Virus record (IMG/VR): IMGVR_UViG_3300032038_000042
Strand: one strand, 5' to 3'
DNA length: 29,972 nt
Origin: a virus
Lineage: Duplodnaviria; Heunggongvirae; Uroviricota; Caudoviricetes
A program made the translations under genes and the position numbers. The notes below the pieces were generated by a model, which ran no database searches, was not told where the DNA came from, and saw only the letters and a program-made list of their open reading frames with translations. Positions 1 through 29,972 of the stretch are shown piece after piece. Position 1 is the stretch's first letter. The number at the start of each line of letters is the position of its first letter.

Positions 1-129
1 TATTATGCAGATACTGACAATGGAACATATACAATATTGTTCTACTACCAAAGACATGGTTTACTTGCAGACGTTGCAGTTCTTGAACCCGAATTAACCA
101 AGGAAGTGCAGTATAATTTAGTAGAGTAA
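1..129 (+). CDS. 3' end of a gene truncated by the window edge (hypothetical protein)
   Basis: Frame 1 is open from base 1 (YYADTDNGTYTILFYYQRHG...YNLVE) to TAA at 127-129 and is followed by a terminator. Confidence 0.7.
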   Translation, partial: YYADTDNGTYTILFYYQRHGLLADVAVLEPELTKEVQYNLVE

Positions 130-144
130 AACTTAATGCAAATT

Positions 145-176
145 AAAAAAGCTCTCGTTTTTTCGAGAGCTTTTTT
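145..176. terminator. Intrinsic terminator (possibly bidirectional)
   Basis: A6-GCTCTCG-loop-CGAGAGC-T6 hairpin directly after a stop codon. Confidence 0.85.
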
Positions 177-282
177 CTTTCAAAGAAAAGCAAAAGTTTT
201 CTCTCAAAAACACTTATTATATTTTATAAAGCGTAAAAATTAGAGTTAAAAAATTCTACTTTTTACAAGGAGATTAAAATAA

Positions 283-993
283 ATGAAAATTACAAGACCT
301 AATGTTAGGATTGCAGAAGCAAAAGTAAGGATTGCTCGTCGCAAGTTGGTAGAAGCTAAGAAGGAGCTTAAAGGACTCAACGAATCTGTATCTACATCAG
401 AACTTTTTCCAAGTGAAAAAGTTGAAAGAATTGTAAAAAAGATTTTAAAAGGTTACGCTGATTTTTTTGACGATGATTGGGATTCTGAATCGGAAATGCT
501 TGAAACCAAACCTGAGTGGGAAGATATAATTTCAGTTGATCATGATAGTCCAGATTATTATCTAACTTGTGCAATCGCAGAGAGCTTGTCTAAGAATCTT
601 AAAAAGATTCAGGACTTCAAAAAGGCTTTCAAGCAGTACGACATTAAATGTAATGCAACTGTAAAAGGCAAGAGAATTTCTGAGTCAGAAGAATTGAATC
701 CAATTGGAGGAAGTGTCTGCATGGCTGTTTATGAGCTTTTCAGCGATTACATGGAAAGTGGAATGAGTGCAGTTGATGCATTCCGTAGAGCTCTTAGAGA
801 TGCAAAGGTTGAGTTTGAGGGAGATGTAGATGCAGCGGCTTTCTTTAACCAGATTAGAGCACGCTGTAGAACAATCCGCGATTTCAATGAGCTTGCTGCT
901 CAGTACGATGTTTGCGACTGGGGTTCAGAAGAGGATCGTGCCTTATTCATGGATGATGCAGAGTATGAAGATTATCTCAACTCTAGAATTTGA
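283..993 (+). CDS. Hypothetical protein, possibly an internal head protein
   Basis: 236-aa ORF with AGGAG SD. Basic N-terminus and repeated (I/L)xE motifs (IAEA, LVEA, LNES, ISES). Confidence 0.75.
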   Translation: MKITRPNVRIAEAKVRIARRKLVEAKKELKGLNESVSTSELFPSEKVERIVKKILKGYADFFDDDWDSESEMLETKPEWEDIISVDHDSPDYYLTCAIAESLSKNLKKIQDFKKAFKQYDIKCNATVKGKRISESEELNPIGGSVCMAVYELFSDYMESGMSAVDAFRRALRDAKVEFEGDVDAAAFFNQIRARCRTIRDFNELAAQYDVCDWGSEEDRALFMDDAEYEDYLNSRI

Positions 994-1043
994 CAGAAAG
1001 TGTTAAACACGGTTTAAAAGAATTGATCTGAAAATTTCAGTTT

Positions 1044-1072
1044 AAAAAGTGCTCGTTTTTTGAGCACTTTTT
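1044..1072. terminator. Intrinsic terminator
   Basis: AAAAAGTGCTC-loop-GAGCACTTTTT hairpin with a long T tail. Confidence 0.85.
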
Positions 1073-1079
1073 CTTTTTT

Positions 1080-1334
1080 TTGAATAATTTAGAAAGTTTA
1101 CTAATTTTTGATGTGCTAGAATTCACATTTACCTGGTTGTTAGAAGATTCTTGGGATAGAAAAACAGAAAGCTATTCAGTTCGAGATATAGGATCTGGTA
1201 ACTTTCTTTTTTTACGGAAAAAAGCTATAGAACTTTTTAAAGAAAAACACGCTAAAGAGTTAAAAGATATGTACGACATTCGAATTCAACCGGTCTTCAC
1301 GGAAGAGATAATAGACATGGAGATAAGGAAATGA
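1080..1334 (+). CDS. Small hypothetical protein (start uncertain)
   Basis: ORF whose stop overlaps the next ATG (ATGA). The listed TTG start sits in the terminator tail, so the true start may be further downstream. Confidence 0.45.
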   Translation: MNNLESLLIFDVLEFTFTWLLEDSWDRKTESYSVRDIGSGNFLFLRKKAIELFKEKHAKELKDMYDIRIQPVFTEEIIDMEIRK

Positions 1335-1606
1335 CAGAAAAGTATATAGTTGTTTGTGGTGACCTTTCAAGTAGAAATAAAAGTTTAAAATATCCAACTT
1401 ATCAAGTTACAGGTGAAAAAGTAGATAGCTCTGGATGGTCTCCGAAATTAGCTATTTGCTTAAACGGTATACCGAGTGAAAAGATAGCAAAACTTTTTAC
1501 AAAAGAAGAAGCGCAAAGTATTATAAACAAAATTATTTACTCTGATAAACTTTCCGCTTTAGACTCCTTTAAGCCACGAATGCTTTTGGTAGACTTTGGC
1601 AGCTAA
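1331..1606 (+). CDS. Hypothetical protein
   Basis: 91-aa ORF with GGAG/AAGGA upstream, coupled to the previous ORF. Confidence 0.7.
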   Translation: MTEKYIVVCGDLSSRNKSLKYPTYQVTGEKVDSSGWSPKLAICLNGIPSEKIAKLFTKEEAQSIINKIIYSDKLSALDSFKPRMLLVDFGS

Positions 1607-1658
1607 ACGTTTTCTATATTTTTTCTGAAAAAATTTAAATTGGAGCTTTTTTACAAAA

Positions 1659-3398
1659 ATGCCTGGAAAAACAAATACAAATAACAATACTAAAAAGAGA
1701 TCAAGTGCTAATACTCGTACTCAGAAAAAGCCAATTTTTGCAGCTATACGTTCTGTATTTCAGCAAATGTGTAAAAAGGATGCTGTAGATGTTGCAACTA
1801 CAAAAGACCTGCAACAAGTAATGAAGTGGGGAAAAATAAGTCGAGAAGAAGCTCTTGTATTTTGTTTTTTTGCAACACAAGGTGTAAACGACTCGATGAG
1901 TTGGTGGCAATTTGAGGATATTCAAAATTATATAGATGTAGAGGTATGTGATTATGCTGAATACTTACCTGCACTTGACAACTTGATAACAAAAGGTTTT
2001 TTTGTTTTAAGATACGACATGAAGCATGTACCTGGTACAACAGATATCTTAACTTTCTTCCGACTTCCAGATGAGCTTATCAAAGCAATTTGCTACAATC
2101 AAAAGTTTACTCCGTACAAAAGAAGAGAGTCTGAAGCTGACAATAACTGTTTAGCATATTTGTATCGTGCAGCAAAAGAAGGTTTTATCGACAGACCCAA
2201 TTACTATTGGGATTTAATAAAAGCTATTTATAAAGAAGATGAAATTTTAAAAGAGTTTTTAGATCCTGCAACTACCTGGGGAGGTGATTTATCTAGAACA
2301 GAAGCTTTAATGCTTTTTACTAGAATTGGAATGACGTTAATTTCTCAGCAAGAACCAGTTACAGTAAAAGAATGCTTAGAGGACATTCGAGAAGGAGATC
2401 CCGCATTTGTTATTCGAATTTTAAAAGCATTTAAAAGCGAAACAACTCCTTTTCAACAAAAAGGTTACTTTGTAGTTGATAAAAGTAATTTTGGAGACGA
2501 TATAAAGCTTACATGGGGAGATGTAGCAAAGGATAAAATTTTCCAAGGGGATGCTCAACTCTTAATTGAGTCTACAAAAGTAAAAGAGCTTGGTGTAATT
2601 AAGAGCGATAAAATCAAAGAAAAGCATCTTTATTACAACGATGACAATCAAGCAGATATAGATCGTTTAAAAGGTTTGCTAGAGAATAAAAATTACATTG
2701 AAATGAGAAAACGCTTAGAAGAAAAGAATATGCCAAAAGGTTTAATCATTTTAATGTATGGTCCTCCTGGAACTGGTAAAACAGAGACTGCAATGCAACT
2801 TGCTCGTGAAACTGGTAGGGATCTTTTTCATGTAAATATTCAAGAGATAAGATCTTGCTGGGTTGGAGAGACAGAAAAGAATACAAAAAAGCTTTTTGAA
2901 ACTTATAAAAAGAATAAAAACGAGATTAAGCCTATTTTACTTTTTAACGAAGCTGATGGTATTGTTTCTAAACGTTCAAACTTGGATGACTCTGGAAATT
3001 CAGCTGTAAATAAAATGGAAAATAGCATGCAAAACATTATACTTGAGGAAATGGAAAACTTTGATGGTATAATGATATTAACAACAAACCTAGAAACGAA
3101 CCTCGATACAGCCTTTGACAGACGTATTCTTTTCAAAATTAAACTTGACAATCCATCTAAGGTTACAAAAGAAAAGATTTGGAAGGATAAACTCGATTTC
3201 TTAAAAGAGGAAAAAGATTTAGGTCAATTAACGGACTTTAACTTTAGTGGTGGCCAAATAGAAAATATACGTCGTAAAGTAACTTTGGATGAGCTACTTT
3301 ACGGTAAATTACCAAATATTGATACAATCGTAGATTTTTGTAAAAAAGAAAAATTAAGCGAAACTTCAAATGAACATCGCATTGGTTTCACTAGTTAA
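1659..3398 (+). CDS. Classical-clade AAA+ ATPase with a long N-terminal extension
   Basis: Walker A GPPGTGKT, pore loop WVG, variant Walker B ILLFNEAD, second region of homology TTN...LDTAFDRR, C-terminal RIGF. Confidence 0.92.
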   Translation: MPGKTNTNNNTKKRSSANTRTQKKPIFAAIRSVFQQMCKKDAVDVATTKDLQQVMKWGKISREEALVFCFFATQGVNDSMSWWQFEDIQNYIDVEVCDYAEYLPALDNLITKGFFVLRYDMKHVPGTTDILTFFRLPDELIKAICYNQKFTPYKRRESEADNNCLAYLYRAAKEGFIDRPNYYWDLIKAIYKEDEILKEFLDPATTWGGDLSRTEALMLFTRIGMTLISQQEPVTVKECLEDIREGDPAFVIRILKAFKSETTPFQQKGYFVVDKSNFGDDIKLTWGDVAKDKIFQGDAQLLIESTKVKELGVIKSDKIKEKHLYYNDDNQADIDRLKGLLENKNYIEMRKRLEEKNMPKGLIILMYGPPGTGKTETAMQLARETGRDLFHVNIQEIRSCWVGETEKNTKKLFETYKKNKNEIKPILLFNEADGIVSKRSNLDDSGNSAVNKMENSMQNIILEEMENFDGIMILTTNLETNLDTAFDRRILFKIKLDNPSKVTKEKIWKDKLDFLKEEKDLGQLTDFNFSGGQIENIRRKVTLDELLYGKLPNIDTIVDFCKKEKLSETSNEHRIGFTS

Positions 3399-3583
3399 AC
3401 TTCAACCTCTGGTTCGTGTACATTTTCTGGATATTTAACAACTCCTCCTTCTCCAGAAGTTGAAGTTGCTCCTGTATCCGACCATCTTAGCTTCGCTGCA
3501 GTTCCGTTTATTTGAACAATTGCATCGTCCGGTAAATCTTCTAAAAAGTTTTTGAGGCTTGATTTTGATGATATTGTTTCCAT
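3395..3583 (-). CDS. Small hypothetical protein
   Basis: 62-aa ORF with GGAG upstream on the minus strand, converging on the ATPase. Confidence 0.6.
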   Translation of the reverse strand: METISSKSSLKNFLEDLPDDAIVQINGTAAKLRWSDTGATSTSGEGGVVKYPENVHEPEVEV

Positions 3584-3628
3584 TTTTGTAAAAAAGTCTC
3601 CTTTAATTAACTGAAATTAGTGAAAGAA

Positions 3629-3658
3629 AATGCAGCATTTTTTAAAAAATGCTGCATT
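3629..3658. terminator. Intergenic hairpin, probable terminator for 3700..4185
   Basis: AATGCAGCATTTTT / AAAAATGCTGCATT inverted repeat with a T-rich run on the minus strand. Confidence 0.7.
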
Positions 3659-3699
3659 AGTTTGAGTAACTATTCTTTTAAAGAGTTAACAACCCTTTT

Positions 3700-4185
3700 T
3701 TAAGCGTTTGGTTTTGCTTCTACGTTAGCTTTCGCTTTAGTATCCGTATTAGTACTTTCTACAGTTTCCTTTGCTGCTTCTTTCTGCTCTGCAACAAGTT
3801 TTTCGTACTCCTCTTTTGAAATGAAAACTGGAGCAATCTTTACCTGTCCAGGAGTTCCGTTTGGTTCCTTTGGATAGTTAGCAACTATATTCTTCTTCCA
3901 CCAATCTGAAACGCAAGCAAGACAAATACAATCTGAGCTAGATATTGGATGAACTTTTCCATCTTCTTCGCTTTTCATATAAGTTGTATACTTAATGATG
4001 CGACTTGCACGTGTAATATCACCGTGAACCGGACAGAAAGATCTCAAACCTGCAAGTACCTGACCCTCTGGAGGTGTAAGTATGCTTTTTGCTTCTTCCA
4101 TCTGCTTTTTGTTTTCTTCAAGCATCTCTTTACTAATGTTAAGAACAGGAATGTCTACAGCTTCTTCTTTTTTCTCTTCTGACAT
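3700..4185 (-). CDS. Hypothetical protein with a possible zinc site
   Basis: 161 aa, AGGAG SD, CPVH and CICLAC motifs, charged termini. Confidence 0.75.
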   Translation of the reverse strand: MSEEKKEEAVDIPVLNISKEMLEENKKQMEEAKSILTPPEGQVLAGLRSFCPVHGDITRASRIIKYTTYMKSEEDGKVHPISSSDCICLACVSDWWKKNIVANYPKEPNGTPGQVKIAPVFISKEEYEKLVAEQKEAAKETVESTNTDTKAKANVEAKPNA

Positions 4186-4242
4186 ATGTTTAATATCTCC
4201 TAAAAACCTTTAGTTTTTCTGTAAGAACAATATAGAAAAGTT

Positions 4243-5532
4243 TTAAAGTGTGTATAAAGTGTTTTTCTGCAGAGTAGGCGCAAAAGGAATTTTAAAGTCG
4301 TTAGATTCTTTATCTTGCTTCAAACCATCTACCCATACAAGGTCTAGTGTAGCTCTTACAGCTTTTAATTCCATAAAAGAAACTCCTTGATCTAGACCAT
4401 ACTCAATTTCTGTAACGATATATTTACCGTTATAAGCAGAGTAAACATAAGGTGTAATAATTACAATTGTATCTCCTGCTAGAATTAAGTTTTGTAAAGG
4501 ATCAATAGTAGTTACTTTAATTTTAAAGGTAATTAAATCTTCAAACCTATCAAAATAATTTTTTAACTCGAAAGACGCGGATGCATCTGGTCTATTATAT
4601 ACAGCTAAGGCTTGAGTAGCTTCAGCAGCTAACATAAAGACTTTGTCAACCGGAAATACACTTTTACCTTTTAAAGCAGGTTCATAAGTAAAACTAGTTG
4701 TTAAAACGTTACCGTTTGAAAAGCTTGTTGAGTAAGCCCTATTTTTTAAATTTACTGTTGCAGCTCCACCGACATTTAAATCATAATCTGCAGCTTCTAG
4801 CTCTACATAATCATCTTCATCTACATAATTCTGTATTGTATTTGCTAAAAAGTCCGCAGATCCATTATCTGTAGCTAATCCAGGAAGCTTTATTAAGATT
4901 TTAGATTTATCTGTAGCTTCTGTAAGATTGTTTAAAGATGTGTAGTGGATTATTTTATCAAGTCCTGTATAAAAAAGTGGCTTACCTGCGTTAAGTGTAT
5001 ATAACTCTAGAGCTTTTTTGTAAACAAAATCTTCATCACTCTCTCCCAAAGTTCTATACAAAGTGCTTACATTATCTGTTTTTTGTATATCGAGGTTATA
5101 ATGGTTCATTACAGCGTTGCTAGCAATAACATCTTCGACAACCTCGTTACCATATTTATTTGTATAAGCTTTTCTTATTTTAGAGTTTTGAAAAAATTCA
5201 AATTCCCCTACAAGTGTAACCGTTGTTAAATTTCCTCCTTCACTGTTGCTACATTTAACTGTTTTTATAAACATATTAGACAAATCTACAGGATCAGAAA
5301 GAGAATCTTCAAAATTGTCAGCTGGTGCTCCTGTACCAGAACACCATTGTATAGGAAAGGCTGAACCTACAAAAAAGTTTAACATATCAGGCATTACATA
5401 ATCTGCAGAATATGTAAAAGAGGCTTTTGGAGTTAATTCAAAAAGACTTGAATAAACTCTATAAGATTGTATTTTAAGAGCATCGTATTGTTTTGAAAAT
5501 TTTTCGAAATTAGGAAATCGTAAGTAAATCAT
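4243..5532 (-). CDS. Probable baseplate hub / tail protein (T4 gp27 or P2 gpD-like)
   Basis: 429 aa. C-terminal GDTIVI...NGKYIVTEIEY and mid-protein GESDEDFV resemble contractile-tail hub proteins. Pattern recognition only. Confidence 0.55.
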   Translation of the reverse strand: MIYLRFPNFEKFSKQYDALKIQSYRVYSSLFELTPKASFTYSADYVMPDMLNFFVGSAFPIQWCSGTGAPADNFEDSLSDPVDLSNMFIKTVKCSNSEGGNLTTVTLVGEFEFFQNSKIRKAYTNKYGNEVVEDVIASNAVMNHYNLDIQKTDNVSTLYRTLGESDEDFVYKKALELYTLNAGKPLFYTGLDKIIHYTSLNNLTEATDKSKILIKLPGLATDNGSADFLANTIQNYVDEDDYVELEAADYDLNVGGAATVNLKNRAYSTSFSNGNVLTTSFTYEPALKGKSVFPVDKVFMLAAEATQALAVYNRPDASASFELKNYFDRFEDLITFKIKVTTIDPLQNLILAGDTIVIITPYVYSAYNGKYIVTEIEYGLDQGVSFMELKAVRATLDLVWVDGLKQDKESNDFKIPFAPTLQKNTLYTL

Positions 5533-5591
5533 ATTAACAATAGTTAGTTTCAGGCTTGTATTCTTTTCGAGAAAAAACTAAATTAAGTGTT

Positions 5592-6947
5592 ATGAGGGAA
5601 GAGCAATATAAAGCATTTTACGATAACATTTTAAGTGGAAAATCTTATATAGATAACCGTTTATCTATTCAAACTTGTTTAGCAGATTATCTATCTCAAG
5701 TCTTTTTTGGAAAAGACATGAAGAGAGTTGTTTATACAAACCCTGAGTATGCATTTCGTAAAAGAATAGAAACACTTGCAAAAGGAATTGAAGAAACCAT
5801 TTCTTTTAACAACCTTCAACTCCCGTTTTGCAATTATTGGCTTTCTAGTGCACCTAAAATTACAAAAACAGCTGCTGCATCTGAATGGTCTGGATATTAT
5901 GACGAAGAAGTAGAGCAACAGATTCACTTTTTTGGGGTTTTACAAAACGTTACTGCTCAATTTTATTTTGATAGAAGTGATGATGCGACTACAGCGTTTG
6001 ATATAGCTCAGGCAGAGTCTTTAGCTGGATATCCTGCTCGTTACATAAACGAGGTTTTTTGGAGAAATAAAACTCTTAAAATTCCTGTTTGGATAACAAT
6101 TAAAGATATTCGAGTAGGTAACGATCAGTTTGCAGAGCATGAATGGCTAGATAAAAACCATATGTTTGCTCTTAGAATTGTTTTTGAAGTAGAAACTGTA
6201 CGTGTACATGTGCATAGAGGACTTAACGCTGTTCAATTACCTTTCAAGTGGCAAGCAACAGGAAATCCAGATACTTGGGAAGATGGAGATACAGAGTATT
6301 TTACACAGAAATGTGTATTAATGTGGGCAGAAAGAGCTTGGCATTTAGATACATGTCCTCCAAAAGAACCAACTCAAGAAGCTATAGATATTGCACCGCA
6401 CTTGTTGCATCAACCTTTAAAAGAGCTTGACGAGAATACTTTAAAAGTTGTACAGTCGGTTGTACCAAACTTTAAAGTAGCGGAAATGGTTGAAGGCTAT
6501 TTTAAAGAACCTGTACGCATTCTTTTTAATAAATTACAATATAATGAGCCAAAAACTACAATCGATGAAAACGGGGAAGTTACAGCTTGGATTGATGTAA
6601 TTGTAAAACCAAGTACTTATCAATATTGGGATTATACAGATGTTTATGTTCCAAGTAGACAGGACCGTGACAAACTTGTAATTAAAAATTGTAAAGATAA
6701 ATATGTTAAAATAGATGGTTTACATCCGAATAGTACTTATACTATATATTTTATAGCTCACGATATTAATGGTAATTTTAATACAATTCCTTTAGAGCTT
6801 ACAACACCGGTTTGGCAAAAAGAAACTTTACCTGTCGTAAATTCAGAAAATCCAAAACCAGAAGAACTTGTAACGAATTTTGAAGCAAAAGAACCAGAAG
6901 CTCCTACAATTATACGTGGGAAAGGTTTAATAGGTCTTACGCTTTAA
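5592..6947 (+). CDS. Probable virion structural protein with a C-terminal fibronectin type III-like domain
   Basis: Long ORF (in-frame ATG 5592 preferred over TTG 5556). KIDGLHPNSTYTIYFIAHDING fits the FN3 LxPxTxY signature. Lies among structural genes. Confidence 0.6.
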   Translation: MREEQYKAFYDNILSGKSYIDNRLSIQTCLADYLSQVFFGKDMKRVVYTNPEYAFRKRIETLAKGIEETISFNNLQLPFCNYWLSSAPKITKTAAASEWSGYYDEEVEQQIHFFGVLQNVTAQFYFDRSDDATTAFDIAQAESLAGYPARYINEVFWRNKTLKIPVWITIKDIRVGNDQFAEHEWLDKNHMFALRIVFEVETVRVHVHRGLNAVQLPFKWQATGNPDTWEDGDTEYFTQKCVLMWAERAWHLDTCPPKEPTQEAIDIAPHLLHQPLKELDENTLKVVQSVVPNFKVAEMVEGYFKEPVRILFNKLQYNEPKTTIDENGEVTAWIDVIVKPSTYQYWDYTDVYVPSRQDRDKLVIKNCKDKYVKIDGLHPNSTYTIYFIAHDINGNFNTIPLELTTPVWQKETLPVVNSENPKPEELVTNFEAKEPEAPTIIRGKGLIGLTL

Positions 6948-7968
6948 ATTGCTTTAGATAATCTTTTCCATAGGTATCTTTGACATATTTTAGATATTTC
7001 TGTATTTTTACAGCATCTATAATTTGCACGTCATTTCTAATGGCACATTCGTACTTAGCTTTAAGGATTTCAGTAGTTTCGGTTTCTGTTTTCTGAAACG
7101 GATAGACCCAGACTCCCTCGTTATTCATCAGGTGTCCTCCTTTAATTTCATAGAGTCTTTCATCGACTTCAAAATCTGGAAAGTATCTGTGCTTTTGACC
7201 ATTTACTTCGTAGCTTAAGGCTTTAGGTTCCCTAAGAATGTGTTTTTTCATATCTTTACAGTATATCCAAAAAGCTAGTTCCCAACTACTATCAAAATAT
7301 TCAGATTCGTAACAATATCTAAAACTACTTTTACGTCTCCACTCTTGCAACTCTTTATCTGTCTTGTTTGCCCAAGTTTCTTTTACTTTCTTGTTTACAA
7401 GACTTAGTTGAGAAGGATTTGAAATATCCTCTCCGTAGATTTTACTACAAGTGTTTGCTCTTTTGGATACAATTTCTTTCAATTGTTCTTTACTTTTCTT
7501 TCTCCAAGTGCTCCGTACTTTATCCACGTGGTCTGCAATAAAATCTGGATTTTCAACACCGTATCTCCCTTTTAGTGTAGCTTTAGCTTTTTCTTTTACC
7601 TTAGAGTTTGTTAAAGGAGCTTTTCCTCCGTATACTCTTTCACAGGTTTCTTCCGTTCTTTTACGAATATCAGCTTTCTTTTCAGTAGAAAAGTTCCTGT
7701 GCGTACTGCTTATTTTTCTTCTAACAGAGTCTAATTTTGATGGATTGTCAACACCGTACTTATCAATAAAACCTTGTTTAAGACTACATGCTCTACACAA
7801 ACAACTGTACTTTGCAGCAGCTACATTTCCTAATTTTCTAATAGATTTGGATTTGCACTTTGTGCATGTAAAAATTATCGGTTGCAAATTACTATAAATT
7901 TCCAGCAAAGCTTTTGCTTGCTCAGGTTTTTCTAAAGAGATTGGTTGTTCACTAAATATCTTAGACAT
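6937..7968 (-). CDS. Free-standing homing-endonuclease-like protein, PD-(D/E)xK (TnsA-like) nuclease
   Basis: Two CxxC pairs, four YG-x-x-(N)P repeats (KYGVDNPS, VYGGKAP, RYGVENP, IYGEDISNPS) and C-terminal FDSSWE...YFPDF...YEIKG. Confidence 0.75.
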   Translation of the reverse strand: MSKIFSEQPISLEKPEQAKALLEIYSNLQPIIFTCTKCKSKSIRKLGNVAAAKYSCLCRACSLKQGFIDKYGVDNPSKLDSVRRKISSTHRNFSTEKKADIRKRTEETCERVYGGKAPLTNSKVKEKAKATLKGRYGVENPDFIADHVDKVRSTWRKKSKEQLKEIVSKRANTCSKIYGEDISNPSQLSLVNKKVKETWANKTDKELQEWRRKSSFRYCYESEYFDSSWELAFWIYCKDMKKHILREPKALSYEVNGQKHRYFPDFEVDERLYEIKGGHLMNNEGVWVYPFQKTETETTEILKAKYECAIRNDVQIIDAVKIQKYLKYVKDTYGKDYLKQFKA

Positions 7969-8100
7969 TTCAGTTACCTCACATAATTGATTTGTTTAGA
8001 GACGTGAAGAAGTTGGCGCTTTTCCACGTTTCGCTTTATTCAGTGAGAGACTTTTTTTATACCAAAAACCTAAATGATGTTTTTACAGAAAAAAGAAAAA

Positions 8101-8121
8101 TGGGCCTGAATTTCAGGCCCA
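8101..8121. terminator. Intrinsic terminator downstream of 8147..11065
   Basis: TGGGCCTGAA-T-TTCAGGCCCA hairpin flanked by A and T runs. Confidence 0.8.
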
Positions 8122-8146
8122 ATTTTTTTAAATTTTTAACAATTTT

Positions 8147-11065
8147 TTAATTCCACTCTCCACCGTCTATAACAGAGTTGTTATTAAGTATAATACCAGA
8201 ATGGTTTGGAAGTACGTTTTCTACAGGATGTGCAGTAGGTCTTTCAGAAGGATTAAGTACCTCAACTACTGTACCATCTGCAGCCCCAAGTTCGTAATCT
8301 AATGGAGCATATGGATCTGAACTGAACTTAAACAATTGAGCTTCTGTAAGTTTAGCGTATACAGATAAAGTGCTAAAGTTGTTTGACAAGTTCTCGTCAT
8401 AAGATGGTTCTACCGCGTGGGAATCGTAGAAGAGATTCAAAGCTAACGAATGAGATGCGTCATATACTTCTCTAACTTTGCTGTCAAAAATCTCTTTTAC
8501 AGGTTCGTTATCTTTGTCGTAAACTTGATTACCATCTTCGTCAAGTTTGTTACGTACAGTTTGTAACCACTCAATGTGGCCTTTTGTTGAATCACTAATA
8601 ACTTCTTCATATAAGTCATCAATGATTGCTTTAATAACTGTAAAGCCCTGGTTTACGTACTCTTCTGTAGTTAAAATACCAGAATACTGAGGTAAACTCA
8701 AGTTAGGTTCTTTTTCAAGATCTATACTAAACTTATAAGGATCTTCAAGATCTGGCAAATGTCGGAACTCTTCAAAGTTTAATCCGCTCTTTGTGCTATC
8801 TTTAATCCTTGTAGTCTTTACAGTAACTTCTACTCCTTCTGTATTTGGATCTCTTACGACAATATCGTCGAAGAAATACTCGCGGGTTTTTGGATTTGAA
8901 TCTTCTGGAGCAAACCATCTGAAACTTGTTGCATACAAACCGTATTCGGCATAACTTGAACTTCCAAAGCTTACTTTTACACCAGTTTCGTCATCTATAA
9001 GCTCGAGTCTAGAATCAAGAGCATAACCTTTAGCTGTAATAACTGGAATAAAGTTCTGATGAGTTAAAGCATCAAGATTCTCATCCTTAAATAAAACAGC
9101 AGCTGGATTTGTAAATGTAACTGTTGTTGAATCTGCTTCAATGTGTGTCTCTTTAGCTTGAACTGTATTTGTTACAGAATCGCCATCTACATACCTGCTA
9201 AGTTTTTCTGGATCTCTGAGAGGATGTAAGAAGTTTACAACACTTGCAACTTTTACACCATCAACTAAAATACCGATGAAGGAGCTTGAATTGTCGATAA
9301 TTTCAAAACGTTGTGTTTCGCCATTGTAAATTACCCAGTCACCTTTGTTAAGCATGTGAGTTGCATGCTTTGTGATAATTTCAATTAACTTATCCCTTTC
9401 AGCATTAAGTTGAGCAATAACATCTTCGTCAGTCTCGTTTGCAAGCCTTTCTTGTATTTCTGAAAGTCTTTTCTTTTCCTCTGCATTTGCAGCATTAAAG
9501 TCGTCTGGATCACTGTCTAAATGGAACAAGCTTGTATAATCTGAAATGTCTACAGATTCACCTTGATATATCCAATAGCAACCACTCTTAAGCTTTTCGT
9601 TTACTGCATCGCTACCACTTACTTGATTTGCTGCGTCTGTAGCACCTGCATCTGTTGCATCTTCAGATTCATCTAAGTTTTCCCAATTAGGACGTCCTTT
9701 AGTTAGAAGTACATTTTGAACGAAGTTTGTTACTGTAGTTTCGCTTGTTACATTCTCCCAATCTTCAAGTGCAGCTGTAAAGTGTCCTTGATATTTTGGA
9801 GCACCAAGTAAGAAGTCTGGTAACTGAGATGAGATAATTTTGTGTGTAGTCGGATCAATATCAACTTTTGTTAAGAACAACCTATCAATAAAGGACTGAA
9901 GATTGTCATGTAATGTAAAGTAGTCATCATCTCCAGTATAAGCGTCAGGTATACCATTTTTCCAAATATCTGTAGCATACTGATCTGCACGACCATTAAA
10001 CTTTAACTGAAGTTCCTGGAAAAGAGCGCTGTAAAGAGAAACAACTTTGTGCTTTACACCACCATCACTACTTGGTACGGATAAAATCAAATCACCTTCG
10101 TGTAAAGTTACATTAGCGAGCTCAGGTGCTATCTTGCTAATGTTGTAAACATTTCTACCTTTGTTTGTTTCTGCAAAAGGAATGTAATGTATGTAACCGT
10201 CTCCATCCTCGTTAAGTGTAACTACACCAGGTGTAACGGTAACTTCATTTGTTTCTTCATCCCTTGTAATTTCACAAAGAACTGAGATTTCTACTGGATT
10301 CCATCCAAACTCTTCTGTTAAATACTGATAGTGTCTAGCAGGTCCATCTAAAAAAGCTTTTAGTGTAGCAGCTTTAGTTTCTCCGTCTCCTTCATCTAAT
10401 AACGATCTCATTGAATTGGATACTAAAGCTTCTACGTTAATTTTTGTTAAAGCATCTGATGACCGACCCATTGGAAGTACAACAACCTGATCAAGAGCTG
10501 CACTGTAGAATACCAAATCACCAGGATTTATAGAGTTGTACCATTCACTGTAATTTGTATTACCTTGGGAATCTACACCAGCTACAAATGGTCTATCTAC
10601 TGTATTTGGTTGTCCTTGACCTACTACATTCTTGTAAGAATCTCTTTGGTCGTCTGCTGTGTACAACTTAATTGTGCTTGCACCGTTGTACAAAAAGATA
10701 AAGTTCGGATACTTTTTAATTTCTTCTTCAATATCTTCGAAGCTTGTTTTATCAAAAAGTACACCTCCCCACTTTAAAGATGAACCTGATCCAATTACGT
10801 AAACTTGTTTAGAGCTGTTGTTTCCAGCAAACAAATCACCTTGGAAAATTTTTCTAACATAAGACTGAGTTACGATATCATAAATTTCTGTAGCACCGGG
10901 TGTATAAGGAGTTGCATCTGTTTGAAGGAACAATTCTCCTTTTGCAAGTGGTTTGTCTAACAAGCGAGCTTGCAACTTACCTCTTGCAATTTGAACTACT
11001 TGACCTTTTTTATGAGTCTCAGCTGCAGGAGTTGGTATTACTGGGATTTCTTCTGTATCTGGCAT
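8147..11065 (-). CDS. Large acidic virion protein, tail-fibre-like; paralog of 11134..13959
   Basis: 972 aa. N-terminal VQIARG...LAKGELF resembles phage fibre N-termini. GD-hydrophobic repeats, LPxxSG motifs, ends IDGGEWN. Confidence 0.6.
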   Translation of the reverse strand: MPDTEEIPVIPTPAAETHKKGQVVQIARGKLQARLLDKPLAKGELFLQTDATPYTPGATEIYDIVTQSYVRKIFQGDLFAGNNSSKQVYVIGSGSSLKWGGVLFDKTSFEDIEEEIKKYPNFIFLYNGASTIKLYTADDQRDSYKNVVGQGQPNTVDRPFVAGVDSQGNTNYSEWYNSINPGDLVFYSAALDQVVVLPMGRSSDALTKINVEALVSNSMRSLLDEGDGETKAATLKAFLDGPARHYQYLTEEFGWNPVEISVLCEITRDEETNEVTVTPGVVTLNEDGDGYIHYIPFAETNKGRNVYNISKIAPELANVTLHEGDLILSVPSSDGGVKHKVVSLYSALFQELQLKFNGRADQYATDIWKNGIPDAYTGDDDYFTLHDNLQSFIDRLFLTKVDIDPTTHKIISSQLPDFLLGAPKYQGHFTAALEDWENVTSETTVTNFVQNVLLTKGRPNWENLDESEDATDAGATDAANQVSGSDAVNEKLKSGCYWIYQGESVDISDYTSLFHLDSDPDDFNAANAEEKKRLSEIQERLANETDEDVIAQLNAERDKLIEIITKHATHMLNKGDWVIYNGETQRFEIIDNSSSFIGILVDGVKVASVVNFLHPLRDPEKLSRYVDGDSVTNTVQAKETHIEADSTTVTFTNPAAVLFKDENLDALTHQNFIPVITAKGYALDSRLELIDDETGVKVSFGSSSYAEYGLYATSFRWFAPEDSNPKTREYFFDDIVVRDPNTEGVEVTVKTTRIKDSTKSGLNFEEFRHLPDLEDPYKFSIDLEKEPNLSLPQYSGILTTEEYVNQGFTVIKAIIDDLYEEVISDSTKGHIEWLQTVRNKLDEDGNQVYDKDNEPVKEIFDSKVREVYDASHSLALNLFYDSHAVEPSYDENLSNNFSTLSVYAKLTEAQLFKFSSDPYAPLDYELGAADGTVVEVLNPSERPTAHPVENVLPNHSGIILNNNSVIDGGEWN

Positions 11066-11073
11066 AAATTCTT

Positions 11074-11128
11074 ATCTCCATTTAATTACTAATTTAGTTT
11101 AACTTCAATTAGTAAATTAAATGGAGAT
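11074..11128. repeat. Inverted repeat carrying both ribosome-binding sites of the divergent paralogs
   Basis: 11074-11094 ATCTCCATTTAATTACTAATT is the reverse complement of 11107-11128 apart from one indel. Confidence 0.9.
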
Positions 11129-11133
11129 TTCAA

Positions 11134-13959
11134 GTGCCTACACCAAAAATTAAACATAGCAGAGGAGATGTATATTTAGGTAACCAAGCTGGACTTGAGG
11201 ACGGCCAATTTTTCTATTCATTTGTAAACCAGGACAAAAATACATCAGATAACCATACATACTCCGAAGGTCAGTTATGGATAAAAGATCCATCTTCAGA
11301 AGACTTAACAGAAATTGCAAATAGGCGCTCTCTAAAATCTCTTACATTCAGAGGATGGATATATAAGAGTTTTAAAGGTGATTTTTTAAACGCAAACGAT
11401 TCTACCGAAATTGCATTTAGTCATTGTCATGAAGGTGATTTTTGGATTTTAGATTACACAACAGACTCAACTACAAGTTTTACTACAAAGTTTAGAAAAG
11501 GTGATATACTTTTAATTACAAAAGCAGAATATACTATAGACTTAAATACTGAAAACGCTTTTAGGGATAAATTAAAAAATGTAGAGTATATTAAGATTCC
11601 TTTACCAAACTTAGATACAGATGATTCAGACTTAAACGAAGGTGATTATACAGATACAGTTAAACAACTAGAACAGCGTTTAAACTACAGAGGTGAGTTA
11701 GCAAGCGCTACAGATTTAGCTTCTGTTGATGCAAAAGTTGGATACACATATGTAGTTACAAAGCGCTTTGAAGTTCTTAAGAATCGTTTTGATACAGATA
11801 AGGAAAGAAATAAAGCTAGACAACCAAATGAGCTTGGTTACATAACTTTACGTGTTGGTGACCTGATAAAATATAATGGTGAAACTTGGACAATTATTCC
11901 AATTGGTCAAGCTGTTTCTGACATTATTTACATACCAAACGAAATTGCAATAGATAATGTAGACTCTTTTTCACCAGAACATAAAGAGCAATTAAAAAGC
12001 GCTAGAAACGTTTCTGAAGCTTTAGATATATTAAATATTACAAAAGCTCATTTAGGTGCAGATGGAAGGATTCCATACGAGGAATTACCAGAAGCTGTCG
12101 CACACGGTTTAACTTTACAAGGTCTTTGGCATCCTTTAACAGACATTGCTTTAACTGGAGAAATCTTCGATGCAAACGATCCTGCTAACCAAGCTGATTG
12201 GCCTATTAAAGATGAAAACTTTTCAAATTTATTCTGGATTGTAGATTGCGATGGAAAAGTAAACGTACAATATCATGATAAAACCGTTAAAAATCGTATA
12301 ATCGAATTTAACACTGGTGACTTTATTGTTTTCAGTACAGAAACAAAACGTTTTGAAGTAGTTGACAACTCAGATAGGTTAACATCTATTACAGTAACCA
12401 TTCCAACTGTTGCAGGTAAAAAACAGACTTTATTAGGTGATGTTGGAATTACAGCTGATAATAAAATTAAATTAAAAATAGATGGTAATCAAATTATCAT
12501 TGGCGGTGACAGACTTATAAGTCAAAGTTTACTTTCAGATGGAGAGCAAGGATATTTTCCAATATACTCTGGCGATGGAACAGAATTTGCTTGTAGTACA
12601 TTATATCAAGACCTTGAAACAAATACTATATACTCTAAACTTGGATTTCAAATTGGTACTTTAAATGATCCTAGTGATATAATCGATTATGGAAATATTG
12701 GAATTAGAAAAACACGCGGTGCTACAAAAACAACTTTTACAAATAATTTCTTCTTTATAGATTCTGCATCGACATTAAAATACAGTAACGGAGTTTTTTA
12801 CAGAACTACAAGGATAAGACCTAGCGAGAGAAATACTTTTGCAACTGCAGATGAAGAAATAGATATTTTCTTCCCAGAAGCTAGTTCTACAATGCTTGGT
12901 GTTTTCTTAAACGACTCTTTAACACGAAACTATTTATCAAAAGCAAACTACGATGGTTTTGTTACAGACTCTTTAACATCTGAACAATTTGTAAACGCTG
13001 CAGATGCTTCTTATGAAAGAGATGGTTTTAAAGAAAACTTCGAGCAAGGTTTTTCAAATGTAGGTATTGGACGTTCAACAGCTGAAGATAGCGAAACAGG
13101 TGAAATTACTTTTTATGCAAAATCAAAAGATAGATTATCTAGTCGTGGAGGTTTCTACGTACAGTTACACTCTATTTTAAATCTTAAAAGCCAAGGTGCA
13201 GACAAAGTAGAGCATTTACTTAGAAGAGAAAAAACTAGTAGAACACACTTGATCATTAATCCGACCGTATTGGAAGATGATATAGAAACTTTTGTTAACA
13301 TGCCAACTTGCTCTGGTACACTTTTAACATGGGAAGAATTATTAGCTATGTTTAGTAGAGGTGTACCATTAATGCTTCCAGCTTGGGAGCTAATGAATTT
13401 TAGGTTTAGAAAAGGTTTAATTGGTTTAGACACATCTCCAGTTACAATTAAAATAAATAGACCAGCTCACGATAACGTAGAGATAGATAGAGTAAACGAT
13501 TTAGGAGAAAACTACGGCGCTGGAGATAAATCAACCTGGTCTTATATAGATTCAAGTAAAAAAGGATCTTTACAAGATGATACCCGTGGTAGAATTGACG
13601 ATGTTGTTAGTTTTGACTCTTGGCTTGAAGCGCAAAGATCTATTGCAACTAAAGAAGCTTTTATTATACCTTCTACAGCTAAAAAAGATGGTAACGCTGT
13701 TGTTGATCCTGAGACATTAGATTATATAAAGGATCCAGAAGAAACAAAAAACGATACCTACGGAAAAAATAAAGCAGGTGGAAAATATCAAAGATTACTT
13801 CCATCTAGAACACTTTACGAAGATGAGCCTGTTTATTTCGATCCGGTTACAGGTAAAGAGTTACCTCAAAATACACGTCTAAAAGATGTAGAAATGCCTG
13901 CAGTCGGAGGAGTACTTTTAACTTCTAGATCCCGTATAGAAGGTGGAGTTTGGCTTTGA
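11134..13959 (+). CDS. Large virion protein, tail-fibre-like; paralog of 8147..11065
   Basis: 941 aa, GTG start after GGAG. Shares LP...QG, GD(W/F)...RFE(I/V)(I/V)DNS and terminal (D/E)GGxW motifs with its neighbour. Confidence 0.6.
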   Translation: MPTPKIKHSRGDVYLGNQAGLEDGQFFYSFVNQDKNTSDNHTYSEGQLWIKDPSSEDLTEIANRRSLKSLTFRGWIYKSFKGDFLNANDSTEIAFSHCHEGDFWILDYTTDSTTSFTTKFRKGDILLITKAEYTIDLNTENAFRDKLKNVEYIKIPLPNLDTDDSDLNEGDYTDTVKQLEQRLNYRGELASATDLASVDAKVGYTYVVTKRFEVLKNRFDTDKERNKARQPNELGYITLRVGDLIKYNGETWTIIPIGQAVSDIIYIPNEIAIDNVDSFSPEHKEQLKSARNVSEALDILNITKAHLGADGRIPYEELPEAVAHGLTLQGLWHPLTDIALTGEIFDANDPANQADWPIKDENFSNLFWIVDCDGKVNVQYHDKTVKNRIIEFNTGDFIVFSTETKRFEVVDNSDRLTSITVTIPTVAGKKQTLLGDVGITADNKIKLKIDGNQIIIGGDRLISQSLLSDGEQGYFPIYSGDGTEFACSTLYQDLETNTIYSKLGFQIGTLNDPSDIIDYGNIGIRKTRGATKTTFTNNFFFIDSASTLKYSNGVFYRTTRIRPSERNTFATADEEIDIFFPEASSTMLGVFLNDSLTRNYLSKANYDGFVTDSLTSEQFVNAADASYERDGFKENFEQGFSNVGIGRSTAEDSETGEITFYAKSKDRLSSRGGFYVQLHSILNLKSQGADKVEHLLRREKTSRTHLIINPTVLEDDIETFVNMPTCSGTLLTWEELLAMFSRGVPLMLPAWELMNFRFRKGLIGLDTSPVTIKINRPAHDNVEIDRVNDLGENYGAGDKSTWSYIDSSKKGSLQDDTRGRIDDVVSFDSWLEAQRSIATKEAFIIPSTAKKDGNAVVDPETLDYIKDPEETKNDTYGKNKAGGKYQRLLPSRTLYEDEPVYFDPVTGKELPQNTRLKDVEMPAVGGVLLTSRSRIEGGVWL

Positions 13960-13965
13960 AAAAAA

Positions 13966-14265
13966 TTACTTTTTCTTGGGAAAAACAGTAACATGTACAA
14001 TCGCGTATGGAAGTCGATCTAGTCTATCTAGAAAACCTTCCTCTACAATCTCAAACTTTCGAAGTGGAATGTTTCCATTAACACATTCTTTTATAAACAT
14101 TTCTCGGAATTCATTATAAGAAAAGCTTATATAAGCTTCATCGTTTACTTGCTCTTGTATAATGTTGTACAAGCGTTGTAGCTTAAAACTATTCCTACGA
14201 TATCTTGACATTCTTTTTAAAAGAACATCCTTTACATAATCGTATTTTGCTGAGTTGTCTAACAT
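13966..14265 (-). CDS. Hypothetical protein
   Basis: 99-aa ORF with GAGGA SD. Confidence 0.7.
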   Translation of the reverse strand: MLDNSAKYDYVKDVLLKRMSRYRRNSFKLQRLYNIIQEQVNDEAYISFSYNEFREMFIKECVNGNIPLRKFEIVEEGFLDRLDRLPYAIVHVTVFPKKK

Positions 14266-14391
14266 ACAGATCCTCTTTTGAAAATTAATTTTGCAGTTTG
14301 ATACGAAATTGAGTACTATACCTGGTTAAAGACTAAGTATTTCCTGGCTTAATTAATATAAAAAAGTTACAGAAAAGTCTTCCAGATTTTT

Positions 14392-14535
14392 TTAAATCTT
14401 TTCGCATTCAAAATAAAGAAAAACGAGTGAGTTAGACTTTACAGTTTTGTAAATTACATAACCATCTAAAGCCATCTCACTACAAACATCCTCAATCTCG
14501 TATACGGTTGGATTTTCAAGTACTTTTACTTTCAT
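14392..14535 (-). CDS. Small hypothetical protein (47 aa, not in the ORF track)
   Basis: MKVKVLENPTVYEIEDVCSEMALDGY...ECEKI. Its ATG overlaps the TGA of 14532..14807 (ATGA coupling). Confidence 0.55.
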   Translation of the reverse strand: MKVKVLENPTVYEIEDVCSEMALDGYVIYKTVKSNSLVFLYFECEKI

Positions 14536-14807
14536 AGTGTTTGACCTTCAGGATATATAATTTTTTCTGTTTTGAAATGTCTAAAATGTGTTTTGGATGC
14601 AGCAGTAATTAATTCCTGCAACTGTTGAGCATGCTCCAGTATTTTAGCCTTTGTAGATTCGTCCAAATCCTTTAACGAGATTCCAAATACATCCGATTCT
14701 GTCAAACCAGTAACAAATACATCTCTATCCTCCAAAAGACCTGTTTTAGAGGAAGGATATTTAAAAGTGTTTTCCTGAAAAACTTTTAACATATTGCTCT
14801 TATTCAA
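14532..14807 (-). CDS. Hypothetical protein
   Basis: 91-aa ORF, TTG start with AGGAG upstream, in a minus-strand operon. Confidence 0.7.
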   Translation of the reverse strand: MNKSNMLKVFQENTFKYPSSKTGLLEDRDVFVTGLTESDVFGISLKDLDESTKAKILEHAQQLQELITAASKTHFRHFKTEKIIYPEGQTL

Positions 14808-14812
14808 AATGA

Positions 14813-15175
14813 TTACTTCTCCTTTGTAATGTTTCTTTTTTGGATTTCTTCGTGCAAAAACTTTTTACGATTTTTTAGTCTCTGATAACTTACGAGAGTT
14901 TGTCTGTACCTTTCTTTAGCTGCAAAATACTGCTTGTAGACTTCAGCTCTTTTTAAACCCGGAATACCTGGCTGTGTACAGATAGCCTTGTAAGAGTTTT
15001 TTAGCTTCATAAAGCGAAGGAATTCATCTTTAAGTATGTAAGCTTTGTAGCGTTGCAGTTCTTTTGCTACGTTAGTTTCTTCTTGAAAGATACCGTTTGC
15101 TTCGTAATCTAAACAGTCTTTTTCCGTACTAAACTCGGAACCATCAATAGCGATGTATTTTGTAATAATTTTCAT
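14813..15175 (-). CDS. Hypothetical phage protein
   Basis: 120 aa. The N-terminal YIAIDGSEFSTEKDCLDYE pattern is common in small phage proteins. Confidence 0.75.
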   Translation of the reverse strand: MKIITKYIAIDGSEFSTEKDCLDYEANGIFQEETNVAKELQRYKAYILKDEFLRFMKLKNSYKAICTQPGIPGLKRAEVYKQYFAAKERYRQTLVSYQRLKNRKKFLHEEIQKRNITKEK

Positions 15176-15261
15176 ATTACCATTTAATATAGACTAAAAG
15201 CTTGTTATTTTTTCTGAAAAAATAGTAAGTAAAGTTTGTTAAACTAAGCTATATTCAAAGC

Positions 15262-16035
15262 ATGTTACTACAGTATAATAGAAATCCAAAATGCGAGTGT
15301 TCAAAATATCCAGATATTGAAAGTGTACCAATTTCAGAACGAGCTAGTACTACAGTTTTTTGGATGAAAGGTATAATTGTCGAAAACAACGTTTCGCATG
15401 AATGCGAATGTCACAGAAGATGGAGACTTTCCGAAAAGTACAATACTTTAGCTGCAAGCTTCGGATTACCAAGTTATTTTGATTTGTCAAAACTAAAGTA
15501 TTTGGGTACAGGTGACTCTTACAAAAAACTAAAAGCTTTACCTGGTATTATCAAAAACAATAATTTGCAAAACGTTTTAACTTTTGTGAGTGGTGAAGAT
15601 GGGTGTCAGAAAACTACAAGCTTAGCAAAACTTACGTACAACTTAGTTACGGAGGGTTATGCAGTAATTTATGTTAATTTTGCAGAGTTAATCGAAAAGA
15701 TTGTTGCAAAAGACCCAGCTCTTGATGAAATTGCAAATGTAGATTACCTGATAATTGATGATTGTTTTGTTGGAGAAACGATTAATTTTAAAACTGCATA
15801 TACCGCTTTTTACAACTTGTTATTAAAGAGATCAAAACCAACTATTATTTCTACAAAGTTTAGTAAAGATAACTTACTAACAAACAAAGCGAGCGTATCT
15901 TACAATTACGACATGCTTAAAAAGGTATTTGCGAAAGTAGATAAATTCAAGACTTATATAACCTTTAAAGACCATGTCGATAAGATTCTCGAAGTTGGTA
16001 CGGAAAACAAGGTTGTAGATATTTGGTCTTTGTGA
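15262..16035 (+). CDS. DnaC/DnaI-like helicase loader (P-loop ATPase with N-terminal Cys motifs)
   Basis: CEC...CECH, degenerate Walker A GEDGCQKT, Walker B YLIIDD, PTIIST. Directly upstream of the helicase. Confidence 0.75.
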   Translation: MLLQYNRNPKCECSKYPDIESVPISERASTTVFWMKGIIVENNVSHECECHRRWRLSEKYNTLAASFGLPSYFDLSKLKYLGTGDSYKKLKALPGIIKNNNLQNVLTFVSGEDGCQKTTSLAKLTYNLVTEGYAVIYVNFAELIEKIVAKDPALDEIANVDYLIIDDCFVGETINFKTAYTAFYNLLLKRSKPTIISTKFSKDNLLTNKASVSYNYDMLKKVFAKVDKFKTYITFKDHVDKILEVGTENKVVDIWSL

Positions 16036-16052
16036 AAGAGGAAAAAAAAGAA

Positions 16053-17507
16053 ATGAGTTTTAAGTCTAAAAAAGATTTTGTAATAAGTTGTATAACAGCT
16101 GCAGCAGGTACTGTTTGTAATCTAGATTACAGTTCTCGGGATTTTGAATTTGCAATCGGAAGAGAAACACAGGAACAAGCAGTTTGCTCTTCTTTTATTA
16201 GCTTTTACAAATCGATGGATCCTGAAAATGCAGCTCAATATGCTACACGTATAAACTTTAACGACTATTATCTTAATAAAAAAGGTACAGATAGTCTAAC
16301 AGATGTTGAAAACGAAATAATTGATTTGATTTACAATCAAATTGATTTCAATAAAACAAACAATAATGCAGACTTAAAAGAACCTGGAGGACTTTATAAA
16401 GAGTTAGCAAACGCAAGAAAGAAAATAAACCTTTCAAAATCTTTACAAGGTTTATCTACCTCTACAACGTTTAACCAGGATCCGGTAACTTGGACAGATA
16501 AGTATTGCGATGAGCTGCAAAAATCTATTTCTGAAGCTACAGAGGATTATGCAACAGACGAAGATGATAAAGTATATTTTGCAGATGATTTAGCAAAACA
16601 TTGTAAAGAAACATTAGATGCTCGTGAAAGTGGCGAAGTTTACATGTTTCATAATAAAGTTTTTGATAGCTTAATTACAGAAGGTCCAACTCCAGGTCAT
16701 GGAGGAATTATTGGTGGATCTACAGGTATGGGTAAGTCTGCTTTATGTTTGAATTTGGTAAACGATTTAATAAATGCAGATGTACCTGTAATGTATTTTC
16801 CAATTGAGATGGGTCTTGACAATACAATTGATCGTCTTGCAGCTATTAGATTGAAGATGAGCTTTAGAGATATTGCTCGCATCGGACGTCCTGAAAATCC
16901 TCCAGAGGTTCGCCAAGCTGTAGAAGCAGAAATTAACAAATTGAAAGTACATCCAAACTTTGCAATTGTTGGTAATCCAAACATTACAATGCGTAAGCTA
17001 AAGAATTATATCAAACGCTTTCAAGCAAAACTTCCCGGAAAGAAGTATTGTATTGTAATTATTGACTTGCTTTTGATGATTTCTGAGTTCTACGCAGATG
17101 ATGGAAACATGGCACAGATGATCGAAAAAGCTGTAAACAAACTCGACATTATGGCAAAAGAGTTAAATTGTCACTGGATTGGAGTCGTACAGTTAAACAG
17201 AAGTGTTGAAAGCGATAAAGTACAGTCTGTACAATCAATTGACAAACTTCGCCCGACTCGTTCAGCTATTAAAAACTCAAACGCTTTGTTGGAGCGTGCA
17301 AGATGGGCAATTACAATTTTTAGAAAAAAATATTTTGCAGATTTATATTTAACTGAAGAGGAAGCTTCTAATATTGACGATGTTGCTGAAATTCAGTTGA
17401 TGAAAGCTAACGACGAGGCGATTGGTAGACGCTATATGGATTTTGACGGTCCAAGTTTCCGCATGACATATAATGAAAATTACGGAAAGTCTGCTAATGG
17501 ATTTTAA
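16053..17507 (+). CDS. dnaB: DnaB-like replicative helicase
   Basis: GGSTGMGKS (H1), FPIEM (H1a), IIDLL (H2), QLNR (H3). ATG 16053 follows GAGGA. Confidence 0.88.
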   Translation: MSFKSKKDFVISCITAAAGTVCNLDYSSRDFEFAIGRETQEQAVCSSFISFYKSMDPENAAQYATRINFNDYYLNKKGTDSLTDVENEIIDLIYNQIDFNKTNNNADLKEPGGLYKELANARKKINLSKSLQGLSTSTTFNQDPVTWTDKYCDELQKSISEATEDYATDEDDKVYFADDLAKHCKETLDARESGEVYMFHNKVFDSLITEGPTPGHGGIIGGSTGMGKSALCLNLVNDLINADVPVMYFPIEMGLDNTIDRLAAIRLKMSFRDIARIGRPENPPEVRQAVEAEINKLKVHPNFAIVGNPNITMRKLKNYIKRFQAKLPGKKYCIVIIDLLLMISEFYADDGNMAQMIEKAVNKLDIMAKELNCHWIGVVQLNRSVESDKVQSVQSIDKLRPTRSAIKNSNALLERARWAITIFRKKYFADLYLTEEEASNIDDVAEIQLMKANDEAIGRRYMDFDGPSFRMTYNENYGKSANGF

Positions 17508-17561
17508 AGCAAAAAATTGATTTTTTAAAACTATATTTTCGGAAACATTAGGAGTTAAAGT

Positions 17562-17864
17562 TTGGCAGTAAAGCTTGATTATTTTGAAGGAATGGTTAAA
17601 TCTATTAACAGAAAGTATAAGTATGACCTTTCTGTTGATATGCAAGGAAGTCAGATCGAGTTGAAAAGTAAAAAAGGACGAGTTTTTGGTACAGACAAAC
17701 CTAGCCTTTTTGAAAGCGCTTTAAAGTCTTTAAAAGAAGATGGAACTATTTCTCACTACCTTTTCGAGGAAAGAAAAGAGTATATATCTTTTATAGAGGA
17801 TAAGAAAAAGCAAGGAGTAAATCCGAAAGCTGCTCACTTAGAATACTTTAAAAACCTTTTGTGA
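17562..17864 (+). CDS. Hypothetical protein
   Basis: 100 aa, TTG start with AGGAG SD and an upstream TATATT box. Confidence 0.75.
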   Translation: MAVKLDYFEGMVKSINRKYKYDLSVDMQGSQIELKSKKGRVFGTDKPSLFESALKSLKEDGTISHYLFEERKEYISFIEDKKKQGVNPKAAHLEYFKNLL

Positions 17865-17902
17865 AAATATTTTAAAAAAATAAGAAAAAGGAGAAAACTA
17901 TA

Positions 17903-18298
17903 ATGAAGAAGTTTTGTTTGTTTGTTTGTTTGTTTGTTTGTTTGTTTGTTTGTTTGTTTGTAGGATGTGGAAATCCTTCAAACTCTTCAGATTCTGAAGC
18001 TACTTATATGTACGAAGGTGGTATCATACCAAGAACACAAATGGTGTTTAGAACTGATTGCACCTATTCAGAAATAAATAGTGCAAAAAATTACTTTCGT
18101 CAAATCACGATAGATGATTATTTTATAGAACATGATGTGCATATAGAAGAAATTCAAGAATTTTTACTGGAACATTCATCTAGAAGTGAAACCGAAACTG
18201 TTATAAATGCATTAAACAATACAGGAAATTGCATATGCTATTTTAACATAAATGGTAGGCCAGACTATGTATATTGGGTATACGGTCAAATAGAATAA
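17903..18298 (+). CDS. Lipoprotein with a simple-sequence-repeat-encoded signal peptide
   Basis: AGGAG SD, MKK, hydrophobic F(CLFV)4, lipobox LFVG-C and a Ser/Asn-rich tether. Confidence 0.8.
   Translation: MKKFCLFVCLFVCLFVCLFVGCGNPSNSSDSEATYMYEGGIIPRTQMVFRTDCTYSEINSAKNYFRQITIDDYFIEHDVHIEEIQEFLLEHSSRSETETVINALNNTGNCICYFNINGRPDYVYWVYGQIE
17913..17960 (+). repeat. Perfect tetranucleotide microsatellite (TTTG)12
   Basis: 48 bp, 12 uninterrupted units, counted directly. Confidence 0.97.
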
Positions 18299-18349
18299 TT
18301 CTACCTATAATAGACTTGATTCTTACTATTACTAGTAAATAATTTTTTA

Positions 18350-18379
18350 AAAAAGGTCACTTAAAAATGTGACCTTTTT
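18350..18379. terminator. Intrinsic terminator
   Basis: AAAAAGGTCAC-loop-GTGACCTTTTT. Confidence 0.85.
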
Positions 18380-18380
18380 C

Positions 18381-18410
18381 TGAACTTTTTCACTTCTTCA
18401 AGCCTATATT
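18381..18410 (+). promoter_or_regulatory. Putative promoter TGAACTTTTT-N14-TATATT upstream of the large ncRNA
   Basis: Same motif and spacing as at 27304 and 28805. Confidence 0.7.
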
Positions 18411-18415
18411 TTAGA

Positions 18416-19750
18416 CATCAAGTTTGATTAAATTCGTAGCTTTTTAAGAACTAATTACAAGTTGTTCACCTATATTGAGATAGCTTGAATTAAATCAGGT
18501 TGATGATAAGAGCTTGAAGCACTAAAAATGGAGTGTTAAAGTTGGGTTCGAATCCCACAAGTTCCAGAGGACTACAACAGAAATTCCTTAAATGGTGAGG
18601 TTGTAGGGTTCTAAGCTTCCCGTAGCTTAGACGTTCAAACTCCAACGAAGACGAAAGTCGAAAGAGGAGTCGGTACTGCTGGCAGAAATAAGCGGCCCTC
18701 ATAACAGGTGCACTCAGGTAGTAAAAGGTTCTATCGCAACAAAAACCTTACGTGTTAAAAGATTCAACTTAAAAGGTTGAAAACAAAAGGCTCATAACCT
18801 ACTTTTAACAAATGTCCTAAAATCGGATGAGGCTTTTTTTAAAAAGCTAAAAAGGATTAGAGGGTAAGCTGCTTCCGATTGCTGTAGGCTTACAATCAAA
18901 CCGGTTCAGATGTTAAGTAGATTTTCTGCAAAGCATTTGGAGTTTCTTGAAGGTGTAAGGTGTGTTAAAAGCTTTGCAATGTTAAAGTTTTTAGTTTTTC
19001 CTGAACTTTTTTAAAAGGTTTGATCGCTCGTGAGTTTCTTCTATCGTACCTCTTGAACTTAATTCACGAGTGGCTAATTCCAAGAATGCTGTTAAATCTC
19101 AAACAGCTAGTGTTGGGATAAATGGACTGCTGAGTAGATTGAAGGTTGAGATCTTTTTTCGAAAACCGGTTTGGTTGCCAGTCACCAAATGAAGCTACTG
19201 GTTCGCGAGGTTAAGAGACACCTTCCGGAAGTAAAAAAGAGCTCTACATTTTCCGCAGCAAGCGGGCAATTAGCGGTCGAAGAGCCGGATGAAAAACTTA
19301 AAAAGAGCTAAAGGTTGCTTAATTGCATAAAGGTGCTCTTTGAGATCCAAAAGTTAAACGTTTTGAACCGCCAAAATTGATACTTGAGGAGTTCCGGTAG
19401 CTGAAAAAGAGCCGTTGAGGGCAGCTTTCGTCCAAGTCGGCATAGGTGGAGGTTTTCAAGAAACTCTTTCCTCATTACGAATAGCCTTTCTACCAAATGG
19501 GTGGAGGCTGAGGTTTCTCGGCACCAAGATTAAGAAGCCGGGATTTAAAACTCCAAGGATCACGAGGTCCTAGGGCTTTGGAGAGATGAAGAATTACTGA
19601 GGCCCAGAAACTCTAAGAAACGAAGTACGATTAGGGGTAAATCGATCGTAAGTCCCTGAAAGGAAAAGGAGTATTGCGAAATTGAACGAAGAGTTACAAC
19701 TATTTAGTTGGAGTTCCTGCATTGAATTCCTTAGTTCTTTTTCTTACTTT
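18416..19750 (+). ncRNA. Large structured non-coding RNA (GOLLD/ROOL-like size class; family not assigned)
   Basis: No credible ORF over ~1.35 kb, higher GC than the flanks by eye, own promoter and terminator, many hairpins with G-U pairs. Confidence 0.75.
18510..18566 (+). ncRNA. tRNA-like element lacking an anticodon arm
   Basis: Acceptor-like stem GAGCTTG/CAAGTTC, D-like arm AGCACT/AGTGTT, T arm TGGG-TTCGAAT-CCCA. Confidence 0.65.
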
Positions 19751-19756
19751 TTCCGC

Positions 19757-19794
19757 AAGGTTGCGATGAATTCGCAACCTTTTTCTTTTTTTTT
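19757..19794 (+). terminator. Intrinsic terminator closing the ncRNA unit
   Basis: AAGGTTGCGA-TGAAT-TCGCAACCTT followed by T runs. Confidence 0.88.
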
Positions 19795-19855
19795 AAAATC
19801 AAAAAATAAGCGAGTTTTTGTTTCTATAATTTTTCTAGTAAAAGGAGTAAAAACT

Positions 19856-20716
19856 TTGATTTTTAACAAAATTAAAATTAATCACGAAATGCCTCTTGAA
19901 CTTATGCTCGATTCTCGTTTCGATGATTTGACAGATTACAGCTATGATTTGGTTCACATGAATGATGAAATTCCTGAGTATAAAAAATACTTCCAGGATT
20001 CGCTTGCAAAAGGTAGACAGGTACTTTTGGACAATTCTGTATTTGAATTGGATGAACCTTTTAACCCAGAAAAGTTTGTAGAAAAGATTAACGAGCTTAA
20101 ACCTACATGGTATGTAGTTCCTGACTTTTTGGACGATTGCGATGCTACAATTCGTTCAATGGATGAGTGGATTTCGGTTTACCTTCCAAAGGTTGTAGAA
20201 GGTCCAAAAATCATCGGAAGTATTCAAGGTAAAACACCTGCAGACATGGTTCGTTGTTATCAGAAAATGTCTAACGATCCTCATGTAGCTAAAATTGCAA
20301 TTACTTTTAACTCAGATTGTTATGCAGCTCTTTGTCCTGACTTGATGCAGGAACAGGAAGGTGAAAAAGTAGACATGCTTCAGGTTTGGTGTGAAGGTCG
20401 TCAGCGTTTCATTACTAAACTTGTTATGGATGGAATTTGGAACAACAACAAACCACATCATTTGCTTGGTTGTGCGTACCTTCGGGAATTTGCATATCCA
20501 CTTTATCACCGTATTTCAATTGAAACTTTGGATACTTCAAACCCGGTTGTTTGTGGTATAAAAGGTATTAAGTATGACGAAAAGCTTGGTAATCTTGAAA
20601 AGCCGAGTGTAAGACTTTATACAATGATTCACGATAAACTTACAGATGAGCAAAAAGATTTGATCGAATATAATATTCGAACATTTAGAAAAATAGTAAA
20701 CGGTGAAAATAACTAA
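19856..20716 (+). CDS. TGT (tRNA-guanine transglycosylase)-like TIM-barrel protein
   Basis: Start reassigned to TTG 19856 (AGGAG SD, TATAAT upstream). Motifs LLDNS, VVPD, SIQG, HHLLG and LDTS occur in the order seen in TGT-superfamily enzymes. Confidence 0.6.
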   Translation: MIFNKIKINHEMPLELMLDSRFDDLTDYSYDLVHMNDEIPEYKKYFQDSLAKGRQVLLDNSVFELDEPFNPEKFVEKINELKPTWYVVPDFLDDCDATIRSMDEWISVYLPKVVEGPKIIGSIQGKTPADMVRCYQKMSNDPHVAKIAITFNSDCYAALCPDLMQEQEGEKVDMLQVWCEGRQRFITKLVMDGIWNNNKPHHLLGCAYLREFAYPLYHRISIETLDTSNPVVCGIKGIKYDEKLGNLEKPSVRLYTMIHDKLTDEQKDLIEYNIRTFRKIVNGENN

Positions 20717-20808
20717 CTCGTCAAAGATTGTTTGAAAAAAACCATTAAAAAAGAAAGAAGCGTTGATACACAAGAGAAGGACAATGCAGTATTTCGAGGA
20801 GAAAATAA

Positions 20809-21249
20809 ATGGTGCTTGAATTTTATCAAACTGTAGTTGGAAGTTACTTCAATGCAGAACGTAACTGGAAGTGTACTAAAACATCTGAAGAATTTTTGTG
20901 CAACTTTGGTTGGACTACTACAAAGGGTCAACAGAGCATTGCGTATAGTGCAACCGATCTTGCTTGCTCTGAAAAGTTTGCTGAAGAGCAGCGCGAAAAC
21001 ATGCCATATGTTACACAAGGAATATTAACAAAATTTTCTACAGAAAAAGAAAATGAGGATTTTAAACCTTGCATCTTGCACGATTACAACATTGGTAAAT
21101 TTGGTGAATTAGGTTTGTACTTCCGTATTTTAGACACTACAAAAATCGACGTAACAGTACCTGTAGATGCTTTAAAAGCTGAGGAACTAAAGCATATTAA
21201 GGCTGGTTCAGCTTGGTATATAAACCTAGTCTTTGCAAAAGAAGCTTAA
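20809..21249 (+). CDS. Hypothetical protein
   Basis: 146 aa, GAGGAG SD, followed by a terminator. Confidence 0.8.
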   Translation: MVLEFYQTVVGSYFNAERNWKCTKTSEEFLCNFGWTTTKGQQSIAYSATDLACSEKFAEEQRENMPYVTQGILTKFSTEKENEDFKPCILHDYNIGKFGELGLYFRILDTTKIDVTVPVDALKAEELKHIKAGSAWYINLVFAKEA

Positions 21250-21260
21250 TATTTTTTAAT

Positions 21261-21296
21261 TAAAAGGGATCGAAGATTAGTTTTCGATCCCTTTTA
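21261..21296. terminator. Intrinsic terminator
   Basis: TAAAAGGGATCGAA / TTCGATCCCTTTTA. Confidence 0.85.
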
Positions 21297-21334
21297 TTTT
21301 AATAGACATGAAGCAAAAAAGTTGGTGATAAAAA

Positions 21335-22156
21335 ATGATAAATGTTGGTTCAGAAAAAGGATTTTATTTTTCAAATCCAAGAGATTATCTAGATGGTAAA
21401 ATCAATGACGTAAAAAGTATAGCATATAGTGCTTACACTATTAGTAGGTCTGAAGCTATATATAGAGAAGAGGTTTTCGGTTGGGGTGCGACCGGATTTA
21501 CATTTTACGATTGCGACAGTAATATTTCTATGACTAAAGAAGAGTTTGCGAAAATTATAACTGAAAATTTTGCAGACTTTGATTATCCATTTTTCGTGCA
21601 AAAACTGAAGCCTTCAATTACATGGAAAAATAAAAGCACTGTTTTTTCAACCGAGGATTTAGCTTTATATGAGCAATTATTGAATCAATCTAATGATATG
21701 TCATACGTCGTTGAAACATTTAAAGAAAAAGCCCGTAAAATATCTAAAAGCGATTTACCAGCTTATTTGGTTTTGAATGTAAAGTTTTTCCCAGATACGT
21801 ATGCATTCTACTCTGAAAATGAAAATGAACGAGAAAAAATAAATGAATTTGATAATAGACTTAAACTTCTTATAAAAGAAAGATGCCTTTTTGATGGAAA
21901 AAATGCTTCAGTTAAAGAGCATCCTATTTACGCTAAAACTTCAAAAATCATAAATGGTGGAGCATTAACTTCAGTTAAAGACATTAACGGAAATGTTTGT
22001 GAAGTTGGTGATGAGGTTTATTACAGTAGAGAATGTGGCAGAATTGACGTTGGTAAAATTACAAAGTTTACTGACATTTCAATTTTCGTCGATGATTATT
22101 GTTTAGGTAAAGTTGTAGAGAACGATATTCTCTTAAAAAAGAAGAAAACTAGTTGA
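21335..22156 (+). CDS. Hypothetical protein with a C-terminal SH3/KOW-like segment
   Basis: 273 aa. KDINGNVCEVGDEVYY...GKITKF is a common phage SH3-like pattern. Confidence 0.7.
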   Translation: MINVGSEKGFYFSNPRDYLDGKINDVKSIAYSAYTISRSEAIYREEVFGWGATGFTFYDCDSNISMTKEEFAKIITENFADFDYPFFVQKLKPSITWKNKSTVFSTEDLALYEQLLNQSNDMSYVVETFKEKARKISKSDLPAYLVLNVKFFPDTYAFYSENENEREKINEFDNRLKLLIKERCLFDGKNASVKEHPIYAKTSKIINGGALTSVKDINGNVCEVGDEVYYSRECGRIDVGKITKFTDISIFVDDYCLGKVVENDILLKKKKTS

Positions 22157-22279
22157 AGTGTAAAAACACACTGATGCCCTGTTAGTCACATTGAATGGAG
22201 ACCTCAATAACAATATCATGCTAACAAAAGAAGATGTTTTTTAACTCCAACTACTATTTAATGGTAGGAGTAAAAAAAG

Positions 22280-22429
22280 ATGAATTTTGAAAATTTTTGT
22301 AAAATGAATTGTATGACAACTGAAGAAGTAGAAGACTTCAAAGTGTGGCTTACAAAGAGAAAAGACAATTTAGCAGATAGATCTATTCAAAATTGGTTAT
22401 ACGTTTTTAATCTTTATTTTGATAGGTAA
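22280..22429 (+). CDS. Small hypothetical protein (49 aa, not in the ORF track)
   Basis: AGGAG SD, MNFENFCKMNCMTTEEVEDFKVWL...YFDR, followed by a terminator. Confidence 0.7.
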   Translation: MNFENFCKMNCMTTEEVEDFKVWLTKRKDNLADRSIQNWLYVFNLYFDR

Positions 22430-22434
22430 AAAGG

Positions 22435-22458
22435 AAAGCCGCAAAAAATTGCGGCTTT
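22435..22458. terminator. Bidirectional terminator between convergent genes
   Basis: AAAGCCGCAA / TTGCGGCTTT. Confidence 0.85.
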
Positions 22459-22477
22459 TTTCTTTCTAATCTTTCTT

Positions 22478-23653
22478 TTACCTTTCCACTACATCAGGAC
22501 TAGAAATCGAAGGTACAAGTTTTTCGCAATCTTTTATATCTTTTCGCTCAAGCTTTTTATTTTCGGTTTCTCCGGTTTTTAAAGCTTCAAGAATTTCTTC
22601 AGAAGTTAGTATAGAATATTTACGAATGTCAGAAATTACTTTTTTAGCTTTAATTTTTCTCTTTTTACGTTCTACATCATCCGCGCAGTAAGCACCTAAT
22701 CCAATTTTCTCTAAAAGATCTTCTTCTTTAATATCGACATTGTCTAACCTAAAAATGTATCCTCCAAAGTTAAAACCACCTTCTTTATTATCCTTATAAA
22801 GACTAGCTCCGCTAGTTTTTCTCATTAGCATATAAAGAGAAGATTTTACAACATAAAAATTAATGCTTAAGTCTATAGACTCTATAGAACTTACTGGAAA
22901 AATTACACCTTTTTGCGCTTGAATATTATTTACATATTCAACGTTGTTTATATGCTTTGTTTTTCTTAAAGGAAAAGTTAGTTTTGGAAACTTTGAAGGA
23001 TTACAAATTCTACTCTTAATATGAGTTTCATAAATTGTTTTTAACTCTTCCTCAAAAGAAAGTGCATCATCGTTCATGCAGTATGCACAATCAAACGTTT
23101 CTGCTTTCTCTAAGATTTCGTTTTTAATTCTTCCCGCGAAAAAAGCTGTAAAAGGTTGCTGAACCATTCCATTCATATGCTCAACACACGGATCTGCAAA
23201 CTGCTCATTTCCTAGAAAATGAATACCTTTTACTAGACCTGGATAAAGATAGTTTAATATTAAACCTTGTAAAGCAACAAAAGGAGTCATGTTAGGATCA
23301 AATATTAAAGAAAAAAGCATTACACTTTCTCCTTTTTCCAAATATCTTAAAGTTAAAGAAAGAGAGTCATAACCACCACTGAACATAATTAAATGTTTAG
23401 CAGATGATGAGTCCTTATTATTGTACTTTTGAAGGTACTTTGTTAACTCTTTTGAAGAAATATATCTACCGTTTTTGTAAAGTTTTTTATCTAAGCTTGT
23501 AAATATTTCCAAAGTTTCGTCATAATTGTTTAAAACCTTAAAAGCGTTTACAGTAATCGGTGCACTATAATGCGCATTACAAACAAAAGACTCTTTGATA
23601 AAATTGTTTTTAATTTTCAACTTTACATTATCTTTATCTTTAAGCTTTTCCAT
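22478..23653 (-). CDS. PP-loop (HUP superfamily) ATP pyrophosphatase, QueC-like N-terminal motif
   Basis: LIMFSGGYDS PP-loop and a later FPL motif. No QueC-type C-terminal Cys cluster. Confidence 0.7.
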   Translation of the reverse strand: MEKLKDKDNVKLKIKNNFIKESFVCNAHYSAPITVNAFKVLNNYDETLEIFTSLDKKLYKNGRYISSKELTKYLQKYNNKDSSSAKHLIMFSGGYDSLSLTLRYLEKGESVMLFSLIFDPNMTPFVALQGLILNYLYPGLVKGIHFLGNEQFADPCVEHMNGMVQQPFTAFFAGRIKNEILEKAETFDCAYCMNDDALSFEEELKTIYETHIKSRICNPSKFPKLTFPLRKTKHINNVEYVNNIQAQKGVIFPVSSIESIDLSINFYVVKSSLYMLMRKTSGASLYKDNKEGGFNFGGYIFRLDNVDIKEEDLLEKIGLGAYCADDVERKKRKIKAKKVISDIRKYSILTSEEILEALKTGETENKKLERKDIKDCEKLVPSISSPDVVER

Positions 23654-23682
23654 TTTTAATTATCCTAAAACAATTTCTTTGC

Positions 23683-24102
23683 TTATTTCAGATTTCCCCG
23701 ATCAAAAGCTTCGTTTGCATCTTCAGTCCATTCAAGGAAGATTTTATCTTCAAAATCACCAAACTTTACTCTTTTTGAGTCTGCAGCTTTTTCAATATCT
23801 TCTATTTTGATTTTCAAAGACTTTATAAGGTTTGTATAAACCTCCAAAACATCTGCTAACTCATCCGTAATTCCGTCAAGGTCGTATTTCAACTCTTCAT
23901 TAGAAACTGGCTCTTGACTACATTTATGATTCAGCCAATGTACCTTTTCTGCTACTTCGTTTGCTTCCTCTACAAGCTTATTAGCAAGTTCGTTTTCAAA
24001 CTCTACATTATCCAATTTATGAGCTTTGAAAGAAAGTCCTTGACCAATTATAACATTCGGTATTCTATCTCTTACAAGCTTGTTGTGCGTTATCTTTTTC
24101 AT
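23683..24102 (-). CDS. MazG-like / PRA-PH-like nucleotide pyrophosphohydrolase
   Basis: HNKLVRDRIP...KLVEEANE...DELADVLEV, the ExxE...ExxD pattern. Confidence 0.85.
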   Translation of the reverse strand: MKKITHNKLVRDRIPNVIIGQGLSFKAHKLDNVEFENELANKLVEEANEVAEKVHWLNHKCSQEPVSNEELKYDLDGITDELADVLEVYTNLIKSLKIKIEDIEKAADSKRVKFGDFEDKIFLEWTEDANEAFDRGNLK

Positions 24103-24948
24103 TTACTCTCCTTTTGTATTCAAAACGTTTTGAAATTTTAATTCGATGTTGCTAAATTCCCAGCGGATGTAATTCATGACATCTATAAAAGCTCTTATAG
24201 TAGTTTGATCTGTAAGATCTTTCATATCTTTCGTAACATGATCGAGCATTTTATTCCTTGTATAATCAAGCAGTTCTTGATCTAAGTTTTTTTCAGACTT
24301 TTCTTTAAGAATATTTTGCAATTCTGATACCGGGGTTTCTGGTAGATATTCTTTCTTACCGTAATATCTCCAAATATTCATTGAATCCCACTGCAACCTG
24401 TTTCCAACTTTTGTTGGAAGAACTCTACAAAAATCCCTAACAAGGCAGAAAGATAACATTGGGATATTTTTAAGATCCCAATCTGTAACAATTGGGTTTC
24501 CGTACTCATTTTTAAATTTCTCTACTTGTTCGTAAGTAGGATCATTAAACTTTAAGCGAATTGTACCTTCTTTAAATTGAGAAAAGTCTAACGGAAGTCC
24601 ACTTGGAAGATCTTTCCATTCCTGTCCGTCGATATACTCAATAACGGCTCCTTCGTCGTAGCACTTCTTTAAAAACTCTTTACTTTTGTCTAAAAAGCTT
24701 GAAGGTTCCTTTTTCTTAAACATTTCTTTCTCCTCATCTTTAAAACGCTTGTACCGGTAATCCCAGTTAGCTCTTGTTGCAATGTCGTACTGAAATCCTT
24801 CCTTTTCGATAAACTTTCGAAAATTTATAATATCTGCTGCACGCTCTGTATGTTCTGATTCCTTGCAATACATATCCAAAGAGATAGGTTGATTTTTAAA
24901 GAAGATTTCTTGTACAATGTTGAATGTATTTCTATCTGTATGTTTCAT
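24103..24948 (-). CDS. Hypothetical protein
   Basis: Long ORF. ATG 24948 (MKHTDRN) follows AAGGG and is preferred over GTG 25017. Confidence 0.75.
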   Translation of the reverse strand: MKHTDRNTFNIVQEIFFKNQPISLDMYCKESEHTERAADIINFRKFIEKEGFQYDIATRANWDYRYKRFKDEEKEMFKKKEPSSFLDKSKEFLKKCYDEGAVIEYIDGQEWKDLPSGLPLDFSQFKEGTIRLKFNDPTYEQVEKFKNEYGNPIVTDWDLKNIPMLSFCLVRDFCRVLPTKVGNRLQWDSMNIWRYYGKKEYLPETPVSELQNILKEKSEKNLDQELLDYTRNKMLDHVTKDMKDLTDQTTIRAFIDVMNYIRWEFSNIELKFQNVLNTKGE

Positions 24949-25068
24949 TGTTTTTAACCCTTTTATATTATAGTTGTATAAACGGTGTTCGTTACAACAA
25001 TTCTCTTTTTCCTGCACAACGAACTATATTAGATTAAGAAAACTTGAACAAAATCAAGAAGGAGACAT

Positions 25069-26331
25069 ATGTTAGATTTTAGGAGAGCAGATGGTTCTTT
25101 AAAGGAAAGAGCTATTTATGCTTATGTTAAAAAACACAGTGACGACTTAGATGTAAAGCAGATATTATCGTTTCCAGGAAATAGTGTTATCGCAAAATAT
25201 AAAAACTATTTAAAAAGTTGTAGCGGTATTTCAGTAGATGAAAAAGTAGAGACACTAGAAGGTGTTAAAGAGCAAGAATTCGATTACGAAAATCAAGTAG
25301 GCTTTTCGAGTGCAATTTTAAACTTTAAAAAGAGTTTTACTGAAGATGAGTTACTCAAGCAGCACGGTTACGATGTAACAAAATGGCGAGTTGTAAAGCA
25401 TCAATGTAGTAAATGGAATTGCGGTTCTAAAGTTTTAATGGCTTCAAAGATTTTTGTTAAACCAAGGAACATTTTAGAGGGTTCTCCAGCTACGATAATG
25501 GAAAACATTAACAAGGCTTTAAGCATTAAACCCAAACCTTTCGAAGTAAAAATTAGCAAAGGAAATTCTAAACTTTTAGTCTTACCTATTTCAGATCTCC
25601 ATTACGGACTTATATCCGACTCAAATACATCCGATAATATCTACGACATGCATATTGCAGAAAGAAGGTTGCAAGAGTATGTAATGACTGCACTTGACAA
25701 TGTCAACCTTGGAGAAAACGATACCATTTTAATTACATTTGGTAACGATTACTTTAATTGTGACAATGTAGCAGGTACTACAGCTCACGGTACACCTCAG
25801 GATAACGAAGCTTCTTATTTTTCAATTTTTGACAAAGGTGTAAACTTAGGAGTTTCAATTATAGAGTATCTGTTGAGTAGCACAAAGTGTGCAATTCGTG
25901 TTGCAGCTGTACAAGGTAATCATGATCTTCAGTCAAGCCATGCAATGTCTTTAGCTTTGTACTTTAAGTACAAAGGTAATCCTCGCGTTAACGTAAATGT
26001 TAAGTCTGATGAAAAAGCAAGATTTTATTTTACATACGGTGCAAACCTGATTGGCTTTGGGCATGAAACAAACATTAAAGATTGTCATAGAATTATGTCA
26101 TCTGAATGCAAAGATTGGTCAAATTATAAATACAGAACAATGTTCTTAGGACACTTACATAAAGAAGAAGTTTACGATACAGGTGCACTTGTTGCAAGAA
26201 GGTTGCCAATCCTTTCTGGAAAGTCAAAGTGGTCTGATTCAATGGGTTTCATGTCTCATCCGAGAGCGCAAGCTTTTGTTTTCGATTCAGAAAAAGGACT
26301 TGTTAATACAATTAATGTAGAAGTTCTTTAA
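25069..26331 (+). CDS. Calcineurin-like metallophosphoesterase
   Basis: DLHYG, GND, GNHD, GHE and GHLH motifs; AGGAG SD. Confidence 0.9.
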   Translation: MLDFRRADGSLKERAIYAYVKKHSDDLDVKQILSFPGNSVIAKYKNYLKSCSGISVDEKVETLEGVKEQEFDYENQVGFSSAILNFKKSFTEDELLKQHGYDVTKWRVVKHQCSKWNCGSKVLMASKIFVKPRNILEGSPATIMENINKALSIKPKPFEVKISKGNSKLLVLPISDLHYGLISDSNTSDNIYDMHIAERRLQEYVMTALDNVNLGENDTILITFGNDYFNCDNVAGTTAHGTPQDNEASYFSIFDKGVNLGVSIIEYLLSSTKCAIRVAAVQGNHDLQSSHAMSLALYFKYKGNPRVNVNVKSDEKARFYFTYGANLIGFGHETNIKDCHRIMSSECKDWSNYKYRTMFLGHLHKEEVYDTGALVARRLPILSGKSKWSDSMGFMSHPRAQAFVFDSEKGLVNTINVEVL

Positions 26332-26352
26332 AACTTAGCAAATTGACAAAGA

Positions 26353-26383
26353 AAAAAGGGCCTTTTTTGAAAAGGCCCTTTTT
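26353..26383. terminator. Bidirectional terminator
   Basis: AAAAAGGGCCTTTT / AAAAGGCCCTTTTT between convergent genes. Confidence 0.88.
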
Positions 26384-26427
26384 CTTTCAAAAAAGTAAAT
26401 TAATAATGATTCTCTCCGTCGGAGTCG

Positions 26428-27249
26428 TTAATAAAGAGCTTCTACTATTTTGTGAGAAGGTCCTCTACCAAGCTGCTTTTCACGCAATGCAATAACAAAA
26501 GTTAAAAGTTTATTTTCGTTTGCTTCATCGAGCATGTAATCTAAACCTTTAATACTTTTGTCGAACTTTAAATAACGGTTAGCTTGCTCTTTCAAACCGA
26601 TTTTTTCAAAAAACTCTCCAAGTGTATAATGCTCGTATTTTTTCAAGTACTTTGATTTAATTCCACTTGCTTCTTTTTTTGCAAGCTCGCGCTTTTTTGC
26701 AAAAGCAATTTTTGCTTCTTTTAAAGCAGCTGAGCGATCGTGCTTTTTTAAACTATCTTGAAGTCTTTTTGTAGCTGTCTTTTTAGATTCTCCAAAATCT
26801 AAAATCTCTAAGTCATCATCGTTATCTGTAGAAGGTTCATCTAAAGAAGTCTCGTCATCAGTGTCTACAGAAGGTTCATCTAAAGAAGTTCCATCTTCGT
26901 CAACTGAACTATCTTCGCTTCTGTATTCACCAAGTTCTGCGAGCATTTCATCTGCATCTTTTTCAAACTCATCCTTCGAGTCACCTTTCCAAGTGCTCCT
27001 GTCGTGAATTGAACCTTCTTTGTGATAACCGATTTCATAGGAGTTACCTTTTTCACTTTCTGTAAAGTTAAAAACAACTTCTACTCCAGAAAAATCACCT
27101 TTAGCTTCCCATGTATAGTCGTCCCAATTAAGCTCTATACCAAGCTTTTCTTCAAGAATTGCTTTTAAGTCTTCACCATCGAGGTTTGTAACATCTACTT
27201 TTGAACCTTTTTTGGTTGTTTGCTTTTCCGATATTCTATTATTCCTCAT
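26428..27249 (-). CDS. Hypothetical protein with acidic linker, possibly an internal head protein
   Basis: 273 aa, GGAG SD, upstream ACTAAAT, ISEK/FGES/LKEA motifs, duplicated TSLDEPS. Confidence 0.75.
   Translation of the reverse strand: MRNNRISEKQTTKKGSKVDVTNLDGEDLKAILEEKLGIELNWDDYTWEAKGDFSGVEVVFNFTESEKGNSYEIGYHKEGSIHDRSTWKGDSKDEFEKDADEMLAELGEYRSEDSSVDEDGTSLDEPSVDTDDETSLDEPSTDNDDDLEILDFGESKKTATKRLQDSLKKHDRSAALKEAKIAFAKKRELAKKEASGIKSKYLKKYEHYTLGEFFEKIGLKEQANRYLKFDKSIKGLDYMLDEANENKLLTFVIALREKQLGRGPSHKIVEALY
26830..26889. repeat. 21-bp direct repeat with 39-bp period (TSLDEPS x2)
   Basis: AGAAGGTTCATCTAAAGAAGT at 26830-26850 and 26869-26889. Confidence 0.9.
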
Positions 27250-27303
27250 GTATGCGTCTCCGTTTCTATTATTTAGTGGTAAAAAACATTTTTAGAAAAA
27301 TAT

Positions 27304-27333
27304 TGAACTTTTTTTGTATCCACTAACTATATT
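27304..27333 (+). promoter_or_regulatory. Putative promoter of the tRNA operon
   Basis: TGAACTTTTT-N14-TATATT. Confidence 0.7.
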
Positions 27334-27406
27334 ACAAGTGTCAGTTAGGAAAAACAACAAAAGGCACTCATTGATAATGAAGATTTTTAATTAAAGGGGT
27401 ATGTAT

Positions 27407-27526
27407 ATGTTTAAGGTTTTTGCTAAAACAACAGTTACGTTTAACACAAAACATAGCAATAATACTATGCATACTAATACATGCACAAAATGTTTCTTTA
27501 ATAACAAGAAATTGAGGGCGAGTTGA
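27407..27526 (+). CDS. Putative attenuator leader peptide of the tRNA operon (39 aa)
   Basis: AAGGGG SD 7 nt upstream. MFKVFAKTTVTFNTKHSNNTMHTNTCTKCFFNNKKLRAS*. Alternative in-frame ATG at 27401. Confidence 0.75.
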   Translation: MFKVFAKTTVTFNTKHSNNTMHTNTCTKCFFNNKKLRAS

Positions 27527-27584
27527 GTCTTTAATGAATGTTGAATTTTTTGAAGGCTTAACTCGAAAGGGTTAAGCCTTTTTT
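27519..27584 (+). promoter_or_regulatory. Mutually exclusive antiterminator / terminator
   Basis: Terminator 27553-27564:27569-27580 with GAAA loop and T run. Antiterminator 27519-27531:27553-27565 (13 bp, 2 G-U) covers the leader stop codon. Confidence 0.8.
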
Positions 27585-27680
27585 ATTGGAGTTTTTTAAG
27601 AAAATGAGAGGAAATGCGAAAGTGGCTGCTACAACAGCAGCCTTAGATAAAGCCCTTTAATTCTTTTTGAGCAGATACAA

Positions 27681-27765
27681 GGGCCGGTACGTTAATTGGT
27701 TAACGAACAGACTTTTAATCTGTAGGAGTTTTTTCCTGATGCGGGTTCGAGTCCCGTCCGGCTCA
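27681..27765 (+). tRNA. trnK: tRNA-Lys(UUU) with an atypical long variable arm
   Basis: Cloverleaf GGGCCGG/CCGGCTC, anticodon loop CTTTTAA, 17-nt variable region, T loop TTCGAGT. Confidence 0.85.
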
Positions 27766-27778
27766 AGAAGAATTATTA

Positions 27779-27850
27779 GGGCGTGTGGCACAGAGGTTGT
27801 GCACCAAACTTTTAATTTGGATAAGGTAGGTTCGAGTCCTATCACGCTCA
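27779..27850 (+). tRNA. trnK: tRNA-Lys(UUU)
   Basis: GGGCGTG/CACGCTC, CCAAA-CTTTTAA-TTTGG, GTAGG-TTCGAGT-CCTAT. Confidence 0.92.
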
Positions 27851-27907
27851 GCAATATAGCTGCTAGACTTCCTTCCAGTCTTAGAAGTCGTTCACATATT
27901 TTTTTTT

Positions 27908-27981
27908 GGATCGTTAGCTCCAACGGTTAGAGCGGAGGATTGTTAATCCTAAGGTTGCAGGTTCGAATCCTGCACGATCCG
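27908..27981 (+). tRNA. trnN: tRNA-Asn(GUU)
   Basis: GGATCGT/ACGATCC, loop TTGTTAA, discriminator G. Confidence 0.93.
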
Positions 27982-27984
27982 AGA

Positions 27985-28042
27985 GGTAGATATAGGAGTT
28001 CAGTTCGATTCTGAATTTAAGTTGGTCAATCCTTAAGCTACC
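27985..28042 (+). ncRNA. Small tRNA-mimic (T arm plus loop-closed stem)
   Basis: GGTAG/CTACC closing stem, TTCAG-TTCGATT-CTGAA T arm, adjacent TTTAAG/CTTAAG hairpin. Confidence 0.5.
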
Positions 28043-28049
28043 ATTTTAT

Positions 28050-28121
28050 GGGGACTTAATTCAAGCGGTAGAATAGTGGACTGAAAATCCATATGTGAGG
28101 GTTCGAACACCTCAGTTCCCA
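28050..28121 (+). tRNA. trnF: tRNA-Phe(GAA)
   Basis: GGGGACT/AGTTCCC, GTGGA-CTGAAAA-TCCAT. Confidence 0.9.
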
Positions 28122-28124
28122 AAT

Positions 28125-28203
28125 ATAAAAAGCATAAGGTGTTCCTATTTTTGCTGATGAAGCAATACACTGGTAATGTATTTTATTACACCTCGCTTTT
28201 TAT
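28125..28203 (+). ncRNA. Small RNA sharing its terminal stem with the permuted tRNA; carries a GGU anticodon-like stem-loop
   Basis: AAAAGC-ATA-AGGTGT-TCCTATTT ... TT-ACACCT-C-GCTTTT enclosing ATACA-CTGGTAA-TGTAT. Confidence 0.65.
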
Positions 28204-28210
28204 TTTTTAT

Positions 28211-28285
28211 GGTGCTTGTGGTGGAGTGGTCTAACACGCTTGACTGTGGATCAAGATTTCGTCGGTCCGAATCCGACCAAGTACC
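28211..28285 (+). tRNA. trnH: tRNA-His(GUG)
   Basis: G-1:C73 pair, CTTGA-CTGTGGA-TCAAG, variant T loop TCCGAAT. Confidence 0.92.
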
Positions 28286-28291
28286 CCGATT

Positions 28292-28404
28292 AGTAAATCT
28301 TTCGAGTTTACGATGGTGGAGTAGCAACCAGAAAAGCGGGCAACAGCGTTGCACTGACCTGCTGAATGGCTAAGCCAGACTGGAAGAGTTGCTAAAGATT
28401 TACT
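28292..28404 (+). ncRNA. Unassigned structured RNA between tRNA-His and tRNA-Thr
   Basis: AGTAAATCTT/AAGATTTACT and TAGCAAC/GTTGCTA stems enclose a multi-branch core (GCGGG/CCTGC, TGGC/GCCA). Confidence 0.6.
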
Positions 28405-28410
28405 TTTTAT

Positions 28411-28483
28411 GCTACAATAGCTCAATTGGCAGAGCACGTGATTTGTAATCTCGGGGTTGTGGGTTCAATTCCTACTTGTAGCT
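28411..28483 (+). tRNA. trnT: tRNA-Thr(UGU)
   Basis: GCTACAA/TTGTAGC, loop TTTGTAA. Confidence 0.93.
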
Positions 28484-28486
28484 TTA

Positions 28487-28558
28487 GACCCGTTCGCCAA
28501 GTGGTAAGGCTCCGATCTGCAAAATCGGTATACATGAGTCCGATTCTCATACGGGTCT
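28487..28558 (+). tRNA. trnC: tRNA-Cys(GCA)
   Basis: GACCCGT/ACGGGTC, CCGAT-CTGCAAA-ATCGG, discriminator T, variant T loop TCCGATT. Confidence 0.92.
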
Positions 28559-28563
28559 CTTTT

Positions 28564-28686
28564 AAAAGCAAAGGTTGTTCCTATTTAAAGATTGTTAATC
28601 CGTGTGTCGATGGTTCGAGTCCATCCAATTTCCGAAAGGAAGTTGTAGCTCAGCTGGTAGAGCAACGTAAATTACAACTCGCTTTT
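28564..28686 (+). ncRNA. Circularly permuted tRNA-Asn(GUU) mimic with Y-RNA (YrlA)-like topology
   Basis: Order is anticodon loop, T arm, acceptor 3' strand, GAAA, acceptor 5' strand, D arm. The ends are joined by a bulged terminal stem. Confidence 0.85.
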
Positions 28687-28694
28687 AATTTCAT

Positions 28695-28766
28695 GGGCTC
28701 GTAGCTCAAAGGAAGAGTAAAGGTCTCTTAAACCTTAGGTTGTGGTGTCAGGGTCCACCGAGCTCA
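28695..28766 (+). tRNA. trnK: tRNA-Lys(CUU) with a non-canonical T loop
   Basis: GGGCTCG/CGAGCTC, AAGGT-CTCTTAA-ACCTT, T arm GTGG-TGTCAGGGT-CCAC. Confidence 0.8.
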
Positions 28767-28804
28767 AAACCTAAAAAGTAATTTAAAAAAAATGAAAAAA
28801 CTTT

Positions 28805-28834
28805 TGAACTTTTTGAAAGTTTTTTACATATAAT
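28805..28834 (+). promoter_or_regulatory. Putative promoter of the second tRNA unit
   Basis: TGAACTTTTT-N14-TATAAT. Confidence 0.7.
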
Positions 28835-28869
28835 ATTGTATATAACGAGTAAGAAACGTTATAAAGTTT

Positions 28870-28942
28870 GCCCTATTAGCTCAGTGGAAGAGCACTCGCC
28901 CTGTAAGCGAGCGGTCATTGGTTCGAATCCAAATATAGGGCT
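28870..28942 (+). tRNA. trnT: tRNA-Thr(UGU) with C33
   Basis: GCCCTAT/ATAGGGC, CTCGC-CCTGTAA-GCGAG, short variable loop. Confidence 0.85.
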
Positions 28943-28944
28943 TT

Positions 28945-29274
28945 ATGAGTAGAAGTTATAAAAAAGAAATCGGTTTCGGTAAATCTACTTTTGGTTATGC
29001 AACTCGAACAAAAAAGACAAGAGTTGACTATGCAAACAAAAGAAGACGAAAGAAAGGATTGCCAATTGTTAAGCAGCATTTTCGTTCCGATATGCAAACG
29101 GTGGAAGATTACATTGATTGGATTAAAAGAGATTTTGAGCCAAGAGGTTATGTAATTTGTCATTTTAATGCTTACTACAAGATTTATCAAGAGTGGCTTA
29201 ATGGTCGTAAAGAAACAGAAGAGCTCATTAGAGAGTATGCTGTTAAGCTTTACAATCGCGATAAATCGAAATAG
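28945..29274 (+). CDS. Basic hypothetical protein within the tRNA cluster
   Basis: 109 aa, MSRSYKK start, K/R-rich. The ATG is 2 nt after the tRNA-Thr 3' end. Confidence 0.8.
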   Translation: MSRSYKKEIGFGKSTFGYATRTKKTRVDYANKRRRKKGLPIVKQHFRSDMQTVEDYIDWIKRDFEPRGYVICHFNAYYKIYQEWLNGRKETEELIREYAVKLYNRDKSK

Positions 29275-29281
29275 TTTGTAT

Positions 29282-29355
29282 GGAGTGTTAGCTCAGTTGG
29301 TAGTAGCAAGCGGCTGTTAACCGCTAGGTCGCAAGTTCGAACCTTGCACACTCCG
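29282..29355 (+). tRNA. trnN: tRNA-Asn(GUU)
   Basis: GGAGTGT/ACACTCC, AGCGG-CTGTTAA-CCGCT, discriminator G. Confidence 0.93.
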
Positions 29356-29361
29356 CTTCAA

Positions 29362-29474
29362 CGTTAATAAAGCCGAGGTAGCGAAACGGGTCACCTAGGA
29401 AGGAGTGGCAGTGAGGTAGCGAAGGTTTAGATGCGGTAGACGTTTTAGAAATTCGCGAATCCGATGAATTAACG
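29362..29474 (+). ncRNA. Unassigned structured RNA with repeated GAGGTAGCGAA
   Basis: CGTTAAT/ATTAACG closing stem, 11-nt direct repeat at 29375 and 29413, GTCAC/GTGGC hairpin. Confidence 0.5.
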
Positions 29475-29499
29475 ACAAGAAAAAATTTCTAGTTTTTTT

Positions 29500-29535
29500 G
29501 GCAGGTTTTCACTCCCAAAAACCTGCTACTTTTTT
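29500..29535 (+). terminator. Probable terminator
   Basis: GGCAGGTTTT / AAAACCTGCT followed by a T run. Confidence 0.6.
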
Positions 29536-29537
29536 GT

Positions 29538-29611
29538 GCTGGAGAAGTTCATAAGGCTTGAACGTCGGACTCATATTCCGAATGTAGTTGGTTCGAATCC
29601 AACCTTCAGTA
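29538..29611 (+). tRNA. tRNA with CAU anticodon (elongator Met or lysidine-modified Ile2)
   Basis: GCTGGAG/CTTCAGT, TCGGA-CTCATAT-TCCGA, GTTGG-TTCGAAT-CCAAC. Confidence 0.88.
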
Positions 29612-29613
29612 AA

Positions 29614-29886
29614 CTACCAAGAAAATACTGGATGTATAATTGATTCTACATCTCCTTGAGCATCTCTTAAATGCTGTTGCCACCAATCTCCGTCATTCCA
29701 AACTTCGGGTTCAGTTCTTGGAGTAGTAACTTCTCCGTATGTGATATAATAATCTTTACTAGGTTGAGTAACAGGTATATAAGTTGTTTCTGGCTCTTTA
29801 GCTAAAAGCTTTTTAACAATTTCAAATTTTACTTCATCCTTTAAGTTTGAGCTTATAACCTCTTTGCACAAATCCTCGTTTGTCAT
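29614..29886 (-). CDS. Hypothetical protein
   Basis: ATG 29886 (MTNEDL) follows a strong AGGAGG SD and is preferred over TTG 29907. Confidence 0.75.
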   Translation of the reverse strand: MTNEDLCKEVISSNLKDEVKFEIVKKLLAKEPETTYIPVTQPSKDYYITYGEVTTPRTEPEVWNDGDWWQQHLRDAQGDVESIIHPVFSW

Positions 29887-29972
29887 GTTAAACCTCCTTT
29901 CACACAAACAAATCTATTTAGTTCGAGTTACTCGTTTACAAGTTTTCTATCTGTAGAGGTTAAGCCTAAAAT

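Follow-up and report, generated by a model that had tools for sequence, protein, structure and literature searches.

The locus analysed here raises the question of what a phage makes from a long stretch of its DNA that carries no protein gene. The stretch lies in a 29,972-nt segment of phage DNA (the window, by which we mean the whole of the DNA analysed), and the initial annotation, made from the letters alone, had viewed 18416-19750 as a transcription unit with no credible ORF, for a giant structured RNA, either an expanded member of a class such as GOLLD or ROOL or something new. Our analyses confirm that positions 18414-19790 of this DNA, from a large rumen phage, are a non-coding RNA gene in its own right and not the remnant of a protein gene, and allow its ends, its internal architecture and its possible role to be discussed with graded confidence.

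Genomic setting and boundaries of the RNA gene

The window is phage DNA with genes for a DnaC-like loader, a DnaB helicase, an exonuclease and an AAA ATPase (PHROGs, Pfam), and contains 11 tRNA genes at 27681-29611 (Rfam), the nearest of them 7.9 kb from the RNA unit. The eleventh tRNA (28695-28766) scores 47.3 bits with Rfam and was missed by ARAGORN; another T-arm-like stretch occurs near 28590-28670, and two spacers of the same cluster look structured (28288-28405, z -2.35; 29357-29475, z -0.84). Protein searches reached two relatives, G001 and G153, as fragments of 140 and 59 kb with estimated completeness of 35% and 15%, respectively, so that a jumbo phage group fits. The RNA unit is missing from the available parts of both fragments, which is no proof that these phages lack it. 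Behind a tRNA-Leu gene, G001 has a region of ~1.1 kb free of ORFs (L118:4370-5450), possibly another large RNA together with a mobile-element end; it has no Rfam gathering match and no kinship to the window RNA by nhmmer.

As originally claimed, the unit has no credible ORF: no start-codon ORF of more than 70 aa lies inside it. A 344-aa ORF (19682-20716) overlaps its last ~110 nt only formally, and the overlap is spurious because the 25 aligned homologues of this ORF start at or after the codon at 19856. The downstream protein (19856-20716) is widespread in phages (2,188 matches among 2,651 candidates), in some cases fused to PF00551, and has no match in Pfam, NCBIfam or PDB. For the upstream protein (ORF 17903-18298) we found no Atlas match above 0.84, only weak lipoprotein-like leads; its signal-peptide-like N-terminal part contains a TTTG tandem repeat (17915-17960) whose length may vary. 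The two terminators thought to bracket the unit differ in their standing. The right one is an intrinsic terminator hairpin with a T run (19757-19795, + strand; predicted at 19757-19781), whereas the left one, a terminator-like hairpin with A/T-run flanks (18350-18379) that closes the upstream gene and is possibly bidirectional, is present in the sequence but missing from the terminator prediction. The promoter-like motif (18382-18410, + strand) is indeed common to the unit and two tRNA units: it has three exact sites in the window (18382, 27305 and 28806), each ahead of a non-coding unit, against 0.03 expected by chance, a figure that flatters the motif in that the pattern was derived from those very sites. 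A similar -10-like box precedes the unit in four of the homologous loci introduced below (L083, L086, L098 and L100), and in every long-enough locus the unit begins just past such a box and is closed by a hairpin that resembles a terminator.

The unit is present in each of the six rumen RNA runs examined (X15-X20, from five studies), the runs having been chosen for containing the stretch. The public runs that contain it come, where labelled, from gut or rumen (20 of the 24 rows listed; 16 studies), and six are recorded as RNA. Among the RNA contigs listed, none extends beyond 18458 or 19760; the DNA run X3 spans 18250-19000, and the DNA run X1 placed no contig on the window. Contig depth reaches 100 on the RNA unit and at most 8.4 on the flanking genes, which is not an expression level: the RNA data are contigs, devoid of strand, true ends or level, and the stretches left uncovered are uninformative.

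Homologous loci, modular architecture and covariation

Homologues were found through a block, shared with a distant relative, that had been recognised via RNA contigs. A pattern made from this block yielded 21 metagenome loci, five of them real by nhmmer and the other 16 chance matches. Two of the homologous loci (L081 and L098) are 77% identical to the window over 18816-19749 and three (L083, L086 and L100) are 62-65% identical locally; with the window, they represent about three independent lineages. Searching 50,697 phage records by blastn with the window unit and the L100 unit gave no match, and searching plasmids with the unit gave one 29-nt chance match only. IMG/VR yielded no homologous unit via two single proteins, and via four DNA patterns it returned 0, 5, 1 and 86 loci, of which nhmmer upheld not one. 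A GTDB pattern scan hit two loci, both by chance, and the 80 loci of downstream-gene relatives contain no homologous unit.

Region 18820-19592 (+ strand) is common to all five homologues and forms a conserved core of ~770 nt with multi-stem junctions, candidate pseudoknots and A-rich linkers. It is flanked by a variable 5' module of short hairpins (18598-18819, + strand), partly common to L100 and L086, and by a variable 3' module (19593-19697, + strand), common to L098 and L081, loosely to L100, and replaced in L083 and L086. The units measure 1,377, 1,289, 1,242, 1,131 and about 1,095 nt. Of the core blocks compared with L100, one is 87% identical over 127 columns and another 78% over 151 columns; the nearby DnaB is 60% identical as protein and 52% at 91 four-fold sites. 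One-base indels fall within the most conserved core blocks, and no long reading frame is common to the homologues. DnaC/DnaB lies nearby in the window, L083 and L100, and the genes downstream of the RNA differ between loci, which rules out a cis-regulator or leader of one downstream gene.

Some further features of these loci deserve a record of their own. Upstream of the RNA promoter, on the DnaC side, L083:3590-4150 and L100 (- strand) have an AT-rich stretch of ~600 bp in which imperfect repeats, both direct and inverted, give an origin-like look. Downstream of the RNA, at L083:6007-7380 and L100:1-1221, a transposon gene, presumably TnpB-like, adjoins a dCMP-deaminase-like gene. L098:2590-5735 switches abruptly away from the phage-like part, with genes that we take to resemble gliding-motility genes of Bacteroidales, and represents a chimeric contig or an integration junction.

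Folding supports an RNA encoded on the + strand. The segment 18414-19400 folds with z -3.03 on this strand (0 of 20 shuffles as good), and 18578-19721 with z -2.98 on the + strand and -0.82 on the - strand, the excess over chance being limited to the former; segments of 150 nt give a modest signal that is unevenly spread (z +0.2 to -4.3). All nine two-armed helices of the initial annotation that were looked up are found at their places within 1 nt, and its GAAA tetraloop hairpin (18650-18659) is visible in both the sequence and the predicted fold. As structural elements, two of these helices fared worse: 19170-19189 is not kept in homologues, and 18572-18606 does not exceed its shuffles in stability (z -0.34 for 18560-18620).

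The suggested check for covariation turned out positive, compensatory changes being present by RNAalifold, by a helix count and in a hand model. RNAalifold finds both-side changes in 27 of 132 pairs. The blind helix count gives 11 helices with at least two double changes versus 4.05±1.67 (maximum 7) in 40 column shuffles; helices with at least one double change are not enriched over column shuffles (53 versus 49.3). The hand model comprises 96 pairs in 19 helices, with 97.6% of cells paired and double changes in 21 of the 96 pairs, versus 12.7 after shuffling of the letters and 0-3 after sliding of the model, a comparison that favours the model, its pairs having been picked from the same sequences on which it was scored. 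Changes that preserve G-U pairs also occur among the homologues.

The pattern of variation is instructive in several individual elements. A long stem (19026-19071, + strand; z -3.39) turns over in sequence between lineages around an invariant loop motif (19045-19054). It is one of two long stems, out of register in the alignment, that fold in every homologue with different letters, the window row of the other being read from sequence and fold. A candidate pseudoknot (18824-27 with 18874-77) has one double change, and in a long-range helix (19173-77 with 19522-25) a bulged base varies among three letters with the pairs kept. In the most conserved block (19347-19398, + strand), with invariant runs of 20 and 32 nt and several possible partners, the pairing is ambiguous because no position varies. 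Palindromic loops are seen as well; being invariant, they offer no covariation, and self-pairing through them was not counted. A variant in two RNA runs has 19172-19236 replaced by 26 other bases, and part of the conserved core is therefore dispensable.

The ends of the RNA and a tRNA-shaped element

The predicted precursor opens with a leader hairpin (18414-18505, + strand; 18350-18499 z -4.3) of non-conserved sequence, within which the X20 contig starts (18458). It is followed by a tRNA-shaped element (18510-18566, + strand) with a 7-bp acceptor containing a G-U third pair, a D-like arm and a T arm (z -2.03; 5 of 200 shuffles equally good). The element thus has the acceptor stem and T arm of a tRNA and lacks an anticodon arm and a full cloverleaf; ARAGORN calls no tRNA there, and RF00005 does not match. 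A different tRNA-shaped element, again with a G-U third acceptor pair, occupies the same place in L100 and L086, its T stem compensated between the two. The element is missing from the 5' side of the unit in L083 and L098 and is therefore optional. RNase P and RNase Z are specific for tRNA-like shapes, and on this basis the element is likely a processing signal. A tmRNA was rejected: the acceptor closes within 57-80 nt, and the sole model match is a 15-nt T arm (7 bits versus 47). Just behind the RNA terminator, L083:5383-5520 and L086:1341-1475 have another tRNA-shaped sequence, with acceptor, D arm and T arm, in which a ~90-nt three-hairpin insertion replaces the anticodon loop; it is not called by ARAGORN and folds with z -1.05.

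The two ends of the RNA may be joined by a terminal helix, with a predicted 5' arm at 18566-18597 and a predicted 3' arm at 19698-19733 (both + strand). Among the contigs listed, those of X16, X17, X18 and X19, from four studies, all start at 18578 with no loose end, making this the candidate mature 5' end; X15 starts at 18535. The candidate 3' end at 19720-19721 rests on a single contig, that of X16, which ends on adapter at 19720/21 (its last A may be the adapter's); X19 ends at 19714 and X15 at 19760. When 18578-19721 is folded, 18578 pairs with 19719 (p 0.76) in a helix of ~18 bp, beyond which two bases stay unpaired at the 3' end. With the end placed arbitrarily at 19600, 10 end pairs form as well, and the helix is not predicted in the longer precursors 18415-19790 and 18510-19760 (p 0.0). 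End-pairing helices of 10-26 bp, enclosing 941-1,016 nt, are predicted in homologues. In a blind scan for 5' x 3' duplexes they stand out from the null in L098 (-28.8 kcal/mol versus -12.1±1.2), L081 (-24.2 versus -10.5±2.0) and L086 (-25.5 versus -18.9±1.7). The window helix is the top duplex of its scan, yet no better than the shuffled null (-21.5 versus -21.2±2.2), and those of L083 and L100 are not above the null or not the top duplex; by targeted folding, L083 forms 19 bp around an inserted hairpin and L100 10 bp, with p only 0.35-0.39.

RNase III leaves 2-nt 3' overhangs, in long-range duplexes too, according to the available text of PMC11780869. The contig ends and the end helix fit, as a weak hint, an RNase III-type cut that would yield ~1,144 nt, and for a double cut precisely at 18577/18578 and 19721/19722 we consider the case evenly balanced. 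The unit would resemble stable RNAs matured by RNase III, such as pre-rRNA and the B. subtilis SRP scRNA (the latter named as such in a title within the reference list of PMC11780869), in having its ends in a long-range helix with candidate 2-nt 3' overhang geometry; it differs from them in that its cut is read from contig ends alone and that it has no sequence relation to rRNA. The ~1.35 kb first given as the size of the unit can be refined: the stable species likely measures ~1,140 nt, and the unit is modular. The end-pairing helix, the tRNA-shaped element and the shared contig start at 18578 are additions to the initial annotation.

Known RNA families, rival readings and a possible role

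The Rfam comparison suggested at the outset (GOLLD, ROOL, introns, RNase P, tmRNA) was run and matched no family. The unit has no gathering-level match, only noise at E<=10 in 18300-19900 (best E 0.54), and the five homologous loci have no family match at E<=5, again only noise, while the controls score (ROOL model, 130.4 bits on pMP118; GOLLD model, 196.7 bits on pCBMA213_1). Two profiles of the unit have 0 matches at E<=100 to the control ROOL and GOLLD RNAs; on further control candidates (Dp-1, pMP118, pCBMA213_2, 151 genomes) the GOLLD model found no match. A group I or group II intron was rejected, the unit having its own promoter-like motif and terminator and no catalytic-core model match at E<=10; what we took for a likeness to group II domain V was considered and then dropped. 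The proposal of an expanded GOLLD or ROOL member thus finds no support (no match at E<=10, no reciprocal profile match), whereas that of a new large structured RNA does: the unit covaries, is present in rumen RNA libraries and has a promoter-like motif and a terminator to itself. Judged by profile comparison, the window RNA is a new family, belonging to none of those catalogued in Rfam. A literature search that covered mainly open-access main texts found no description of it.

As far as the available text of PMC12286853 and PMC12990946 describes them, ROOL and GOLLD are abundant phage RNAs that form cages, and GOLLD (RF02032) resembles the window RNA in being phage-borne, over 800 nt long and built of variable modules around a conserved part, with a tRNA-type element within the unit. 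The window RNA is large (~1.1-1.4 kb) and phage-encoded like GOLLD, and near tRNAs only loosely, the cluster being 7.9 kb away; it differs in lacking a model match, in being longer and in lying outside a tRNA array. GOLLD has a conserved 3' and a variable 5' region, whereas here the core is central, both ends vary and the 3' module is replaced in L083 and L086; the end-joining helix with its candidate RNase III-type cut is a further difference. With ROOL (RF03087) the window RNA shares rumen origin and phage context, and perhaps a multi-junction fold with likely pseudoknots, as portrayed in the accessible part of PMC5737381. Junctions and one pseudoknot with a double change are seen in the window RNA, the lengths differ and the fold is only partial. 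Compared with the same description, it is about twice the 581-nt average of ROOL, matches neither its model (~574 positions) nor a reciprocal profile, and has invariant runs that reach 32 nt, highly conserved bases being scarce in ROOL. Phage transcripts that are abundant, lack ORFs and come close to it in size are also reported, in the text available, for Staphylococcus phage K (lncRNA region 37679-38832, 1,154 nt; PMC9241854) and Vibrio phage ICP1 (~800 nt; PMC7567579), and with the former in print the size of the window RNA is no record. The unit profiles do not match the phage K lncRNA; matches were confined to the tRNAs next to it, hit by the tRNA-shaped element (E 0.019).

Several other readings of the locus have to be weighed. 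To a decayed protein gene or a DNA-level element such as an origin, with transcription incidental, we give next to no credence: the closeness of DnaC/DnaB in the window, L083 and L100 and the AT-rich repeats ahead of the unit in the latter two would suit it, but folding is strand-specific, changes preserve G-U pairs or are double, indels are non-triplet, no long frame is shared and the RNA contigs are bounded by the unit, so that covariation largely refutes this reading. Better grounded, though still unlikely, is a cassette that is cut apart after transcription into several shorter RNAs, namely a leader, a tRNA-shaped spacer, a 5' module of ~250 nt and a core of ~770-900 nt. The 5' and 3' modules are swapped or lost among loci, breaks fall between about 18735 and 18885, or later, in the listed contigs of X15, X16, X17, X18 and X19, and depth is lower on the 5' piece than on the core (15.9 versus 100.7 in X17; 2.6 versus 28-41 in X19); against this, a single X20 contig bridges 18458-19000 unbroken, the break region is a low-complexity T/A run, contig depth is unable to rank parts, and the terminal helices enclose core and 3' module in five homologues.

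A single RNA might also have a different occupation. That the core is a ribozyme, either a diverged or permuted RNase P-like RNA or a twister-type self-cleaving module, appears very improbable. By eye, the block 19386-19397, with 19284-19289 as a possible partner, looks like what we take to be the P4 region of RNase P, and L086 has a Twister-P3 match (977-1030; 22.9 bits, E 1.8), but this is below the gathering score of 39.9, the window segment has no twister match at E<=10, neither the window nor L098 can form twister P2, and the would-be cut site is bridged by RNA contigs from four studies. The models of RNase P and of group I and group II introns also find nothing at E<=10, and 10-mer matches to E. 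coli RNase P RNA number 0. We also doubt, less strongly, that the RNA serves as a decoy or RNP scaffold whose invariant loops would bind ribosomes, translation factors or an RNA-cutting defence of the host. Invariant single-stranded motifs sitting on stems that turn over, a phage with at least 11 tRNA genes in the window, and the GOLLD pull-downs of ribosomes reported in the available text of PMC12286853 speak for such a role; yet near-exact 10-mers of the invariant blocks are not enriched against E. coli 16S, 23S and RNase P RNA, sense or antisense, at E<=20 no profile matches the rRNA or RNase P RNA of E. coli, and no protein gene is a constant neighbour. Isolated likenesses of 10-14 nt to 23S led nowhere, the 6 matches being out of order and the null mean being 4.9, and rRNA mimicry was rejected.

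The unit is conserved as a non-coding sequence, carries compensatory pairs, has modular ends and is present in RNA libraries, and the account of it that we favour, with somewhat more confidence than doubt, is that of a conserved, covarying phage RNA gene whose ~1,375-nt precursor would be trimmed to a self-assembling structural RNA of ~1,140 nt. Transcription, to go by the promoter-like motif, would run from near 18415 to the terminator at ~19790, giving the precursor; the leader would be released at the tRNA-shaped element by RNase P/Z-type enzymes, and an RNase III-type double cut in the end-joining helix would leave one end-paired, multi-domain RNA. This would fold around the invariant loops and A-rich linkers and might then assemble with its own copies into a cage or scaffold, after the manner of ROOL and GOLLD. 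That the product is one molecule is probable; that its job is self-assembly into a cage or scaffold is a tentative proposal by analogy. Bolder and rather unlikely is the idea of a new kilobase class of phage RNA, matured like ribosomal or SRP RNA, that would build an RNA-only particle larger than the GOLLD cages or act as a catalytic or ribosome-binding machine centred on the 50-nt invariant block.

Bacteria and phages have few large, intricately folded RNAs, and what these do is an open question. The window RNA adds a family unrelated by model to GOLLD and ROOL, and it is longer than the solved examples, which reach 833 nt in the table available from PMC12990946. With natural module-swap variants and predicted exact ends, it offers a ready construct for cryo-EM and end-mapping, and would make it possible to test whether giant phage RNAs form cages as a rule.

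Follow-up and report, generated by a model that had tools for sequence, protein, structure and literature searches.

A 39-codon open reading frame (ORF) in front of a phage tRNA array is probably the sensing part of a ribosome-mediated transcription attenuator that gives feedback on tRNA supply. Judging from the sequence, we put the probability of this reading at about 0.8. The ORF lies in the window, a 29,972-nucleotide stretch of viral DNA (Caudoviricetes; IMG/VR record IMGVR_UViG_3300032038_000042) that appears to come from a tailed jumbo phage. The element combines the structural features of a leader attenuator, namely a Shine-Dalgarno (SD) sequence with an ORF, cognate codons, a predicted terminator and a mutually exclusive antiterminator; the genes downstream are tRNAs and not genes for biosynthesis, transport or a synthetase. 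Attenuation had been proposed in a first-pass annotation of the window, and four lines of analysis now favour it: the composition of the leader, the co-variation of leader codons with tRNA content, compensatory changes in the competing helices, and folding with a masking ribosome.

The leader is largely written in codons that its own array reads

The promoter, leader, terminator and tRNA genes of the window are on the plus strand. Ten of its tRNA genes were found by ARAGORN, and the one at 28695–28766 by Rfam. The array, termed C, begins with tRNA-Lys(UUU) at 27681–27765, whose long variable arm is unusual for tRNA-Lys, followed by a second tRNA-Lys(UUU) (27779–27850), tRNA-Asn(GUU) (27907–27982), tRNA-Phe(GAA) (28049–28122), tRNA-His(GUG) (28212–28287), tRNA-Thr(UGU) (28411–28483) and tRNA-Cys(GCA) (28487–28559), all of them also recognized by Rfam, and by tRNA-Lys(CUU) (28695–28766; RF00005, 47.3 bits, anticodon read by eye). 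Beyond a second promoter-like site lies a distal part (28870–29612) with tRNA-Thr(UGU) (28870–28942), a 109-aa ORF (28945–29274), tRNA-Asn(GUU) (29282–29356) and a CAU tRNA (29537–29612).

The leader ORF (27407–27526) has its ATG 7 nt downstream of the SD-like sequence AAAGGGG (27393–27399; AAAGGAG in several near strains) and translates as the first-pass annotation had claimed. Thr (8), Lys (6), Asn (6), Phe (5), His (2), Cys (2) and Met (2) make up 31 of the 39 residues; Asp, Glu, Gly, Ile, Pro, Gln, Trp and Tyr are missing, and codons 11–35 include a single non-cognate residue, all as originally described. Both Lys codons occur (AAA four times, AAG twice), and Lys-UUU and Lys-CUU tRNAs are both present. 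The use of ACA for five of the eight Thr codons had been counted correctly but says little, since 52% of the Thr codons in genes of related phages are ACA.

With superwobble, the window's array can decode 30 of the 38 codons that follow the start, compared with 11.5 expected from the usage of 7,255 codons in the window's genes (binomial P 9e-10); with strict wobble it reads 28 of the 38. Met had been included on account of the CAU tRNA. It does belong to the residue set of the leader, but the CAU tRNA stands behind the second promoter-like site, and when Met is left out 29 of 38 codons still match (P 5e-9). None of 8,776 stop-free shuffles with equal base composition reached 30, their mean being 14.1. 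AT richness does not explain the match, as had been argued for the excess of Thr, His and Cys.

Different leaders precede different tRNA arrays in relatives

Seven distant loci, six from metagenomes and one from a genome bin, were found through a neighbouring gene. Four of them (L004, L005, L006 and L127) adjoin an array different from that of the window, array A, with Pro-UGG, Tyr-GUA, Leu-UAA, Gln-UUG, Ile-UAU, Leu-CAA, Gln-CUG, Trp and Ser-UGA tRNAs, not all of them at each locus. Each array A has the same promoter motif, an SD, an ORF of 34–38 codons and a terminator. L002 holds only the end of an array, and L001 and L003 have none. L127 belongs to the genome bin G001, a second contig of which, L158, carries two more units. 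One of them consists of leader B, with 28 codons, and an array of Ser-GCU, Glu, Ala, Ile-GAU, Gly, Asp, Leu-UAG, Val and Cys tRNAs, with a CAU tRNA and Arg-UCU further on. The other has the G001 version of leader C, with 29 codons, in front of Thr-UGU, Lys-UUU and Asn tRNAs, after which the contig breaks off. In the relatives and the window, the anticodons of Tyr, Ile-UAU, Ala, intron-split Leu-UAA, CAU and Lys-CUU tRNAs were read by eye. As the four A leaders are near-identical, the leaders represent three independent families.

Leader codons co-vary with tRNA content over these three different arrays, and the leaders fit their own. Scored with superwobble, the window leader has 30 of 38 codons read by C, 10 by B and 1 by A. 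G001 leader C has 25 of 28 read by C (the window's C set was used for scoring), and leader B has 24 of 27 read by B and none by A. The four A leaders have 15–20 of their 33–37 codons read by A, 11–12 by B and 6 by C. With strict wobble the A leaders match at 10–14 codons, a weak match (binomial P 0.003–0.065, shuffle P 0.05–0.33), and none of them contains a Trp codon, though the arrays of L005 and L127 include tRNA-Trp. A tRNA-Cys gene is found in array C of the window, where the leader has two Cys codons, and in array B of G001, where leader B has one and leader C none.

The tRNA sets of A, B and C are disjoint except for Cys and Met, and jointly they read 57 of the 61 sense codons, all but CGN. 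We infer that the three units belong to one phage because they have the motif and GC content in common and lie among homologous genes; one contig of 332,326 bases is on record with an A leader as well as the C leader. In arrays A and B, group I introns and homing-endonuclease genes lie in and between tRNA genes (L004 9899–10190, L005 13955–14290, L006 12938–13440, L158 6510–7600), and tRNA-Leu-UAA is split at differing anticodon positions.

Promoters and the reach of the switch

A promoter had been placed at 27304–27333. The predicted promoter (27303–27333) consists of TTGAAC (27303–27308) and the motif CCACTAACTATA (27320–27331), which runs into the −10-like TATATT (27328–27333). The site departs from the sigma-70 standard, TTGAAC and TATATT being separated by 19 nt, and was not listed by a promoter scan, but CCACTAACTATA is a family motif that stands 5′ of all seven leaders and of four other G001 genes. 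RNA-library contigs show neither strand nor transcript ends, and the parts they leave uncovered were not counted as evidence. Their listed pieces start at 27333–27348, and pieces covering the divergent gene end at 27256 (two studies), which gives a weak hint of the start of leader transcription.

Because promoter-like sites lie inside or before the arrays, some genes of each array may escape control by the leader. In G001, arrays A and B both contain CTATA(A/T)T sites of this kind, and the window has a similar one at 28826. With regard to a promoter of the tRNA genes' own, downstream of 27585, the two parts of array C differ. In the proximal part, a search of 27585–28800 with the family motif found no promoter, and a generic scan listed one site (28389–28418), in a region with fewer sites than its shuffles. 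The distal part is preceded by the putative second promoter-like site (28805–28835; TTGAAC, 19 nt, TATAAT), and its Thr, ORF, Asn and CAU genes may be transcribed independently of the attenuator.

A predicted terminator and antiterminator compete for the same arm

Downstream of the ORF, folding predicts an intrinsic terminator-like hairpin with a T-tract (27553–27584), in agreement with the first-pass annotation: the hairpin spans 27553–27580 with 12 bp and −16.9 kcal/mol, followed by T27579–27584. A predicted antiterminator (27519–27565) pairs 27519–27534, that is, the last codons, the stop and 8 nt beyond, with 27550–27565. The pairing of the ORF end with the 5′ arm of the terminator is real, and it extends over 16 bp rather than the 13 bp first given. 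Compensatory change was assessed on two sequences, the window leader and G001 leader C: all 14 antiterminator pairs compared are kept, two of them altered on both sides, and all 12 terminator pairs are kept, again with two altered on both sides. Position 27564 co-varies with its partner in both alternative helices.

For ribosome-masked folding, a 28-nt footprint was blocked and the ribosome moved codon by codon. In the window, the antiterminator gives way to the terminator only once no more than about five codons separate the ribosome from the stop, as the attenuator reading had anticipated. At equilibrium, the probability of the terminator is at most 0.10 on the free RNA or with the ribosome at codons 2–26, noisy at codons 27–31 (0.14–0.44), at most 0.05 at codons 32–34, and 0.92–0.98 at codons 35–40. 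The A leaders, which have an upstream competing helix, form the terminator with a probability of 0.8 when free and near 0 with the ribosome at about codons 21–30. A protector helix was not evident in the folded window leader, and its untranslated state is therefore predicted to read through. In G001 leader C the terminator stands at 0.85–0.96 at all but one position, with a ribosome or none, so that a switch there would need an antiterminator that forms first and persists. In co-transcriptional snapshots, taken before the 3′ arm emerges, the antiterminator persists in all seven leaders up to the point where the ribosome enters the last 2–6 codon positions. By comparison of equilibrium and snapshot folding, the switch of the window leader is clean and that of G001 leader C depends on folding order.

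In the proposed mechanism, a ribosome keeping pace with RNA polymerase would reach the last 4–5 codons and cover 27519–27534, which would free the 5′ arm of the terminator and stop transcription near 27584. If the ribosome were delayed at an earlier codon, or absent, the antiterminator would stay and the polymerase would read through into the tRNA genes. The leader would in this way serve as a test message for the tRNAs of its own array, and new tRNAs would speed its decoding and shut off their own synthesis, a negative feedback. Translation, coupling, termination and feedback are proposed here by analogy with known attenuators.

Termination might also not be the controlled step: a translation-coupled switch could act post-transcriptionally, on how the tRNA precursor is processed or how stable it is, or the polymerase could be uncoupled from the ribosome. 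No pause site or pause hairpin was identified in the leaders, as this alternative would have it, and G001 leader C shows no switch in equilibrium folding. The leader lies within contigs of all four RNA-library runs (three studies), and in three of the four runs contigs cross the terminator, though contigs do not show single transcripts; one contig, from one study only, ends at 27594, which speaks for termination. Since a T-tract follows the hairpin in seven of seven leaders and the hairpin pairs are kept by compensatory change, we regard this alternative as unlikely.

The signal that the leader would sense

A likely trigger for a transcription attenuator of this kind would be defence nucleases that cut host tRNAs, for which the first-pass annotation had named the anticodon nucleases PrrC and AriB as examples. 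A ribosome that stalls has no means of distinguishing the causes, and cleaved, poorly charged or merely scarce tRNA would all slow it during infection. In the most far-reaching version, jumbo phages would run a codon-resolved surveillance in which a cut host tRNA switches on only the operon holding its replacement; we consider this tentative, a little short of even odds.

The choice among isoacceptors bears on this. Arrays A and B divide the isoacceptors of Ser, Leu and Ile between them, and the codons of leader B conform to this split: all five of its Ser codons are AGY and both Leu codons CTN (P about 3e-4 relative to phage usage), fitting Ser-GCU and Leu-UAG of array B. The A leaders use TCN for 5–6 of 6–7 Ser codons and TTR for 14 of 15 Leu codons, which is not significant alone. 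The split argues against a switch for amino-acid starvation or general translation stress, whose match to the array would be a by-product of tRNAs being grouped by amino acid. Such a switch would have precedent in classical attenuators, which, according to PMC1183508, work by ribosome stalling on uncharged tRNA. The folded leader also reads through by default when no ribosome is on it, so that any translation block would open the switch. More tRNA, however, would be no cure for a shortage of amino acids, and we think starvation or stress sensing quite improbable as the function.

Variation among close relatives

The leader ORF is conserved in near relatives, as the attenuator reading had supposed, with promoter, ORF and terminator kept in contigs of four DNA runs. 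G27398A, in the SD, is found in three of the four DNA runs and three of the four RNA-library runs. C27519T is the only change in the ORF among the differences listed (145 more over 2.8 kb) and turns an antiterminator C-G pair into U-G; A27534G, in the near-strain DNA runs, turns an A-U pair of the same helix into G-U. In several near strains the two Lys-UUU genes (within 27600–27860) are swapped for 154–172 other letters; in three of the four DNA runs the substitute has 154–158.

The leader peptide is one of 19 clustered variants, and the most frequent of them is found on 381 contigs of up to 422 kb. The 15 variants listed have 38–41 residues, 30–33 of them in the Thr/Lys/Asn/Phe/His/Cys/Met set. 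Rare variants often switch to non-cognate residues, and because many of them leave the residue set, single leader positions appear not to be tightly constrained. The 82–92% identity of the 39-aa sequence across these 15 near variants, together with its Cys and His residues, could suggest that the peptide itself is a functional small protein and that the terminator merely ends its mRNA. The peptide of G001 leader C, however, keeps the composition and not the length, order or cysteines, leaders A and B share the RNA layout with no sequence in common, and a Pfam search with the leader peptide gave no match, which makes a functional peptide scarcely probable.

Occurrence of the layout elsewhere

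We screened for a short ORF with an antiterminator at a terminator, using a detector that was written after the leaders had been seen. In family DNA it was positive at 7 of 97 terminator-like hairpins, all before tRNA genes (some loci overlap). It found none among 107 terminators in a further 170 kb without arrays, and was positive at 1 of 32 terminators in DNA from elsewhere, a hit that no tRNA gene follows. That an AT-rich ORF merely lies beside a hairpin whose self-complementarity mimics an antiterminator is largely refuted by the shuffles, the compensatory changes and this screen, and hardly credible: AT-rich DNA favours Lys, Asn and Phe codons and the finding was selected after the fact, but no shuffle attained the observed match, two further arrays, found independently via the neighbouring gene, are preceded by the same layout written in other codons that fit them, and the layout is missing elsewhere in the screened family DNA.

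In viral_contigs, no family member was found with three proteins or an alignment of neighbours as queries, two helix patterns gave 0 matches there, and two promoter patterns gave 120 and 18 loci, none with the leader layout. Among annotated phages, matches to the window fell only inside tRNAs, and the 941-aa protein was unmatched. The detector found no leader in six tRNA regions of named phages, a negative that says little because some of these stretches exclude the 5′ end of the array. Among 401 genomes of the phylum of G001 the promoter pattern occurred in five and leaders in G001 only, and among 401 genomes of its family the phage helicase (E <= 1e-120) was in G001 only. The open-access literature matches listed include no attenuator on tRNA genes, in phage tRNA arrays or on a phage tRNA operon, in line with the first-pass annotation, which knew of none.

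Other RNAs of the arrays and the source phage

Between tRNA-Cys and tRNA-Lys(CUU) lies a YrlA (Y RNA)-like RNA (28562–28694; RF02553, 46.6 bits, E 1.9e-8, under the gathering score of 69). Its 5′ side has a relic Asn anticodon loop that is missing in the copies of L005 and L006; a circularly permuted tRNA-Asn at 28585–28691 was considered and is disfavoured by the Rfam YrlA match and the anticodon-less copies in relatives. Each array has several copies of a repeated stem, its 5′ strand of the GUUCCUAU type, that closes around tRNA-like or short variable inserts: in the window at 28562–28694 and 28127–28206, with the best copy scoring as YrlA-like, in L004 at ~10390–10450, in L006 at 13426–13550, in L005 at ~14490–14545, ~14905–14965 and ~15050–15175, and in L158 at ~3215–3360, ~3920–3985 and ~2195–2280. 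Together these elements may represent a family of phage Y RNAs. Neither the 19 window proteins scanned nor the incomplete bin G001 yielded a Ro60 (TROVE) gene.

Array C holds further non-coding stretches. A 113-nt insert between tRNA-His and tRNA-Thr (28291–28403) folds into a long hairpin of −32 kcal/mol and is missing from contigs of all four near-strain DNA runs. A structured stretch at 29358–29535, with a terminator-like hairpin at its end directly before the CAU tRNA, is present in RNA-library contigs and has no Rfam match. At 27983–28046 there is a tRNA-like remnant with a T-loop motif ahead of a D-loop motif.

Besides a baseplate-hub-like protein whose closest clusters are viral, the window encodes DnaB-like and DnaC-like genes, and its 109-aa protein also occurs on a 394.5-kb contig. 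No capsid or terminase was assigned confidently, and a terminase search (PF03237) of the G001 bin gave no match. The best DNA matches of the window come from gut metagenomes, many with bovine or sheep labels, and the phages whose tRNA arrays stand behind such leaders are a family of rumen jumbo phages. One relative was binned in a genome labelled Treponema, which weakly suggests Treponema as the host. The family DNA includes PurZ-like synthetase, tRNA nucleotidyltransferase and QueC/QueD-like genes (L210 51–1142 and 8658–9545, L215 13432–15027, L218 4986–5867, window 22478–23653), hinting at modified DNA bases and tRNA repair. At L006 8536–9760 a gene like peptidyl-tRNA hydrolase is apparently split by an endonuclease-bearing insert; this gene (phrog_1866), which we take to resemble peptidyl-tRNA hydrolase, is uninterrupted in L001, L003 and L004. 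A lipoprotein-like ORF at 17903–18298 of the window has a tandem CLFV repeat within its signal region.

Relation to known systems

The trp, his, leu and pheA attenuators, and the multivalent ones of thr, ilvGMEDA and ilvBN, likewise have a short ORF with regulatory codons that overlaps an antiterminator competing with a terminator, and their codon choice can follow isoacceptors (PMC1183508). By analogy, the phage units would work like the multivalent thr and ilv attenuators, but on tRNA genes. Unlike the attenuators of amino-acid operons, the phage leaders would control tRNAs, with 7–11 amino acids per leader and three leaders that divide the code. The pheST (pheM) attenuator of E. coli also gives feedback on the supply of charged tRNA, by way of phenylalanyl-tRNA synthetase; it differs in sensing one amino acid, in controlling a synthetase and in being chromosomal. 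T-box riboswitches operate the same terminator/antiterminator switch on tRNA state, but they bind uncharged tRNA directly and need no ORF, and no T-box family is among the 20 Rfam matches of the window at E <= 1.

In the open-access literature searched, the nearest published analogue of the phage leader units is the trn operon of Anabaena, a silent tRNA array that is induced by translational stress and repressed by TrcR (PMC8421152, PMC10272220). Its control is exerted by a protein repressor at initiation and is not codon-specific, unlike that of the phage leaders; 'attenuat' and 'leader' occur 0 times in PMC8421152. The rsr-yrlBA-rtcBA operon of Salmonella responds to damaged tRNAs through the CARF protein RtcR, which binds tRNA fragments (PMC7790460). 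It shares YrlA with the YrlA-like RNA of the window's array, but its sensor is a protein and not the ribosome.

Why phages carry tRNAs has long been asked; the leading proposals are that the tRNAs compensate for codon usage or stand in for host tRNAs that have been cleaved (PMC10264068, PMC7824862). If the attenuator reading is true, attenuation extends from amino-acid enzymes to tRNA genes, and the leaders would be compact natural sensors for tRNA-cleaving defence systems. The question of phage tRNAs would also become approachable without phage culture, as a 250-nt leader should respond to the depletion of particular tRNAs. The phages themselves would be monitoring tRNA supply and responding on demand.
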